Positions 1-49,409 of a DNA stretch of 49,409 bases are shown here, in pieces. The stretch lies in assembly GCA_030018135.1 (NCBI GenBank), contig JASEGJ010000007.1, positions 1 through 49,409 on the forward strand. Direction: 5' to 3'. The notes beneath the pieces were generated by a model. It was not told the origin of the DNA. It did not search any database and saw nothing but the letters and a program-made list of their open reading frames with translations. The DNA is from Candidatus Hodarchaeaceae archaeon. GTDB lineage: Archaea; Hadarchaeota; Hadarchaeia; Hadarchaeales; Hadarchaeaceae. The translations under genes and the position numbers were made by a program. The number at the start of each line of letters is the position of its first letter. The stretch's first letter is position 1.

Positions 1-90
1 TGGGACTCCGATGTTTTTAAACTACGGCGTGACTTGTGGGAAATGACTTAAATGTCATGTGATGTTTCGTCGTTACGAGGAGGAAGGGAT

Positions 91-1434
91 TTGGTCGATC
101 TCGTGATAAAAAACGGTTTGATTGTCACGATGGACAAGGAACATCGAATCATCGCCAATGGTTCCGTGGGTGTTGAAGACGGTCGCATTGTATCGATCGG
201 TCGCAGGATTAAGGTCGAAGGCAAGCCAGAAGAAACGATCGACGCAAAGGGCAAGATCGTCATGCCCGGCTTGATTTGCTCGCACACCCACCTCTACCGT
301 GGGTTCCTCCGGGGTGCTCCCCTAAAGATCGAGCCGCCCACGGACTTCTCTCAGATCCTTCAGCGCACATGGTGGCCGATGGACGAAGCGATGACGCGGG
401 AAGATGCATACGCAAGCGCGCTCATTTCATGCCTTGGGTTTGTCAAAACTGGCACGACCTTGTTCGCCGACACCTTCTCCGGCCCAAACGCGATAACGGG
501 TGTGCTTGACCGCATCGCCGCAGCGGTCGAACAGTCGGGCATTCGCGGGATAATTGCCTTCGAGGCCACGGAACGGCGGACACACGCGGAGGGTGCCAAA
601 GGCACCCGTGAGAACGAGCGCTACATCCGCAAGATCAAGAAGGAGCGCACAAGCCGCGTGCGGGGGATGTTCGGCATTCATGCCTCTTTTACCGTTTCCG
701 AGGAACTCCTTCGTTATGTCCGTGAACTTGCAAGCCGCTATAAGGTGCCCATCACCATCCACACATCCGAGGGGCTTGTGGATTTATATCACAACTATGA
801 GCGATTTGGAAGGCGCACCGTCGAACGCCTTTGCGATGCCGGCCTGCTTGGGGCGGACGTTGTATTGGCCCATTGCGTGCAAGTTAACGACGATGAGCTG
901 GACATAATCAAGCGCACTAACACCAAAGTGGCACACAATCCCATGAGCGATATGTTGAACGCGGTAGGCATAGCACCCATCGCCAAGATGCTCTCGATGG
1001 GCATTTCCGTCGGTTTGGGTAATGACGGCTACATCTTCGATGGTTTTGAAAACATTCGGGCGGCCTTTCTATTGCATAAGATTGCGCTTCGAGATCCCCG
1101 TGCGATCTCGCCGATGGAAGCATTGGAAATGGCGACCATCAGGGGCGCGGAGCTTTACGGGCTGGAGAACGAGTTGGGCTCGCTCGAGGCCGGCAAACTC
1201 GCGGATATCATCATCATAGACCCCGCCACCGCACCCACGCCAATAAGACCGGAAAGTGTTGTCGGACACTTGGTAAACACCATCACCGGCAACGATGTCG
1301 AAACCGTAATCGTCGGGGGCACCGCAGTGATGCGCGAGCGCAAGTTATTGACGCTTGATGAGCAAGAAACCGTCAAGGTCGCGCGAAAGGCGGCTGAAAA
1401 ACTCTGGCAAAAACTTGGGGCGATAAGGAGATGA
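91..1434 (+). CDS. Metal-dependent amidohydrolase, MTA/SAH-deaminase/SsnA-like
   Basis: PGLICSHTH (HxH), GIHASFT, IHTSEG, LAHCV, AHNPMSD and GLGNDG motifs. Start placed at TTG 91 after GGAGG; the ORF is open from 52. Confidence 0.85.
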   Translation: MVDLVIKNGLIVTMDKEHRIIANGSVGVEDGRIVSIGRRIKVEGKPEETIDAKGKIVMPGLICSHTHLYRGFLRGAPLKIEPPTDFSQILQRTWWPMDEAMTREDAYASALISCLGFVKTGTTLFADTFSGPNAITGVLDRIAAAVEQSGIRGIIAFEATERRTHAEGAKGTRENERYIRKIKKERTSRVRGMFGIHASFTVSEELLRYVRELASRYKVPITIHTSEGLVDLYHNYERFGRRTVERLCDAGLLGADVVLAHCVQVNDDELDIIKRTNTKVAHNPMSDMLNAVGIAPIAKMLSMGISVGLGNDGYIFDGFENIRAAFLLHKIALRDPRAISPMEALEMATIRGAELYGLENELGSLEAGKLADIIIIDPATAPTPIRPESVVGHLVNTITGNDVETVIVGGTAVMRERKLLTLDEQETVKVARKAAEKLWQKLGAIRR

Positions 1435-1438
1435 TGGC

Positions 1439-2524
1439 TTGGTGAACTTAGCCGTCGAGATTTGTGGGCTTAAGCTTCGAAATCCGGTCATACCTGCCGC
1501 TGGCCCGATGGTGCGAAATGGCGACGCTTTAGCCGTTGCCGCTAAGGAGGGCGCAGGCGCCCTAGTGACGAAGACCATTAGTGTCACCCAGGCCGTGGTG
1601 CCTCGCCCGTGCATCGCCAAGGTCAAGGAGGGCCTTCTAAACGCGGAGTATGGGTCGGACCTAGCGCCTGAGAAATGGCTGAACGTGGAGCTTGTAAAAG
1701 CGAAAAGGACGGGGTTGCCCCTGATAGCTAGCGTGGGTTACAAACCTGCTGAGATCTCCGAACTTGCCCCAAAGCTTGAGGCGGCTGGCGTGGATGCGCT
1801 CGAGCTCTCGACCCACTACCTCGCTGACACAAGTTCCTTGATCGAGGTCACGAAGACCGCGAAGGAAAAAGTCGATATCCCCGTTTTCGTCAAGCTCAGC
1901 CCAAATACACTCGATATAATCGGGTCCGCCCGCGCCGCTGAGGGAGCTGGAGCTGACGGACTAGTGGCCATCAACACGCTTGGCCCATGCATGGCCATCG
2001 ACATCGAGACCGCTCGCCCAATTTTAGGTAGCTCCGGCGGTTATGGTTGGTTGTCCGGCCCCGCGATCAAGCCGCTTGCGTTGCGCTGTGTCGCGGATAT
2101 CTGCCGGGCGGTGCACATACCAGTGATAGGCGTTGGAGGCATATCCGACGGCAGGGATGCGGTCGAGTTCATCATGGCCGGCGCAACTGCCGTGCAGGTG
2201 TGCACGGCGGCGATCGTGCGTGGGCCCAAGATTTACGCACTAATAGCCGACGAGATCGCGCGATTCATGCGCGTGAAGGGTTACAATTCAATCGAGGATT
2301 TTAAGGGCATCGCGCTCAGGCACCTGCCCGAGCAGCCGCTGCGCACGAGGGCCAAGCCGCCGGAACTCATCCAGAGCAAGTGCACGAGCTGCGGGCTGTG
2401 CGAGAAGTACTGCATTTATGGTGCGATTAGAATAATAGGCAAAATCCCGAAAATTGATCCTGGCAGGTGTTATGGCTGCGGGCTATGTGCCACAGTATGC
2501 CCCACTCGAGCATTACTTTTTTAG
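1439..2524 (+). CDS. Dihydroorotate/dihydropyrimidine dehydrogenase-family FMN protein with C-terminal 2x[4Fe-4S] domain
   Basis: NPVIPAAGP, VTKT, VKLSPN, AINT, GWLSGPAIKP and GVGGI motifs; two CxxCxxCxxxC motifs at the C-terminus. Lacks the canonical NxSCP. Confidence 0.8.
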   Translation: MVNLAVEICGLKLRNPVIPAAGPMVRNGDALAVAAKEGAGALVTKTISVTQAVVPRPCIAKVKEGLLNAEYGSDLAPEKWLNVELVKAKRTGLPLIASVGYKPAEISELAPKLEAAGVDALELSTHYLADTSSLIEVTKTAKEKVDIPVFVKLSPNTLDIIGSARAAEGAGADGLVAINTLGPCMAIDIETARPILGSSGGYGWLSGPAIKPLALRCVADICRAVHIPVIGVGGISDGRDAVEFIMAGATAVQVCTAAIVRGPKIYALIADEIARFMRVKGYNSIEDFKGIALRHLPEQPLRTRAKPPELIQSKCTSCGLCEKYCIYGAIRIIGKIPKIDPGRCYGCGLCATVCPTRALLF

Positions 2525-2526
2525 CG

Positions 2527-3873
2527 TTAGAAACGTTCCCAGAGCTTCGAGGCGAGCTCCGAGGACTTCTGGGCAATAGCTGCTTCGTCCAAGCCAACCA
2601 GTTTTCGGTTCTGCATCAGCACCTTGCCGTTAACTATCGTGGTGTCCACGACGGCGTTTGATATCCCAAATAAAAGATGTCCAAGGAAGTTATCGGCGCT
2701 GAGGGGCGTCGGCGGCAAGTAGTCGACCAAGATCAGGTCCGCATAGGCGCCCGGCGATAACCTCCCCAGCGGCCTTGAGAAGAAGTTTTGCGCGATTTTA
2801 GGATTGTTGACGAAGCACATCTTCAGGACCTCGCCGTAGCCCACCCGCGGGTCCCCCTTGATCAGTTTGTGCAAGATGTTGGCGACCCTCAGCTCGGCAA
2901 ACATGTTAGACGTGAACCCATCCGTTCCTAACCCGACTGTAATGCCCTTTCCGATCATCTCAATTACCGGCGCGCATCCGACCGCATTGCCCATGTTGGA
3001 CTCTGGGTTATGGACGACATTTGTGCCTGTACGCTCGAGGATGTCCATCTCGTGGGCGTCGACATGAACGCAGTGCGCGGCTATCGTCTTGGGCCCGAGG
3101 ATCCCAAGGTCGTTTAACCTTTCGACGACCCTCTTCTTGTATTTCTTCAGGCTGTTATCGACATCCGCCTTGTCCTCCGCCACGTGCACATGAAAACCGA
3201 CACCCAGCTTTTTGGCAACCTCCGCGCACTTAGCCAGGGTCTCATCGGACAAAGTAAGGGAGGCGTGAAGCCCGAAGGTGCCGCTGATGAGCTCATTTCT
3301 TTCTCTCTGACAGAGCCTGATGAACCTCTCGTTCTCCTCGATTCCAGCCTTGGCTACGTCTGGGCCATCCCGATCGGATGTCTCATAGCAAAGGCAACCT
3401 CTGATGCCGGTCTCGCGCAGGGCCTTTGCGATTGAATCGAGGCTCCCTCCGCACGCGAAGGGGCTGGCGTGGTGATCGACGATGGTCGTCGCTCCAGATT
3501 TGATGCAGTCCATCAACGGTATCAGCGCACTGTAGTACACGTCGTCTTGCGTCAAAGCTTTGTCGAGCCTCCACCAAAGGCGCTCCAATATCTCCACGAA
3601 GTTCGAGGGGGGCTCGTCCTTCAGCGCCACGCCGCGGGCGAAGGTGCTGTAGAGGTGCATGTGGGTGTTGATCATTCCTGGCATTATCACCTTTCCTGTA
3701 GCATCGATGAATTGATCGATTTTATGTCTTTTCCTAAGCTCCGCGGTTATACCCAGATCTTTAATGACGTTGCCCTCGATCAGGACCGCCCCGTTTTTAA
3801 TCACCCTATTTTTCTCGCCCAATGTGATCAGCGTTCCATTTCCAACCAAGGTTGTTTCCTTCATCAAGATCAA
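2527..3873 (-). CDS. ssnA: SsnA-like aminohydrolase
   Basis: PGMINTHMHLYSTFARG, LWWRLDKAL, DHHASP, CYETSDRDG, GLHASLTLSDETL, HVHVAE and HNPESNMGNAVG are typical of the SsnA family. Confidence 0.8.
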   Translation of the reverse strand: MILMKETTLVGNGTLITLGEKNRVIKNGAVLIEGNVIKDLGITAELRKRHKIDQFIDATGKVIMPGMINTHMHLYSTFARGVALKDEPPSNFVEILERLWWRLDKALTQDDVYYSALIPLMDCIKSGATTIVDHHASPFACGGSLDSIAKALRETGIRGCLCYETSDRDGPDVAKAGIEENERFIRLCQRERNELISGTFGLHASLTLSDETLAKCAEVAKKLGVGFHVHVAEDKADVDNSLKKYKKRVVERLNDLGILGPKTIAAHCVHVDAHEMDILERTGTNVVHNPESNMGNAVGCAPVIEMIGKGITVGLGTDGFTSNMFAELRVANILHKLIKGDPRVGYGEVLKMCFVNNPKIAQNFFSRPLGRLSPGAYADLILVDYLPPTPLSADNFLGHLLFGISNAVVDTTIVNGKVLMQNRKLVGLDEAAIAQKSSELASKLWERF

Positions 3874-3909
3874 CCTCCCCTCAAAGGAGGAGCGGCAAGA
3901 GCATTTTGC

Positions 3910-5121
3910 TCATCCCTTCTCAACCCTTTTCCAAGTTATGCAATCCCAAACGGGGCAGACTGTAACGCAAAGCCCGCACCCCACACATTTCTCCTCGTCT
4001 ATCACCGGCAACCTTTCCTCATCGAGCTCAATCGCTTGATGCCCGCCGTCTCGGCAGGCGATATAACAAAGGTCGTCCTTGACGCAAGTTTTTCTGTTTA
4101 CCTGAGCAACGACCTTGTAGTCGCGTGGAAGTTCTGGGTGCATAACTATCTTGGGAAGCGCCAATCCAATCAACTTGGAAACGCTGCTCATTCCTTTGTC
4201 TTGGAGGTAATCGGTGATGCCGTCCTTCAGGTCGTCGATTATCCTATATCCATTGCGCATGACTGCAGTACAAAATTGTACGTTCCCAGCTCCAACCAGC
4301 ATGAACTCCACTGCGTCTTGCCAAGTCATTGCCCCTCCGGTTCCGGAGATTGGAATTCCGACGTGCTTTGCGAGCTCGGCGATGACGCGCAAGGTGATGG
4401 GCTTGATCGCCGCCCCGGAGTAACCGCTGTAAGTGGATTTTCCGTCGACGGAGGGATGAGGCTCAAATGAGTTTATGTCAATCCCCATTAGGGCGGGGAT
4501 CGTATTGCTGGCAGTGATGCCATCCGCACCGCTCTCCTTAACAGCCCGCCCAATCTCGACTATATCAGCCACCTGCGGGGTGATTTTGATAAATATGGGA
4601 ACTCTCTTTGCAGCGGCTTTCACCCAGCTTGCTACCTCTCTCGTCAATTTAGGATCCTGTGCGACCATAGCACCTGGCTTCTCCCCCATAGATCCCTGGG
4701 GGCACGAAAAACTGCACTCTATCAAATCTACTCCGGCTGCTTCTAAGCGCCGAACGAGAGTCTGCCAATCTTCCTTCCTGGCCCCCATGATGCTGGCGCC
4801 CACGACGTAGTCTGGGAACTCACTCTTTAGCTCTGCCACCCTTCCCTCGACCTCGTCGATGTGGTGCTCGGAAATCAGATCGATGTTTCCGAGCCCAATC
4901 ACCTTTTTGTCCTCAAAATCCAACCCCGCAATCATGGGATAAACTAGTTCCACCACCTCGCTCTCAACGGAGGTCGTCTTGAGTATAGCCCCGGCCCAGC
5001 CAGCTTCAAATGCGCGCTTAACCATTTCCACGTCATCCGTGGGCGGCCCGGCGGATAGCACAAATGGGTTTGAAAATTTTACCCCACACAGCTCAACTGA
5101 GAGATCTATTTTACCTGTCAC
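3910..5121 (-). CDS. preA: NAD-dependent dihydropyrimidine dehydrogenase subunit PreA-like
   Basis: NPFVLSAGPPT, GWAGAILKT, GLGNIDLISE, FSCPQG, KITPQ, GYSGAAIKPI and a C-terminal ferredoxin domain. GTG start at 5121 follows GGAGGTG. Confidence 0.85.
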   Translation of the reverse strand: MTGKIDLSVELCGVKFSNPFVLSAGPPTDDVEMVKRAFEAGWAGAILKTTSVESEVVELVYPMIAGLDFEDKKVIGLGNIDLISEHHIDEVEGRVAELKSEFPDYVVGASIMGARKEDWQTLVRRLEAAGVDLIECSFSCPQGSMGEKPGAMVAQDPKLTREVASWVKAAAKRVPIFIKITPQVADIVEIGRAVKESGADGITASNTIPALMGIDINSFEPHPSVDGKSTYSGYSGAAIKPITLRVIAELAKHVGIPISGTGGAMTWQDAVEFMLVGAGNVQFCTAVMRNGYRIIDDLKDGITDYLQDKGMSSVSKLIGLALPKIVMHPELPRDYKVVAQVNRKTCVKDDLCYIACRDGGHQAIELDEERLPVIDEEKCVGCGLCVTVCPVWDCITWKRVEKG

Positions 5122-5144
5122 CGTTCCACCTCCCATTGATGGAC

Positions 5145-6530
5145 TCACTTTTCACCCTTAATAGATTTTAGGTAATTATTTATGTTTTCGGCGGCCTTTT
5201 TCCCCTCAGCTACAGCTTGAACAACCGTATCTCCACCATTAACGATATCTCCGCCGGCAAACACGCCCTCACGGGATGTCATGTAGGTTTCCTCATCGAC
5301 GACGATCAAGCCCGGCCCCCGCGTTTTTAAACCGAGGATTTGGATTAAATGGGGGTCGGGCCCCTGACCGATGGCTTCAACGACCGTATCCACTTCCAAA
5401 GAAAATTCGGTGCCTTCGATGGGAACAGCATTGGATGGTGAAAAATTATTTGGCTCCTTCCACCTTATCTTAACGCCCTCGAAGCCCTTCACTTTACCTT
5501 TTTCGTCTCCAAGTATCCTCAAGGGTTTGGACCTCGTATGAAACTCGACCCCCTCTTCTTTTGCGAACTCGATTTCAGATGGAAATGCTGGCATCTCCTC
5601 GAACGATTCAAGACAAACAACGTGGACCTTTTCGGCTCCTAGTCTTAGAAGACAACAAGCGGCGTCCATGGCTACATTGCCGCCACCGATGACGAGCGCC
5701 CTCTTTCCCACCCTCAGTGGGAATTCCCTCGCAGGCGATTCGGATTGATGAATATTTACCTGAGATAACAGCTCTAGGGCCGAGCAAACACCTTCAAGGT
5801 TCTCCCCAGGTATCCGGACGAAGTATGGCCTCCAAAGCCCCGTGCCGATAAAAATCGCGTCAAAACCTTGGCTAAACAAGGTGTCTAAGTTAAGTTTTTC
5901 GTCAAGAGGAGCACCAGTCTTTATTTTTACGTCTAGTTGTTTGATGTAATCAATTTCCGCCATCGCCACCGCTTTCGGGAGCCGATATGGGGGAATCCCA
6001 TATGTCATCATGCCGCCCGGTAACTGTTTGGCTTCGAAAATGGTCACCTCGTGACCGGCTTTGGCCAACTCGGTAGCTGCAGCGAGGCCTGCTGGACCGG
6101 ATCCAATTACGGCGACTTTTTTCCCGGTCGGTTCCGCCCTCTTGAACGGCTCGATCCCCTTTGGCGCTTCGATATCGATCGCGAAACGGTGTAGAGCGCG
6201 GATATTTATGGGCTCAACGAGCTCGGTGGCACTACAGGCTTTTTCACAAAGTTTTTCAGATGGGCATACTCGTCCACAAGTACCGGATAAAATATTGCTC
6301 ATCCTTATTATCCGAGCAGCGGCGCGAAAGTTCTTGGTCTTGATTCGCCGGATAAACCCGACCACATCTATGCCGGCAGGACAATTCTTGTTGCAGGGTG
6401 CATCGTGGCAAAAGAGACACCTTGCGGACTCCGCTATTGCCTGATGTGGGGGATAGGTGCCTTCGACCTCATCAAAACTCTTGATGCGCTCCTCCGGCGG
6501 CAATATTGGAGCCCTCTGTCGTTCGGCCAT
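5145..6530 (-). CDS. preT: Dihydropyrimidine dehydrogenase subunit PreT / GltD-like FAD-FeS oxidoreductase
   Basis: RCLFCHDAPCNKNCP, CGRVCP, two Rossmann motifs (GSGPAG, GGGNVAMD) and GVFAGGD; directly upstream of preA. Confidence 0.85.
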   Translation of the reverse strand: MAERQRAPILPPEERIKSFDEVEGTYPPHQAIAESARCLFCHDAPCNKNCPAGIDVVGFIRRIKTKNFRAAARIIRMSNILSGTCGRVCPSEKLCEKACSATELVEPINIRALHRFAIDIEAPKGIEPFKRAEPTGKKVAVIGSGPAGLAAATELAKAGHEVTIFEAKQLPGGMMTYGIPPYRLPKAVAMAEIDYIKQLDVKIKTGAPLDEKLNLDTLFSQGFDAIFIGTGLWRPYFVRIPGENLEGVCSALELLSQVNIHQSESPAREFPLRVGKRALVIGGGNVAMDAACCLLRLGAEKVHVVCLESFEEMPAFPSEIEFAKEEGVEFHTRSKPLRILGDEKGKVKGFEGVKIRWKEPNNFSPSNAVPIEGTEFSLEVDTVVEAIGQGPDPHLIQILGLKTRGPGLIVVDEETYMTSREGVFAGGDIVNGGDTVVQAVAEGKKAAENINNYLKSIKGEK

Positions 6531-6722
6531 TTTTTTCCACCACTCAGCAAATGCGCTATTTTTTAAAGGTTATATGTTATTAAAAATTTTCCAACAAGGC
6601 GGTTATCAAATAGATCTTCGCGGGCAAGAACAATAATTTCGGAGGATCAAAAATTGGTTTAGATTTAGTCAAGCTAAAGAGAACCTTAAATGTTAGTGCG
6701 GTTAAATGTCAGCGGTGTTCGG

Positions 6723-7295
6723 ATGTGGCAAGAAGCGTTCCTTGTGCTCGTGATCCTCGCTTTGCTCGCTTGGGCACTTTTCTCAGGTGGTGGAACATTT
6801 AGAACACGCAGGATTAAGGCGGAAATTAATGGCCTACGCGAGGAACTCGCTAAGATGCGAAGCATCAACGAGGCCCTTCGTGACCGTCTCGATTCGGAGC
6901 AGGACGAGAAGGCAAGATCGCTTGTTGACATTTGTGAGCTGGCGCGGGATCTTGAAATCCTCAGATCTGCAACTGCTGGCTCGACCACATGTCAGAGGGA
7001 GCTTGCAGAGAAATACGACATTCAGCCAAGCCCCGAGCTTATCGATCGAATATTGGCGACAAAACCGAAAATCGACCCGGCAACAAAGAAAAAGCTTGCG
7101 CACGAACTACTCGTCGGAGGGGTTGGCAGGGTGATCCTCCGTGGTTTAGATGCTGGTGGATCCATCGAGCGGGCCGCCGGAAATGCGGGTGTCCCTGTGG
7201 TCATCGCCAGGGATCAGGTCAAAAGATTGCGAGTCTTGGGCTACCTTAACGATAGGCTGAAGCCCACGGAACGTGGACGAGAAGCATTAGCCTAG
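6723..7295 (+). CDS. Hypothetical protein: N-terminal membrane anchor, coiled coil, possible C-terminal winged helix
   Basis: Hydrophobic AFLVLVILALLAWALF, a heptad-like segment, and C-terminal ...VKRLRVLGYLNDRLKPTERGREAL. Confidence 0.6.
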   Translation: MWQEAFLVLVILALLAWALFSGGGTFRTRRIKAEINGLREELAKMRSINEALRDRLDSEQDEKARSLVDICELARDLEILRSATAGSTTCQRELAEKYDIQPSPELIDRILATKPKIDPATKKKLAHELLVGGVGRVILRGLDAGGSIERAAGNAGVPVVIARDQVKRLRVLGYLNDRLKPTERGREALA

Positions 7296-8561
7296 CACTT
7301 TTTCAGCGGCGCGCCTTACCTCCCCAACCTGTTCCCTTGCGGAAACGACGCGTAACTGGTAGCGAGGTGCGTGCCGCTTTTTTAGTGCCTCCGCAATAGT
7401 CGAGAGCTTTGAGAGCTCGATGAGCTTGCCATCGGCCAACACTGGCACTTCGACCTTCTCAAGGCGGGGCTCAGATAGCAAGATATCGACGATTGGAACG
7501 TCTAAAATTACATAACCGCGTGGGACACCCGCCTCGTCGGCAATCTCATTTTGTAGGTCCCTGATGCGATGCCACTCACCGTAGGTCTTGATGAGGCGCC
7601 TCCTTTCAACAGGGGTTATCTCGCGCCTTTCCTCGACGTAGGCGGTCTTAAAAAGCCGCCTATAGCGCAGCCTCATTACTATCTCGTGCGGATAACCAGG
7701 CATCGCGTGGAGCCTTTCGGCCAGATCTGCGTCGGTAAGGCGATAGAAGTTGTTCCTGGTTATACTTCCGCCCTGCTCGATGGCGAACTCCACCGCGTTT
7801 GCGAGCATCATCTCAGCTATGCGGACGGTATGATGGAAGTAAACGGAGGTGAACATGAGCGCGCGGGCGGTAAGCAACCCCTCAACCGCTTCAATGCCCT
7901 TGCTCGCGATTGCCAGACGATTTTTGTGCACGATAAGTGTGCGCATTAGACGGTCGACATCAATCATGCCGAGCGCAACTCCCGTGGAGTGGGCATCCCG
8001 CATCAAATAATCCATTTGATCGACATCGATGTCTCCGTGGATGATTTGGCCAAGGTGGGGGACGCGGTGCTTTCCAAGCAGGAGACGAGCAAGCTCATTG
8101 GCGTCGACACCTCGCCTAGAAAGCACATCTGCGGCCATGGGCACCTTCATCCGTTTAAGTTCCGCAAGTTCGCTTGGTCCGCAAATGCTCGTTTTTCCTT
8201 GGAGGATGTCTCCCACTAGCTCCATATGATCCTTGCCTAGATACTCCTTCATCAAGTACTCAAGCGTATGCGAGTAAGGTGGATGCCCGACATCATGGAG
8301 CATCGCTGCTGCCAGCAGGAGGTCAAGTTTCTCTTCTGAAAGCTCGAGCTCATGTCCCAAGCGCTCCACGAGGTGGGCGACGCCCAGTGCGTGTTCGAAA
8401 CGTGTGTGATTTGCTCCGGGAAAGACGAGATTTGCCAAGCCGAGTTGCCTGATGCCCCTGAGGCGTTGAACCTCGGGGGTATCGACGAGCTCCAGCACGA
8501 TGCCGCTCAGGCGCATGCTGCCATGCACCGGGTCGTGGATGATCTTTTCCTCTGTCAGCAA
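7287..8561 (-). CDS. HD-domain phosphohydrolase (dNTP triphosphohydrolase/SAMHD1-like)
   Basis: IHDPVHG, QRLRGIRQLG, HTRFEHALG, LHDVGHPPYSH, DVDQMDYLMRD and VYFHH motifs. Confidence 0.9.
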   Translation of the reverse strand: MLTEEKIIHDPVHGSMRLSGIVLELVDTPEVQRLRGIRQLGLANLVFPGANHTRFEHALGVAHLVERLGHELELSEEKLDLLLAAAMLHDVGHPPYSHTLEYLMKEYLGKDHMELVGDILQGKTSICGPSELAELKRMKVPMAADVLSRRGVDANELARLLLGKHRVPHLGQIIHGDIDVDQMDYLMRDAHSTGVALGMIDVDRLMRTLIVHKNRLAIASKGIEAVEGLLTARALMFTSVYFHHTVRIAEMMLANAVEFAIEQGGSITRNNFYRLTDADLAERLHAMPGYPHEIVMRLRYRRLFKTAYVEERREITPVERRRLIKTYGEWHRIRDLQNEIADEAGVPRGYVILDVPIVDILLSEPRLEKVEVPVLADGKLIELSKLSTIAEALKKRHAPRYQLRVVSAREQVGEVRRAAEKVLG

Positions 8562-8852
8562 TCAACCGCCCCCAACCGGTGGAAATATCGCCACAGAATC
8601 GCCATCGTTAAGCTTGGCCCTTAGATCGACGCCATGTCCATTCAGCAGGATTTTGATGTAGGGTCTGATCTTTTTTTTGTTAGGAAGGAAAAGCTCATCT
8701 TCAAATCTGACGCCGTAGCGCTTAGTGAGTTCGTTTAACAAGTCACCCACGGTCGCGCGCGCCGATATGTCAATAATCAACTCGCGCCCTCCAATGATAT
8801 CTTGGAAAATGCCCCAAGGTTTGACCTTTATCTTCATATTTTTCCCCACCAT
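8562..8852 (-). CDS. MoaD/ThiS-family ubiquitin-like sulfur carrier (SAMP-like)
   Basis: Beta-grasp size with C-terminal LNDGDSVAIFPPVGGG; alternative start at 8837. Confidence 0.9.
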   Translation of the reverse strand: MVGKNMKIKVKPWGIFQDIIGGRELIIDISARATVGDLLNELTKRYGVRFEDELFLPNKKKIRPYIKILLNGHGVDLRAKLNDGDSVAIFPPVGGG

Positions 8853-8952
8853 CGTTGGTAATAATTTCGATTTAATGCTTTGTATTTCATGCGCATTTTT
8901 ACTTAGCTTAAAAGAAATGCCTTTTCAATCTGAACCATGTCAGACGCTGAGT

Positions 8953-11814
8953 TTAGTCCCCCCAAAAGCGCCTCGTTCGGGCATAAACACGTTCCGCTCG
9001 CAGGATCGCTTTATAAAAATCGCCCTCGTCTTTAAAATCCATTGCAAGTATCCTTGTAGCGGTCCGCGCTCCGATCCCGCGCCCCGCTAACGCAATGATC
9101 GCGCGTTTGCCATAAGTTAAAATAAGGTCCGCAATCTTACGAGCGCGCGTGAACAGCCGTAGCTCAACCTCACCAATGTTCTCTCCGGCCGCACGCTTGC
9201 GAATCACCTTTAGCACCTCGTTATGTTCTTTTGGTAACAAGGTCAACAGCCCTGCACCACATCTGCCACACTTAGGCGACTCTGGTAACCGCCCGATCCG
9301 CGTCAGCACATTCCACGTGCAACAATTCATGCAGAACAACCGCACTCGGCGATTATTCAATCGATGTTTGAGCACACGTATGATCTCCAGCTCCGCGCGT
9401 CTGGGCACTATCAGCTCACCGCTTGTAAGTTCATCGAGTATCGGCCAACCCATCTGCGTTGGTCCCTCGTCCTTCGTTCGAGCAATAGTTGTTAGCTCGA
9501 TTGCTCCCGTTTGGACGAGGCGAGCAACTTCTATGGTTTTTGCCGCATCGAGCTTCTCCAGCATTACCTCACGCATCGCTTCCTCGTGGATTGGCGTTGC
9601 CTCAAACGCCTTGGCCAACCGACGCAAGTTGATGTGCGCGAGATCCGCATCCTTTCTGATCGCGCCAAATCTTTTAGCGACATGCAACAGGCGCCATTTG
9701 AACACAGAGCTATCTTTAAGCGTGAGTTGCAAGATCGGCCCGATGTGTTCTGGTTTAAGCTCTTTGAGCATCTGTCCGAGCAGTTCTGGTGCAGCGTCCA
9801 TCGGGAACCTAAATGCAATTCTATAGGGGTCGGTCTTGACCGCCACGCTCGTGCCGAGCCTCGTCGAAAGTAGTGCTACCAATACCAGCCCAAGCGTTTT
9901 GTTCACGAGCGTTCCAAAACATGCATGCAGGACCACAAATTGCTCATAAATTTCGATCACAAGCTTGTCGCTTGTCGGTATCGGCAGGCCTGCCCTAGCA
10001 TGTTCTTCAAATTGCTTTATGAACCAGTTCGCTGCCGCCTTTGAGATCGGATATTCATCGATTAGCCAACTTGTGATATGCTCCGTCGCATCGCCAGCCT
10101 TGAGTCGTTCAGCAATTTGTGCCCTGACCTTACCCATCTCTTGTGCGACCTCAAATGGCACAGGAATTAGCTCGCCTTCCCAGGCAGGAATTGCGCCGAG
10201 TGGGTCCTCGGCTGGCTCGACGAGCACGCGCTTCTCCTCGGGTTCCACATCGATTACTTGCCAAGTTTCGCCCTTGCAGATAAATGTTGTGCCGGGCTCT
10301 GCGCATGTAGCGACAAATTCCTCATCAAGTGTGCCGATGGACTTGCGGGAGGCGATGTCGTCGATGTGATAGCGCCTAGTATCTGAAATCATCGAGAGAT
10401 TGGTAAAATAATACTCCCAAGCTGGCATGCGGCGCTTAAATTCATTCCCCTCAAGCCAAATCAGTCCCTGGCTATTGAGCTGTTTCAAAACCTCGATCAG
10501 CTTATCATTCGAAAGATTATGATATGGATATGCACGTTTAATCAAAGTGAGAGCGTCGTCAATATCGACCCTGCTTTGGTCAAGCGAAAGCCCAACGAGC
10601 TGATGGGCTAACACATCGAGGGCACTTTCATGGATCCTGCTCGGCTCAAGGGAACCTACCAATGCCCGCCGCGAGATGACTGCAGCTTCCATCGCGTCGT
10701 CTGGGCTAGTCGCAAGTACGATGCCATGTGAAAGTTCACCGACGTGATGGCCTGAACGCCCCACCCGTTGGACGAGACGGGTGACTTGCCGCGGCGACAT
10801 GTACTGGACGACTAGATCGACCGTGCCTATATCTATGCCAAGTTCCATGGAACTGGTGCAGATAAGGCATTTAAGCTGTTCATTGCGAAAGCCCTCCTCC
10901 GCCGCGATGCGCACCTCCTTCGCCAAAGAGCCGTGGTGCACACCGATCGGAAGACGAGCGTCCAAAAGCCTCAGACGTGAGCCCAAAATCTCCGCCGCTT
11001 CTCGCGTGTTCACAAAAGTTAGCGTTGAGCCATGTTTATTCATCAGTTCGCGAATGCGCCGTAGCCTGGCAACCATAGTTGGCTCAGCGAAAATTCTATC
11101 GGCTAATTCAGCATCTTCTCTTTTTGGCACTGGGCTCTCCACATGTAACTTCATTCCTTTTGCGACTGAGGCATCGACGATCTCTACATTGCGATCGGCA
11201 CCGACGAGAAATTGTGCTACCACAGAAGGGCTGCCGATGGTTGCAGATAGCCCGATACGTTGGAACTCACCAGCCAGCCTGCTTAATAGCTCGAGCCCAA
11301 CGGCCAACTGTGTACCGCGCTCGTCCTCCGCGAACTCGTGAACTTCATCGATGATTGCCCATCGCACCAATTTCAGGTGTTCACGGATGCGCCTGCCGGG
11401 TAGGATGGCCTGGAGGGTTTCGGGTGTGGTGATGAGCATATCGGGCGGTCTTTCAACTTGCTTCTGTCGCTCGCTCACGGAGGTGTCACCGTGCCTGACG
11501 AGGATACGTAGCCCTAGCTGGTCGCCCCAACGCTCCAAGCGAATCAACATGTCTCGATTGAGGGCCCGAAGCGGGGCGATATACAATATCTTGATACCCG
11601 GCTGCCACTCTCGCGAGAGGTACATGCTGAAAACCGGCAGCAGTGCAGCCTCCGTCTTCCCCGTGCCAGTCGGTGCGATGAGCAACACATGTTTGCCGGA
11701 GAGTATCTCGGGAATTGCTAATTCCTGCGGTTTAGTTGGTTCGCCCAGCCCGAACTCTTTTATGGCCCCCACCACCGGCTCGCACAGCATTTTAAACATG
11801 TTCATTAAAATCAC
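8953..11814 (-). CDS. lhr: Lhr-like SF2 DEAD/DEAH helicase
   Basis: APTGTGKT, PLRALNRD, TTPETL, DEVH, GLSAT, HHGSL, ELGID and QRVGRSGH motifs; C-terminal Cys zinc finger. Confidence 0.92.
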   Translation of the reverse strand: MILMNMFKMLCEPVVGAIKEFGLGEPTKPQELAIPEILSGKHVLLIAPTGTGKTEAALLPVFSMYLSREWQPGIKILYIAPLRALNRDMLIRLERWGDQLGLRILVRHGDTSVSERQKQVERPPDMLITTPETLQAILPGRRIREHLKLVRWAIIDEVHEFAEDERGTQLAVGLELLSRLAGEFQRIGLSATIGSPSVVAQFLVGADRNVEIVDASVAKGMKLHVESPVPKREDAELADRIFAEPTMVARLRRIRELMNKHGSTLTFVNTREAAEILGSRLRLLDARLPIGVHHGSLAKEVRIAAEEGFRNEQLKCLICTSSMELGIDIGTVDLVVQYMSPRQVTRLVQRVGRSGHHVGELSHGIVLATSPDDAMEAAVISRRALVGSLEPSRIHESALDVLAHQLVGLSLDQSRVDIDDALTLIKRAYPYHNLSNDKLIEVLKQLNSQGLIWLEGNEFKRRMPAWEYYFTNLSMISDTRRYHIDDIASRKSIGTLDEEFVATCAEPGTTFICKGETWQVIDVEPEEKRVLVEPAEDPLGAIPAWEGELIPVPFEVAQEMGKVRAQIAERLKAGDATEHITSWLIDEYPISKAAANWFIKQFEEHARAGLPIPTSDKLVIEIYEQFVVLHACFGTLVNKTLGLVLVALLSTRLGTSVAVKTDPYRIAFRFPMDAAPELLGQMLKELKPEHIGPILQLTLKDSSVFKWRLLHVAKRFGAIRKDADLAHINLRRLAKAFEATPIHEEAMREVMLEKLDAAKTIEVARLVQTGAIELTTIARTKDEGPTQMGWPILDELTSGELIVPRRAELEIIRVLKHRLNNRRVRLFCMNCCTWNVLTRIGRLPESPKCGRCGAGLLTLLPKEHNEVLKVIRKRAAGENIGEVELRLFTRARKIADLILTYGKRAIIALAGRGIGARTATRILAMDFKDEGDFYKAILRAERVYARTRRFWGD

Positions 11815-11912
11815 CGAAAATTTGATTACTTTCGGCGCGCTCTGTGCTTAAGCAATTTATATTGGACCTTTCATTTAAGTTCGGTGAGTGCTTACGCTTT
11901 CAAGGTGAAGAA

Positions 11913-14021
11913 ATGGGAAAAACTCTTATCATATGCGAGAAGCCGAGTTCAGCTGCAAAGATCGCGGCGGCCCTCGCCAAGAAAAAACCTAAGAAACAGG
12001 AGCTCAATGGCGTACCCTACTATGAGCTCGAACTCGACGGCAAGCGAATGTTCGTCGCCCCGGCATTGGGCCACCTATTTACGCTTAAAAATGTAAAGCC
12101 GATGCACGATTACCCGGTTTATGACGTAGACTGGGTGCCGACGTACGAAGTCAATCGTAGGGCTGAACGCGCTAGAGCTTTCGTTGAGGCAATCCGCGAG
12201 CTGGCTAAAGACGCCGATGAGTTCATCAGTGCCACCGACTACGATGTCGAGGGCGCAGTGATCGGGTATAACGTGCTCAGGTTCCTTTGCGATGAAAAAG
12301 CCGTGTCTCGCGCCAAACGAATGAAGTTCTCTGCCCTGACAACATCCGACCTCCGCCAGGCATATGAAAATCTTCTCCCGCGTTTGGATTTGGAACTCGT
12401 TGATTCCGGCATCGCTCGCCATGTGCTTGACTGGTATTGGGGAATGAATGTTTCAAAAGCGATGAGCGCTGCGGTGGAGGCCGCTCATAAACGATTTGCC
12501 AAGCTATCGACGGGGCGTGTGCAGACCCCCATGTTAAAAATTTTGGTCGAACGCGAACGTGAGATAAAGGCATTCAAGCCCGAACCATTTTGGGTCGTCA
12601 GCCTGCTCTTTGAGATAGAGGGGCGAGAAATCATTGCGGAACATGCGACACCGCGCTTCTTCAACAAGGCGGAAGCCGGGAAAGTTAGAGACTCATGTCA
12701 GGGTAAGCAAGCCCGAGTTTCGGCGATCCAAACGCGACAATATAGACAACCCCCGCCAGCGCCGTTTGATCTCGGCGTCCTGCAGTCGGAGGCCTACCGC
12801 TGTTTTGGTTACACGCCTATGCGAACGCAACAACTAGCTCAATTTCTCTATGACGCAGCCTTGATCAGCTATCCGCGCACCTCTAGCCAAAAGTTGCCGC
12901 CTTCCATTGGTTATGCCGAGATTATCGAGCGGCTTGGCAAGATCTCAAAGCAGTACAAGAAATTGGCTGACAGTTTGTTGGAGTTGCCCGAGTTATCACC
13001 GAACGAGGGCGGGAAAACGGACCCGGCACATCCGGCGATCTATCCAACTGGGGAGAAACCTGAGAAACTCTCTGGCCCGCAACAGAAATTGTATGACCTC
13101 ATTGTTAGGCGCTACTTCTCGGTTTTTGGCAAGCCCGCGCTTAAGGAAAGCGTTCGCGTTGAACTCGATGTTGGTGGGCAGCCCTTCTACCTCCGCGGTC
13201 GCCGCATCATAGACGATGGCTGGCTGATGTATTATGGCCCCTACGGCGCGACTGAAGAGATAACCCTGCCATTGCTCTCCGAAGGGCAAGTGCTGATGCC
13301 AAAGAAATTGCTATTTGATGAAAAGGAAACTCAGCCACCGCCGCGCTACAATCCAGCGTCAATCATAAAAGAAATGGAAAAACGAAATCTTGGGACAAAG
13401 GCAACGCGCGCGCCCATCCTCCAAAATGTTTACAATCGAGGCTACATCATGGGTAATCAAATCAGGGTGACGGAACTTGGTATGGGTGTCGTGGATGCGC
13501 TCAGTGAACACTGCCCCGAAATAATCAGCGAGGAGCTAACCGCGCATTTCGAGCAAGAGATGGAGGCTATCCAGCAGGGTAAGCGCAATAAGGATGAGGT
13601 AATTGCCAAAGCTAGGGCCAAACTTAATGAAATTTTAAAGAAATTCAAGCAACATCAGCTTGAGATAGGCAAGGGGCTTGGTGAGGCGTTCAGGCAAACG
13701 AAACAGAAGCAAAGGGTCCTCGGCACATGTCAAAAATGCGGCGGTCAACTAAAGATCGTCGTCTCGCGTCGCACGCACAAGCGTTTCGCGGGTTGTTCAA
13801 ACTACTCCGAGGGATGCAGAAATTCTTTCCCGCTACCACAATTCGGCATGATCATGTCCATGGATAAAACGTGTGAGCAATGCGGCACACCGATGATTCA
13901 AGTAAACCGCCAAGGGACGCGTCCTTATCGCATGTGTCTCGACCCAAAGTGTCCCAGCAAAAAGGACTGGGGGAAGAAAAAAGCCGATGTGGTGCGGGCT
14001 CAGGGGGAAGAGGCAAGTTGA
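11913..14021 (+). CDS. topA: DNA topoisomerase I (type IA)
   Basis: CEKPS, ATDYDVEG (TOPRIM), LSTGRVQ, catalytic ISYPRT, LGTKATR and C-terminal zinc ribbons. ATG 11913 follows AGGTGA. Confidence 0.95.
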   Translation: MGKTLIICEKPSSAAKIAAALAKKKPKKQELNGVPYYELELDGKRMFVAPALGHLFTLKNVKPMHDYPVYDVDWVPTYEVNRRAERARAFVEAIRELAKDADEFISATDYDVEGAVIGYNVLRFLCDEKAVSRAKRMKFSALTTSDLRQAYENLLPRLDLELVDSGIARHVLDWYWGMNVSKAMSAAVEAAHKRFAKLSTGRVQTPMLKILVEREREIKAFKPEPFWVVSLLFEIEGREIIAEHATPRFFNKAEAGKVRDSCQGKQARVSAIQTRQYRQPPPAPFDLGVLQSEAYRCFGYTPMRTQQLAQFLYDAALISYPRTSSQKLPPSIGYAEIIERLGKISKQYKKLADSLLELPELSPNEGGKTDPAHPAIYPTGEKPEKLSGPQQKLYDLIVRRYFSVFGKPALKESVRVELDVGGQPFYLRGRRIIDDGWLMYYGPYGATEEITLPLLSEGQVLMPKKLLFDEKETQPPPRYNPASIIKEMEKRNLGTKATRAPILQNVYNRGYIMGNQIRVTELGMGVVDALSEHCPEIISEELTAHFEQEMEAIQQGKRNKDEVIAKARAKLNEILKKFKQHQLEIGKGLGEAFRQTKQKQRVLGTCQKCGGQLKIVVSRRTHKRFAGCSNYSEGCRNSFPLPQFGMIMSMDKTCEQCGTPMIQVNRQGTRPYRMCLDPKCPSKKDWGKKKADVVRAQGEEAS

Positions 14022-15307
14022 AAATCGCCGTTATTTCTGATACGCATCTCGGAGCTAAGTGGGGTACTCCTCGTGAGCAAGATTCTTTTGATCAGGCACG
14101 AGAAGCAATCGAACGTGCGCTCGAGCTTGGTGCCCAACTCATTCTCATCTTAGGTGACATCTTCGATACGCGGATACCCCGCCAAGAGATCTGGCCCCAG
14201 GCTATGCGAATTTTAGCATTGGCACTGGCGCGAGAGCAAGGCGAGATAAGACTCAGCAAGGTAATCGACAAGAATCCGGAGGACATCTCCGCCGTAGCCC
14301 TCCAGGGGTCGCCAATTGTAGCTCTACATGGAAATCATGAGCGCCGCGTCAGAGGTCTCATGAACCCGGTTGAGGCCCTTGAGGCGGCGGGGTTCCTTAT
14401 CCACCTGCACCAAAATGTTTTGGTCTTCGAAACACCTGCCGGCGACATAGCCATTCATGGGATGAGCAACGTACCCGAGAGGCACGCGAAAAATGTCCTT
14501 AGCACTTGGAACCCAAAACCCGTAAATGGTGCGTTTAACATCCTCATGCTCCACCAAGCAGTTGGGCAATACGTTTTTTCAAGTGAGGAGTGCCCGACAC
14601 TTGATCTTTCCGACCTGCCGTTAGGCTTCGATCTCTACCTGTGTGGGCACATGCATTATCATGCTGAAGCAGCTGCACATGGCAAGTCGCTACTGTTCCC
14701 TGGCAGCACCGAACGCACGCAGCTCTTGCCCATTGAGGCTCAAGTGCCCAAGGGTTTCTACATGCTATACATTGATGATGGGCTGCGCTATGAGTTCGTC
14801 GAGCTCCAACGGACGCGCGACTTTTATTATGAGGAGATGATTTTCGATGGTGTGGGCATATCTCAGCTGAATGCAGCGGTCAGGGAAAAACTGCAAGAAC
14901 TGCTGGGGAAACCGAGGCGCAATCCCGACAAACTTCCTCTGATAAGGCTTAGGCTCCGCGGCACCCTTGCTAAAGATGCGTCGCGGGGTGAATTCGATCA
15001 TGAAGCTATAATCCAGGAATTTTCGGATAATGCGTCGGTGACAATAAGCAAGGACGACCTCATCGCGCCAGGATTGGAGGAAAAAATGCGGTTCCTGCGC
15101 GAGTTACGTGAGCATCGGCTACCCGTGGATGAAATGGCAATGCGACTGCTCGACGCAAATCTCCGCGATGTTGGGTACGATCAAGTACTCGATTTTCGAG
15201 TGCTCTATGACCTCCTCATCGAAGACAGAACCGAGGAGGCGCTCGACAAGGTGTTTGAAGTTGTGGAAAGATTGGTAGAGGCCGAACTCAAGGGGCGAAA
15301 GCAGTGA
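14018..15307 (+). CDS. mre11: Mre11/SbcD DNA repair nuclease
   Basis: SDTHLG, GDIFD, HGNHE, LHQ, GHMH and PGST phosphoesterase motifs. TTG start overlaps the topA stop (TTGA). Confidence 0.9.
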   Translation: MKIAVISDTHLGAKWGTPREQDSFDQAREAIERALELGAQLILILGDIFDTRIPRQEIWPQAMRILALALAREQGEIRLSKVIDKNPEDISAVALQGSPIVALHGNHERRVRGLMNPVEALEAAGFLIHLHQNVLVFETPAGDIAIHGMSNVPERHAKNVLSTWNPKPVNGAFNILMLHQAVGQYVFSSEECPTLDLSDLPLGFDLYLCGHMHYHAEAAAHGKSLLFPGSTERTQLLPIEAQVPKGFYMLYIDDGLRYEFVELQRTRDFYYEEMIFDGVGISQLNAAVREKLQELLGKPRRNPDKLPLIRLRLRGTLAKDASRGEFDHEAIIQEFSDNASVTISKDDLIAPGLEEKMRFLRELREHRLPVDEMAMRLLDANLRDVGYDQVLDFRVLYDLLIEDRTEEALDKVFEVVERLVEAELKGRKQ

Positions 15308-17700
15308 TAACACATGTCAAGCTAAAGCAATGGAAGACCCACCTCCAGAGTAATTTGCAATTCGGCGAAGGTACAAACGCCCTCGTGGGGATGATGGGGG
15401 CTGGAAAGTCGGCCGTGCTGGAGGCTGTCGCATATGCGCTCTTTGGCACGTTGCCGAGGGTGCAGACGCGCCGCATAAAACTCGACGACCTTATCATGAA
15501 CAGGCCGAGGCCAATGGACTCGGCTGAGGTTGAGGTTGGCTTTGTCGCTCCCGATGGTGATGAGTACATAGTTAAACGCATCATAGAGCGAGGAAGCGGC
15601 ACAACGTTCTCAGAGCTGCGGAAGGCGAACGGCGAACTCATCGAGAGCCCAAGTGCGACTCGCGTGAGTGAGATGATTCAATCGCTCCTTAAGCTTGATT
15701 ACGACCTTTTTGAACGGGCGATTTACTCCGAGCAAAATCGTCTCGATTATTTCCTGATCCTGCCACGGGGCAAGCGGATGGAGAGCATCGATGAGTTATT
15801 GGGCATAGATAAGCTAGAACTCGCACGAAAGAACATGGGTAATTTGGCGTACCGCGTAAATGGTCGAATTGATGACCGCCAAGCGGCGTTAAACCAGCTC
15901 AAGCAAGATGCAATACTTGCCACATTGCCAGCCCTAGAGCAAGGGTTAAAAGAAATAGAATTATCAAAGCAGGAAGTTCAAGCACGGCTTGGGCAACTGC
16001 AGCCCGAGCTGGATGCCGTCCAAACGCAACTCCAGCGACTGCGCGAGATGGAGCAAAAATCGATACAATTGGATAAATCACTTGGCGAGCTTGAGGGGGC
16101 GGTAAGCGCTATCAAACATCAGTTGGATCAAATCAAGGGCAAGCTTGGGGCGGCCGTTGGAGTTGAGCATGAAGAGCTTCAACAGCAGGTCGCGGATCTT
16201 GAGCAGGCTTGCAACGAGGCTTTTAGTAATGTGGATGTGCTTAATTCTAAGCTCACTATTAGCAGCTCAAGGGTCCGTGAACTGGAAACAAAGATAGGGA
16301 TGTTTCAGGATAGATTGGAAAAGCTTTCGAGCGAAATCGCGCGACTGCATAAATCTCGTAAAGAGCTGGAGCAGTTGAAGCTTCAAGAGGTGATCAGACT
16401 CATTGAAGAGCTTCAGATAAATATTCGAAGCACTGGCGATGAGCTAGCTGCTTGTCGCGCGCGGATGCAAGACCTACAGCAAACATTAAATGAACTCGCG
16501 GCAGCTGGCCCGACTTGTCCAGTTTGCGATAGCCCACTGTCGGAGGATAAAAAACAAAATTTGTTTAAAGAACGTGAGCGCCAACTCGAGGCGCAGCACA
16601 AACAAGCTACCCAGCTGGAAACGCTTCTATCTAAATTGAACGAAGATCTACAGCGGAGACTTGAACTTCAGAGGCGTGCGCTATTGCTCGCAAAGGAGGT
16701 AGAGGACCTTCCAACACTCGAGGCTGAGCACTCACAACTCGAGCAGCAGCTTCGAAGCTTGGAGGGGGAGCTCACAAGCGTTCGCGCGGAGGTAGAAAAA
16801 CTTCGCTCCGATGTTGACAGTTCTCGCCAAAAGGCCGAGAGGCTGCGGGAGCAACTCCTTAAGGCCAAGCAAACATTGCAATTGCGGCTGGACCTCAACC
16901 AACTTGAGTTAAAACATAAACAGAAACTCGCAGGGAGCTTGCGGATACAGCGTGAACTCTGGCAACTGAGGCGAACCTACGATGAAGCCCAGGTTAGGGC
17001 ACTCGAAAAGCGATTCGAGGAACTAATTCGAGCGCATGAACACCTTAAAACAGAGCTTATTGGTAAGGAGCAAGTCATCGCGGAGAGGCGAAAGCTAGTA
17101 GAGAATATTCGGGAAAAACAGACCACTTTAACGCGTTACGAGGTTGAACTCAAGTTCCTTCAGCAGGTATTAGGAGCGATTCAGACGATTCAAACCGCTT
17201 TAACTAGAACACAGACAACATTGCGCCGCGATTTCATCGAGGCGGTGAATGGGGCAATGAACGAGCTATGGGAAGACATTTATCCCTATGGCGATTTTAC
17301 GGGCATCAGGCTCGCTGTCGAAGGAGGGGAGCGCGGAGACTACGTGCTTCAGTTGCGCGATAGGCTTGGCAACTGGATTCCCGTGGAGGGTATCGCGAGC
17401 GGAGGCGAGCGAACGTGCGCCTGTTTGGCATTGAGGATAGCATTCGCAGTCGTCCTGGCGCCTGCATTGAGCTGGTTGGTGCTCGATGAGCCCACGCACA
17501 ACCTCGATGTAGAGGGTATTCAAGAATTAGCGACCGCGTTGCGCGAACGCGTACCGGAAATAGTCCGCCAGGTACTGCTTATAACCCACGAGGAGCGCCT
17601 GGAGGCTGCGGTGAGCGGCTATCTGTACCGCTTTTCGCGTGACAAGGACGCTGACCAACCAACAAAGATCGAACAGGTAGCGCTACCGGAGTTAGATTAA
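15304..17700 (+). CDS. rad50: Rad50/SbcC SMC-family ATPase
   Basis: Walker A GMMGAGKS, Q-loop YSEQ, long coiled coil with CPVC zinc hook, ASGGE signature, LDEPT and ITH. Confidence 0.92.
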   Translation: MITHVKLKQWKTHLQSNLQFGEGTNALVGMMGAGKSAVLEAVAYALFGTLPRVQTRRIKLDDLIMNRPRPMDSAEVEVGFVAPDGDEYIVKRIIERGSGTTFSELRKANGELIESPSATRVSEMIQSLLKLDYDLFERAIYSEQNRLDYFLILPRGKRMESIDELLGIDKLELARKNMGNLAYRVNGRIDDRQAALNQLKQDAILATLPALEQGLKEIELSKQEVQARLGQLQPELDAVQTQLQRLREMEQKSIQLDKSLGELEGAVSAIKHQLDQIKGKLGAAVGVEHEELQQQVADLEQACNEAFSNVDVLNSKLTISSSRVRELETKIGMFQDRLEKLSSEIARLHKSRKELEQLKLQEVIRLIEELQINIRSTGDELAACRARMQDLQQTLNELAAAGPTCPVCDSPLSEDKKQNLFKERERQLEAQHKQATQLETLLSKLNEDLQRRLELQRRALLLAKEVEDLPTLEAEHSQLEQQLRSLEGELTSVRAEVEKLRSDVDSSRQKAERLREQLLKAKQTLQLRLDLNQLELKHKQKLAGSLRIQRELWQLRRTYDEAQVRALEKRFEELIRAHEHLKTELIGKEQVIAERRKLVENIREKQTTLTRYEVELKFLQQVLGAIQTIQTALTRTQTTLRRDFIEAVNGAMNELWEDIYPYGDFTGIRLAVEGGERGDYVLQLRDRLGNWIPVEGIASGGERTCACLALRIAFAVVLAPALSWLVLDEPTHNLDVEGIQELATALRERVPEIVRQVLLITHEERLEAAVSGYLYRFSRDKDADQPTKIEQVALPELD

Positions 17701-18179
17701 GAGATTTGGAAAAGTTTTACAGTTGCCTCAACTACCACGTTTTCCCCGCCAGCCTTTGTAATGGATATCCGACCCAATCGAATGAACTGTCTGCTTGTTT
17801 CGCTCGAGTTTTCAGGGCAAACGAGCTCCCAAGTCCTTTGACCGTGTCTCAAAGAGATGGAGACTACAAAATCGTGCGGGCGGAGGTAGTCGATCGCAGC
17901 AAACATCTGCGAACGCAGGTGGTCGCCGGGCACGACCGGATTTTCAAGCACGAGGTTGTCAGCGGCGGCTTTCAAAAAGCTTACCGTATATGGTTCAACC
18001 CAAGCCGTCTCAACCGCCTTATAGAGGTGCTCGCACTTGAGTTCAAGCTGTCTGTCCACGGCGGCTTGGAGCGGTCGTAGGGTGTAGGCGTGCATGAGCA
18101 CAGCACCTAGGACAAGCAAGACGAACATAAAGACCATCGCGAGCACATCCGCGATGCCGCGTACACCTAGGCGTACCAT
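17697..18179 (-). CDS. Pilin-like membrane protein
   Basis: MVRLGVRG|IADVLAMVFMFVLLVLG resembles a class III signal peptide; ATG 18179 follows GGTGTGA. Confidence 0.55.
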   Translation of the reverse strand: MVRLGVRGIADVLAMVFMFVLLVLGAVLMHAYTLRPLQAAVDRQLELKCEHLYKAVETAWVEPYTVSFLKAAADNLVLENPVVPGDHLRSQMFAAIDYLRPHDFVVSISLRHGQRTWELVCPENSSETSRQFIRLGRISITKAGGENVVVEATVKLFQIS

Positions 18180-18604
18180 GCTATCACACCCAGCTTTGCT
18201 GGCAGGACCCGATTGTTCATCCAGAGAGAGCATGCGATCATCAAAGAGCAACTCGCCTCATCGCTGGGAGGCATTGGCCCGTAGGGACCGAATGTGCCTT
18301 CTTCGCCGCCTCGCTTATAGTGCAAAGTCGCTTGAAACTCAAATTTGCTTTTACCAATCTCCCGCACGAACGTGAGGTTCTCCAATCCATTGGGATCGAG
18401 TATGTAACAACGCTTGCCGCTGATGTTATCGACATATGCAAGTTCTTCTGCGGTCAGACGAGCTGCAATTGCCGAGGTCGCGTCGCTCAGTGCGGCGAGC
18501 GCTGAAATATCGCGGTGTTGTCTATAAGCCGATACTGTTACCAGCAGAAGGATAATCGCCAAGATGCAAACTACAAGAGTTTTTAATATTTGTGTAAGGC
18601 TCAT
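18167..18604 (-). CDS. Hypothetical membrane-anchored (minor pilin-like) protein
   Basis: Single N-terminal hydrophobic helix; overlaps both neighbours in the operon. Confidence 0.55.
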   Translation of the reverse strand: MSLTQILKTLVVCILAIILLLVTVSAYRQHRDISALAALSDATSAIAARLTAEELAYVDNISGKRCYILDPNGLENLTFVREIGKSKFEFQATLHYKRGGEEGTFGPYGPMPPSDEASCSLMIACSLWMNNRVLPAKLGVIAWYA

Positions 18605-18954
18605 GTAGACACCAATATCGAATTGTTTTCAAGCACGATTGTTAAGGTATAGGTGCCTGCCCAAAGCTCTGGGCCAATAATTGGCAAGGGATAGCCACCT
18701 TGGAGGATAGCTATTCCATCAATGACTAACCGGTCGTTGTCAAATCTTAAGGTATGGTTAGACGGCAGAGTGATCTCAATCGTTTGGGGATTACCAGTCA
18801 CGATTGCTGTCCATACCGCAGCATCTACCTCAAATGCTGCTTCTTTTGCCTCTCGGACGCTAGCCAAGGGCCTCATATATTGATAGCCCATGACAAATGT
18901 CGCAACCACAAGTGCTGCGAGAACGACCAGTCCAAGCGTTCTCAGCGCTGGCAC
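18601..18954 (-). CDS. Hypothetical membrane-anchored (minor pilin-like) protein
   Basis: N-terminal hydrophobic helix followed by an amphipathic helix and a GNPQTIEITLP beta-rich region. Confidence 0.55.
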   Translation of the reverse strand: MPALRTLGLVVLAALVVATFVMGYQYMRPLASVREAKEAAFEVDAAVWTAIVTGNPQTIEITLPSNHTLRFDNDRLVIDGIAILQGGYPLPIIGPELWAGTYTLTIVLENNSILVST

Positions 18955-18957
18955 GCG

Positions 18958-19137
18958 TTACGCTCCCTTGGCATTCTCGATCGCGTTTTCGAGTATTTCA
19001 GATGCCGCCTCGCCAGCCCTCCTATAAAGCCCTATGCCAATGCCCAAGCCTATTGCAAGCAGAGCTACTGCGGCGAGCAACTTCATGACGATTGGCTCAA
19101 CGGCGGCTTCATCGCGTAGTAACTCCCTAATCTTCAT
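18958..19137 (-). CDS. Small type IV pilin-like protein (59 aa)
   Basis: Strong GGAGGTGA RBS; MKIRELLRDEAA|VEPIVMKLLAAVALLAIGLGIGIGLY is a prepilin-like leader plus hydrophobic helix. Confidence 0.65.
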   Translation of the reverse strand: MKIRELLRDEAAVEPIVMKLLAAVALLAIGLGIGIGLYRRAGEAASEILENAIENAKGA

Positions 19138-19281
19138 CTGCAAAATTTCACCTCCTCCTTTCCCCTCTCTGGCTCTCATTTTGAGGGGAGTGCCTTTTTA
19201 AAGCTTTTGCGCGCGAAGATGGGCCGCGTATCTCTACCCAAGGCTTTAACCGTCAAATGCGACATTTTTTTTGGTACTCCG

Positions 19282-20520
19282 ATGAGTGGACCATGGACTG
19301 ATAAGTACCGTCCACATGTACTCGACGACATAGTTGGACAGCCACAAGCTGTTCATGCCATTCGTGAGTGGAGCGAAGATCTAAGAAAAGGCAAGGTGAA
19401 AAAGCCCGCGCTCCTTCTTTACGGGCCAGCTGGCACCGGCAAGACCGTCGCAGCTCAAGCTCTGGCGCGGGAAATGAATTGGGACCTCGTTGAACTCAAC
19501 GCGAGCGATGAGCGAACGTTTGATGTGATAAGACGGGTGGCCGGTACCGCGGCCACTACGGGGACGCTTTTCGAAGGCACCGCGAGCAAGCGTCTGGTGG
19601 TCCTCGATGAGGCGGACAACGTTTACGGCACCGCCGATCGTGGCGGTTACCGAGCAATTGCGGAATTGCTAAAACAAGCAAAAAATCCCATCGTGCTGAT
19701 CGCGAACGATCAATATGCAATTCCGGTGGATATCAGAACCCTGTGTCTAGCGGTTAACTTCAGGCGCATCACGCAGGATTCAATCATCAAGGTGCTGGAG
19801 AGGATATGCAAAGCAGAAAAAATAGAGGCCGAGCCGCTCGCGCTTAAGGTAATCGCGGAGACCGCGCGCGGTGACCTGCGCTCGGCAATAAACGACTTAC
19901 AGGCGGTTGCGATGGGTAAGCGACGCCTTACAATTAAGGATGTCGTCATCTACAGACGCGACAGGGGGGTCAACATATTTGAGGTGCTCACTCAACTCAT
20001 GCGCGCAACCTCTTGCAAACATGCACGAGAGCTCCTTTGGACGCTTGACCGCCCCCCGGATGACGCGATCGATTGGATAAGCGAAAACGTACCCCGGATG
20101 CTCCTCAGTCCCGCGGACCTCGCGCGCGTTTATGAAGCCCTCTCCCGCGCCGATATCTTCCTCGGTCGGACGAGGCGGAGGCAGACCTATGGCATGTGGG
20201 GGTATGCGAGCGATCTGATGACTGCCGGCGTCGCGCTGTCACGCGAGGGGCAACTCAAGTATGTCCGCTTTCAAGTTCCCAGCTCCGGCTTGCTCTACGC
20301 ACGAACTAGGGGGGCGCGCGCGGTGCGCGATGGCATAGCTCGGAAAATCGCCTCGCGTTGCCACACATCGAGCGCGGTCGCAAGAAAGCACTTTTTGCCG
20401 TATATGGGCATCATATTTAAACGAGACAAAAAGTCAGCAACACGAATTGCCGCCGAGCTAGAACTTGGGGATAATGAGATCAAATTTTTAACTGAGCGGG
20501 CTTACCCCCGTCCATTATGA
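19282..20520 (+). CDS. rfcL: Replication factor C large subunit
   Basis: WTDKYRP, GPAGTGKT, ELNASDER, LDEADN, GDLRSAINDLQ, WISEN and LSRADIFLGR. Confidence 0.92.
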   Translation: MSGPWTDKYRPHVLDDIVGQPQAVHAIREWSEDLRKGKVKKPALLLYGPAGTGKTVAAQALAREMNWDLVELNASDERTFDVIRRVAGTAATTGTLFEGTASKRLVVLDEADNVYGTADRGGYRAIAELLKQAKNPIVLIANDQYAIPVDIRTLCLAVNFRRITQDSIIKVLERICKAEKIEAEPLALKVIAETARGDLRSAINDLQAVAMGKRRLTIKDVVIYRRDRGVNIFEVLTQLMRATSCKHARELLWTLDRPPDDAIDWISENVPRMLLSPADLARVYEALSRADIFLGRTRRRQTYGMWGYASDLMTAGVALSREGQLKYVRFQVPSSGLLYARTRGARAVRDGIARKIASRCHTSSAVARKHFLPYMGIIFKRDKKSATRIAAELELGDNEIKFLTERAYPRPL

Positions 20521-21631
20521 TTGTTCCGTTCGCGAACACCTGCCCTTCAGTCATGTCCTTGATCAGATCCAAGTGGCTTGAAGCCTTATTCCTGCCGTGA
20601 TATGCTCCCTGATTATTGCCTATTGCTATGTGCACGGTCCCGAAAATTTTCTCATCCACTATTATGCTCCCCCCCGTGTACTCAGCGCCAGGGTTGCACC
20701 CGATGCCAAATTCTGCGATCCTATCCTTCTCGCCGGTGTTGGCCTCGAGGAACCTCCTGAAATTTTCCCTTCCCCTCTCAGCTTTGTAGCTGGTGACCTT
20801 TCCCTTTTTAAACTTCAACCAAAGGTGCTCCAGCTCCCCGAAGCCCGGGATCGCCGCCCTCTCGAAGGATATTTCGCCCTTGGCGGTTGTCTCCAGCGGC
20901 GCCATGAATACCTCCCCGGCGGGGATGTTCACCCCGACATCACCCCTCTCGATATCTTCCTTCGAGATCATGCCATCGTCGACGAGGATTGGCCTGCCTT
21001 CGATGCTGAGGATTAAATCCGTCCCATCGTCAGCTGTTATCCGAATTTCATCCTTGCCAGCAAGTGCGGCTCGATAATACCTACAAATCTTGAGAAACTT
21101 TCCTGTGAAAGTGCTTTCGATGCTTTTGAAAAATATCCCCCTGAACTTCTCGACGGGGCATCCGTAGGCCTCAGCCGTGGCGGGAAGGGGCCAACCGAAA
21201 TATGCCCACCTGACCTTCCTTCGGTCCGTTATCTCCCGCAATCTTTGCCTGATCGAAGCCGTGAGCTTGACCCTATCGGGTATTCCCATAGCCCAGTTTG
21301 GCTCATCCTCCTCGCCGATGAATACCAGGGCATCCGCCTTCTTGGCTATCGCCTCGGCAAATGGGCTCATCTCACGAAGCGAGTCCCTCGGGGCTAGTTC
21401 GTATCTGACCCTCTCCCTCCCTGAGCGATGCGTCAGCAATAGCGCGTGAGCCCCTTGGCGCCAGCACTCCTCCTCGACAGCGAGGGCGAACTCCTCGCAG
21501 GTCGGGTCGGTTGGATTGTAGGTAATCCTCACAGAATCGTACTTACCATCGGGCATCCTCCCTATCCTCATCGAACGCGTAACGAAGGCCTTGGCTATTT
21601 TTCTCATCTTCTTCTCCGACCACTCCCGCAT
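20480..21631 (-). CDS. Thermophilic metalloaminopeptidase (M29)
   Basis: NIPAGEVF, AEFGIGCN, DEKIFGTVHIAIG and HLDL motifs. Start placed at ATG 21631 after AGGAG; the ORF is open to 21694. Confidence 0.85.
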   Translation of the reverse strand: MREWSEKKMRKIAKAFVTRSMRIGRMPDGKYDSVRITYNPTDPTCEEFALAVEEECWRQGAHALLLTHRSGRERVRYELAPRDSLREMSPFAEAIAKKADALVFIGEEDEPNWAMGIPDRVKLTASIRQRLREITDRRKVRWAYFGWPLPATAEAYGCPVEKFRGIFFKSIESTFTGKFLKICRYYRAALAGKDEIRITADDGTDLILSIEGRPILVDDGMISKEDIERGDVGVNIPAGEVFMAPLETTAKGEISFERAAIPGFGELEHLWLKFKKGKVTSYKAERGRENFRRFLEANTGEKDRIAEFGIGCNPGAEYTGGSIIVDEKIFGTVHIAIGNNQGAYHGRNKASSHLDLIKDMTEGQVFANGTIIMDGGKPAQLKI

Positions 21632-21663
21632 AGGTCTCCTATCAAATGTATGTCGAATTGCCT

Positions 21664-22479
21664 TTAGGTTTTTACGATCGCCCGCAAAAGGCATTCGTAA
21701 ATTACAGCACGCCGCATGTGATGGGCGCGCTCACGTTTTAGAAGGTTGAGGAATTTTGGGGCTAAAGGCGGGTTTGGCTCGAGCTTCAGGCCGGGGTACT
21801 CAATTTTCATTAAAATCAAGCCCTCCGGGGGCGCTGGTGCTATGGGTGCGTCCATGCGTCCATCGAGCATCTCTCGCAACCTTGCGATTGTCATCCTGCC
21901 GGTGCCGACGGCTAGAAGGGCGTTGACGAGGCGACGCACCTGCTGCCACAAAAAAGCCTTGGCGGCAAAGTCGAATGTGAGAATTTTCCCGCCGCGAACG
22001 CTTGCCCGCTCAAGTTTCGCCTCGGTCGATCTGCCCTTCTCCCGCTTACAGAAGTTTCTGAAGTCATGCGTGCCCACCAACAGCGCCGCCGCCGCTCGCG
22101 CCTTGTTTGGGTTGAAACCCTTTGGGGCCTCGCAGATGTAGCGGTAGTGCTTGCGCATCGCTTGCCCGCGCGGGTCGAAGGAGGGCTCGACCTTGGTCGC
22201 TCCCAAGATAGCAATGTCCGGCGGCAAGGAGGCGTTTAATGCGCGCAGGTTAGGCCGCTTGAGCGCATCGAGCGCTATCACTTGCCCGAGCGCACTCACG
22301 CCTCGATCCGTGCGTGCGGCCACGCGGTACCTAGCGTGGGAAAGTTCGCGATAGAACTCAAACCTTTCGAAGGCCCTCAGCAACTCCGCCTCGACTGTGG
22401 ACAACCCGGGCTGCCTCGCGAACCCGAAATACCTCGTCCCATCGTAGGCGACTAAAAACGCGTACCTCATGCACCTCAC
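21664..22479 (-). CDS. truA: tRNA pseudouridine(38-40) synthase
   Basis: AYDGT, ARTDRGVSALGQ (catalytic Asp), GTHDFRNF, FLWQQVR and APPEGL. Confidence 0.92.
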   Translation of the reverse strand: MRCMRYAFLVAYDGTRYFGFARQPGLSTVEAELLRAFERFEFYRELSHARYRVAARTDRGVSALGQVIALDALKRPNLRALNASLPPDIAILGATKVEPSFDPRGQAMRKHYRYICEAPKGFNPNKARAAAALLVGTHDFRNFCKREKGRSTEAKLERASVRGGKILTFDFAAKAFLWQQVRRLVNALLAVGTGRMTIARLREMLDGRMDAPIAPAPPEGLILMKIEYPGLKLEPNPPLAPKFLNLLKRERAHHMRRAVIYECLLRAIVKT

Positions 22480-23201
22480 GTGTCGCTTCTGGCTCGGCGG
22501 GACTCGATGAGCTTAGCGATCTCGTCGACCATCCGCTTGAAAATCCTCTCGCCCTTCTCCCTTGATGCTAAGCTAGGCTTTCCGAAAACGCCGGACTCCG
22601 TCGGCCTTTCCTCGGCAGCGACTTCGAACGTCTCGAGCCTCGGCAGCTCGTCGACGGATTTTTTCATGTCCACGAGTTCCGGCCTTAAATAAAGCATGAG
22701 TGACGTCTCGGCCTCATCCGCGTGTCCCGCAAATTGCCCCGGAGGCGCTTCGCCCGATTCCAAAAGATCCGCGATCGAGATCTCGTAGGGATCTATCAGG
22801 TAAACCCCCGCGCCCTTGGCCGTCAAAGCCCTCCCCGCTTCCCTGAGGGCCACCTTGTGGACGCTTCCCGCGTGCCCGGTGAGGAGGTAGAACGCCCTGA
22901 ATCCCTTTTCATACATGTCGCCGAGGATGTCGCGGACAAACCCCTTGAGGGAGTCGAACTCAACGCTGGTGGTGCCTGGGTAGGGGGCGGTGTGCCTACA
23001 TATCCCATAGTTGATGAGGGGCATCACCAAAATTCCAAGCCTTTTGCTGAGTTCTTTCGCCATCTCCCAAGCTATGATGGCGTCGGTCGAAAGGGGCAGG
23101 TGGTGCCCGTGCTCCTCCATTGAACCGATCGGAATGATTACATCGCTCCTACCTTTGAGGTATTCCTCAACTTGCTTCCAAGTGGCATCCCCCGCGAGCA
23201 A
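22476..23201 (-). CDS. Creatininase/creatinine amidohydrolase-family protein
   Basis: PIGSMEEHGHHLPLSTD, GHAG and GHADEAETSLM. Confidence 0.88.
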   Translation of the reverse strand: MLAGDATWKQVEEYLKGRSDVIIPIGSMEEHGHHLPLSTDAIIAWEMAKELSKRLGILVMPLINYGICRHTAPYPGTTSVEFDSLKGFVRDILGDMYEKGFRAFYLLTGHAGSVHKVALREAGRALTAKGAGVYLIDPYEISIADLLESGEAPPGQFAGHADEAETSLMLYLRPELVDMKKSVDELPRLETFEVAAEERPTESGVFGKPSLASREKGERIFKRMVDEIAKLIESRRARSDT

Positions 23202-23205
23202 GTGG

Positions 23206-24144
23206 TCACCTCCTGCGGTTCACCCGTTTTAAGGGGGCTGGCTTAAAATAGGGTTCTCGGCGTGCGATCGCCTTTTGAAAGGCGGCCCTCGCCTTGCCCA
23301 GCGCCCCAGCGCGCGAGTACGAAAGCACGTTCACGAGGTTATCGTTGCGCATGAGGCACGGCTTGAGGTAGCCATCGGAGGTTAGACGGAGGCGGGTGCA
23401 GTGCATGCAGAATTCTGAGTTGTGCATCGGCCTAACCAGTTCGACCTCGCCCCCTCGCAGGATGTACTTCTTGCGAGCATTCATGTGGCGGCGGGTTTCC
23501 ACGGCTACGGCTTGCTTTTGCAGCTCCCGCTCGATGTCGCCGAGGTCGCGATGGTAACAGGAGAGATTTTGCCCGTCCCCTGAAATTTGGAGGAGTTCGA
23601 TGAGCTGGAGGATCGCGCCGCGCTGGGAGGCGTAGGCAACCATTTGCCCGATCTCACCCTCGTTTATGCCCGCGAGTACGACCATGTTGATCTTTACGGG
23701 CATCAGACCCGCACTCACGGCTGCATCGATGCCGGCAAACGCATCATCAAGTAGATCCTTACCCGTTATCCTCTCGTAAGTTTTTGGATCCAAGGTGTCG
23801 AGGCTTATGTTCACGCGCGCAAGTCCGGCTTCGGCGAGTTCATCCGCGACGTCGGCGAGGAGCGTCCCGTTTGTGGTCATCGAGATTTCGGAGATCGGGG
23901 CCCTCGCAATGGAGCTGACGATGTCAACTATATCCCCTCGCATCAGGGGCTCGCCCCCCGTCAACTTCACCTTGCGCACGCCAAACTCGGCCGCAAGTTT
24001 AACGATTCGTCCCATGTCGTCGGCGGTCATCGCGCGCTCGCTCGTTAGACAACCCTCGCGGTGGCAGTAAAAGCAATTCAAGTTGCAGTCGTCGGTCACC
24101 GATATCCGCAGAGCTGTGAGCGACCTGCCGAACCTATCTCGCAT
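23206..24144 (-). CDS. moaA: GTP 3',8-cyclase (radical SAM)
   Basis: DRFGR..LRISVT, CNLNCFYCHREG, TGGEP and FCMHCTRLRLT..LKPCL. Confidence 0.95.
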   Translation of the reverse strand: MRDRFGRSLTALRISVTDDCNLNCFYCHREGCLTSERAMTADDMGRIVKLAAEFGVRKVKLTGGEPLMRGDIVDIVSSIARAPISEISMTTNGTLLADVADELAEAGLARVNISLDTLDPKTYERITGKDLLDDAFAGIDAAVSAGLMPVKINMVVLAGINEGEIGQMVAYASQRGAILQLIELLQISGDGQNLSCYHRDLGDIERELQKQAVAVETRRHMNARKKYILRGGEVELVRPMHNSEFCMHCTRLRLTSDGYLKPCLMRNDNLVNVLSYSRAGALGKARAAFQKAIARREPYFKPAPLKRVNRRR

Positions 24145-24868
24145 GCCTCCTCACCCTAAGCTCGATCTGCCCGCCCTTCGTCCCCTTCATGGTGGAGAGC
24201 ATGCCATCGATCACCCCGGCTATTAAAGTCTGCATGAAGGGATTGAGGTGAACCTGTTTTCCGTCGATGGTTAATGTGACGCGCTCACGCAAAGTTGGAC
24301 AACCATTCCACCGCTCCCGCCCGGAGAGCACCGCGAGCGCAAACTCCCTGCAGCTTTGATGACCACAATGTCTGCAATCCAGCTCCGGCAGCAGGGGTAG
24401 GGCCTTTTGCTCAACGAGATCGGCGAGCTTTCTCACCTCATCGTGCCGAAAGACGGGCAACCAAAGCTTCCGGTGCCCGATGCAGGCGATGGTGAACTCG
24501 TCCGCCAACTTTTTTGCCTCCGCCCCGCTACGGGCCACAGCCACCTTTGTTATACCCTTCGCCCCCCTGAAGCCTTCGACGATCACGAAATCTATCCCGC
24601 GCAGGGCGCGTATGACATCGTGGAGTTTGGCAGCGCGCCTTGTTATCGTCGCAACCTCTCGCGGCGCGATACATATCACCGGGTTCGCACCCGCCTGCGC
24701 ATGTCGCCACGTGTCCTTACCCCGCTGGTCTATGGTGAACTCGCGTTCGCGCACATGTTTAATGGTACATACTCGATAACCCCGCTTGATCAGCTCTCTA
24801 ACCAGCCCTTCTGTAACCGCTGTTTTGCCCGACTTTTTGTATCCGACTACCGCGACGATTCTAAGCAA
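24134..24868 (-). CDS. mobB: Molybdopterin-guanine dinucleotide biosynthesis protein B with FeS domain
   Basis: GYKKSGKT, IKH, GKDTWRH, VEGF and C-terminal DCRHCG..C..C. Confidence 0.88.
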   Translation of the reverse strand: MLRIVAVVGYKKSGKTAVTEGLVRELIKRGYRVCTIKHVREREFTIDQRGKDTWRHAQAGANPVICIAPREVATITRRAAKLHDVIRALRGIDFVIVEGFRGAKGITKVAVARSGAEAKKLADEFTIACIGHRKLWLPVFRHDEVRKLADLVEQKALPLLPELDCRHCGHQSCREFALAVLSGRERWNGCPTLRERVTLTIDGKQVHLNPFMQTLIAGVIDGMLSTMKGTKGGQIELRVRRHAR

Positions 24869-26106
24869 GTTCTGCGCCCCCCAAAAAGCATGACCTCGAC
24901 CATTTCCCCTTCCTCGACTATCTCCCGCTCGAGCGGCACCTCCACGTAGCCGTCTGCCATCGAAAGCGCCGTTATCGCCCCCGACCCCTCTAGGAGCGGC
25001 TCGGCTAAAAGCTCACTGCTCTTTCGCGTCAGCTTAACGGGCACAAGCTCGCGCCGCCCCCTAGCTAACAGGATCTTCATGCTCAGTCGTGCACGCACCG
25101 CCTCGCGCCTTAGGTGCGGCGCGCCGGCGAGCTGCCTGAGGTAGGGCGCCACGAGCTGGTCGAACACCATGAGCGCCGATACAGGGTAGCCAGGGAGCCC
25201 GAACACTGGCTTGCCGTTCACGACCGCCAAGAACGTGGGCTTGCCGGGCCTCATCGCAAGCCCGTGGACGAGCAAACCCGGCCTGCCTAAGCCATCGACG
25301 ACCATGGGCACGATGTCGCCCCTGCCAGCCGAGGAGCCGCCCGAGATGATGACCACATCGCAGGTGGCTAAACCCCTTTTAATCGTCACCCCGACCTTAG
25401 ATGCCTCGTCGCTCACTATACCCAAGTATCTGGGTTCGCAACCGTGCTCCCTGACGGCCTCGCATATCGCCGGCCCATTCACATCGTATATCTGCCCCGC
25501 CTTAAGCCTCGAGCCTGGTTTTGCCAGCTCGGCCCCGCTGGAGATGACCGCCACGCGTGGGGGCTTGAGAACCTTCACTCGCTTCACGCCGACGGCCGCC
25601 AAGGTGCCTATCGCGGGCGGCGTGAGCCTCTCCCCTGCGAGCATTACCTTCATGCCGCGCTTGACCTCAGACCCCTGCCGGGAGACGTTCTCACCCGGCG
25701 CTACCGCGCGGTAGATTTTAACCACGTTCCCTTGGGAGACGGCGTGCTCGACCATCAGCACGGCGTTTGCGCCCATTGGCATGGGCGCGCCGGTCGCGAT
25801 CTCGATGCACTGTCCCTCGCCCACTTTCAACCGAGGATAATCACCCGCTCTGATGCTGCCCAAGCAGGAGAGCTCTATAGGCACTTTCTCGTCAGCGCCG
25901 AAGGTGTCGGCAGCTCGAACCGCGTATCCGTCGACGGCCGAGCGATCGAATGGCGGGACATCGACCTTTGAGGTGACATCCTCTGCCAGGACCCGGCCGC
26001 CAGCTTCGTCTAGCGGCACTTCGACCGCATTCGGCCGTGAGCGCCAATATCTTTCCAGAGTGCGCCTAGCATCCTCGAGGGTTCTCACGCGGAGAAATCC
26101 CGGCAT
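24847..26106 (-). CDS. moeA: Molybdopterin molybdenumtransferase (paralogue 2)
   Basis: PPFDRSAVDGYAV, ATGAPMP, SGGSS, RPGKPT and LPGYPVSA. Confidence 0.93.
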   Translation of the reverse strand: MPGFLRVRTLEDARRTLERYWRSRPNAVEVPLDEAGGRVLAEDVTSKVDVPPFDRSAVDGYAVRAADTFGADEKVPIELSCLGSIRAGDYPRLKVGEGQCIEIATGAPMPMGANAVLMVEHAVSQGNVVKIYRAVAPGENVSRQGSEVKRGMKVMLAGERLTPPAIGTLAAVGVKRVKVLKPPRVAVISSGAELAKPGSRLKAGQIYDVNGPAICEAVREHGCEPRYLGIVSDEASKVGVTIKRGLATCDVVIISGGSSAGRGDIVPMVVDGLGRPGLLVHGLAMRPGKPTFLAVVNGKPVFGLPGYPVSALMVFDQLVAPYLRQLAGAPHLRREAVRARLSMKILLARGRRELVPVKLTRKSSELLAEPLLEGSGAITALSMADGYVEVPLEREIVEEGEMVEVMLFGGRRTCLESSR

Positions 26107-26319
26107 TAAATCGCTTACTAATTGAACGCCTAGGCTTAAAATTTTTCCGAGCGCGCCATCGGCTCCACTGCGCCATACACGACCTGCATCGAGGTGAAGA
26201 AGGAACCCTTGGCGACCGAAAAACTTATCCGAGATTATCAGGACGGAGCTAGGTTGGGCGGCAAGTGGGCCAAAAATTTATAGGGGCCTAACTCAAAAAA
26301 AAGGCAACGGGACTTTCGA

Positions 26320-26451
26320 GTGAGAAGGCTGGCCGTGCTTGCTGTTGCGGTAAGCTTGATTATTTCACTTTTAGTTGTCGCCACCTATGAACCCATAAAT
26401 CCGAGTCGACCGCGCCGTCAGCGGAATCCGCGGTGGCCTCCTCGCCCTTGA
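26320..26451 (+). CDS. Small signal-peptide-like ORF (43 aa), possibly a remnant
   Basis: GTG start giving MRRLAVLAVAVSLIISLLVVATYEPINPSRPRRQRNPRWPPRP; AAAATTTATA upstream near 26275. Below the ORF-track cutoff. Confidence 0.35.
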   Translation: MRRLAVLAVAVSLIISLLVVATYEPINPSRPRRQRNPRWPPRP

Positions 26452-26475
26452 CGTGTCACCCATGAGAGGACGGCC

Positions 26476-26952
26476 ATGAAGGGCAGATTTTTCCTGCTGG
26501 GGGCGGTCTTGGCGATCTCCCTCGCCGGCGCTTGGTATTTTACCCGCCCCACCCCGCAAGCTCCGCCTCTGGAAAACGAGCCCCTCGTCGGCACCTTCGT
26601 CTTGAGCATCGATAAGAATGTTTACATCCCGGGGGAGAACATGAGGATAACTGTCAAGAATGCGACGAACAAGGAATTGACGTTCGCCAACACGTCGTTC
26701 GCCCTGCGCCTCGAAAAATGGGACGGCTCCGCTTGGCGGCTCCATGCGATGGTGCCTGGCGAGGTGTGGACGACGGTCATCGAGCCGGGCGTGGGGTGGC
26801 ACACAGTTTTCGCCATTGAGGATGAAAAATTCGAGCTGGGAAAGTACCGAGTTGGTACCCTAGGAGGGACGTACAGGGTCGGCGGGGAGTGGTACACCAC
26901 GCCCCCAGCCTTCGCGGAGTTCGAGGTGCGAGCGCGTAGAGGTGAATTGTAG
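26476..26952 (+). CDS. Secreted/membrane-anchored Ig-like protein
   Basis: Signal anchor followed by a beta-sandwich pattern (IDKNVYIPGENMRITVKN, LEKWDGSAW, LGKYRV). Confidence 0.65.
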   Translation: MKGRFFLLGAVLAISLAGAWYFTRPTPQAPPLENEPLVGTFVLSIDKNVYIPGENMRITVKNATNKELTFANTSFALRLEKWDGSAWRLHAMVPGEVWTTVIEPGVGWHTVFAIEDEKFELGKYRVGTLGGTYRVGGEWYTTPPAFAEFEVRARRGEL

Positions 26953-27010
26953 CCTCCGAAAGACGGCATCAAAAAGAGAGGAAAGAATTCAAAAATTGAA
27001 GTGAGGTGAA

Positions 27011-27891
27011 ATGCATCTGAGCAAGCGGACCTTGGCGATAGCGCTAGCGTCGGTGATAATTTTCGGTGCGACCCTCGCGTGGTTCACAGCCGAGCCCCAA
27101 AGGCCCATAGCCATCGTCAGCGCCCTGCCGCAAGAGCTTCAGCCCATCAGGGAAGCGATGGGTTCGAGGCGGGAGTTCCGGGCGGCGAACTGGACCTTCT
27201 ACGAAGGCGAGCTTTACGGCAAGCGCGTCGTCGCGACGAGCTGCGGGAGGGGCAAGGTGAGCGCTGCCGCGGCGATGAGCCTGCTCATAGAGCTTTTTGA
27301 GCCAAAGGCTATCATCTCCATCGCGACCTCTGGCGCCCTAGGCGATAGCGGGATAGGCGATGTGGTCATCTCCCTTCGAGCCGCGCAGCACGACCACGGC
27401 GAGATCATACCCATAGGGGGCCTGCCCGGCGCGCTCTACCCAAAGAACACCGACTTCGGGAGGGCTTCGTGCCCTCGCCCGTCCAGCTCTGGGCGGAAAA
27501 TGGCAGACAGCTCCTGAGCTACTTTGAAGCGGACAGCGATCTCGTGGCGCTTGCCATGCGGGCGGGCGAGCTGGTGGAGTTGAGGCGGATCCCAGCGCTT
27601 GGCTGGACACCGACCGTAAGGGCGGGCACGGTGGTGAGCGGCGATCAGTTCGTCGCCTCCTCGCAAAAGCGGGACTGGCTGAGCAGGGCGTTCGACGCTA
27701 GCGCCGTTGATATGGAGGGCGCCGCCATAGCTCAGGTCGCTCACCTGCGCGGGGTGCCATGGGTGCTCGTGCGATGCAACTCCGATGTGGCGGATGAAAA
27801 CGCATATGCTGACATGGCTAGGTTCAGCGACTACGCCGCAGGTAACGCGGCCGCGCTCGCGCTCAAGATGGTCGAACTCTGGACGGCATAA
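27011..27891 (+). pseudogene. mtnN: MTA/SAH nucleosidase (MtnN/Pfs-like) with N-terminal signal anchor, frameshifted near 27458-27460
   Basis: The 5' frame has IAIVSALPQE, GRGKVSAA and IGDVVIS..QHD; the 3' frame has GTVVSGDQF, AVDMEGAAIAQV and RCNSDVAD. One extra G in the GGG run fuses them (TDFGEGFVPSP). Confidence 0.8.
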
Positions 27892-28088
27892 GGGCGAGAG
27901 ATTTTGATGGACACCCTTCACGCTTTTTCCAACTATTTTTGACGCATATGCGACAGATTCAGCGCTTAGGGCTCGTTTTAGAACGACATATGTGCATCGC
28001 GGACCGGATCGACCCGAGATGAGGCCCTTTGAAACCTTTGAATACGCAATGCGTTCGCGACGCAAAAAACGTCGTGGGCGGGCTAGGG

Positions 28089-29324
28089 CTAGCGATAGAG
28101 TTCGACCTCGACGATGCTGCCCCCGTTGAAGCCCTCCACATCCTCCGGCACGATGACGAACCCGTTTGCCTTGGTCATCGAACTCAATATGCCGGAGCCC
28201 GCTATCCGGATCGGATCGGCCATGAGTTCGCCCGCCTCGCGTCGAACGTGCACTCTAACGACCTCGATGCGCCCCAGCGTTGAGCTGACCTTCCGCGTCA
28301 ATCGAGCCAGAATCGATGGGTAGCCTCGATCGGCAGGCAAGCCCTGCATGCGCCGCAGCGCCGGGCGGGCAATCATATCGAAGGCGACGAGCGCGCTGAC
28401 CGGAAAGCCCGCCAACGCGAATACTGGCTTGCCCTTGACGATGCCGAAGGCCGTCGGACCTCCAGGGCGGATAGCCACGCCGTGGAGGAGCACCTCGCCC
28501 AGCTCGGCGACGGCATTCGGCACGATATCGCGCTCGCCGACCGAGCTACCGCCGGATATCAGCACCACATCATGTTTTATCGCCCTGAGCAAAGCGCGCT
28601 TCAGCAGTTCGGGCCCGTCCGGCACTATGCCTAGCCGACGTGGCAATCCCCCGCAGCTGGCTACCGCTGCCGCTAGCGAGTAGCTGTTGATGTCGGCGAT
28701 TTCCGCACGCTTGAGGCGCGTGCCCGGCTCTCGAAGCTCGCTGCCCGTCGCCAAGATCGCGACCCTCGGCCTACGGGCGACTCGCACTCGAACATTGCCC
28801 GTCGACGCGAGCATGCCTATATCCTGCGGCCTGAGCTGCCACCCGCGCTCGAGCACGACCTCGCCGGCTTTTACGTCCTCGCCCCGCGCCGACACGTTCT
28901 TGCCCGGCGTGACGGGCGCAAGCACGGCGATGCGGCTGCCCTCAACCCTGGTATGCTCGACCATGACGGCGGCATCCGCGCCCTTGGGCATCGGCGCACC
29001 CGTCATTATTTTAACAGCTTCGCCCCTCCTCACGCTCAGCTTGGTCGCGGCCCCAATGTCCGCCGATCCGACGACGTGCAATTTCGCTGGTTTCAGCTCG
29101 CTCGCGCCGAAGGTGTCGGCCGCTTGGACCGCGTATCCGTCGACAGCCGAGCGATCGAACGGCGGAACGTCGACTTTAGAAAAGATGTCCTCGGCCAACG
29201 CGCGGTTGAGGGCTCGATCGAACGGCACGACCTCCGACCCGAGTTGTTTGACGTTGGAGAGTACGACTTTCAGCGCGTCGGAAAGTCGAATGTAACTCGC
29301 GAATCCGCGCATTCTGACCGACAT
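28089..29324 (-). CDS. moeA: Molybdopterin molybdenumtransferase (paralogue 1)
   Basis: PPFDRSAVDGYAV, IMTGAPMP, SGGSSVGERD and GFPVSA; start placed just after the moaB stop. Confidence 0.93.
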   Translation of the reverse strand: MSVRMRGFASYIRLSDALKVVLSNVKQLGSEVVPFDRALNRALAEDIFSKVDVPPFDRSAVDGYAVQAADTFGASELKPAKLHVVGSADIGAATKLSVRRGEAVKIMTGAPMPKGADAAVMVEHTRVEGSRIAVLAPVTPGKNVSARGEDVKAGEVVLERGWQLRPQDIGMLASTGNVRVRVARRPRVAILATGSELREPGTRLKRAEIADINSYSLAAAVASCGGLPRRLGIVPDGPELLKRALLRAIKHDVVLISGGSSVGERDIVPNAVAELGEVLLHGVAIRPGGPTAFGIVKGKPVFALAGFPVSALVAFDMIARPALRRMQGLPADRGYPSILARLTRKVSSTLGRIEVVRVHVRREAGELMADPIRIAGSGILSSMTKANGFVIVPEDVEGFNGGSIVEVELYR

Positions 29325-29325
29325 T

Positions 29326-29841
29326 TCACTCACGCGCATGCTTGACGATGTGCCCGAGCTCGGGGAGGATGAGCTCCATGGCGACCTCAACCGCATTCGG
29401 AGCACCTGGCAGGCAGAATATGGGCTTCCGTTTTATTACCCCTGCGGTCGCGCGCGTCAGGATCGCCGGCCCGCCGACCTTTTCATAGCCCGTGCGTCTC
29501 AGAAGCTCGCCAAAGCCGGGCAATTCCTTTTCGAGGAGGGGGCATATCGTCTCTATCGTCACATCGCGGGCGGTTATCCCGGTGCCGCCGGTCGTTATTA
29601 TGGCATCGATCTCAGGGTCCGAGCTGAACCTCTCGACGGCGGCCCTGATCTCGTCGGCTTCGTCCGGCAGGATCAGTCGAGTGGGGGCATGGCCGGCTTC
29701 CTTGAGCCTGCGCTCGATAAGCTTCCCTGATACATCCTCATCCTTGCCCTCCTGCATCGCCGCCGCCCGGCTATCGCTCACCGTGAGCACCGCGATACGC
29801 AAGTGCTGTGGCGCGCCCTTTTTGTGCTCTATTCCACCCAT
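29326..29841 (-). CDS. moaB: Molybdopterin adenylyltransferase MoaB/MogA
   Basis: VLTVSD, TTGGTGITARDVT, LPGFGE and FCLPGAP. Confidence 0.92.
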   Translation of the reverse strand: MGGIEHKKGAPQHLRIAVLTVSDSRAAAMQEGKDEDVSGKLIERRLKEAGHAPTRLILPDEADEIRAAVERFSSDPEIDAIITTGGTGITARDVTIETICPLLEKELPGFGELLRRTGYEKVGGPAILTRATAGVIKRKPIFCLPGAPNAVEVAMELILPELGHIVKHARE

Positions 29842-30272
29842 TCTTTCGACTTCCTCACGACCTTAACTCCAGCGATCTCGGTAGTTGGGTACTGCCCAGC
29901 CTCGTCCTTCTCCATCCCCTTGACCATATCCCATATCGCCAGCAGGGCACCTGCGACCCCGACGAGGGCCTCCATTTCCACGCCTGTTTTGCCCATGCTT
30001 TTGACCTCCACATTTACCCGGACGCCCCCCTCCTCCAGCTCAAAATTCACCTCGGTGCTCGTTATGGGGATTGGGTGCGCGAGGGGGATGAACTCGGGCG
30101 TGCGCTTGACCGCCAAGATCGCCGCCGTTTGCGCGACGGTGAGCACGTCCCCCTTCGGTACCTCGCCGGCCCTGATCTTTCTGATCGTGCCCTCCTTCAA
30201 TCGAATGAAGCCGCTGGCCGTTGCGGTCCGCGGGACCTCTGGCTTTATGCTGATGTCGACCATGCGAGCCAT
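29829..30272 (-). CDS. moaC: Cyclic pyranopterin monophosphate synthase
   Basis: MVDISIK, KGDVL, IPLAHP, TGVEMEAL and IWDMVK. Confidence 0.95.
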   Translation of the reverse strand: MARMVDISIKPEVPRTATASGFIRLKEGTIRKIRAGEVPKGDVLTVAQTAAILAVKRTPEFIPLAHPIPITSTEVNFELEEGGVRVNVEVKSMGKTGVEMEALVGVAGALLAIWDMVKGMEKDEAGQYPTTEIAGVKVVRKSKEWVE

Positions 30273-30618
30273 TTAACCACGCCGAATTACTGATGAGGAA
30301 CGTGGTATAAATTCTTGACTAAAGGACAGTACACTAAAAAGCCTGCGGGCGAAATTTTTATCAATCAACAAAAGCTCCTCAACGGGAAAGTATAAAGATT
30401 TCAGTTTTCGTACGTATTAAGCTGTTTTTAAAACGGAGCTTTTTTTGACCTTCTTTTCATCAGTTTTGTAGGATAACGCATTGAACGGAGGCTAAATCGG
30501 GCTTCTTTTCGGCAAGCTTAATACATACCAGTTTTCATGTTGTCAACACCAACGACAAGTGGCGAGCCTCGGTAAGCAGTAAGTATAAATGTTAAGTATA
30601 ACTATTTTTGATGGTAAG

Positions 30619-30861
30619 ATGAGAGTAAAGGCACGTGTCGGTCCCAAGGGGCAGGTGGTAATACCCAAGGAACTAAGGGATGAGTTCAAACTATCCCCCG
30701 GCGATGAGGTCACGTTCGACGCTAATGAGCACACCATCCTGATCTACCCGCGGATTGACCCAAAAAAGTTCGTCGATGAGTTCCTGAGCATTGTCAAAAA
30801 CAAGAAAAAACCGCCTGCAAAAATAGACTGGGACGAACTTTACTACTCTCAATTCGAGTGA
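30619..30861 (+). CDS. AbrB/MazE/SpoVT-type antitoxin
   Basis: RVGPKGQVVIPKELRDEFKLSPGDEV; overlaps the PIN gene (GTGA). Confidence 0.9.
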   Translation: MRVKARVGPKGQVVIPKELRDEFKLSPGDEVTFDANEHTILIYPRIDPKKFVDEFLSIVKNKKKPPAKIDWDELYYSQFE

Positions 30862-31292
30862 CGCCGATGATGTACTGCGACTCCAACCTCTTCATCTACC
30901 CAGCTATTTATGTCGGTGGAAAAGCCGCTATGGCCGGAAAAGTTCTTGAGGCGCTGGCGGAGGGCAAACTGGAGGGGCTGACGTGCTCCCTCACGATTGA
31001 CGAGGTTCTCTGGATCGTGTGGAAAAATGCCAGCAAGGTTGCGGCGATCGAGCAGGCCAAACGAGTTCTGGAGTTCCCCAACCTCAAAGTCGTCGACACG
31101 AGGGCTTCAGATATGAGAAAGGCAATGGATCTCATCAAAAAATACGACCTCAGGCCGCGGGATGCCATCCACGCCGCTTGCAGCCTGAACCACGCTATTT
31201 TTTCGATAATCTCTGATGACGCCGATTTCGATGCCGTTGGGGAACTGAAGAGGCTGAGTTTCGAAGATGTAGTTTCCATGCAAAGGTTGTAG
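30858..31292 (+). CDS. vapC: PIN-domain VapC toxin
   Basis: YCDSNLFIY, DEV, DAIHAA and ISDDADFD acidic PIN motifs. Confidence 0.9.
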   Translation: MTPMMYCDSNLFIYPAIYVGGKAAMAGKVLEALAEGKLEGLTCSLTIDEVLWIVWKNASKVAAIEQAKRVLEFPNLKVVDTRASDMRKAMDLIKKYDLRPRDAIHAACSLNHAIFSIISDDADFDAVGELKRLSFEDVVSMQRL

Positions 31293-31482
31293 TCCCGAGC
31301 GTTGGCTATGGAATTTTTGGAAAATTTCGACGCTCTCGATCAAGATGCATGGGAGCGGGACCGGCGAGATACCTTCGTTCGATATTTGATGAAATTGAAG
31401 ATATCATGAGGACGTCGGAATAGTCTGAAAGTCCTCGGCGATCGTGGCACAAGAGAAATGCGGCCGGGTCCGTTCAACGACG

Positions 31483-31767
31483 TTAATAGTACATGAGATT
31501 TAGGTGGGGCTCCTCCACGGGCGACCAGACGTAGTTCCTGCCAAACTTCGCTCGCCTGACCCTTCCGGAGCGCTCGAGCTGTTTTAATGTCCGACGAACA
31601 TCCTCGGTCCCGCAGCCGAGGATGTGCGCTATGTCCCTAGCCTGCAGGCAGCCGTAGCGGCGCAGGATGTACTCGATAACCTCGCTCCGTATGTTCAGGG
31701 GCCAGTATTCCTCTTCCTCTTCACCTTCTTCTTCCTCTTCTTGGATGTATTCAGGCATTTCTCGCAT
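31483..31767 (-). CDS. Small winged-helix protein with acidic N-terminus and C-terminal LMYY
   Basis: EEEEEGEEEEE tract; ARDIAHILGCGTEDVRRTLKQLERSGRV HTH. ATG 31767 follows AGGGGTG. Confidence 0.75.
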   Translation of the reverse strand: MREMPEYIQEEEEEGEEEEEYWPLNIRSEVIEYILRRYGCLQARDIAHILGCGTEDVRRTLKQLERSGRVRRAKFGRNYVWSPVEEPHLNLMYY

Positions 31768-31825
31768 TTTTGCACCCCTTTCTACATCGAAGATGAAGTT
31801 CAAAAGATTTTCTATTGGAAGCTAG

Positions 31826-32221
31826 CTAATAGACCTCCTCGGGTTTGAACTTTCGCTTGAGCACCTGCACCAGCTCGCCGCGTTCAACCTTGCGGTAGAA
31901 ACAAGAATAATAGCCCTTGTGGCAGGCGGCGCCGACCTGTTCGACGTCGAACACGAGCGCATCGCCGTTGCAATCTACCCAAACGTCGCGCACATGTTGA
32001 TAATGCCTCGAAACCTCGCCCTTGAGCCAGAGCCGCCCGCGGGAGCGGCTCCAATAGTGCATCAAGCCGGTCGTCAGCGTCCTGATCACCGCTTCCTCAT
32101 TCATGTGGGCGACCATGAGCACATCCTTGCTCCTGAAGTCGCGCGCCACCGCTGTCACCAATCCATCCCTAAAGCTTAGCTTTTTGACGACCGACTGCGC
32201 CTGTCTTAACGAGAATTTCAA
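31826..32221 (-). CDS. hisI: Phosphoribosyl-AMP cyclohydrolase (monofunctional)
   Basis: YWSRSR..LWLKGEVS, DCNGD and ACHKGYYSCF. Confidence 0.93.
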   Translation of the reverse strand: MKFSLRQAQSVVKKLSFRDGLVTAVARDFRSKDVLMVAHMNEEAVIRTLTTGLMHYWSRSRGRLWLKGEVSRHYQHVRDVWVDCNGDALVFDVEQVGAACHKGYYSCFYRKVERGELVQVLKRKFKPEEVY

Positions 32222-32826
32222 GTCGATCCCGCCATCCTCACGAAGTTGCGTATAATTTGCAACCCCAACTTGCCGCTCTTCTCCGGGTGAAATTGCGTGC
32301 CGATGATCGAGCCGAGCGCGATAATCGATGGAAACTCGACGCCATAGCTCGTGGTAGCTACGACCGTGCTTGGATCCTTTGGGTTGGCGTAATAGGAGTG
32401 GACGAAGTACATGTTGCTGCCCGATGCAATGTTGGAGGTGATTTCGTGCGCCCGTCTCAACCTAATGGAATTCCACCCCATATGGGGCACCTTCAGGCCG
32501 CGAGGCAATCTCACCGCCTCCCCGGGGATCAGGTCTAAACCGCGGGAGTTGCCCTCCTCACTCGAGGTCAGCAACAGTTGCATGCCCAAGCAAATGCCCA
32601 ACAACGGTTTTTCCGCAGCTGTCGCCTCGCCGACGATATCAAGTTTGTCCTCAAGTTGTTCCATCGCGCTTTCAAATGCCCCGACGCCCGGGAGCACTAT
32701 GGCATCCGCTGCCGATATCTCGGCTGACTCGCTGGAGACCTTGACTTGGGCGCCAGCCAGTTCCATGCCCCGACGGATGCTATGCAGATTGCCGACTCCG
32801 TAGTCCACGATCGCAACCGCCACCAT
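32218..32826 (-). CDS. hisH: Imidazole glycerol phosphate synthase, glutaminase subunit
   Basis: DYGVGNL, LPGVGAF, GICLGMQ, PHMGWN and QFHPEKS. Confidence 0.96.
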   Translation of the reverse strand: MVAVAIVDYGVGNLHSIRRGMELAGAQVKVSSESAEISAADAIVLPGVGAFESAMEQLEDKLDIVGEATAAEKPLLGICLGMQLLLTSSEEGNSRGLDLIPGEAVRLPRGLKVPHMGWNSIRLRRAHEITSNIASGSNMYFVHSYYANPKDPSTVVATTSYGVEFPSIIALGSIIGTQFHPEKSGKLGLQIIRNFVRMAGST

Positions 32827-32861
32827 TGCCTACACCTCCTCCGAACTCAGCCATTGCCCCA

Positions 32862-34163
32862 TCACTTCTTCAACCTCGTCCGTATGCTCTGCGCATGGCC
32901 GGGCAGACCCTCGACCTCCGCCAGCTTTTCGACGATGTCCGCCAAGCGCTCCAAACCCCGCTTGGTCAGCATCTGCACGCTGGGCAACCGCACGAAGTCG
33001 AGCACGGAGAGGCCGGAGCACCGCCTAGCACTTCCGCCCGTGGGGAGGATGTGGCTCGGCCCAACCGCGAGGTCGCCGGCGGTTGCTGGCGCATAAGGCC
33101 CTATGAAGACCGCGCCCGCGTTACGTATTTTTTTCAGCGCCTGCTTGGGGCGCCCCACCATCAACTGCAGGTGTTCGGGAGCATAATCGTTCACAAATTC
33201 TACGGCATCCGCTAGATCGCGCGCAACCAGCACGCGCCCGTATCTGCCAAGCGATTTTAGCACGATATCTTTGCGGGGAGCTTCTTCGGCCATGCCTCGA
33301 ACGAGCTCGCATACCCTTGAAGCTAGCTCCTCCGACGTCGTCACCAAAACTGCTGCTGCGGCTGGATCGTGTTCAGCTTGTGCTATCAGGTCAGCTGCCA
33401 CATAGCTTGGATCCGCGGACGAATCGGCGAGGATGAGGATTTCACTCGGGCCAGCGGCAAAGTCTATGTCCACGTCAGCTGCAACTACCTGCTTAGCGGC
33501 CACGACGTAAACGTTCCCTGGACCGACTATCTTATCTACCCTCGGCACGGTCCGCGTACCGTACGCCATCGCAGCTACGGCCTGCGCTCCGCCGACCCTG
33601 AACACCTCATCTGCGCCGGCCACATCAGCGGCGACGAGGGTGGCGGGGTCAACTTTGCCGTCGCGCAGCGGTGGGGTGCACACGATGACCCGCTCAACAC
33701 CGGCCACCCTCGCTGGGACGACCGCCATGAGCACGCTCGAGGGATACCTCGCCAGCCCACCGGGGGAGTAAACGCCAACCCTCTCCAAGGGGCGCACCAA
33801 CTGGCCGGCCTTCACGCCGGGTTGCAGTTCGTCGATCCATCCGCGCGGCACTTGCTTGAGGTGGAATTTCCTGATCGCTCGGGCCGCACTTTTAATCGCC
33901 CCAACGAATTTTGCGTCCGTTTGCTCGTACGCGGCGCTTACCTCCTCGCTGGCGATGCGAAGCTGTTCGCATCTGAGCTTTATGCCATCGAAGCGCTCGG
34001 TGTACTTTATCAACGCGTCGTCGCCCCACCTGCGCACATCCTCCACGATCTCGCGCACCCTGGGGACTACCGAGGCGACATCAAGCTCGGAGCGCTTTAG
34101 CAGCTGCTTCCGCTCGTCCGATGAGCACTCCCACAGGCGCACGACCTTCAAGGGTGTTTTCAT
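32862..34163 (-). CDS. hisD: Histidinol dehydrogenase
   Basis: YPSSVLM, GGAQAVAA, GPGNVYV, AGPSE, QAEHD and APEHL. Confidence 0.96.
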   Translation of the reverse strand: MKTPLKVVRLWECSSDERKQLLKRSELDVASVVPRVREIVEDVRRWGDDALIKYTERFDGIKLRCEQLRIASEEVSAAYEQTDAKFVGAIKSAARAIRKFHLKQVPRGWIDELQPGVKAGQLVRPLERVGVYSPGGLARYPSSVLMAVVPARVAGVERVIVCTPPLRDGKVDPATLVAADVAGADEVFRVGGAQAVAAMAYGTRTVPRVDKIVGPGNVYVVAAKQVVAADVDIDFAAGPSEILILADSSADPSYVAADLIAQAEHDPAAAAVLVTTSEELASRVCELVRGMAEEAPRKDIVLKSLGRYGRVLVARDLADAVEFVNDYAPEHLQLMVGRPKQALKKIRNAGAVFIGPYAPATAGDLAVGPSHILPTGGSARRCSGLSVLDFVRLPSVQMLTKRGLERLADIVEKLAEVEGLPGHAQSIRTRLKK

Positions 34164-34181
34164 TCACAAACCCCAGTTATA

Positions 34182-34940
34182 TCACAGCCTCACCGGTACC
34201 CCCCGCTCTAGCAGGTATCGCTTGACGTCTTCGACAGTGTAAACGCCGAAGTGGAATATGCCCGCGACCAACGCGGCATCCGCCCGCCCGATGGTTAGGG
34301 CTTCATATATATGCTGGGGATTTCCAGCACCCCCCGAGGCGATTACGGGTATGCCCACCGCCTCCGCTATCGTGCATGTCAGCTCAAGGTCGTAGCCCGC
34401 CCGTGTGCCATCCGCATCTATGCTGGTTAGGAGGATCTCGCCGGCGCCGAGCGACTCCACCCTCCTCGCCCACTCGAGCGCGTCCATGCCCGTGGGCCTG
34501 CGGGCGCCGTAGGTATAAACTTCCCACCTCTGCCGCCCGATCAGCTTTGCGTCGATGGCTATGACTATGCACTGGGTTCCAAAGCGTTGCGCCGCCCGCC
34601 GCACGAGCTCTGGGTTCTCCACCGCTGCCGTGTTTATCGCCACCTTGTCCGCGCCGGAGCGGAGCATCCGCCCTATGTGCTCGAGCGAGCGTATACCGCC
34701 TCCAACGGTCAGCGGGATGAAAAGCTGCTCCGCCGTGCGCTCGACGACGCTAAACATTGCCTCCCTGCCCTCCGGCGATGCGCCTATGTCCAGGAATACC
34801 ACCTCGTCGGCCCCCTGCTCATCGTACCACCTCGCGAGTTCCGCCGGGTCGCCCGCATCCCTCAGATCCTTGAACCTTATACCCTTGACCACTCGGCCGT
34901 TTAACACATCCAGGCACGGGATGATCCGCTTCGTCAACAT
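34182..34940 (-). CDS. hisF: Imidazole glycerol phosphate synthase, cyclase subunit
   Basis: [19 protein letters not shown] and [14 protein letters not shown]. Confidence 0.97.
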
Positions 34941-35516
34941 CTACAATACCCCCTTGGTGCTGGGCACGCCGCGCCTCCCCGGCTCCCTGCGCACCGCCTC
35001 CTTCAGTGCCACCCCCAGAGCCTTGAAAATCGCCTCCGCCTTGTGGTGGTCGTTGCGCCCGCGCATCACTTGCACGTGCAGATTCAGCTTGCCGTTCGCC
35101 GCGAAGGTTTGGAGCAGGTGCGTGACGAGATCTGCGCTCAGGTCGTCCAATCTCTTCTTCGCAAATCTCGCCTCCACATCGGCATACGCGCGCCCGCCGA
35201 GGTCGACTGCCACCAGCACTAGTGCGTCGTCCATTGGCAGGATGGAGTCGCCCGCTCGACGGATGCCCGCCTTTGCGCCGAGCGCCTTGTCCAGGGCAGA
35301 GCCTAGGGCTATCATCACATCCTCCGCGATGTGGTGCTCGAGGTCGCCTCGCGCCCGGACCCTGACGTCGAAGCAGCCGTGCTTCGCAAAGCTGCTGAGC
35401 AGGTGGTCGAAAAACTTTATGCCGGTGTCGACGTCCACCTTGCCCGAGCCGTCCAAATTTATCGCGACATCGACCGCAGTTTCCTTTGTTTTTCTACCGA
35501 CCTTGCCCACCCTCAT
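34941..35516 (-). CDS. hisB: Imidazoleglycerol-phosphate dehydratase
   Basis: [30 protein letters not shown] and PSTKGVL. Confidence 0.96.
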
Positions 35517-36232
35517 TCCGCCACCTCCATCGCCTGCCTAAGCGTGAGCCTGCCCTCGTAAAGGGCCATCCCTATCACCAACCCGGCCGCCCCTGCCTCG
35601 CGGGCCGTCCTCACGTCCTCGACCGAAGCCACCCCTCCAGCCGCGAAGACCGGTATTTTGACGGCCCGCACGAGTTCTCGGATGGCCCCCGCCGCAACGC
35701 CGGCCATCCTTCCCTCGACATCCACGTTCGTAAACAACAGCGACCCGACGCCCATGCGCTCGAACTCCCTCGCCAGCTCGACCGCGGGCCTCTGCGTGGG
35801 CGTGGCCCAACCCTCTATGACCGCCCTGCCAGCCCGGGTGTCGATCGCCGCCATTATCCTCGCCCCGCCAGCGAGTTCGACAAGCTCGCGTGCCAGCTCC
35901 GGCTCCCTTATCATAGCCGTGCTCAGGATCACCCTATCTGCCCCTATCCCAAGGAGTTCGGAAGCCCTTTCAGCTGATCGGATGCCTCCACCGACCTGCA
36001 CTCCCACATTTACGCTTGCCAGCACTTCGGCGATCTTGTTGAAGTTGTCGCCCGTGCCCATAGCGGCATCTAGGTCTATGAGGTGCAGGTAGCGGGCCCC
36101 CTCGGCTATCCATCGTTGGGCGGCTTCCACCGGGTCGCCGTAAACCCGCTCGGTCTCTGGCCTGCCTCCGACCAGCTGGACGCATCGCCCCCTTCTGATG
36201 TCAACGCTTGGGATCACCAACATCATCATCAC
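35513..36232 (-). CDS. hisA: ProFAR isomerase
   Basis: IPSVDI..GRCVQL, HLIDLD, QVGGGIR and AAGGV. Confidence 0.95.
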
Positions 36233-36248
36233 TTCACTGGTGTGTGCA

Positions 36249-37109
36249 TTAAGGCAGGATCCGCTCGATCGGCACCACCAAGATATCGCGGGCCCCAGCC
36301 GCCTTCGCCCTCCTCACCACCTCGTATACCTCGTCCGCATCGACGACCGCCTGCACAGCTAACATGGGCTCCGCGGCCTCCACCCTGGAAATGGTCGGCC
36401 CCGCCATGCCCGGCATCACTCGCTTGATCTCCGGAAGCTTTGCCTCGGGCACGTTCATGAGCACCAGCTTGCGCCCCCTCGCCCTGAGCACGCTGCTGAT
36501 CGCCGTCGTTATGTACTCGATCTTGGTCCCCTTCTCCTGCAGGCTCCTGCGATTCGCGATCAACCGGGCGGTGCTGCTCAATATCGTATCGACGACGCAC
36601 AAGCCGTGCGTGCGCAACGTCGTGCCAGTGCTGATTATGTCAACTATTAGGTCGGCCACCCCTATCAGCGGCGTTATCTCGGTGGCCCCCGTGACGTGCA
36701 CGAGTTCGACCTCGATGCCGCTCTCCCTGAAGTAGCGCTTAGTTATGTTTGGAAATTCCGTCGCAACCCTCATGCCCGGCTTTACGTCGCTTGTCGCCTT
36801 GATGCCGGATTTTTCGTGCGCCGCGACGATCAGCTTCGCTGAGCCATAGCCAAGGTCAAGCAGCTCGACGACATCCCCCCCGCTCTCCTGCACAAGGTCA
36901 TGCCCAGTTATGCCCATGTCCGTCGCTCCCTTCGCCACGAGGTCCGTTACGTCCTGCGCTCGGACGAACACAAGTTCGATTTCCGGGTCGTTCGTCCGCG
37001 CGAAGAGCTGTCGCACATCCCTGTTGATGACCCCTATGCCGGAGTCCTCCAGCAATCTGATCGTCGCCTCCTCCAAGTGCCCCTTCGGGACGGCAATTTT
37101 GACGACCAC
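36249..37109 (-). CDS. hisG: ATP phosphoribosyltransferase (long form)
   Basis: AVPKGHL, GITGHD, GATE, DIISTGTTL and a C-terminal regulatory domain. Confidence 0.95.
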   Translation of the reverse strand: MVVKIAVPKGHLEEATIRLLEDSGIGVINRDVRQLFARTNDPEIELVFVRAQDVTDLVAKGATDMGITGHDLVQESGGDVVELLDLGYGSAKLIVAAHEKSGIKATSDVKPGMRVATEFPNITKRYFRESGIEVELVHVTGATEITPLIGVADLIVDIISTGTTLRTHGLCVVDTILSSTARLIANRRSLQEKGTKIEYITTAISSVLRARGRKLVLMNVPEAKLPEIKRVMPGMAGPTISRVEAAEPMLAVQAVVDADEVYEVVRRAKAAGARDILVVPIERILP

Positions 37110-38234
37110 CTAACCACCTCCCTTGAATTTTCTTACCGCCACCACGAGCCGCTCGTTCTGGCGCGGGGTACCCACGCTTATTCGAACGTAGCTCGGACCC
37201 GCCCCCCTGAACCTCGATAGGTCGCGGATCAAGATGCCGCGCCTAGCTAGGAATTCGCATAGCCTCGGCGCATCGGTGTCCAGGGGTCTGACGTCCGCCA
37301 TCAGGAAATTTGCATCCGATGGCAGGACGAGCATGCCCGCCTTCGAGAGTTCCCGGCGCAGGTAGTCGCGGCCCGCGCGAACGACGCCCACGACCTTTTG
37401 CAAATATCGCCCGTCGCGCAGGGCTGCCACGGCTGCGGACTGAGCTATGCGATTGACGTTGAATGGGGCGCGAATTCTCTCGAGCGCATCGACGAGTTCC
37501 GGGGACCCGATGGCGTAGCCTATCCTAACGCCCGCCAGCCCGAACGCCTTGGAAAACGTGCGCAGTACGAGCAAGTTCTCGCGCCTCGTCGCTTCCTTGA
37601 CGACGGAATAACCGGCAAACTCCGCGTAGGCCTCGTCTACCACGATAAGCTTGCCGCATGCGATGAGCTTTCGCAAGCCTATCAAGCTGATGCTATTGCC
37701 GGTTGGGTTGTTCGGCCGGCCGATGAAAGCCAGCCTTGCGTCGGACATGGCATCCGAGAGCTCCGCCGCTCGCCACCTGAAGTTTGGCAGCTCGACGAAC
37801 TTCGGCGAGCCGCCATTGACGCGGCAGGCGATTTCGTACATGCTAAAGGTCGGCAGCGGTATCAGCGCTCGATCATTTGGGTCCATGAAGGCTTTACATA
37901 TCAGATCGACTAGCTCGTCCGAGCCGTTTCCGATGGCTATGCACTCGACATCGATGTCCAGGTAGTCGGCGATCGCCCGTTTGAGCTCCCCCGCCCTCGG
38001 GTCGGGATACAGGCCGATATACTTGGCCTCCCGCCTGATTGCCCTGAGCACGCTCGGCGATGGCCCGAGTGGGCTCTCGTTCGAGCTGAGCTTGACGACC
38101 GCCTTCGACTCGATGTCGCACTCGCGCGCGGAGTCGGCGAGCGGGTACACCATGCCCGACCGCGATAGCTCCTCAACGCGCCTTGAGAGCATCCCGCGCA
38201 CTTTCTGACATTTTGGCCTCACGTTCGACATCAC
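37110..38234 (-). CDS. hisC: Histidinol-phosphate aminotransferase
   Basis: KLSSNESP, GNGSDE, PNNPTG, DEAYAEF and RTFSKAFGLAGVRIG. Confidence 0.93.
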   Translation of the reverse strand: MMSNVRPKCQKVRGMLSRRVEELSRSGMVYPLADSARECDIESKAVVKLSSNESPLGPSPSVLRAIRREAKYIGLYPDPRAGELKRAIADYLDIDVECIAIGNGSDELVDLICKAFMDPNDRALIPLPTFSMYEIACRVNGGSPKFVELPNFRWRAAELSDAMSDARLAFIGRPNNPTGNSISLIGLRKLIACGKLIVVDEAYAEFAGYSVVKEATRRENLLVLRTFSKAFGLAGVRIGYAIGSPELVDALERIRAPFNVNRIAQSAAVAALRDGRYLQKVVGVVRAGRDYLRRELSKAGMLVLPSDANFLMADVRPLDTDAPRLCEFLARRGILIRDLSRFRGAGPSYVRISVGTPRQNERLVVAVRKFKGGG

Positions 38235-38887
38235 AACCCCTCCAGCAGCAGCTTTGGGTTTTCGACCACTGCCATTTGAGCATCTCCTTCGCTCAACCCA
38301 GCGCCCCTCGCCACCCTCAGCGCCTCCTCCAGCGTCAGCAGCTCATCTGGCGTGTGGGCATCGGTGTTCACGAGCAACTTCGCCTTACTCTCCATCGCCG
38401 TGCGCGCGATCCAGCCGTTTGCCATGCAGTGCCCCTGCCTCGACGTCAACTCGAGGTAGATGCCCCCCTCGTGCGCGCGGTCAGCTTGCTCCTGCGTGAG
38501 CAGCCCCGGGTGCGCGAGGATGTTGACGTCTGACGATGAGAGGGCGGCGTCGTTCGTGCCCTCGTGGACGGGTTCGACCAGCGTTTCGCCGTGGACCACG
38601 ACGAGTTCAGCGCCCAGCCTTCGAGCGAGCCTCGCCAGCTTCGCTATGGTTTTTATCGGCACGTGCGTGAGTTCGGCGCCCGGCACCACGCGGATGTCCA
38701 TGTGGCGATTGAGCTCGGCGGCGACCTTTGCTATCCTCGGCACCACCCAGTCGATGTTCGAGAGGTCGACGTGATCCGTTATCGCGATCGCCTCGTGCCC
38801 GAGGCGTTCAGCCCTGCGCGCCAGCTCGCTCGGCACAAGCTCGCCGTCGCTCAGCAGCGAGTGGGTGTGCAGGTCGATGCGCTTCAT
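38231..38887 (-). CDS. PHP-domain protein, putative histidinol-phosphate phosphatase
   Basis: DLHTHS, ITDH, GAELTH, VHGET, LAHPG and NTDAH motifs; located inside the his operon. Confidence 0.8.
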   Translation of the reverse strand: MKRIDLHTHSLLSDGELVPSELARRAERLGHEAIAITDHVDLSNIDWVVPRIAKVAAELNRHMDIRVVPGAELTHVPIKTIAKLARLARRLGAELVVVHGETLVEPVHEGTNDAALSSSDVNILAHPGLLTQEQADRAHEGGIYLELTSRQGHCMANGWIARTAMESKAKLLVNTDAHTPDELLTLEEALRVARGAGLSEGDAQMAVVENPKLLLEGL

Positions 38888-39855
38888 TTCTTCCCCCCGT
38901 AGAGCTTGTCGCTCGCGGCGTACTTCTTCCACACGTAGTTCCGCTCAAACGTCAACTCGCTCGGCACGCCCATGCGCTCGAGCACGGCCTGCGCCTCGTC
39001 CAAGCTCTTGGTTTGCACCAATTCCTTGGCGACCTTGCTGATGTTCTCGAAGATGACCCGCGGGTCGAAGTAAAACGTCACCGCCGAGGCGGGCGTGAGC
39101 AAGACCTTGCGATAGCCGCCGCGGATTTCGACCTCGCCCGTCTTGCCCCTCGCGGCCTCCACGGCCAGCGCGGTCGCCTCGGTCCTCGTGCTGCGGATTA
39201 CCTCGTCCAGCAGGCGAAGGTCCTCCGGCGTCAAACCGCGGGCGCCTAGGAAGCCGCCGAGGCTGGCCGCCCGCGCGACGTTCTCGTTCAGCCGCTCGAA
39301 GTTGAGCTCGCCGTCGCTCCCGTAGCCGAGCACCCCTAAAACTGCTGGCACATCTAGATTCACCATGGCGGCGAGCATCATGCTGTCGGCGAGCATGCTG
39401 TGCAGCCCCTGCTCGTTGCCCTCGGCGAGCACATCTCCGCCCACGTCTATGCCCACGAATAGGTCTATGCCCAACCGTTTCATCGCCTCGTTCAGGCCCA
39501 CTATTACGCCCTGCACGCCTTTGTTCAGGTCGACGAGGAGTGTCCTAGCGTTTAAAACCTCGGCCACCGCTGACTCCGTGAACCTTATGCCCTTCGTCGT
39601 CCTCGTCTTGGCGTTCGCCAGCCCGACGGTCTCCGAGAGCAACTCGATCTCGACGATCTCGTCCATGCGCCTCGGCCCGGGCTCGGGGTCTATGACGTAG
39701 CGCTCCCATGTCAGGCCGCCCACGACGGTGCTCAGGCCGAGCCATCGGAGGTAGCGGGCTGTAGGCAAGGTGCCGACGACGTCCCCGCCACCCCCTATGC
39801 CCATGACGAACGCGTAGTTCGATTCGTCGACCAGCGCCTCGAGCGACTTCGCCAC
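38884..39855 (-). CDS. DUF1152-like uncharacterised protein
   Basis: GIGGGGDV, DVGGDVLAEG.E..L.S.LADS and G.GSDGEL; first gene of the his transcript. Confidence 0.7.
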   Translation of the reverse strand: MAKSLEALVDESNYAFVMGIGGGGDVVGTLPTARYLRWLGLSTVVGGLTWERYVIDPEPGPRRMDEIVEIELLSETVGLANAKTRTTKGIRFTESAVAEVLNARTLLVDLNKGVQGVIVGLNEAMKRLGIDLFVGIDVGGDVLAEGNEQGLHSMLADSMMLAAMVNLDVPAVLGVLGYGSDGELNFERLNENVARAASLGGFLGARGLTPEDLRLLDEVIRSTRTEATALAVEAARGKTGEVEIRGGYRKVLLTPASAVTFYFDPRVIFENISKVAKELVQTKSLDEAQAVLERMGVPSELTFERNYVWKKYAASDKLYGGKK

Positions 39856-39886
39856 CGCATCACCTTGCAGGAATTCGCGCTATTTG

Positions 39887-39954
39887 TATATAAATTTTAC
39901 TAAAATACATTAAAAGTAAAAAATATTTCCAATAAATCGAAAATTATATATAAT
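39887..39954. promoter_or_regulatory. Divergent his/lrp promoter region with candidate operator
   Basis: Minus-strand TTTATATA at 39887-39894; inverted repeat TTTTACT-N13-AGTAAAA at 39895-39921; perfect palindrome ATTATATATAAT at 39943-39954. Confidence 0.55.
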
Positions 39955-39997
39955 GTTTACCAAATAGCGGGTAATCGGCGCGCAAGGAACGTTCCGG

Positions 39998-40456
39998 GTG
40001 GAAGTCTTGGAACTGGATCCGACCGACGTAAAGCTGCTAAACCTGCTCCAGGCCGACGCCAAGGCATCGTACGCCCAACTCGCGAGGAGGCTGGACATAA
40101 GCTCTTCGGGCGTGCACAAGCGGATAAAGCGGTTGGTCGACGCGGGCGTCATCAAAAAGTTCGCGGCGGTCGTCGACCCATCGGTTGTCGGCAAAAAATT
40201 GAAGGCGTTCATAGGCATCTCGACCGCCCCCGGCACCTGCGGCGAGGTGATAGCTCAGCTCGGCAAGCATCCCGAGGTGCTGGAGATCCACGAGGTGGCG
40301 GGCGAGCACGACCTGTTCGTGAAGCTTATCACCGAGGACACGCTGAGGCTCAACGAGCTGTTGCACGAGATCGATAGCATACCCGGCGTGAGCAGCACGC
40401 GGACGCTTGTGGTGCTTAAGACCGAAAAGGAGACGGGCTCGATCCCGCTTGGGTAG
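39998..40456 (+). CDS. Lrp/AsnC-family transcriptional regulator
   Basis: LDPTDVKLLNLLQADAKASYAQLAR..RIKRLVDAGVI HTH; VAGEHDL RAM domain. Confidence 0.95.
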   Translation: MEVLELDPTDVKLLNLLQADAKASYAQLARRLDISSSGVHKRIKRLVDAGVIKKFAAVVDPSVVGKKLKAFIGISTAPGTCGEVIAQLGKHPEVLEIHEVAGEHDLFVKLITEDTLRLNELLHEIDSIPGVSSTRTLVVLKTEKETGSIPLG

Positions 40457-40494
40457 TTTTAAAACGGTGAAAGGAGGCGCCAAGTGAGATCATC

Positions 40495-41538
40495 CTATAC
40501 CTCAGGCGTTTGGAGCAACGGGGCTTCGTCAGAAAACAAGCGAGGGGCCGCTACCTTTTTTGCTTCAACGAGCATTACTGCACCATACCATCGAACGCCA
40601 ATTGCTTTAAAATTATGTTTTTTCAGCATTTCTGCAACCTCGTCGCTGTTGAAGAACCGGACCCGGTGTCCCACCCTTTCGCTAACGTAGAAAAACGCCC
40701 TCATCAGGGGGTTTGGCCTCGGCGGATAGCAAACGATGCTCACCAATAGCTTGGAATCATCCTTTAAGACCCTCGACATCTCAGCCAACGCCTTTTCTGG
40801 TTGCGGAAACAAGTTGAGCGAAGCTTGGCAGGTCAAGCCGTCGAAAGTTTTGTCCTTGAATGGCAACCCCTCGGCATCGCCATTTAAGAAGGTGATGTTC
40901 TTCAAACCCCTTCGCTCGGCCTTCCTCTTCCCCAGCTTAAGCATTTCCAGGGCGATGTCGATCCCAAAAATTTGACCGCGTGGGCCGACCGTCCTGCTCA
41001 GCTCCCTCGCAACCAGCCCCGTCCCAGTGGCGACATCGAGAAATATCTCGCCCCCGCCGGAGCTGGCCATCTTGGCCGTGATCCTAGCGAGCCCTTGATA
41101 CGAAAAGCCGTAGACAATAGATGGGACGATCAACCTTCCCCACTCGTACATGAAGGCCGTCCGGGCGAAATCCTCCTCTATAAATTTTTTCGATATATAG
41201 CTCCTTTCTTCGGGGCTCAACTCCTCGTATTTCAATTCCTTGATGGCCCGGCCGCAGTTGGGGCACAGCACGATTTCGCCCCTGAGGCCGACGAAGGATG
41301 ACCAGGGCTCCCGAACGGCCTCAACCTGCCTCTTGCACCCATCGCAAAATTGGATATTTTTAGGGGGTTTTTCCTCCAGCGTGGGGATCCCGTCTTCGAT
41401 GATGTAATCGTTCCCGCAGCGCTTACATGCGATTTCTCCGCGCAATATCTCCTGCCCCTCTCGCTCGCGAATGCTCAAGCTAAAATCCGAGCTTTTGCAT
41501 GTTGGGCAAAGCAGGTACCGAACGATCTCTCTTTTCAT
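40495..41538 (-). CDS. Class I SAM methyltransferase (UbiE/MenG-like) with N-terminal Trm112-like and zinc-ribbon domains
   Basis: LLCPTCK..IACKRCG..YIIEDGIP, CDGC..CPNC, LDVATGTG, GDAEGLPF..FD and EMSRVLK. Confidence 0.82.
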   Translation of the reverse strand: MKREIVRYLLCPTCKSSDFSLSIREREGQEILRGEIACKRCGNDYIIEDGIPTLEEKPPKNIQFCDGCKRQVEAVREPWSSFVGLRGEIVLCPNCGRAIKELKYEELSPEERSYISKKFIEEDFARTAFMYEWGRLIVPSIVYGFSYQGLARITAKMASSGGGEIFLDVATGTGLVARELSRTVGPRGQIFGIDIALEMLKLGKRKAERRGLKNITFLNGDAEGLPFKDKTFDGLTCQASLNLFPQPEKALAEMSRVLKDDSKLLVSIVCYPPRPNPLMRAFFYVSERVGHRVRFFNSDEVAEMLKKHNFKAIGVRWYGAVMLVEAKKVAAPRLFSDEAPLLQTPEV

Positions 41539-41819
41539 CCTTTCCCACTTCAAAAAGGTCGCCCCACGGATATATTTGATGATGGTTTGTGGCAAAATCG
41601 AGTTCGCTCAAAGGAGCAGGCATAGAACGCCATGCCATCAAAAGCCCTATTGGCATCCTCAGGGCAACTTTCATGTGCAGGTTAAATACCTGTTGATCGC
41701 CAACGAACGCTACTTGACATCTTTCTCCTGTTTTTCTGTGTCGACAAAAATGGTGCCCCACCGATAAATCCGGCGGAAACTACTTATGGGCTCTTGGAGA
41801 GGCTAGAGAGGGTAATTCA

Positions 41820-42812
41820 ATGGCTGATGAGTACGAGAGGGCGGCGGACGAGGTGAGGAAGCTGTTTCAAGAGAGGGGCGGTAAAATTTTGGAGGATTTG
41901 ACGGCTAGCATCTTGGGGGAAAAAATCGAATGCGACGAAACCAAGGAGGCGTTATCCCACTTCGCGTCCTACTGGCGCGATCTCGTCAGGCCCTCGCTGG
42001 TCTCGCTAGCTTGCGAGGCGGTGGGCGGGGATCCCTCGGTCGTCGCCCCGATAGGAAAGTCCCTGAGCCTCCTCAGCGGAGCCACGGACGTACACGACGA
42101 CATAATAGACAGGACGATGACGAAGGAGAAGAGAAACACCGTCCTCGGAGGGTTCGGGGGCGATATTGCCCTGCTGGCCGGGGATGCCCTGATCTTCAAG
42201 GGATTTGCGGAGTTCTTCGAGGGCCTCATGAAATTGGAGATCCCGCCCGAGAAAAAGTCTGCCGTAGTTCGCGCGGTCAAGGAGCTATATTTCGAGATGT
42301 GCGATGGCGAAGCCCTGGAGCTGAGGTTCAGGGCTCGGACCGACGTTGAGCCGGAAGAATACCTTCGAGTGGTGAGGAAGAAAGCCGCAGATATCGAAGC
42401 CTTGACGCGCGTTGGGGCGATGCTGGGCGGGGGGAGTGAGGAACAAACAAAGACTCTTGGGGAGTACGGTAGGCTTTTGGGCATGATTGTACTCTTGAGA
42501 AACGACCTCGAGGACTTACTGAATTTCGACGCCGTGGACTCGAGGATAACAAACGAGAGCCTTCCGCTACCCATACTTTATGCTCTGAAAAACGATGAAA
42601 AAAAGGCAGGTATCCTTGCCATTTTGAAAAATGGGGAAGTAAAAGGGGCGGAAGCTGAAAGACTATTAAAATTAGTTTCGGAAGCCGGAGGACTGGACAA
42701 GCTTTGGGAAATGTTTAGGGGGCTCAAGGCTCAAGCTAACAAAAAGGTTGGAAATAAAAAAATATTTAAAACTATTCTAGAAGCAACCGTTCCCGAGAGC
42801 CCTGAGATCTAG
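41820..42812 (+). CDS. Polyprenyl-synthetase-family protein with ComQ-like degenerate motifs
   Basis: FARM HDDIID (42093-42110), ALLAGDAL, and second motif NDLED (42501-42515). Canonical GGKRxR and RRG are absent. Confidence 0.8.
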   Translation: MADEYERAADEVRKLFQERGGKILEDLTASILGEKIECDETKEALSHFASYWRDLVRPSLVSLACEAVGGDPSVVAPIGKSLSLLSGATDVHDDIIDRTMTKEKRNTVLGGFGGDIALLAGDALIFKGFAEFFEGLMKLEIPPEKKSAVVRAVKELYFEMCDGEALELRFRARTDVEPEEYLRVVRKKAADIEALTRVGAMLGGGSEEQTKTLGEYGRLLGMIVLLRNDLEDLLNFDAVDSRITNESLPLPILYALKNDEKKAGILAILKNGEVKGAEAERLLKLVSEAGGLDKLWEMFRGLKAQANKKVGNKKIFKTILEATVPESPEI

Positions 42813-42830
42813 CCCATAATTGGCAAGACC

Positions 42831-42875
42831 CTAGAGCCAAACTCGTACTGGTGAATACTTCAGCCTCATTCCCAT
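42831..42875 (-). CDS. Candidate peptide precursor (MG)MRLKYSPVRVWL
   Basis: AAAAGGAG RBS 8 nt before ATG 42869 (2 nt before ATG 42875); upstream GAAAGG-TTTATTTAT BRE/TATA-like element; Trp at the penultimate position. Confidence 0.55.
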   Translation of the reverse strand: MGMRLKYSPVRVWL

Positions 42876-42885
42876 TTCTCCTTTT

Positions 42886-42937
42886 GTATGTATGTTGCAC
42901 ACATATACATTAAAAAAAAACCATAAATAAACCTTTC
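42886..42937 (-). promoter_or_regulatory. Promoter of the peptide ORF with an imperfect inverted repeat
   Basis: Minus-strand TTTATTTAT at 42923-42931 preceded by GAAAGG; ATGTATGT-TGCAC-ACATATACAT imperfect palindrome near the predicted start site. Confidence 0.45.
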
Positions 42938-42978
42938 TATACTGGCTCAGGTGAAGAAAAAAGGGGTGGCATGAGAAA

Positions 42979-44184
42979 ATGGTGCTGTTTAAATGGCTCT
43001 TTGCCCATCGGAAGGGTTTCTTGCCAATGTTTTTTTTGATACTCAATTCGGTAACGTGGTTTTACCTAATGGTATTCATGATAGAGTTCATGATGCCGGA
43101 TGTGAATCCTTTTGCGTCCTCGCTTCGCTGGCTGTTCTATATGACCACGGCGGTATCCATGTTGATCGGGCCCGTCGTCGTCGGAAGGGTCAGTAAAGCA
43201 CGGTTCCTCTCCTTTTGGATCCTCTTAGGCGTTATTTTTTCGTTATTTCCTATGATTTTGCTTACATCTAGCGAATACGAAGTCGCGGCGCTGCTGATCC
43301 TCTGGGGTTTTGCATTCGGGATCGGCTTCCCCTCCTGCCTCGCCCTAATACCCACTCTCACGAGTGTTGAGGAAAGGGGGCGAGCGGGAGGTGCGGTATT
43401 TTTTGCAACTTATGCCATCTCACCATTATTGATAATTGCTATCAAGCAACTTGATGTTTTTTCAGGTTCTTTCGTGCTTGCAGCATGGAGAAGTCTCTGC
43501 ATTGGAGCGTTTTTGTTTAGTTTTAATGTGGATGTCGCATCACTTAGACCCGTTTCTTATTGTTCTATCCTCCGCCGTAGTATGTTCCTCCTTTATTTTC
43601 TCCCTTGGTTAGCTTTCTGTTTGATAAATTATTTTGAAAGACAGGTTTTGGAACAGTTTTTTGGTAAATCCATGATAGCTTTGATGGTTACCGTTGAGCT
43701 CGTAGTTGGGAGTCTTTTTTGTCTTATAGGCGGATGGCTTATGGATTTGAAAGGAAGAAAGTGGGTAATCATCATGGGACTTGTGGCATTGGGGTTAGGG
43801 TATGCCTTGCTCGGCCTTTTTCCGCTTATTTCTGCCGTCCAAGCATTCTATATGATTATGGATGGTATCGCTTTCGGCATCTTTACGGTGGCGTTTATAT
43901 TTGTCGTATGGGGAGACATTTCAAACGGTGAACGTGGAGAGAAATTTTACGGAATAGGAGGTCTCCCTGTTCTATTAGCTCCGACGTTGTCCCTGTTCGC
44001 CGCCGCTTGGCTTAGAACGCTAGACGCGAGCAACGCCTTCTCGCTCGCCAGCTTCTTCCTCTTCCTGGCGGTCATCCCGATCTTCTTCGCCCCCGAGCTG
44101 CTTCCGGAGTGCGTGCTAAAGGAGAGGGAGCTCAGGAGGTACGTCGAGGAGGTCAAGAAGGTCGCTGGTCGGGGCGGGGCTTGA
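42979..44184 (+). CDS. MFS-like polytopic membrane protein
   Basis: About 12 hydrophobic segments; GGWLMDLKGRK motif A-like, EERGRAGG and ERGEKFYG; charged C-terminal tail. Confidence 0.8.
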   Translation: MVLFKWLFAHRKGFLPMFFLILNSVTWFYLMVFMIEFMMPDVNPFASSLRWLFYMTTAVSMLIGPVVVGRVSKARFLSFWILLGVIFSLFPMILLTSSEYEVAALLILWGFAFGIGFPSCLALIPTLTSVEERGRAGGAVFFATYAISPLLIIAIKQLDVFSGSFVLAAWRSLCIGAFLFSFNVDVASLRPVSYCSILRRSMFLLYFLPWLAFCLINYFERQVLEQFFGKSMIALMVTVELVVGSLFCLIGGWLMDLKGRKWVIIMGLVALGLGYALLGLFPLISAVQAFYMIMDGIAFGIFTVAFIFVVWGDISNGERGEKFYGIGGLPVLLAPTLSLFAAAWLRTLDASNAFSLASFFLFLAVIPIFFAPELLPECVLKERELRRYVEEVKKVAGRGGA

Positions 44185-44971
44185 GCGCGTCCTTGGCCTT
44201 CTCCACTTGCTTGACGACCTCAACCAAGCTCTTCGAAAACGGGTGGTCCGGCTTCTCCAGCGCAATGATCGTCGACCTCTCCAGCCCGAGGACGTCGCAA
44301 TAGCAGGGCAGAAGGTCGATCACCGGCAGTTTGAAGGCCTTTTTGAATTGATTCGCCAGCTTCTTCCTCATCTCCTCGTTTATCGTCAACTGCGCGGGTA
44401 TCTTGTTCATCAAGACCATGGCCCGCTTCTCGAGCAGGCCGTAGAGCTCGCCCACCATGCCCTGGGCGCCCGCGACGTCGGACGAGTCCCAAGTCGAGAC
44501 CACCAGCACCACGTCCGCCGCGGCGATCGCGTTTATGCTCGCGTAGCTAAGGCCCGGGCCGGTGTCGAGGATCACGTAGTCCATTGCCAACTTCTTGAGC
44601 AGGATGTCCCTCAGCGAGAGCAGGCGGTGCAGCGCCCGCATCTCCCACTTGCCGTTCTTCGTCACGATCTCCCTTATCGCTTGCATCGACGGATTTGCCA
44701 GGGCCACGAGCAGCCTCCCCTCGGTGCCCTTTTCCTTCGAGAAATCCTTCAATATGTCGATCGGCTCGCACCTGCCCTCCAAAAAGTCGTTCATCCAGTA
44801 CTTTCCGTCCGCCGCGAAGGTGGCGTCGAGGCTGGGCGCGCGCAGGTCCAGATCTAGCAGGCAGACGTTCTTGCCTTGGCTCGCGAATATCGCCGCCAAG
44901 TTGGTGGAGATCAGGCTCTTTCCCGTACCTCCCTTGTAGCTGTGCACCGCTATGACCATGCCCGGGTTCAA
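44153..44971 (-). CDS. MinD/ParA-family ATPase
   Basis: Deviant Walker A KGGTGKS, DLDLRAPSL, LDTGPG and MNK. Confidence 0.9.
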   Translation of the reverse strand: MNPGMVIAVHSYKGGTGKSLISTNLAAIFASQGKNVCLLDLDLRAPSLDATFAADGKYWMNDFLEGRCEPIDILKDFSKEKGTEGRLLVALANPSMQAIREIVTKNGKWEMRALHRLLSLRDILLKKLAMDYVILDTGPGLSYASINAIAAADVVLVVSTWDSSDVAGAQGMVGELYGLLEKRAMVLMNKIPAQLTINEEMRKKLANQFKKAFKLPVIDLLPCYCDVLGLERSTIIALEKPDHPFSKSLVEVVKQVEKAKDALKPRPDQRPS

Positions 44972-45399
44972 GCTAATCCTCCCCCTTTGGGCTCTGGTCG
45001 TTGTTCGACCCCCATCGAGTCGCCCTCCGCCACGAAATACACCCGCTTGCCCTCTCTTTGTCTCTTCAGGTAACCCATCCTCGCCAGCTGGTTCAGGTAC
45101 GCGCTCTCGATCGCCCTGGCCCTGCCGGTCTCCTTCGCCACGTCGTCGGCCATCGCCTTCCCCAATTTCACTATCGCGATGGCGCTCTTCCTCAGGTGGT
45201 CCGGAAGGGAGAGGAGGGTCATGATGTCGAGGACCTCGCCCACCCTCGTCAGTTCCTCGGCCTTTTTGAGCAGGGGCCTTTTACCGACATCGCTGATCAA
45301 AACATCTATCTTCCTCTCTATTCGGCTCATCCACTCCCTGAGCTCATCCCGTTTGAACGGCTTTGCTTCCTCTGAACCGCGGATTTTCCGCATTTTCAT
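44968..45399 (-). CDS. Winged-helix transcriptional regulator with N-terminal coiled coil
   Basis: ADDVAKETGRARAIESAYLNQLARMGYL..REGKRVYF; overlaps the MinD/ParA gene. Confidence 0.8.
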   Translation of the reverse strand: MKMRKIRGSEEAKPFKRDELREWMSRIERKIDVLISDVGKRPLLKKAEELTRVGEVLDIMTLLSLPDHLRKSAIAIVKLGKAMADDVAKETGRARAIESAYLNQLARMGYLKRQREGKRVYFVAEGDSMGVEQRPEPKGGGLA

Positions 45400-45475
45400 T
45401 CCTGTTTAACACCCCTACACCTGCGTTTAAAGCGGTTGTGAAGCTATCCTCTAGATTTATCCTCCACCTCGAAAA

Positions 45476-45507
45476 TGGCCGCTCGTCCGGGGACTCGAAC
45501 CCGGGTT
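45476..45507 (-). other. tRNA 3'-end-like fragment (T-arm to CCA), possible att remnant
   Basis: The minus strand reads AACCCGGGTTCGAGTCCCCGGACGAGCGGCCA; no matching 5' half or D-arm upstream. Confidence 0.5.
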
Positions 45508-45579
45508 TGTGGGCGTTTCACTGAGACTCCTGAGTTGTTTTTTGCGATATCCCCCAAAGAGGGGCTTTCGGGCCCCAAC

Positions 45580-46035
45580 TCAAATCTCGCCCCTTTCTTT
45601 CCCGCCCCGAGCTTGCCCCTTAAGGCCCCGAACCAAAAATTTCTTACAATCCGAGTGAACCTTTCTCGCAGAGCGCAGGGCCTCCGGGGCGTAGTCTTTG
45701 AAGTACTCGGCCGTGATGCCCTGCTCAAACCCGTAGCCAGCGAGCCCCCGTTGCTCCGCAAGCTTTGCCACGACATCCGAGATCTCGGGGATCTCCTTCC
45801 TGAACCACGGCGGGATACCCTCCCGATCGGCCAACTGCAGAAAAACATCACTCACATCGTGCTCCTTCGGGAAATCTATGCCGACGGAGAGCAGCACCGC
45901 CTTGGCCGATTGTTCGACCGCCATCTGGGCGCTATAGACCACATCGTCCCACCGCGCGTCCTCGAGCGCCCTCTCGGCACCCTGAAGCCACCTACCCGCC
46001 CGATCCAGTACCTGCCGCGCTATCGCCGAATTCAT
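45580..46035 (-). CDS. HEPN-domain protein
   Basis: VVYSAQMAVEQSAKAVL..FPKEHDV and RGLAGYG; ATG 46035 follows GGAGG and overlaps the MNT stop. Confidence 0.85.
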   Translation of the reverse strand: MNSAIARQVLDRAGRWLQGAERALEDARWDDVVYSAQMAVEQSAKAVLLSVGIDFPKEHDVSDVFLQLADREGIPPWFRKEIPEISDVVAKLAEQRGLAGYGFEQGITAEYFKDYAPEALRSARKVHSDCKKFLVRGLKGQARGGKERGEI

Positions 46036-46784
46036 TTGAGAACCTCCCCCGCAACGCTTGGGACCCGAACCCAATAAAACTCGCCGCTTGGGGTGGTCAC
46101 CCGCCTCGTCCCCTCCTCGATGAGCTTCTTCCTGACGCCTTCGAGAACTCCGGTGAGAAACCCATCCCTTTCAAAGAGGATTATCCCGTCCAGGCAGGCG
46201 TCCAAGTACATCCGATGGAAACGCAGGGCTTCGTCCTTGTCGAGGGGGTAATGCTGGATGATCGGCACGAAGCCCGCCCGCACCGCTCGTGAGAATTCCC
46301 CCGTATTCCGGAGTTCGTCCCTGAGCTTCAACAGCTCCTCGCTTCGCTCCCAAGTTGGTTTTTTCCACCCCTCCACCACGATGAGCAGGTCGATATCGCT
46401 GTCAGGGGTCCAATCTCCTCGAGCCACGGAACCGAAGACCAGGACGCCGAGGAGCCCATCCTTAAAGTGGCCCAACAAAATCTTACAATAACGCTCGAGG
46501 ACGTCCGCAAATGCGCGATGGGGGATGCGGTCGACGTTCGTGATCTCGGCCCCCGGCACCTCGATCAGCTCAAACCAGCTTTTGGCGAGTCCCGCGGCCC
46601 GCCTCCCCTTTTCGGAGAGGGAGTAGATCTTGTCCCTGGATTCCACCATGCCGAGCGAGCTGAGTTCCCTCAACTTCTTGCTCAGGGTGCGTGGGTTCTT
46701 GAGGGATTCCATGAGTTCGCCGAACCTGGCTGCCCCCTTGTGCTCGAGCTCGAGGAGGAGAACGCTAGCATACCTATCGATCAT
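46032..46784 (-). CDS. wHTH (HxlR-like) fused to a minimal nucleotidyltransferase
   Basis: RFGEL..PRTLSKKLRELSSLG..YSLSEKG, then VFGSVARGDWTPDSDIDLL. Confidence 0.85.
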   Translation of the reverse strand: MIDRYASVLLLELEHKGAARFGELMESLKNPRTLSKKLRELSSLGMVESRDKIYSLSEKGRRAAGLAKSWFELIEVPGAEITNVDRIPHRAFADVLERYCKILLGHFKDGLLGVLVFGSVARGDWTPDSDIDLLIVVEGWKKPTWERSEELLKLRDELRNTGEFSRAVRAGFVPIIQHYPLDKDEALRFHRMYLDACLDGIILFERDGFLTGVLEGVRKKLIEEGTRRVTTPSGEFYWVRVPSVAGEVLK

Positions 46785-46787
46785 TTC

Positions 46788-46822
46788 TATACCTAAATAT
46801 AGTTATATTTTACCTAAGTATA
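46788..46822. promoter_or_regulatory. Tandem operator-like boxes upstream of wHTH-MNT
   Basis: TACCTAAATATA (46790-46801) and TACCTAAGTATA (46811-46822), 21 bp apart; consensus TATAC-N4-GTATA. Confidence 0.55.
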
Positions 46823-46988
46823 AATATTTTTTTCAGGCCCGATCTCGCCCAACTACATAAGTGGGCGGAAGACCGACGAGGGGTACCTATCCTCCTTAAT
46901 TGAAACATGATCGGGCACGGGAAGTTGGTGAAATTCGACGGGCAACAGAAGATTAACAGCAAACGGTTTACATTTCATGTGGGCTACG

Positions 46989-47405
46989 ATGTCGCTGGAA
47001 GAAAAAATAAAGGAACTCCTCGGACGAGAGAGGCACATCGAACTAGCGTACCTTTTCGGCTCGGCGGCACGGGGGAAAATTAGCAAGCTGAGCGATGTCG
47101 ACGTAGCTGTTTACCTCGATGAGTCCCTCTCGAGCGATGAAAGGTTCAAACTGCAACTCAGACTGATGGGCGAGCTGGCCTCATTGCTCAGGACCGGTAA
47201 AATAGACCTCGTTGTGATGAACGATGCTCCTCCCGTCTTGAACTATGAGATAATCAGGTTCGAGCCCATCTACGTTAGGGATACATCAAAAAAGGTTAGG
47301 GTCGAACATAGCATAATGTCAAGGTACTTGGACAGGAGGTACTATGAGAAACGGATGCTCGAGACATTCTTAAGGAGGGTTTCCGAGAAGGGGTTGGATT
47401 GGTGA
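46989..47405 (+). CDS. MntA-type nucleotidyltransferase antitoxin
   Basis: AYLFGSAARG..LSDVDVAV and IDLVVMNDAPP. Confidence 0.9.
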   Translation: MSLEEKIKELLGRERHIELAYLFGSAARGKISKLSDVDVAVYLDESLSSDERFKLQLRLMGELASLLRTGKIDLVVMNDAPPVLNYEIIRFEPIYVRDTSKKVRVEHSIMSRYLDRRYYEKRMLETFLRRVSEKGLDW

Positions 47406-47409
47406 TTCG

Positions 47410-47831
47410 ATGGAAGCAAAGGAGAGCATAGCTAGAAAACTATGATGATGAAAAGGTGCACAGATTTCCTCCGAGCCAACCAGCACGTGAGCTCGGAAGA
47501 ACTCGAGAAAAACTACGCGCTGAGGAGCGCCATCGAGCGAAACTTTCAAGTTGCGATAGAGGCTGCCCTTGACACAGCGGAGGTGATCATCTCGGAGGAG
47601 GGTTTCGAGAAGCCCGAGGATTATCGGGGGGCAATTTTGGAGCTCGGGCGGGGAGGGATTCTCCCGCCGGAATTTGCGGAAAGGTTTGCACCAGCGGCCG
47701 GCTTTAGAAACATATTGGTTCACGGTTATGCGGAAGTCGACATAAAGAAATTGCACGAGCTTTTGCTGGAAGGGCCGAAGGATTTCGATGAGTTCGCGAG
47801 ACACGTAGCAAAGCATCTCGAAAAGGGGTAG
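47410..47831 (+). CDS. HepT/DUF86 HEPN RNase toxin with an apparent N-terminal 1-nt frameshift
   Basis: AIERNFQVAIE and FRNILVHGY (Rx4H). The RBS-linked ATG 47410 (MEAKESIARKL*) is out of frame with the main ORF 47442-47831. Confidence 0.8.
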
Positions 47832-47848
47832 CCAGCTAATGGGGCGGG

Positions 47849-48847
47849 TCAGGCTGGCCCGAGCTTGTAATACGGGCTGACCCTGTAAATGATGGCGAAG
47901 GCTATTAGCAATCCGCATATGATCATGGCCGCCCATGCGGCTGCGAGCAGGTTGTCGGCCTCCGCGCCGGGTGCCGCGACGAGCACTAAATCCCCGCTCA
48001 AATCGGCCAGCGGGCCCCGATGGGTCAACACCGTCAGCCAGGCGTTATCGCCGAACAACTCGGCAACCTCATGGCCGATCCGCTGGAGCTCGTCGATGCT
48101 CACGCTCAGCTCGAGGGCGACGTTTTCCTGACCCACCTCGAAGGACTCGATGTCGAAGCCAGCCGCCCGCACGGATCGCGCATCCAGCCTGTCCCGCGTC
48201 AGGCAGAATAGGGTTATCTCGGTGGTGCCGGAGGCCAGCGAGGAGATCTCCAGCGGGTAGTAGAGGAAGTCGCTCTCGAACGAGTAGAGGAGGGGCTCGA
48301 CGCTTTTCCTGCCCTCGTCCAAGTCGATGAGGTCGAAGACCCAATAATTCACGCCCCTTCGGATGTACCTCGCCGCCAGGTTTTCTAGCCCGCCGAAGGC
48401 GATGCCCTGCGCGAGGCCCCTGTCCGTCAAGAAGTTCTCGGCCCAATCGATGAGCTCCAGAGCGTCGTTGGCTCTAACCGCGGTGATATCGTGGGCACCG
48501 ATCCGCTGGTGGAATACCACCTCGATCGGCGCCTCGCCAAGCACCCCCCTCTTGGCAAACGCGTCTCCGGCGTATTTGTTGACCAAATTTTGGATTTCGA
48601 CGAAGGAGTTGAAGTCGCCCGCCTCCACCTCGGGCAGGGATGGGAACGGCATGATTTCTAGGGCCCAGGTGTTCTCGCTCGCGTAAACGTCTGTGGAGAG
48701 GATCATTACCTCTCGCTCGCCGTTCCACGCGATGATCGCCTTTTGACCGGGCTCCCAAACCGAGACCGGCCCGGGCGCCACCATACCTCGGTCTGCTGCA
48801 ACGGTCGACGCCGCCGCGGAGAGGAGCATCGGGACGACTAGGATCAA
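47849..48847 (-). CDS. Secreted DUF2330-like protein with C-terminal membrane anchor
   Basis: Signal peptide, EPGQKAIIAWNGEREVMILSTD, IMPFPSLP, YYPLEISS and a C-terminal hydrophobic helix. Confidence 0.65.
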   Translation of the reverse strand: MILVVPMLLSAAASTVAADRGMVAPGPVSVWEPGQKAIIAWNGEREVMILSTDVYASENTWALEIMPFPSLPEVEAGDFNSFVEIQNLVNKYAGDAFAKRGVLGEAPIEVVFHQRIGAHDITAVRANDALELIDWAENFLTDRGLAQGIAFGGLENLAARYIRRGVNYWVFDLIDLDEGRKSVEPLLYSFESDFLYYPLEISSLASGTTEITLFCLTRDRLDARSVRAAGFDIESFEVGQENVALELSVSIDELQRIGHEVAELFGDNAWLTVLTHRGPLADLSGDLVLVAAPGAEADNLLAAAWAAMIICGLLIAFAIIYRVSPYYKLGPA

Positions 48848-49079
48848 AATGTACGGGGGCTTACCCGTGGTCGCACCCTTTCTGTTTTAGAGCTAGCTCG
48901 GCTTAAATTTTATTTCATCTTTGAAACCACCCCCAAAGGCAAAAATCCCGGTCGGTGCGTTTTGAGTTTTTGGGCAGCTTTCGGATAAAGGGACCCGCAA
49001 GAGCGGGATGGTAGCTCTCCCTATCGACTCGAGCAGGTATTTTTGAACCGAGACGAAATTGTTTATCTTGCCCCCCTCA

Positions 49080-49280
49080 CCCGCCCGCCCTCCTCGGCCA
49101 GCGCATAAACCTCCTGCGCGGGAATCGAACTTCATCGCCACAAGCAGCCCCTTGCCCTCGAGCGAGTAAAGCAGCGGGTAGACCGCGCCCTGGCTGAGGA
49201 AGGTGCGGTATCGCTGGTAGATTGACCTGATCACATTGTGGCCGGTTAAAAGGTTGTGGTAAGGCGCAAATGAAAAAAAA
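49080..49280 (-). pseudogene. PadR-family wHTH regulator remnant (boundaries approximate)
   Basis: LTGHNVIRSIYQRYRTFLSQGAVYPLLYSLEGKGLL matches the PadR core; the flanking N-terminus and wing are degraded. Confidence 0.6.
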
Positions 49281-49409
49281 AAATTTTGATACACATGTAT
49301 CAAAAAAGCATGTTGCCGAAGGTGAAAGAAAAGTTTTAAAAATCCCCCGGGGGTGGGTTTTCCTCAGGATTATTGATTTAAACAACCAAGTCCCATGGAT
49401 TTTGGAGGC

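Follow-up and report, generated by a model that had tools for sequence, protein, structure and literature searches.

Background

Archaeal membranes are built from isoprenoids, while specialised archaeal isoprenoid products are little known. Among the enzymes which lengthen isoprenoid chains is human FPPS, where, as far as the available text of PMC4106277 describes, the allylic diphosphate is held by two DDxxD motifs together with Arg112, Lys200 and Lys257, and IPP is contacted directly by Lys57, Arg60 and Arg113. Precedent for the same fold working without IPP coupling is provided by a fungal GGPP synthase turned into a nerolidol synthase by a single Arg-to-Pro exchange in its IPP site, by a stink-bug terpene synthase of IDS origin with SDAW in place of the synthase KKxR (both in the consulted sections of PMC7484799), and by Ord1, which according to the accessible part of PMC12510300 shares the fold and transfers farnesyl to indole with no IPP condensation. 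IDS-like terpene synthases, e.g. MhTPS and the Melampsora ILTPS, are reported to have arisen from duplication of trans-prenyl synthases, to have kept the FARM and to carry acidic or aromatic residues in place of the basic ones of KKxR and GGKRxR, coupling activity being lost (PMC7484799 and PMC6140472, in the portions available).

A second group comprises ComQ and StheQ, acting on peptide Trp, and Ord1 and XiaM, acting on indole; in the descriptions at hand these belong to the same superfamily, keep the FARM, have a pseudo-SARM and use a non-IPP acceptor. PalQ is reportedly a peptide Trp prenyltransferase of the same all-alpha-helical group. In ComQ, the first position of the pseudo-SARM needs to be N or G (NDxxx or GDxxx), as stated in the available text of PMC5331326. 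The only report on archaeal terpene synthases returned by literature searches concerns, in its accessible part, proteins without Pfam signatures (bioRxiv 10.1101/2024.01.29.577750), which for this reason are unrelated to the family described here. Literature searches for this enzyme family, or for its gene pair with a transporter of the MFS type, gave nothing relevant.

The enzyme and its family

The window, i.e. the whole stretch of 49,409 nucleotides analysed here from a Candidatus Hodarchaeaceae genome, encodes on the forward strand (41820..42812, ATG start, from the ORF and its translation) a divergent protein of trans-prenyl synthase fold with 330 residues, hereafter P0001. The PF00348 profile covers its residues 55-284 with 88.5 bits against a cut-off of 27, and none of the 14 listed NCBIfam equivalog models reaches its cut-off, the top one being IdsA_Meth with 126.3 of 468 bits. 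The nearest solved relative by sequence is the GGPPS of P. horikoshii, 1wy0 (HMMER, E 1.9e-29), and in a comparison with solved structures archaeal GGPP synthases score 106.7 bits and the aromatic prenyltransferase Ord1 52.6 bits. The AF2 model (pLDDT 96.4) matches 1wy0 with a VIA Z of 33.8 and an rmsd of 2.4 over 310 residues; the all-helical fold, together with the PF00348 match, places P0001 in the trans-prenyl synthase superfamily.

A first-pass annotation, made from the sequence, had described an intact FARM and a series of substitutions in the remaining motifs, all of which were found again in the HMMER alignment with 1wy0. The FARM reads D93-D94-I-I-D97 opposite DDIMD. GGKRVRP lies opposite WRDLVRP, the Lys being replaced by Asp54 and the next Arg by Leu55, with the final Arg retained as R57; the RRG which follows the FARM is opposite KEK (K102, E103), and GQARD is opposite GEALE, in which E164 and E167 replace the Q and D of GQxxD. 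GKTGA is opposite KK-AA, where K188 is retained and the Thr is gone in a one-residue gap, and DDVLD is opposite NDLED (N228, D229, D232). An alignment by MAFFT with the canonical paralog of the same genome yields the same motif picture, and the assignment of residues to sub-sites follows motif equivalence with solved enzymes. Moreover, a deletion of five residues behind the second motif takes out the conserved FGK loop, 'NESLPLP' standing at the place of the canonical D..GK.T, and R242, E246, P249 and P251 are conserved. A triad of NSE/DTE type is absent, as P0001 reads NDLEDLLNF, where the Ser/Thr position holds Asp and the last acidic position Phe, and the two residues found 4-5 positions ahead of the FARM, A88 and T89, are non-aromatic.

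The motif pattern was found again in 313 related sequences and is, because of this recurrence, neither chance nor decay. The aspartates of the FARM are invariant in all 313 members, the K102 column holds K in 279 and R in 24, the K188 column holds K in 281, and the second motif is acidic at position 2 (D 225, E 88) and at position 5 (D 306). The loss of the basic residues which bind IPP, claimed in the first pass for P0001, extends to the family: the Lys column of GGKRxR is occupied by D in 242 members and by K in 8, and only 32 members have R for the second Arg of RRG (the Arg113 column). In the R57 column, that of the last Arg of GGKRxR, R is found in 213 of the 313 members, and E occupies the Q column of GQxxD in 276 and its D column in 298. 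Newly conserved positions comprise R242, at the site of the lost GK loop (307/313), an extra Asp three residues ahead of the FARM (D90, 272/313) and a small residue at position -5 from the FARM (A, G or S in 305/313). The distance from the second motif to column 249 amounts to 15-17 residues in the 313 family sequences, against at least 20 in 8 canonical ones.

The pseudo-SARM led by Asn, on which a likeness to ComQ had been founded, is a property of P0001 (NDLED) and not of the family, in which the first position of the second motif is D in 201 members, N in 55, E in 45 and another residue in 12. Among 117 close homologs, of which 73 have D and 44 have N at the leading position, a tree requires at least eight switches between the two, and the closest solved relatives are the archaeal GGPP synthases; the likeness to ComQ is therefore not supported.

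In a quick tree of 114 rows, where both groups were chosen by motif pattern and the 21 canonical rows are mostly Hadarchaeal IdsA, the 93 family rows all fall on one side of a branch with an SH-aLRT of 100, and the gene does not nest within canonical IdsA clades. Judged by sequence, P0001 is a member of a large and well-separated subfamily of trans-prenyl synthases, not a decayed copy. Its hosts are mostly Bathyarchaeia, with a patchy presence in Hadarchaeota. A canonical PF00348 paralog is also present in every genome checked: the source genome has a canonical IdsA (256 bits), encoded on another contig, and a third PF00348 paralog, and five out of five Bathyarchaeial chromosomes carry an additional PF00348 gene with a higher score.

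Relatives are labelled 'GGPP synthase' or 'polyprenyl synthetase' throughout the databases, these names being automatic, and searches of the ESM Atlas with the enzyme and its neighbouring transporter returned nothing but unnamed clusters of 'polyprenyl synthetase' and 'MFS transporter' proteins, most of them from Bathyarchaeota. Among 8000 candidates of 579-2000 aa, no fused form was found at E <= 1e-15, which is weak evidence. The N-terminal extensions of four relatives (P0127, P0156, P0183 and P0187) contain only a sub-threshold HEPPP_synt_1 match in P0127 (19.8 bits, cut-off 30), and no relative was found in the viral contigs searched.

The transporter and the surrounding genes

The conserved partner of the enzyme is an MFS transporter, and this is the real signature of the gene. 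The transporter (42979..44184, forward strand) has 401 aa and about 12 hydrophobic segments by hydropathy, and matches PF07690 with 47 bits against a cut-off of 33.4. Its gene lies directly downstream of the enzyme gene in 70 of 80 loci by tblastn and in 71 of 80 by ORF clustering, and 75 out of 76 transporter ORFs are on the strand of the enzyme; it is absent despite room for a gene in four loci (L044, L064, L083 and L091). The two genes also travel together across genomes. Among 151 sampled genomes of the class around genome G042, the enzyme was detected in 30 (about a fifth), the transporter in 29 and both in 28, and among 41 relatives the enzyme was present in six and the transporter in five, all of them among the six. 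In 57 orthologs of the transporter, a loop resembling motif A (G252..D256..G259-R260-K261) is invariant or nearly so, and a charged C-terminal tail, A371-P-E373-L-L-P-E-K, is conserved. A search of the transporter against the sequences of solved structures gave no match at E <= 1. A complex prediction of transporter and enzyme made no call in either direction (score 0.00, mark 0.32).

Enzyme and transporter genes are separated by an AT-rich spacer of 166 bp, which contains a 25-bp palindrome, TGTAT-N-T-N-TGTT-NN-ACA-NN-TATACA (42885..42909, no strand assigned), followed by an A-rich, TATA-like stretch. At up to 3 mismatches the palindrome is unique in the window, both strands pointing to the same site, with 0 matches expected from 100 shuffles. 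It is also the only strong match in the whole source genome, where no further regulon members were found beyond one 3-mismatch site between unrelated genes. At up to 4 mismatches, it recurs in the same spacer in 54 of the 72 sources holding both genes, against 7 matches in shuffled sequence, and in related sources 39 further sites were located in the 1.2 kb preceding the enzyme gene.

Convergent with the transporter gene, on the reverse strand, a ParA/MinD-type P-loop ATPase of 272 aa is encoded (44153..44971; AAA_31 61 bits, ParA 55 bits, all NCBIfam matches below cut-off), which recurs with the pair in one of two locus types (30 of 80 loci plus the window) and is on the opposite strand in 31 out of 32 cases. 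It forms a two-gene operon, with an overlap of 4 nt, in which the first gene encodes a small TrmB-like winged-helix protein of 143 aa (44968..45399, reverse strand; TrmB 25.4 bits, just below the cut-off of 25.6), whose ORF cluster comprises the window and 25 of the 80 loci. Sites resembling the palindrome lie immediately upstream of this operon in six loci (L036, L047, L050, L062, L092 and L103); in the window itself, none was found ahead of the enzyme gene or of the winged-helix gene. We infer that the palindrome, placed at the transporter gene's own promoter, serves a dimeric winged-helix regulator as its operator, and the winged-helix protein encoded here would be the candidate binder.

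In 28 of the 80 loci, a radical SAM/SPASM gene (TIGR04084, 315 bits), whose weaker NCBIfam matches are peptide maturases, follows the transporter gene on the same strand, i.e. it is placed as a tailoring enzyme would be; the source genome has no TIGR04084 gene above cut-off. The methyltransferase upstream of the enzyme gene (40495-41595) was not counted in the module, because its conservation extends no further than the two closest loci, L027 and L028. An origin from a mobile element was considered and rejected: the GC content of the enzyme gene is ordinary (0.531, the 19th percentile of ORFs of at least 300 aa), and a tRNA-like 3' fragment near 45470-45500 was confirmed neither by ARAGORN nor by Rfam nor by blastn against the genome. 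The transporter gene has a GC content of 0.477, at the 3rd percentile of the same class of ORFs, and low GC is common in genes for membrane proteins.

The first-pass annotation had further named peptide prenylation as an activity to be assayed, and a peptide as the acceptor is not borne out by the surroundings. No precursor-like ORF of at least 20 aa was found in the flanks or the spacer of the window, clustering of 986 small ORFs (20-89 aa) from 80 loci revealed no conserved peptide by the pair, the top clusters being multi-frame echoes of DNA motifs, and no two-component genes were found near the enzyme gene in the window.

Proposed function and alternative readings

We propose, with about an even chance of being right, that P0001 is a non-elongating enzyme which ionises prenyl diphosphates, acting either like a terpene synthase or on a non-IPP acceptor, and that its product is passed to the co-regulated MFS transporter. 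As an active, Mg2+-dependent enzyme it would bind and ionise an allylic prenyl diphosphate at the FARM, and the conservation of the FARM, of K102, of K188 and of the acidic second motif supports a donor site which has been kept. IPP binding would have been lost, and with IPP no longer bound no chain elongation would take place; a chain-elongating role is unlikely, since to all appearance the donor site has been kept and the IPP site lost. Some anion binding may remain at the old IPP site, since R57 is kept. The prenyl cation would then be caught by something other than IPP. Capture by water, or proton loss, would amount to terpene-synthase-like chemistry giving a prenyl alcohol or an olefin, and is put forward tentatively; capture by a small-molecule or lipid acceptor is judged less probable. 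To this extent the transfer of an allylic group to a non-IPP acceptor, as first annotated, is retained, a peptide as this acceptor being unsupported. The donor would likely be a C15-C20 diphosphate such as GGPP, because the residue at -5 from the FARM is small and the canonical IdsA could supply such a donor.

The lipophilic product would be exported or flipped by the transporter encoded directly downstream, and it is from the gene pairing alone that we infer this step. The transporter gene would be under its own promoter with a palindromic operator, in common with the neighbouring regulator genes, and on account of this predicted arrangement the pair would act as an accessory module under inducible control, which some Hadarchaeota may have received from Bathyarchaeia. 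The separate lineage, the fact that the enzyme is never the sole synthase, the transporter partner, the common operator and the radical SAM/SPASM genes lend support to the proposed reading. The retained R57, the absence of a triad of NSE/DTE type, the four loci without a transporter gene and the lack of an operator-like site ahead of the enzyme gene in the window count against it.

Among the alternatives, it is improbable, though the best placed of the three, that P0001 is a non-catalytic binder of prenyl diphosphates, either a regulatory or chain-length subunit working with IdsA or a lipid-binding adaptor or sensor for the transporter. The motifs of the catalytic site are altered, a canonical paralog is always there to pair with, and the conserved cytoplasmic tail of the transporter could be a docking site. 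Furthermore, trans-prenyl synthases form dimers, and heteromers are known in which one subunit is degenerate, of which we take 3aqb, 3kra and 9kp1 to be examples among the solved relatives. However, the small subunit of plant GPPS and those of hexaprenyl and heptaprenyl synthases have lost their Asp-rich motifs, whereas in this family the invariant FARM and the second motif, acidic at positions 2 and 5, form the pattern expected of a Mg2+-diphosphate-binding site, and the gene is linked to the transporter and not to idsA, which in the source genome lies on another contig.

A chain-elongating synthase with unusual IPP binding, e.g. through extra metal ions on the new acidic residues, and with a transporter that removes the product, is rated lower and is in our view doubtful. 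It would agree with the full fold, with the presence of both acidic motifs, with the retention of Arg in the R57 column in most members and with the small residue at -5, small residues ahead of the FARM being typical of longer-chain synthases; the relatives are also named GGPP synthase, but automatically. Against it, the Thr of KT and the Lys of the GK loop are deleted, and P0001 scores far under every curated synthase cut-off. Moreover, two of the three direct IPP contacts known from human FPPS (PMC4106277, in the text available) are replaced, one of them by Asp, and in enzymes of fungi and insects a single change of this kind suffices to end elongation, according to the consulted sections of PMC7484799.

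Finally, a ComQ-like enzyme prenylating Trp or another residue of a ribosomal peptide or protein, to be exported by the transporter, is very unlikely: the FARM with an ND-led second motif as in ComQ and StheQ (PMC5331326 and bioRxiv 10.64898/2026.08.29.745113, in the parts available), the lost IPP site, the adjoining exporter and the maturase-like radical SAM/SPASM genes would fit it, yet Asn is a minority state which flips with Asp, an exchange said in the accessible text of PMC5331326 to have drastically lowered the geranylation activity of ComQ, and the searches for a precursor peptide, for two-component genes and for a TIGR04084 gene in the source genome gave nothing that would go with it.

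Should the family not be a synthase in the usual sense, reconstructions of lipid pathways which count its members as such would be wrong. Should an exported terpenoid or prenyl lipid be made, the pair would offer a route to new chemistry in lineages which are not routinely grown, and its small size of two genes makes it amenable to heterologous expression. The widest reading is that uncultured archaea (Bathyarchaeia, some Hadarchaeota and others) own an inducible, self-contained module specific to them, in which the enzyme makes a terpenoid or prenyl lipid and the transporter exports it; the enzyme would descend from an ancient branch of the prenyl synthases blind to IPP, and radical SAM tailoring would occur in a third of loci. 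This is a possibility we hold with reserve. If true, it would mean a pathway, widespread in archaea, for specialised isoprenoid metabolism or for exporting surface lipids, and a catalytic variant new to the prenyl synthase fold, with an acidic pocket at the former IPP site.

Comparison with known systems

The archaeal IdsA/GGPPS enzymes (1wy0 and 5jfq of G. acetivorans) resemble P0001 in fold, length, type of FARM and the equivalents of the Lys and Arg residues of the allylic site. The P0001 family differs from them in that the Lys and Arg residues of the IPP site are replaced, GExxE stands for GQxxD, the GK loop has been deleted along with the Thr of KT, and D90 is extra; it forms a separate clade, and its gene is an accessory one tied to a transporter rather than a housekeeping one.

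In ComQ, as described in the texts available, only the second Asp of the pseudo-SARM is conserved, whereas the P0001 family has a variable position 1 and conserves positions 2 and 5. Enzymes of ComQ type have an adjacent gene for a precursor peptide (comX-like), and none was found near P0001 in the window or in the 80 loci. Ord1 is further from P0001 than the GGPP synthases are, in bits as given above and with a Z of 29.2 at rank 30.

With the IDS-like terpene synthases, P0001 shares an origin from a synthase, the kept FARM, the lost IPP contacts and non-aromatic residues 4-5 positions before the FARM. Those enzymes are eukaryotic, recent and lineage-specific duplicates, whereas the P0001 family is archaeal, deep and widespread. 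The family is also without the NDxxSxxxE triad, and has the deletion and a motif, 'R...E..PLP', which the accessible descriptions of IDS-like terpene synthases do not mention; a triad of NSE/DTE type is not strictly required in these enzymes, as far as the consulted part of PMC7484799 states.

For the gene pair as a whole, the sequences point to a previously undescribed combination of an enzyme and an MFS transporter which would make and export a terpenoid. The nearest parallels are LtaA with YpfP and LplT with Aas, in which a soluble lipid-making enzyme and an adjacent 12-helix MFS flippase handle the same lipophilic molecule. These systems come from bacteria and have glycolipids or lysophospholipids as substrates, and their likeness to the pair of P0001 and its transporter would be one of analogy.

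Enzyme gene and motif map

The enzyme gene (41820-42812, +), assigned to the trans-prenyl synthase superfamily, starts with ATG and encodes the 330 residues of P0001. The protein scores 88.5 bits against the Pfam model PF00348 (polyprenyl synthetase, cut-off 27) and reaches the cut-off of none of the NCBI curated synthase models, the top one being IdsA_Meth with 126 of 468 bits. Of the sequences with a solved structure, that of Pyrococcus horikoshii GGPP synthase (1wy0, E 1.9e-29) is closest. In the HMMER alignment, its GGKRVRP is paired with WRDLVRP in P0001, DDIMD with DDIID (the first Asp-rich motif, or FARM), RRG with KEK, GQARD with GEALE, GKTGA with KK-AA, with a gap of one residue, and DDVLD with NDLED, the second motif. 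Alignment to the canonical paralog of the same genome gave an identical motif mapping and revealed a 5-residue deletion downstream of the second motif, by which the FGK loop is lost. All the motif states listed in the first-pass annotation were confirmed by these two alignments.

The genome of the window (1.1 Mb, 93% complete) carries three PF00348 genes, among which P0001 scores lowest (89 bits). The canonical paralog reaches 256 bits and features GGKRLRP, RRN, GQALD, KT and DDMLG. The third, P0122 (348 aa, C1:13488-14534, equivalent to L002:1381-2427), scores 144 bits, has the motifs RGKRLAS, DDLVD..ARRG and DDIID and is long-branched in the tree; it is probably a second true synthase with a different chain length.

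Residue conservation in the family

A word-index search recovered 1071 proteins at E <= 1e-10. Among the 120 matches listed, identity to P0001 was 49-77%, and the named minority is recorded as 'GGPP synthase', 'polyprenyl synthetase family protein' or 'hypothetical', from Hadesarchaea/Hadarchaeales. A full HMMER scan of 50%-identity representatives returned 129 matches at E <= 1e-30. The family alignment comprised 325 distinct sequences of 250-600 aa, reduced to 321 by removal of 4 truncated or masked rows, and was split by the distance, in residues, from the second motif to column 249. The deletion is present in 313 of the 321 (15-17 residues), while the 8 with at least 20 residues look canonical and include both other paralogs of the window's genome. 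A distant family member of 502 aa, P0127, has an N-terminal extension of ~170 aa; residues 50-104 match heptaprenyl diphosphate synthase subunit 1 below threshold (E 6e-4, 19.8 bits vs a cut-off of 30).

Each FARM aspartate is invariant across the 313 members. Since region I is gapped for the canonical rows of the large alignment, its mapping was taken from the separate alignments to 1wy0 and to the canonical paralog. The Lys column of GGKRxR is occupied by D in 242 members, N in 18, E in 8 and K in 8, and its last Arg column by R in 213, H in 47 and F in 23. The first Arg of RRG is mostly K (279, with R in 24), and the second is R in only 32. In GQxxD, both the Q and the D are replaced by E (276 and 298 members, respectively), and the Lys of KT is kept in 281. 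The second motif shows D 201, N 55, E 45 and 12 others at position 1, D 225 and E 88 at position 2, and D 306 at position 5. Newly conserved residues are D90, three residues ahead of the FARM (272/313), R227 (237), R242 (307), E246 (297), P249 (302) and P251 (295). Judged by this conservation pattern, P0001 is a conserved family member and not a decayed copy.

The leading Asn of the second motif is restricted to close, Hadarchaeal-type relatives. Even there it alternates with Asp: the 117 close homologs of at least 300 aa, from the word-index search, comprise 44 with N and 73 with D, and at least 8 N/D changes were counted in a FastTree phylogeny of these sequences.

Phylogeny and distribution

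A quick maximum-likelihood tree was built from 93 family and 21 canonical rows, the latter being 14 IdsA sequences from the relatives' genomes, the two paralogs and 5 others. One branch (SH-aLRT 100) places every family row of the 114 on the same side, in a tree whose groups were picked by motif pattern and whose canonical sequences are few; the nesting among canonical IdsA that would have spoken against the first-pass annotation was looked for, and the family rows stand apart. Within the wider family, P0001 groups with its close homologs in a supported clade.

Scanning one genome per prokaryotic species yielded 240 relatives. The best 80 of these 240 loci are mainly from Bathyarchaeia, with a few from Hadarchaeota, Hydrothermarchaeota, Baldrarchaeota and Methanomethylicia and two from bacterial-labelled bins. 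The latter two contigs (L044, Actinomycetota; L045, Anaerolineales) each carry an archaeal enzyme gene, accompanied by a radical SAM gene on L044 and by MFS and ParA genes on L045; since these neighbours resemble Bathyarchaeial loci, misbinning seems likelier than transfer. An ortholog-level match (E <= 1e-100) was obtained in only 6 of 41 genomes from the family and order of the window's genome, the remainder giving canonical IdsA matches only (E 1e-25 to 1e-40). In the class sample (151 genomes of the class around genome G042), 30 genomes have the enzyme gene, some in 2-4 copies. All five Bathyarchaeial chromosomes checked have an additional, higher-scoring PF00348 gene. The enzyme gene is accessory and never the only synthase in the genomes checked. 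Some Bathyarchaeial genomes hold it in tandem duplicate (L035, L080, G111:C13, G156:C31 and G159), and the 4 enzyme and 7 MFS matches of G159 amount to a local expansion of the pair.

The MFS partner and other neighbours

Downstream of the enzyme gene lies an MFS transporter gene (42979-44184, +; 401 aa, PF07690 47 bits) with about 12 hydrophobic segments. Conserved features of 57 orthologs are a loop resembling motif A (G..D..GRK) and a charged tail at the C-terminus. By tblastn, 70 of the 80 loci have an ortholog immediately 3' of the enzyme gene, and unbiased clustering of all ORFs of at least 90 aa found the MFS in 71; in five of the nine loci without it the contig stops at or just past the enzyme gene, and in four there is room but no MFS. 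Orientation matches that of the enzyme in 75 of 76 ORFs. In the class sample, the MFS subfamily occurs in 29 of 151 genomes, 28 of them among the 30 enzyme-bearing ones, counts which come from related genomes and so overstate independence. In one of the two enzyme-only genomes (G168), the match lies at the extreme start of a contig. Likewise, the MFS was found in 5 of the 41 relatives, all within the six enzyme holders, and the enzyme gene of the sixth holder is at a contig end.

PadR regulators, frequently as a divergent pair, lie upstream in 49 of the 80 loci. Beyond the MFS gene there is either a convergent operon of a TrmB-like wHTH and a ParA/MinD ATPase, or a radical SAM/SPASM gene. The window has the former: the ATPase gene (44153-44971, -), convergent with the MFS gene, recurs in 30 of the 80 loci, and the small winged-helix gene (44968-45399, -), overlapping it by 4 nt, in 25. 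The layout of this operon is similar to that of a partition cassette preceded by a palindrome. The pair spans Hadarchaeota, Bathyarchaeia and Methanomethylicia and remains with the enzyme-MFS pair despite an inverted order in L092. The radical SAM/SPASM gene (TIGR04084, 315 bits vs a cut-off of 225) takes the place of the ATPase/wHTH operon in 28 of the 80 loci, where it lies 3' of the MFS gene and is co-directional with it, for example at L074:8379-9500 (+); no TIGR04084 gene above cut-off was found in the window's genome.

The gene at 40495-41595 (-) diverges from the enzyme gene. In its 366-aa product, a Trm112-like zinc ribbon at the N-terminus (52 bits, below cut-off) is fused to a UbiE/COQ5-type SAM methyltransferase domain, and the gene is kept at this position in the two closest loci only (L027, L028). 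In 15 loci, a conserved ORF of ~60 aa (…LADD[LM]VTA[FL]xNR…; e.g. L046:10141-10332, -) lies past an HTH_45 gene, ~4.2 kb 3' of the start of the enzyme gene, and the window has no counterpart. Just upstream of the wHTH gene, a stretch at ~45470-45500 (-) resembles the T-arm and 3' end of a tRNA (GGTTCGAGTCC...CCA). Neither ARAGORN nor Rfam called a tRNA there, and the stretch has no match to any other tRNA-like sequence in the genome. ARAGORN called just 18 tRNAs in the entire 1.1 Mb, which suggests that archaeal tRNAs with introns or split genes may escape it.

A palindrome in the enzyme-MFS spacer

The enzyme-MFS spacer is AT-rich and holds no credible ORF. It is marked by a 25-bp palindrome (42885-42909), which occurs once in the window (shuffling expectation 0) and is essentially single-copy genome-wide. 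Allowing up to 4 mismatches over 19 specified positions in the 80 loci and the window, it was found in the same spacer in 54 of the 72 sources with both genes (59 sites). A further 39 sites lie no more than 1.2 kb 5' of the enzyme gene, mainly between PadR genes, and 14 elsewhere, several of them directly upstream of the wHTH/ATPase operon; shuffled sequence gave 7 hits. The palindrome is conserved between phyla among the related loci (L024-L103). Small ORFs that seemed conserved in the clustering are multi-frame echoes of DNA motifs of this type. The palindrome is probably the operator of a dedicated regulon, and its placement may mean that the transporter, the regulator genes and, in many loci, the operon of the enzyme all answer to a single regulator.

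Proposed mechanism

Residue numbers of human FPPS were placed on the motifs GGKxxR, DDxxD..RR, KT, Q..DDxxD and GK by a correspondence which we assume, not by alignment to human FPPS. If so, the donor site would be kept, namely the FARM, K102 (Arg112), K188 (Lys200) and the acidic second motif, with R242, near the deleted Lys257 loop, counted alongside. On the same mapping, the IPP site appears dismantled, with Asp at Lys57, Arg113 lost and acidic E164/E167 and D90 gained. In the human enzyme, as described in the pertinent part of a review (PMC4106277), the allylic diphosphate is bound by two DDxxD motifs via Mg2+ and by Arg112, Lys200 and Lys257, direct IPP contacts are Lys57, Arg60 and Arg113, and the Lys200 carbonyl, Thr201 and Gln240 stabilise the carbocation. 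Experimental precedents for such losses are outlined in parts of PMC7484799 and PMC6140472: in a rust-fungus enzyme, replacement of one Arg by Pro at the IPP site eliminated the GGPP synthase activity and led to nerolidol production, and an FPPS-derived terpene synthase of a stink bug has SDAW where the synthase has KKxR. Ord1, of the same fold, is described in the relevant part of PMC12510300 as farnesylating indole with no IPP condensation.

Given the kept donor site, the dismantled IPP site and these precedents, a three-step mechanism would be the most economical: the FARM-Mg2+ site would ionise an allylic diphosphate, a non-IPP nucleophile would capture the prenyl cation, and the MFS would handle the lipophilic product. 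The residue five positions ahead of the FARM is small (A, G or S in 305/313), which would point to a deep pocket and so to a donor of C15-C20 or longer. The acidic former IPP pocket would, speculatively, fit a cationic or metal-bound acceptor.

It is unlikely that P0001 acts as a non-catalytic subunit or a lipid-binding adaptor, a role hard to reconcile with the invariant FARM. Residual IPP condensation through an unusual site, for which the retention of R57 in many members could speak, is judged improbable from the motif states. Peptide prenylation in the manner of ComQ, as proposed in the first-pass annotation, is very doubtful despite the SPASM gene that a third of the loci carry, since N, D and E exchange freely where ComQ requires Asn or Gly, neither the spacer ORFs of the window nor small-ORF clustering over the 80 loci offered a conserved precursor, and P0001 is closer to GGPP synthases than to Ord1.

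Comparison with known systems

By its sequence P0001 belongs to the trans-prenyl synthase superfamily, and of the traits that define chain-elongating synthases it lacks those tested. Both the IDS-like terpene synthases and the all-alpha prenyltransferases are alike in logic, and by sequence features P0001 falls outside each of them. Full-text literature searches found no account of the family or of the enzyme-MFS pair. The archaeal terpene synthases in the pertinent part of a preprint bear no Pfam signature, which makes them different proteins. The elements that appear new are how old and how broad the lineage is, its motif set, the near-obligate MFS partner and the dedicated putative operator.

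Follow-up and report, generated by a model that had tools for sequence, protein, structure and literature searches.

A Patchily Distributed Archaeal Cassette Pairing an IPPS-Fold Paralogue with a Conserved Micro-Gene: A Candidate Route to Prenylated Peptides

Gene Organization of the Locus

The window, that is, the whole 49,409-nucleotide stretch of DNA that was analyzed (contig JASEGJ010000007.1 from a Candidatus Hodarchaeaceae archaeon), contains a locus in which a preliminary description had recognized five elements, and all five lie where it placed them. The first gene (41820–42812, plus strand) encodes an IPPS-fold paralogue of 330 residues that matches Pfam PF00348 polyprenyl_synt (E 5.5e-25, 88.5 bits) and is a candidate peptide prenyltransferase. 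Tail-to-tail with it, as described, with 18 nt from stop to stop, lies a minus-strand micro-gene of 12 codons (42831–42869; MRLKYSPVRVWL), the candidate precursor peptide. A GGAG stands 8 nt ahead of its ATG, the Shine-Dalgarno region being located at 42876–42884 on the minus strand (AAAAGGAGAA in minus-strand letters), and an alternative in-frame ATG at 42875 would add an extra Met-Gly to the peptide. Divergent from the micro-gene is the gene for an MFS-type membrane transporter of 401 residues (42979–44184, plus strand), a candidate exporter, which bears out the membrane protein of the preliminary description with a Pfam MFS_1 match of 47 bits (cut-off 33.4) and about 12 hydrophobic segments in a hydropathy scan. 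Convergent on the MFS gene is a gene for a MinD/ParA-family ATPase of 272 residues (44153–44971, minus strand), for which AAA_31, ParA and CbiA all score over their cut-offs and which also has NCBIfam matches. The start of the ATPase gene is overlapped by 4 nt by the gene for a small winged-helix (wHTH) protein of 143 residues (44968–45399, minus strand), a candidate regulator whose TrmB-like wHTH match, at 25.4 bits, is just below the cut-off of 25.6. There is no histidine kinase gene in the window locus.

The Micro-Gene and Its Peptide

A lone 12-codon ORF with one Trp could be due to chance, but its conservation could not. The 87 non-redundant loci of Hadesarchaea and Bathyarchaeia with both the enzyme and the MFS gene all have an opposite-strand ORF of 9–20 codons between these two genes (87/87). 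An automated peptide score reached at least 8 on the minus strand in 84/87 loci and at least 6 in 85/87, against 6/87 for the plus strand and 13/435 for shuffled sequences, and in the two loci missed by the score (L064 and L029) the peptide was recovered by inspection. In another 23 loci the enzyme gene is complete but there is no same-strand MFS match. Three of these (L055, L071 and L116) extend less than 90 nt beyond the enzyme stop; in the other 20 the peptide was found by the automated score in 17 and by inspection in two, while the last, L066, has the peptide and an inverted MFS block. Among the close relatives of the window locus, the Hades-type motif [ST]P[VI]xxW is present on the minus strand in 11/11 distinct loci. 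The micro-gene is always co-located with the extra IPPS-fold paralogue and the MFS transporter.

The conserved core uses all four Pro codons (CCA 43, CCT 20, CCC 10, CCG 7) and six Arg codons of both codon families (AGA 37, CGA 24, AGG 7, CGG 5, CGC 3, CGT 2), and this synonymous turnover shows that selection acts on the peptide. Several loci have a stop one codon 5' of the Met, which makes a longer ORF impossible there. Judged from these patterns, 42831–42869 is a genuine protein-coding micro-gene that is conserved over two archaeal phyla.

The peptides share a basic N-terminus or leader, a Pro-[Val/Ile]-[Arg] core and a hypervariable, Trp-rich hydrophobic tail of 3–9 residues. Trp accounts for 86 of the 382 tail residues. 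In 32 pairs of loci whose enzymes are at least 80% identical, the core tripeptide is common to 25 and the tail to only seven, and the tail differs even where the enzymes of two loci are 90–97% identical. Short ORFs that follow a Shine-Dalgarno site and encode a Trp close to the C-terminus do occur in the flanks of homologous loci, which is the pattern that the preliminary description had proposed to look for. Trp is second from the C-terminus in 9/11 Hades-type peptides, including that of the window, and is present in 64/85 tails. The expected near-C-terminal Trp is therefore enriched but not universal, and Trp cannot be the universal acceptor because 21/85 tails are without Trp and 6/85 are without any aromatic residue. 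The precursors have almost no leader, a feature that counts against their being substrates of a prenyltransferase.

The Regulatory Region

Between the micro-gene and a TATA-like box is an imperfect, operator-like palindrome (42885–42909; TGTATGTATGTTGCACACATATACA) with TGTnnnACA on both strands, starting at 42893 (plus) and 42901 (minus). The AT-rich TATA-like box (42920–42933; ACCATAAATAAACC) is common to the divergent micro-gene and MFS gene and may act as a promoter. The element TGTnnnACA is found in the 150 nt that precede the peptide in 80/85 loci, at 1.44 copies per locus versus 0.039 in shuffled sequences, and is absent upstream of the genes for the enzyme (0/87), the radical SAM (rSAM) protein (0/39), MinD (0/17) and LeuRS (0/25). 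The family consensus has the order TTTTAAAG, about 8 nt, TGTacAACAcaaATACAG and then the Shine-Dalgarno site, with a GGAG-like stretch at the same position as that of the window. The micro-gene has its own promoter-like region and ribosome-binding site, in an architecture that is conserved. In the window, TGTTAAACA is located just 5' of the start of the wHTH gene.

The Enzyme

The window enzyme has a FARM of D93-D94-I-I-D97 and a second motif of N228-D229-L-E-D232. It scores far under every NCBIfam equivalog cut-off, the best match being IdsA (126 bits, cut-off 468). The window genome has three PF00348 genes (256, 144 and 89 bits), of which that of the cassette is the third and weakest, and a canonical PF00348 gene (207–266 bits) is found elsewhere in 5/5 Bathyarchaeia genomes checked. 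The AF2 model is all-helical with a pLDDT of 95.6, and its nearest fold is the GGPP synthase 1wy0 (TM 0.84); close homologues are publicly annotated as geranylgeranyl pyrophosphate synthase. A quick tree places a long branch (SH-aLRT 99) between the enzyme family and its paralogues from the same genomes. The enzyme is an extra paralogue derived from GGPP synthase.

All 105 family members keep VHDDIID, K188 and the last Asp of the SARM. The canonical GGKRLRP of region I has become xWxDxx[H/R]P, where the Lys is Asp in 80/105 and Trp is present in 96/105; K and a variable residue stand in place of RRG, and TV[F/Y] in place of TVH. Region I and the RRG residues are what we take, from the structural literature on FPPS and GGPPS, to be the IPP-binding positions. 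It appears, then, that the residues for binding and ionising the allylic diphosphate are all kept while the basic residues that hold IPP are replaced. R227, directly ahead of the second Asp-rich motif, is shared by 100/105 members. Bacterial Trp prenyltransferases are marked by a Gln ahead of the SARM; this Gln is found in 0/105 family sequences, and most first SARM positions are normally acidic (D 58, E 33, N 12; n = 105), both of which count against peptide prenylation.

Neighboring Genes and Distribution

The best NCBIfam matches of an orthologue of the MFS protein are weak and are to efflux proteins (EntS, Tet). The MFS gene lies 3' of the enzyme gene on the same strand in 95 sources, and the trio of enzyme, MFS and peptide genes was found in more than 100 archaeal genome fragments. 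In the Hadarchaeia, 7/65 genomes have the enzyme; the MFS gene is present in 6/65, all of them genomes with the enzyme, and the wHTH gene in 5/65, all among the same seven. The cassette is accessory and patchy in its distribution.

Of 56 loci with enough sequence, 14 have the MinD-like ATPase in the position that it occupies in the window, accompanied by the wHTH protein in 13/14 loci having room for it; the wHTH domain is strongly conserved over 13 orthologues. The ATPase has a deviant Walker A motif (KGGTGKS), and among solved sequences it is nearest to FleN, which was deposited under the name 'transcriptional antiactivator' (E 4.8e-12). In 37/56 loci the MFS gene is followed instead by a co-directional gene for a radical SAM/SPASM protein of TIGR04084 (310 bits, cut-off 225), whose next-best matches are peptide maturases. 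The ATPase and rSAM genes are together in none of the 56 loci. An rSAM gene is missing from the window cassette, the window genome yielded no TIGR04084 member, and no TIGR04084 substrate is described in the literature searched. There is no conserved protease gene in the cassette. Where it is present, the rSAM/SPASM enzyme could be the true peptide modifier, which also counts against prenylation.

Comparison with Known Systems

The prenylation by IPPS-fold enzymes of a Trp in the peptide of an adjacent gene has precedents in the available parts of two reports (bioRxiv 10.64898/2026.08.29.745113; PMC10853753). As in comQXPA of Bacillus, an IPPS-fold enzyme gene adjoins a short-peptide gene with a near-C-terminal Trp. 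The combination of a FARM with an NDxxD pseudo-SARM is given as the ComQ-family hallmark in the accessible text of the StheQ preprint (bioRxiv 10.64898/2026.08.29.745113), where ComX pheromones are 6–10 residues without consensus. The window enzyme has both motifs, and the hypervariable cassette tails of 3–9 residues resemble the small and variable final ComX peptides as that text presents them. The proposal of a ComQ-like enzyme therefore holds for the motifs of the window enzyme, but not for the family, which has Asn in only 12/105 members. Kinship with ComQ is not supported: the nearest structure and sequence are those of archaeal GGPP synthases, from which the family derives, and the Gln marker is missing, although ComQ was compared by motif only. 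Other differences are that the window locus has no ComP/ComA two-component genes, that the cassette precursors are almost leaderless at 9–20 residues, that the peptide gene is on the opposite strand and divergent from the gene of the candidate MFS exporter, and that Trp is not universal.

StheQ of Sphaerobacter thermophilus, as far as the same preprint text goes, has a FARM and an N-D-x-x-D pseudo-SARM comparable with N228-D229-L-E-D232 of the window, and the modified Trp of StheX is second from the C-terminus, as in 9/11 Hades-type peptides. StheQ is, however, a bacterial enzyme with Q212 three residues ahead of the pseudo-SARM, where the cassette family has T, L, I or S, and StheX is 69 residues long (bioRxiv 10.64898/2026.08.29.745113). 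In the available part of its report (PMC10853753), PalQ/PalX/PalP of Paenibacillus alvei is likewise a three-gene cluster with a prenyltransferase of the isoprenoid-synthase superfamily, and PalX also ends with basic and then aromatic residues and a C-terminal Trp (core DNVRRFFW, compared with PVRFWWW and VVRFWL in the cassette). However, PalX includes a leader domain (NHLP), a histidine kinase but no MFS transporter is encoded in the cluster, and PalQ forms its own remote sequence cluster.

Ord1, an indole prenyltransferase of IPPS fold (PDB 9V4G-J), has the same HDDIID FARM as the family and likewise an Arg immediately preceding the second Asp-rich motif (IRDD in Ord1; LRDD, LRND or LREE in the family). 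Unlike the family it has Q216, a Gln implicated in Trp recognition in bacterial enzymes, and its substrate is free tryptophan, a precedent that counts against a peptide substrate here. With 94.6 bits against the family profile and a fold TM-score of 0.75, Ord1 is no closer to the family than long-chain synthases are. The GGPP synthase of Pyrococcus horikoshii (PDB 1wy0; NCBIfam IdsA) is the top match in both sequence and fold (136.7 bits, TM 0.84), and this greater nearness to GGPP synthase than to Ord1 also counts against the peptide reading. Archaeal GGPP synthases equal the cassette enzyme in length and all-helical architecture, and the FARM and donor-site Lys are kept, but the GGKRxR (region I), RRG and TVH motifs are replaced and the cassette gene is a patchy accessory paralogue. 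Radical SAM/SPASM RiPP clusters (PapB, SCIFF maturases; TIGR04084) resemble the related loci in having a small precursor whose leader is conserved and whose core varies and, in 37/56, a co-directional rSAM gene; the window cassette differs in having none.

Proposed Function and Alternatives

The locus looks like a RiPP-like peptide cassette, as had been proposed from the polyprenyl-synthase homologue and the tiny Trp precursor, and the explanation favored here, with a probability only a little better than even (about 0.55), is prenylation of the micro-peptide by the enzyme and export through the MFS protein, in a system that works like ComQ/ComX but has an independent origin. The remodelled acceptor site would bind the basic peptide and the enzyme would move a prenyl group, probably from GGPP or FPP, both common archaeal pools, onto the peptide tail; in the window subtype the group would be attached to the penultimate Trp. 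The product would be exported by the MFS protein, and TGTnnnACA may set how the two divergent genes, for the peptide and the MFS protein, are transcribed. The candidate regulator is the wHTH protein in the window, perhaps modulated by the MinD-like ATPase, and PadR in many Bathyarchaeia loci. Outside the cell the lipopeptide could be a strain-specific signal or a cationic antimicrobial, the data favoring neither. No prior description of such an archaeal cassette was found in the literature, and the finding suggests that these archaea produce small peptides with lipid tags, a class known until now from bacteria only.

A less probable but serious alternative is that the micro-gene is real and not the substrate of the enzyme, which would prenylate a small molecule, for example a free amino acid, or make a terpenoid exported by the MFS protein. 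The peptide would then serve some other purpose, be it as substrate of the rSAM/SPASM enzyme in loci that have one, as a cationic antimicrobial without modification, or in modulating the transporter or enzyme. Farnesylation of free tryptophan by Ord1, its shared Arg (100/105), the missing bacterial Gln, the 6/85 tails without an aromatic acceptor and the rSAM/SPASM maturase homologue in 37/56 loci all fit this explanation. It accounts less well for the co-occurrence of the three genes (peptide, enzyme and MFS) in all loci that could be assessed, the rearranged L066 among them, or for a window that keeps the peptide though its genome has no TIGR04084 member, and the acceptor-site change of Lys to Asp (80/105) would be better suited to a basic peptide than to a small molecule that is neutral or anionic.

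It is improbable that the micro-ORF is cis-regulatory, either as a translated sensor or arrest peptide or as the beginning of an antisense transcript that enters the enzyme gene at its 3' end and tunes expression of that gene. The ORF and the enzyme gene converge, in most loci with the ORF stop −30 to +60 nt from that of the enzyme and overlapping it in some, and the Pro-x-Arg core and basic N-terminus are reminiscent of ribosome-stalling peptides. However, there is no same-strand downstream gene for a leader peptide to control, the tail is hypervariable and Trp-enriched whereas arrest peptides conserve their C-terminus, and in L066, where the ORF has remained beside the MFS block, its convergence with the enzyme gene is lost. 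An ordinary GGPP/FPP synthase of lipid synthesis beside an unrelated transporter and a chance ORF, as the annotation of close homologues and the nearest fold might suggest, is very improbable, being contradicted by the canonical high-scoring synthase elsewhere in the window genome and in 5/5 Bathyarchaeia genomes, the sub-cut-off equivalog scores, the family-wide replacement of region I, the presence of the gene in only 7/65 genomes of the class and an ORF conservation far above chance.

Organization of the Cassette

The five elements of the ComQ/ComX-like prenylated-peptide signalling system that the preliminary description had proposed for 41820-45399 are all present at their described positions. 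The enzyme gene (41820-42812, plus strand) encodes a protein of 330 residues that matches the Pfam family polyprenyl_synt with an E-value of 5.5e-25 and 88.5 bits. On the opposite strand, 18 bases past the enzyme stop codon, lies a micro-gene of 12 codons (42831-42869, minus strand; MRLKYSPVRVWL) with a GGAG 8 nt before its ATG. The gene for an MFS-type protein of 401 residues follows (42979-44184, plus strand); this protein has about 12 hydrophobic segments and scores 47 bits against MFS_1, for which the cut-off is 33.4. The micro-gene diverges from the MFS gene, and two minus-strand genes converge on the latter, one encoding a MinD/ParA-type ATPase (44153-44971) and the other, with a 4-nt overlap, a small winged-helix (wHTH) protein (44968-45399). 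The ATPase scores above the respective cut-offs for AAA_31 (61 bits), ParA (55 bits) and CbiA (44 bits). It has the deviant Walker A motif KGGxGK[ST], with the segment HSYKGGTGK invariant in 16 of 16 orthologues, and its nearest solved relatives are the FleN 'antiactivators'. The contig is part of a Hadesarchaea-type genome of 1.1 Mb, and the GC content of the cassette genes (0.48-0.60, compared with 0.555 for the genome) gives no clear sign of recent transfer.

Conservation of the Micro-Gene

The 12-codon ORF is a conserved gene, inherited together with an MFS transporter and a remodelled enzyme of the IPPS fold. Loci with enzyme relatives, 130 in all, were collected from genomes and metagenomes, and in 95 sources (the window and some duplicates included) the MFS gene comes next after the enzyme gene on the same strand, across a gap of roughly 150-450 nt. 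With duplicates removed, an automated score recovers the minus-strand peptide in 84 of 87 loci at a score of at least 8 and in 85 at a score of at least 6; the controls gave 6 of 87 for the plus strand of the same gaps and 13 of 435 for shuffled gaps. The two loci missed by the score both have the peptide, one (L064) being outside the regular expression and the other (L029, with the same sequence as L032) having a misplaced scan window, and the synteny of enzyme, peptide and MFS gene is found in 87 of 87 loci.

The window belongs to a close subtype of these loci, here called Hades-type, in which the gap of 11 of 11 distinct loci contains a minus-strand ORF that closes with the motif [ST]-P-[VI]-x-x-W and 1-5 further residues. 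This Trp, at Pro+4 in all 11, is penultimate in 9 of them. The enzymes of Bathyarchaeia loci are only 31-47% identical to that of the window, and a related ORF is found there in unchanged position and orientation, with a Lys/Arg-rich N-terminus, a P-[V/I/M/T]-R core and a tail of 3-9 residues.

In another 23 loci the enzyme gene is complete and a same-strand MFS match is absent. Three of them have less than 90 nt past the enzyme stop, for which reason L055 and L071 are not assessable for the peptide, and the third, L116, shows a partial peptide only. In the remaining 20 loci the peptide is found in 17 by the automated score, in two (L062 and L119) on inspection, and in L066 within an inverted block. 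In the latter locus (L066:5413-8993) the micro-gene and the MFS, ATPase and wHTH genes are turned round as one block with respect to the enzyme gene. The micro-gene keeps its divergent orientation to the MFS gene and is thereby placed upstream of the enzyme gene, on the strand of the latter; the peptide therefore stays with the MFS gene. A genome-wide scan of the window's genome found no second Hades-type micro-ORF. At one locus, L047, the gap between the enzyme and MFS genes contains the micro-gene twice, as identical tandem copies (MAQKKQKPTRIYGV) spaced by about 230 nt.

Composition and Variability of the Peptide

Selection is on the peptide rather than on the DNA: the conserved Pro is encoded by all four codons (CCA 43, CCT 20, CCC 10 and CCG 7), and the conserved Arg by codons of both families (AGA 37, CGA 24, AGG 7, CGG 5, CGC 3 and CGT 2). 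In a dozen loci a stop codon one codon ahead of the Met limits the ORF to at most 12-16 residues. The tails, which follow the core, are of remarkable composition: their 382 residues include 86 Trp, 36 Phe and 24 Tyr, with charged residues almost nil. An aromatic residue of any kind is present in 79 of 85 tails and absent from 6. The expectation that homologues of the enzyme would be flanked by short Trp-containing ORFs is thus borne out, the minus-strand peptide being present at every locus of the 87 and Trp, common though not universal, in 64 of the 85 tails.

The tail is hypervariable. Among 32 pairs of loci with enzymes at least 80% identical, the core tripeptide is common to 25, the tail to only 7; enzymes that are 97% identical occur with the tails VIA and ILA, and enzymes that are 94% identical with IYNI and LYYV. 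The peptides have a design of conserved leader and variable core.

Control Region and Putative Regulators

The micro-gene shows a promoter-like control region of its own; in the family consensus, read in peptide orientation, about 8 nt separate the TATA-like TTTTAAAG from TGTacAACAcaaATACAG, after which come a GGAG-like site and the start codon. The element TGTnnnACA occurs no more than 150 nt upstream of the Pro codon of the peptide in 80 of 85 loci, at 1.44 copies per locus compared with 0.039 in shuffles, and in the window it is an imperfect palindrome at 42885-42909. It is also found upstream of neighbouring PadR genes (20 of 52) and wHTH genes (4 of 13, including that of the window, where TGTTAAACA stands directly before the start), and it was found upstream of none of 87 enzyme, 39 radical SAM (rSAM), 17 ATPase and 25 LeuRS genes. 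TGTnnnACA is a putative operator with a likewise putative binding protein; its link with wHTH promoters is weak, and that with PadR promoters is stronger. The extended operator motif has 4 matches genome-wide compared with 2.8 expected, of which the two at the cassette alone are taken as meaningful. The Bathyarchaeia wHTH genes (in L018, L023, L046, L047, L060, L065, L067, L093 and L097) have a different conserved upstream word, ATATCGTAAGA[CT]TTAATA, which is absent from the window.

Cassette Variants and Distribution

The variants were counted in the 56 non-redundant loci that extend 2.7 kb or more past the enzyme stop. In 37 of them the MFS gene is immediately followed by a co-directional radical SAM/SPASM gene, and a convergent ATPase gene is found in 14, with a wHTH gene also present in 13 of those 14 with room. 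The rSAM and ATPase genes never occur together (0 of 56), and five loci have neither. Encoded at L109:7818-8942 and in 36 further loci, the rSAM protein is a member of TIGR04084, scoring 310 bits against a cut-off of 225, and the matches that rank next are to maturases of peptides, those for ranthipeptides and SCIFF among them; no member of TIGR04084 occurs in the genome of the window. A literature search that was not exhaustive found no description of a TIGR04084 substrate, for which the micro-peptide is an obvious candidate.

PadR genes lie upstream of the cassette in many Bathyarchaeia loci. As for a sensor kinase and response regulator of the ComP/ComA type, the 38-49 kb region of the window has no kinase. 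In a subset of Bathyarchaeia loci large PAS-HisKA-HATPase sensor kinases, an architecture confirmed in three of three checked, come after the rSAM gene, and they are convergent just past it at L019:11709-14486, L109:8949-11138 and L026:12121-14463. Such a kinase is a possible receptor, or may reflect mere neighbourhood. A cluster of 'PAS' neighbours was considered as a part of the cassette and not counted, since it consists of heterogeneous multi-PAS proteins united by domain similarity.

Of 65 Hadarchaeia genomes, 7 (from 6 of the 19 genera) were found to have the enzyme, 6 the MFS gene and 5 the wHTH gene. Those with the MFS or wHTH gene all have the enzyme as well, and the cases where one of these genes is missing are contigs ending inside the cassette. 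Because the MFS and wHTH genes are confined to enzyme-bearing genomes, the five genes behave as one patchy accessory unit in this class. Two contigs from one genus (G008:C8 and G009:C18, loci L008 and L010) stop at the same point in the enzyme gene, at residue 237, and in G009 the remaining cassette begins another contig; strain-level variation over the 3' end of the enzyme gene, the peptide and the 5' end of the MFS gene may be breaking the assemblies there. Some of the loci are from MAGs labelled Candidatus Bathyarchaeum (L018, L047). A full cassette of enzyme, peptide (MEKKKRRVPIRFGGG), MFS and rSAM genes is found on a contig binned as the bacterium Candidatus Acidoferrum (L042, DASPTR010000162.1), reflecting either mis-binning or transfer.

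Divergence of the Enzyme Family

The cassette enzyme is an extra paralogue, the weakest of three PF00348 genes (256, 144 and 89 bits) in the genome of the window. Similarly, all five Bathyarchaeia genomes checked have a canonical gene of 207-266 bits elsewhere, and their family members score 82-97 bits. The best of the NCBIfam equivalogs is IdsA_Meth, with 126.3 bits against a cut-off of 468, and all 14 families listed are far below their cut-offs. The predicted AF2 model of the enzyme is confident (pLDDT 95.6), consists entirely of helices, and has a plain IPPS fold. In a quick maximum-likelihood tree, the 105 family members are split from the canonical paralogues of the genome by a long branch (SH-aLRT 99), and the Hades-type clade (13 rows, support 100) falls among the Bathyarchaeia sequences.

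The residues of the donor side are retained. The first Asp-rich motif (FARM) is kept as DDxxD (D93-D94-I-I-D97 in the window), with VHDDIID in 105 of 105 family sequences; K188 and the last Asp of the second motif are also present in all 105, and K102 in 103. The acceptor region is remodelled. Region I, GGKRLRP, has become xWxDxx[H/R]P, with Trp in 96 of 105 sequences and Asp at the Lys position in 80; the RRG after the FARM is replaced by K102 and a variable residue, so that the second Arg is gone; and the His of TVH is Phe or Tyr. The residues of region I, RRG and TVH are, we presume, those that hold the IPP diphosphate in FPPS and GGPPS structures. The genome's own two paralogues retain GKR and RR, and the family lacks the features of a canonical chain-elongating trans-IPPS (region I GGKRxR, RRG and equivalog score). 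Judging from these residues, the family would still ionise an allylic diphosphate and no longer condense it with IPP, and the charge reversal in the acceptor region would suit a basic peptide.

Divergence at the C-terminus of the enzyme was considered as a pherotype signature and rejected, since residues 271-330 are the least conserved but low conservation at this end is usual among IPPS enzymes. Some loci (L067/L068, L048 and L095) have a second polyprenyl-synthase-like gene in tandem with the family member.

Comparison with Known Prenylation Systems

In the available text of the sources, the IPPS-fold ('trans-IDS-like') peptide prenyltransferases are ComQ, PalQ, the P domain of ChrPC and StheQ, all of them bacterial and Trp-targeting, and their marks are a FARM, a pseudo-SARM NDxxx in place of the second Asp-rich motif (SARM) and a Gln just upstream (PMC13290415; bioRxiv 10.64898/2026.08.29.745113; PMC10853753). 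The accessible part of PMC13290415 gives this Gln as conserved, and it is Q212 in StheQ. The window's enzyme has the all-alpha trans-IPPS fold and the FARM DDxxD in common with the ComQ type. [quoted passage not shown]

The family as a whole is different from the ComQ type. The first SARM position is Asp in 58, Glu in 33 and Asn in only 12 of the 105 sequences, with Ala and His once each, and position -3, occupied by Thr, Leu, Ile, Ser or Met, is never Gln (0 of 105). Position -1 is Arg in 100 of 105 sequences, and an Arg before the second motif is shared with Ord1, an IPPS-fold indole prenyltransferase that, in the accessible part of PMC13290415, acts on free tryptophan. Ord1, the one related enzyme that is solved, ranks below the Pyrococcus GGPP synthase, and the family is nearest to archaeal GGPP synthases: the family profile gives 136.7 bits for the Pyrococcus GGPP synthase and 94.6 bits for Ord1, and the Foldseek matches, which are all IPPS enzymes, place the Pyrococcus structure (1wy0) nearest with a TM of 0.84 and Ord1 at rank 34 with 0.75. 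Unlike comQXPA, the locus is without a two-component system, and unlike ComX, the precursor is near-leaderless and encoded by an opposite-strand micro-gene divergent from the exporter candidate.

The likeness to ComQ/ComX drawn in the preliminary description stands for the fold, the FARM and the adjacent short Trp peptide, is divided for the pseudo-SARM, present in the window and rare in the family, and fails for the Gln and for ComP/ComA; among solved enzymes the nearest relative is a GGPP synthase. By analogy the cassette plausibly works like ComQ/ComX. Owing to the rarity of Asn, the complete absence of Gln, the Arg before the motif and the proximity to archaeal GGPP synthases, it is not filed as a member of the ComQ family and looks like an independent recruitment of an archaeal enzyme. 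Neither this cassette nor any archaeal IPPS-type peptide prenylation was found described in a literature search that was not exhaustive.

Proposed Function and Alternative Explanations

The locus follows the generic logic of a RiPP cluster, in which a precursor gene with a conserved leader and a hypervariable core lies beside candidates for a tailoring enzyme and an exporter. The reading favored here, to which we assign a probability of roughly 0.55, is that the peptide tail is prenylated by the enzyme (in the window's subtype on the penultimate Trp), that the MFS protein exports the prenylated product, that control of the divergent promoter lies with the wHTH protein (in other loci with PadR), and that the product acts outside the cell. 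The ATPase may modulate the wHTH protein.

The main alternative, itself somewhat unlikely, gives the enzyme a small-molecule substrate, like the free tryptophan of Ord1, and the peptide some other role. The absence of Trp from 21 of 85 tails, the rSAM genes of related loci and the missing Gln marker argue for it. A cis-regulatory role of the ORF is improbable and fits the data poorly. An ordinary synthase next to a chance ORF is likewise a poor fit and can practically be dismissed.

In the available text of two sources (PMC13290415; bioRxiv 10.64898/2026.08.29.745113), every characterised IPPS-fold peptide prenyltransferase is bacterial. If the enzyme does modify the micro-peptide, peptide prenylation would have been invented independently from the archaeal lipid-precursor enzyme. 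It would also represent a new RiPP class, with a precursor gene among the smallest known, and a concrete handle on cell-to-cell signalling or antagonism in two lineages of subsurface archaea that are abundant and uncultured. A bolder reading, unlikely and offered as speculation, is that near-leaderless peptides of 9-20 codons, widespread in Bathyarchaeia and Hadarchaeia, are lipidated by a GGPP-synthase-derived prenyltransferase, exported by the MFS protein as their dedicated pump and read back through TGTnnnACA by PadR or wHTH/MinD-type regulators as strain-specific ('pherotype') quorum signals. If true, they would be the first archaeal peptide quorum sensing and the first archaeal prenylated RiPP class, independent of ComQXPA. 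The cassette shows, in any case, that a conserved archaeal gene of about 12 codons has been overlooked by gene callers, and it is directly testable, as the peptide is short enough for synthesis and the enzyme is a single soluble protein.

Genes Flanking the Cassette

Divergent from the enzyme gene is a gene (40495-41595, minus strand) for a methyltransferase in which a Trm112-like zinc ribbon at the N-terminus is fused to a domain of the UbiE/COQ5 type. This methyltransferase gene and the Lrp regulator are neighbours of the enzyme gene in another two genomes of Hadarchaeia (L008 and L010) but not in loci from Bathyarchaeia; the methyltransferase gene probably does not belong to the cassette. 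Directly upstream of the wHTH gene, the segment 45475-45520 (minus strand) reads as the 3' part of a tRNA, with a T-arm (GGGTTCGAGTCCCC), an acceptor strand and an encoded CCA. ARAGORN and Rfam scans of 41-47 kb found nothing, in this segment or elsewhere, and the genome contains the segment only once; a split-tRNA half or the remnant of an attachment site are possible identities. The right flank of the cassette has two nucleotidyltransferase/HEPN (MNT-HepT-like) pairs (45580-46784, minus strand, and 46977-47831, plus strand), followed at 47849-48847 by a gene for a DUF2330 protein and at 48893-49303 by an ORF with a weak PadR-like match (E-value 0.0011).

Follow-up and report, generated by a model that had tools for sequence, protein, structure and literature searches.

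A conserved family of 12–20-codon genes convergent with a divergent prenyltransferase-like enzyme in uncultured archaea may encode prenylated peptides

Can an open reading frame of 12 codons be a genuine archaeal gene, and what could its product do beside an enzyme of the isoprenoid synthase fold? This question is raised by a 166-nt spacer in the window (the whole stretch of 49,409 nt that was analysed, from the Candidatus Hodarchaeaceae genome designated G000), which separates two plus-strand genes, encoding a synthase-like protein and an MFS transporter, and holds a micro-ORF in antisense orientation. The first-pass annotation had placed here an unannotated gene for a peptide of 12–14 aa with its own ribosome-binding site and promoter, perhaps a nearly leaderless counterpart of the Bacillus ComX precursors. 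The G000 genome comprises 1.1 Mb in 45 contigs; homologous loci in other genomes are designated by L-numbers (L032 and so on).

The micro-ORF (MRLKYSPVRVWL, 12 codons followed by TAG) spans positions 42831–42869 of the minus strand. It has two possible starts, an ATG at 42875–42873, which adds the residues MG, and an ATG at 42869–42867, which is followed by the codons AGG CTG AAG TAT TCA CCA GTA CGA GTT TGG CTC; the TAG stop occupies positions 42833–42831, and the Trp codon (42839–42837) encodes the penultimate residue. The reading frame is preceded by the Shine-Dalgarno (SD)-like sequence AAGGAGA (42877–42883, minus strand). Its GGAG tetramer (42881–42878) is separated by 8 nt from the second ATG but by only 2 nt from the first, a spacing that favours the 12-aa reading. 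A BRE/TATA-like element, AGAAAGG-TTTATTTA (42924–42938, minus strand), is situated 49–55 nt upstream of the ATGs. The minus-strand sequence, ribosome-binding site, BRE/TATA-like element about 50 nt upstream and penultimate Trp quoted in the first-pass annotation are all present exactly, and the mechanical ORF list does contain the micro-ORF only as the tail of a 71-aa frame with a TTG start (42831–43046). In G000, the micro-ORF is convergent with the synthase gene, their stop codons being 18 nt apart, and divergent from the MFS gene. The short transcript has a candidate archaeal terminator in a run of seven T residues (42756–42762, minus strand), located 68 nt past the micro-ORF stop and within the 3′-terminal part of the synthase gene; among 37 loci, 26 have a run of at least five T residues within 140 nt past the stop, and 8 have one within 30 nt. 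Scans of the whole window with Rfam (gathering thresholds) and for tRNAs returned no matches, as did Pfam and NCBIfam searches at E-values up to 10 with the 71-aa frame and with the 20-aa family member of L057.

A DNA search with the spacer among 40 relatives matched the window's own genome only, after which loci were located by protein-anchored synteny. Synthase orthologues with 62–74% identity were found in 5 of the 40 relatives, and three of these loci include the downstream spacer. All three retain the order synthase followed by MFS gene and carry an antisense micro-ORF ending in S-P-V-R-I-W plus one further residue (six in one of them), with codons that differ synonymously among them; an antisense micro-ORF with S-P-V-R-[IV]-W is present in 4 of 4 orthologous loci from relatives. 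When a sequence model of the Hadarchaeia-type locus was run on 41 genomes, strong matches were obtained in only four, which hold the whole synthase–MFS locus and had supplied the training sequences of the model, the other 37 giving no strong match. There were two weak matches, in G012 and G036, the G012 match corresponding to an ordinary promoter upstream of a 437-aa gene.

Using the enzyme to scan one genome per species, we obtained 40 loci, 3 of them Hadarchaeia-like and approximately 36 from Bathyarchaeia, where the enzyme is 32–40% identical; in nearly all 40, a micro-ORF lies on the opposite strand directly past the synthase stop. A counting rule derived from this set, requiring a Met start, a polybasic (K/R-rich) stretch, a P-[VI]-R core (seen in the form P-[VIM]-R), a tail of 3–9 residues and a stop, detected a micro-ORF on the antisense strand of 38 of 40 loci versus 0 of 40 on the sense strand, with a mean of 0.96 of 40 in mononucleotide-shuffled spacers. 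The two misses were L064, which carries an M-V-R variant, and L069, which carries none. The rule was then frozen and applied to metagenome loci, of which 80 were collected, 7 were skipped (motif absent or fewer than 200 nt downstream) and 73 were tested. In this held-out set, which is not fully independent because some of its peptides are identical to those of the first set, the rule detected a micro-ORF on the antisense strand of 58 of 73 loci and on the sense strand of 0 of 73. Near-variants account for 11 of the 15 misses (e.g., P-V-V-N-W-W, S-P-I-A-F-W-Y, S-P-V-V-F-W-Y and L-V-R-F-W-F), a different micro-ORF with an S-P-L-H-R core for two, and a synthase stop misplaced by the script for the last two. 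Both counts bear out the expectation, put forward with the original proposal, that an equivalent small ORF should accompany homologous prenyltransferases.

Within the core, Pro is encoded by all four of its codons (CCA, CCC, CCT and CCG) and Arg by all six (AGA 15, CGA 13, AGG 4, CGC 2, CGG 1 and CGT 1), which argues that selection acts on the peptide. Of 37 distinct ORFs, 34 start with ATG, and in 31 of 37 distinct orthologous loci an SD-like tetramer precedes the start; L068 and L108 carry the micro-ORF in tandem duplicate. The conserved frame, SD sequence, TATA box and adjacent palindrome strongly support the proposed 12–14 aa gene with its own ribosome-binding site and promoter, and we consider the micro-ORF to be a real gene with high confidence. 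Gene callers miss here a conserved family of genes of 12–20 codons that can be found through their neighbours.

The palindrome just mentioned is an imperfect one of 25 nt (TGTATATGTGTGCAACATACATACA, 42885–42909) with the invariant half-sites GTA..TGT...ACA..TAC, and the sequence model of the locus matches both strands at these positions. In the alignments of 35 loci and of the 8 closest loci, the palindrome core TGTTcAACA and the motif ATACAG are conserved on the strand of the ORF, and the TATA consensus AAAnCTTTTAAGT occurs at the same place as the BRE/TATA-like element of the window; in L040, the palindrome is a perfect one of 10 + 10 nt. Its paired columns are invariant, essentially without covariation (a single pair with a double change), and its RNA fold is no better than that of shuffled sequences (z 0.10). 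On these two observations we discard an RNA hairpin and read the palindrome as a DNA operator, probably one bound by a repressor in the immediate vicinity of the transcription start. In the Bathyarchaeia loci, the TATA box and the expected start site flank the palindrome, whereas in the Hadarchaeia-type loci it is located approximately 16 nt further from the TATA box and may therefore overlap the start of the transcript. Because purine tracts on both strands flank the TATA box, the element at 42924–42938 may also serve the divergent MFS gene.

The gene convergent with the micro-ORF (41820–42812, plus strand) encodes a divergent trans-IPPS-fold enzyme of 330 aa (PF00348, E 5.5e-25) that scores below every NCBIfam equivalog cut-off, the best score being 126 versus a cut-off of 468. 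Its predicted structure (model pLDDT 95.7) has the trans-IPPS fold, with the archaeal GGPP synthase 1wy0 as the closest match in sequence and fold (E 1.9e-29, TM 0.84). In fold and sequence searches of the PDB, the enzyme could not be told apart from ordinary GGPP synthases, Ord1 ranking 36th or lower, and an Atlas look-up returned generic "polyprenyl synthetase" clusters from Bathyarchaeota. The first Asp-rich motif (FARM), DVHDDIID, is invariant, with D93, D94 and D97 present in 34 of 34 aligned sequences. The second acidic motif of the family is R-[NDE]-[DE]-x-x-D; it reads R-N-D-L-E-D in G000, and the form R-N-D-x-x-D is restricted to G000, L032, L033 and L038, the other aligned members having D or E. 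This motif is preceded by L-L-R or T-I-R, R227 is at least 90% conserved, and the position directly upstream of the motif is occupied by Arg or Leu instead of Gln.

In chain-elongating trans-IPPS enzymes, the motifs GGKRxR, FQ and GKPxGxD..GKxT constitute the IPP and diphosphate site. The enzyme family has W-x-D-x-x-x-P in place of GGKRxR, has no FQ before the second acidic motif and has lost the GKPxGxD..GKxT loop by deletion, so chain elongation is unlikely. All three motifs are kept in 1wy0 and in two canonical paralogues encoded elsewhere in G000 (contigs C11 and C1), which also retain F-Q-I-Q before the second motif. The family therefore resembles canonical archaeal GGPP synthases such as 1wy0 and the C11 paralogue in giving its best sequence and fold match there and in having a FARM of the same type, and departs from them in its IPP site. 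Judged by these motifs, the enzyme falls outside the canonical chain elongators and would be a prenyltransferase acting on another acceptor, or a terpene synthase.

Taken together, both locus sets provide 83 distinct peptides. In the G000 peptide, a basic stretch at the N-terminus is followed by the core S-P-V-R and by a tail of three residues that includes the penultimate Trp, and across the family the distance from P-x-R to the stop ranges from 3 to 9 codons. K and R make up 28% and 19% of the leaders, and enrichment in W (21%) and G (12%) marks the tails; G-W is common in the tails, many of those from Bathyarchaeia ending in G-W-x or GGW, and examples of peptide ends are RFWWW, RWWWN and RGVWW. 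Conservation of the Trp in relatives had been proposed in the first-pass annotation as a check. Of the 83 tails, 58 contain a Trp and 25 lack it; all 9 Hadarchaeia-type peptides seen have the Trp. Some aromatic residue is present in 76 of the 83 tails and none in 7 (ALP, AGP, VML, LMP, VIA and ILA). In one subclade, a near-constant leader, AKKAKKKDVPVR, is followed by the tail VWG, VML, WTP, ILA, ALP or AGP. Such a conserved leader followed by a variable core is a pattern typical of RiPPs. What stays invariant in the peptide is the basic stretch together with P-[VI]-R.

On the other side of the spacer lies the gene of the MFS transporter (401 aa, 42979–44184, plus strand; PF07690), the proposed exporter, whose nearest Atlas clusters are Bathyarchaeota MFS families. 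It follows the synthase gene in all loci scanned with Pfam, and the stops of the micro-ORF and the synthase are separated by −9 to +58 nt in most loci. The module formed by synthase, micro-ORF and MFS gene is constant across two groups of uncultured archaea. Beyond the MFS gene, two arrangements were observed. In G000, genes for a ParA/MinD-like ATPase (44153–44971, minus strand, convergent with the MFS gene) and a small TrmB-like winged-helix protein (44968–45399, minus strand) follow; this variant is also found in L032, L033, L039, L044, L067 and L068, the pair being conserved beside the module in Hadarchaeia-type and some Bathyarchaeia loci. The TrmB match reaches 25.4 bits in G000, just under the cut-off of 25.6, and 26.0 bits in L039. 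We regard this winged-helix protein as a candidate regulator acting at the palindrome, a link to the operator that we only infer. The second arrangement, an ORF of 373–381 aa after the MFS gene, is present in roughly half of the 40 loci. This ORF was a radical SAM protein in all six loci scanned with Pfam, and in both loci scanned with NCBIfam it matched the SPASM radical-SAM family TIGR04084 (307 and 312 bits versus a cut-off of 225), with peptide maturases as the next-best matches. Since G000 contains no TIGR04084 match above the cut-off, the radical SAM lies outside the core module. A Pfam scan of the G000 neighbours identified methyltransferase, Lrp/AsnC, MFS, ParA-like and TrmB-like proteins and no kinase; a PAS-domain protein is encoded upstream in L032.

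The micro-ORF is conserved at the amino acid level, has a promoter and an SD sequence, and shows strict linkage to the genes of the enzyme and the MFS transporter. To account for this, we propose that it would be separately transcribed and translated in vivo into a 12-aa peptide that is the dedicated partner of the convergent trans-IPPS-fold enzyme and most likely its acceptor substrate. The enzyme, having retained the donor-binding first Asp-rich motif and lost the IPP acceptor site, would transfer a prenyl chain to the peptide tail, with the Trp indole as the putative site where a Trp is present, and so yield a cationic lipopeptide of very small size. Export of this product, which may act as a signal or an antimicrobial, would fall to the divergently transcribed MFS transporter; many Bathyarchaeia would add a SPASM radical-SAM maturase, and the palindromic operator next to the TATA box would control expression. 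This reading of a nearly leaderless precursor that is prenylated by the IPPS-like enzyme, exported by the MFS protein and placed under operator control has, in our estimate, a little less than an even chance of being correct. A bolder version is less probable: Hadarchaeia and Bathyarchaeia might make ribosomal lipopeptides from essentially leaderless genes of 12–20 codons, with a repurposed GGPP-synthase paralogue prenylating the C-terminal tail, a SPASM radical-SAM enzyme participating in many lineages and an MFS transporter secreting the resulting signal or weapon.

We also predicted the complex of the enzyme (34-row alignment) with the 14-mer. The median score was 0.47, compared with 0.18 for the best of three controls, with runs agreeing in at least 85% of contacts and a partner pLDDT of at least 55, a result graded as weak support. 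The score mark is reached by 58 of 80 solved complexes versus 2 of 110 mismatched pairs, only 7 of the 80 and both passing mismatches reach it at 0.60 or under, and the calibration contains no chain shorter than 30 residues.

Precedent for precursor genes of this size exists among minimal RiPP clusters of the biarylitide type, in which a 5-aa precursor gene accompanies a single tailoring enzyme; these leaderless genes are likewise too short for gene callers and were found via the neighbouring enzyme. Biarylitides differ in enzyme class (P450), modification (a biaryl cross-link), peptide motif and host (Actinomycetota).

The closest functional parallels would be the pairs ComQ/ComX of Bacillus and StheQ/StheX of Sphaerobacter. 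With these the archaeal pair shares the IPPS fold, a DDxxD FARM and an altered second motif in the enzyme, and an adjacent small gene with a Trp 1–3 residues from the C-terminus and a variable C-terminal part. According to the StheQ preprint, ComQ-family enzymes combine a FARM with a pseudo-SARM, N-D-x-x-x, represented in StheQ by N215, D216 and D219, and to this extent the G000 enzyme, which has N-D-x-x-D, is like StheQ. The ComX-like, nearly leaderless character suggested by the first-pass annotation is plausible, the neighbour being an IPPS-fold enzyme without IPP-site motifs and the G000 enzyme having N-D-x-x-D, whereas other traits of the known systems did not recur. Unlike ComX and StheX (53–69 aa), the archaeal precursor has 12–20 aa; unlike the co-directional comQ and comX, the micro-ORF is antisense and convergent; and unlike ComQXPA, the G000 locus has no adjacent sensor kinase or response regulator of the ComP/ComA type. 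The archaeal systems are further distinguished by their MFS partner, the frequent SPASM radical SAM, their hosts and a Trp that is not universal.

A 2026 review states that all characterised trans-IDS-like peptide prenyltransferases target Trp and that a conserved Gln just before the second motif is key for Trp recognition; the characterised IPPS-fold peptide prenyltransferases it names are all bacterial. The missing Gln sets the archaeal enzyme apart from ComQ and StheQ. The same review reports that PalQ needs a strictly terminal Trp, a C-terminal extension abolishing activity, and favours G-W; PalQ also accepts short core peptides without leader, the PalX core being DNVRRFFW. The PalQ/PalX pair of Paenibacillus alvei resembles the archaeal one in an enzyme related to isoprene synthases and in basic and aromatic cores with Trp at the end, some archaeal tails being reminiscent of DNVRRFFW; the PalQ preference for Gly before Trp has its parallel in the Bathyarchaeia tails ending in G-W-x or GGW. 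In contrast to PalX, with its NHLP leader and strictly terminal Trp, the archaeal peptides usually have one residue after the Trp, and whereas PalQ clusters with a histidine kinase, the archaeal module has an MFS transporter. By analogy, the archaeal pair is ComQ/ComX- or PalQ/PalX-like in outline, but it departs from both in some of the features that define membership. Several of these observations weigh against the proposed mechanism: the Gln of known Trp prenyltransferases is absent and the pseudo-SARM N is found in four aligned members only, the precursor is antisense and convergent and usually has a residue beyond its Trp, and the enzyme is nearest to GGPP synthases and not to Ord1. The tails without Trp speak, in addition, against Trp prenylation as the general mechanism.

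Among the alternatives, the one that fares best is that the gene is real and its product remains unmodified, the polybasic peptide being a micro-subunit that regulates the enzyme or the transporter, or being anchored to the membrane by its hydrophobic tail. The evidence from conservation and linkage is the same as for a prenylated precursor, the invariant basic stretch and P-[VI]-R do not amount to a nucleophilic acceptor, and the predicted complex fits a subunit as well as a substrate. We nevertheless consider an unmodified subunit unlikely, because the tails vary strongly (3–9 aa) even between close relatives, which would be unusual for a fixed interface, because an enzyme without IPP site calls for a new acceptor, and because many clusters encode a SPASM maturase.

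A cis-acting regulatory ORF, in which stalling of a polybasic P-V-R nascent chain would control a short antisense transcript and thereby tune synthase expression, would explain why the ORF is so short, with a conserved part that would lie in the ribosome exit tunnel, why its stop stays so close to that of the convergent synthase, and why Trp is dispensable. Antisense overlap is conceivable in G000, where the first T-run is located inside the synthase gene, and in the 11 of 37 loci without a run of five T residues within 140 nt; in the 8 loci with a T-run within 30 nt of the stop, however, there would be hardly any. Between P-x-R and the stop there are anywhere from 3 to 9 codons, Rfam, covariation and fold energy revealed no conserved RNA structure, and known leader and arrest peptides are located upstream of, and co-directional with, the gene they regulate, whereas here the synthase is antisense and the MFS gene divergent. 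Regulation of this kind is thus improbable.

The product could also be a free peptide, cationic and rich in Trp, that acts on membranes as an antimicrobial or archaeocin-like agent and is exported by the MFS transporter while the enzyme makes an unrelated isoprenoid. The K/R-rich leaders and W-rich tails, with ends such as RFWWW, have a composition resembling that of Arg/Trp-rich antimicrobial peptides, and the promoter region is shared with the divergent MFS gene. Such independence from the enzyme is hard to reconcile with the tightly kept convergent position, which holds in two archaeal lineages whose enzymes are only 30–40% identical, and peptides of the G000 type, with 12 aa, three basic residues and one Trp, are poor antimicrobial candidates; we accordingly judge a free peptide quite improbable. 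Finally, a chance ORF in the MFS promoter region, where the TATA box and palindrome would be the only functional elements and could serve the plus-strand gene, is strongly disfavoured, to the point of being very improbable, by amino acids conserved through synonymous codon changes that include CGN/AGR switches, by the strand-specific counts (38 vs 0 of 40 and 58 vs 0 of 73 loci), by the conserved ATG and SD sequence, and by the position of the micro-ORF on the far side of the TATA box from the MFS gene.

To our knowledge, hardly any peptide signalling or ribosomal natural products have been described from uncultured archaea. The open-access literature searched contained no description of this archaeal module, and the main text of a survey of archaeal RiPPs makes no mention of prenylation, tryptophan or Bathyarchaeia. 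The product of the micro-gene may be the first signalling or defence peptide with a lipid tag known from archaea. If the proposed prenylation is correct, the module would be the first archaeal counterpart of the ComX-type prenylated pheromones and a new class of RiPPs, with acceptors beyond Trp and some of the smallest precursor genes known (12–20 codons). Were the peptide confirmed as a substrate, IPPS-fold prenyltransferases would gain a broader range of acceptors, and short lipidation tags would become available; otherwise, the strict conservation of a polybasic micro-protein, and its tie to an isoprenoid enzyme and a transporter, would call for an explanation of their own.

The BRE/TATA-like element of the micro-ORF (42924–42938, minus strand) is flanked on both sides by purine-rich tracts in the window sequence (plus strand, 42911–42923). 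Because such tracts lie on both of its sides, this element is a candidate bidirectional promoter and, judging from the sequence, the MFS transporter gene on the plus strand could also be driven from it. The MFS gene carries an SD sequence of its own, GGGGTGG, located 9 nt ahead of the ATG at 42979.

An element similar to one half of the 25-nt palindrome, TGTATTTATGTTACACA, was found in L159 (G012:C45), where it and a TATA element belong to a promoter at positions 1500–1545 that precedes a gene encoding a 437-aa protein. This region was matched weakly by the locus sequence model (E 1e-3), and inspection of the site revealed no micro-ORF at this promoter.

Among the loci carrying the synthase-like gene in relatives and metagenomes, L068 (about 3966–4399) and L108 each contain a tandem pair of micro-ORFs encoding identical peptides; tandem duplication is frequent among RiPP precursor genes. 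In L088 and L126, the same antisense spacer 3' of the synthase gene is occupied by another conserved micro-ORF, whose core reads S-P-L-H-R and whose tail is rich in Cys/Thr, in contrast to the basic P-V-R type present elsewhere.

Just upstream of the synthase-like gene, the window encodes a UbiE/COQ5-type methyltransferase that carries a Trm112-like zinc ribbon as an N-terminal fusion (40495–41595, minus strand; 52 bits against NF038101, under the cut-off of 77), a type not found beside the module in the other loci looked at. In one Hadarchaeia-type relative (L032), the directly upstream gene (632–1909, plus strand) encodes a 425-aa protein in which a domain scan detected multiple PAS domains and no kinase domain, and which could act as a sensor.

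Elsewhere in the window, overlapping minus-strand genes encode a HEPN-domain protein (45580–46074) and a nucleotidyltransferase with an HxlR-like HTH (46032–46784), near a second, minimal nucleotidyltransferase gene (46977–47405, plus strand); these genes look like HEPN/MNT toxin-antitoxin-type modules.

A complete archaeal-type module, comprising the synthase-like gene, micro-ORF, MFS and radical-SAM genes, was also observed in L063, a contig whose record bears the bacterial title Candidatus Acidoferrum sp.; the full module under this label suggests mis-binning or gene transfer.
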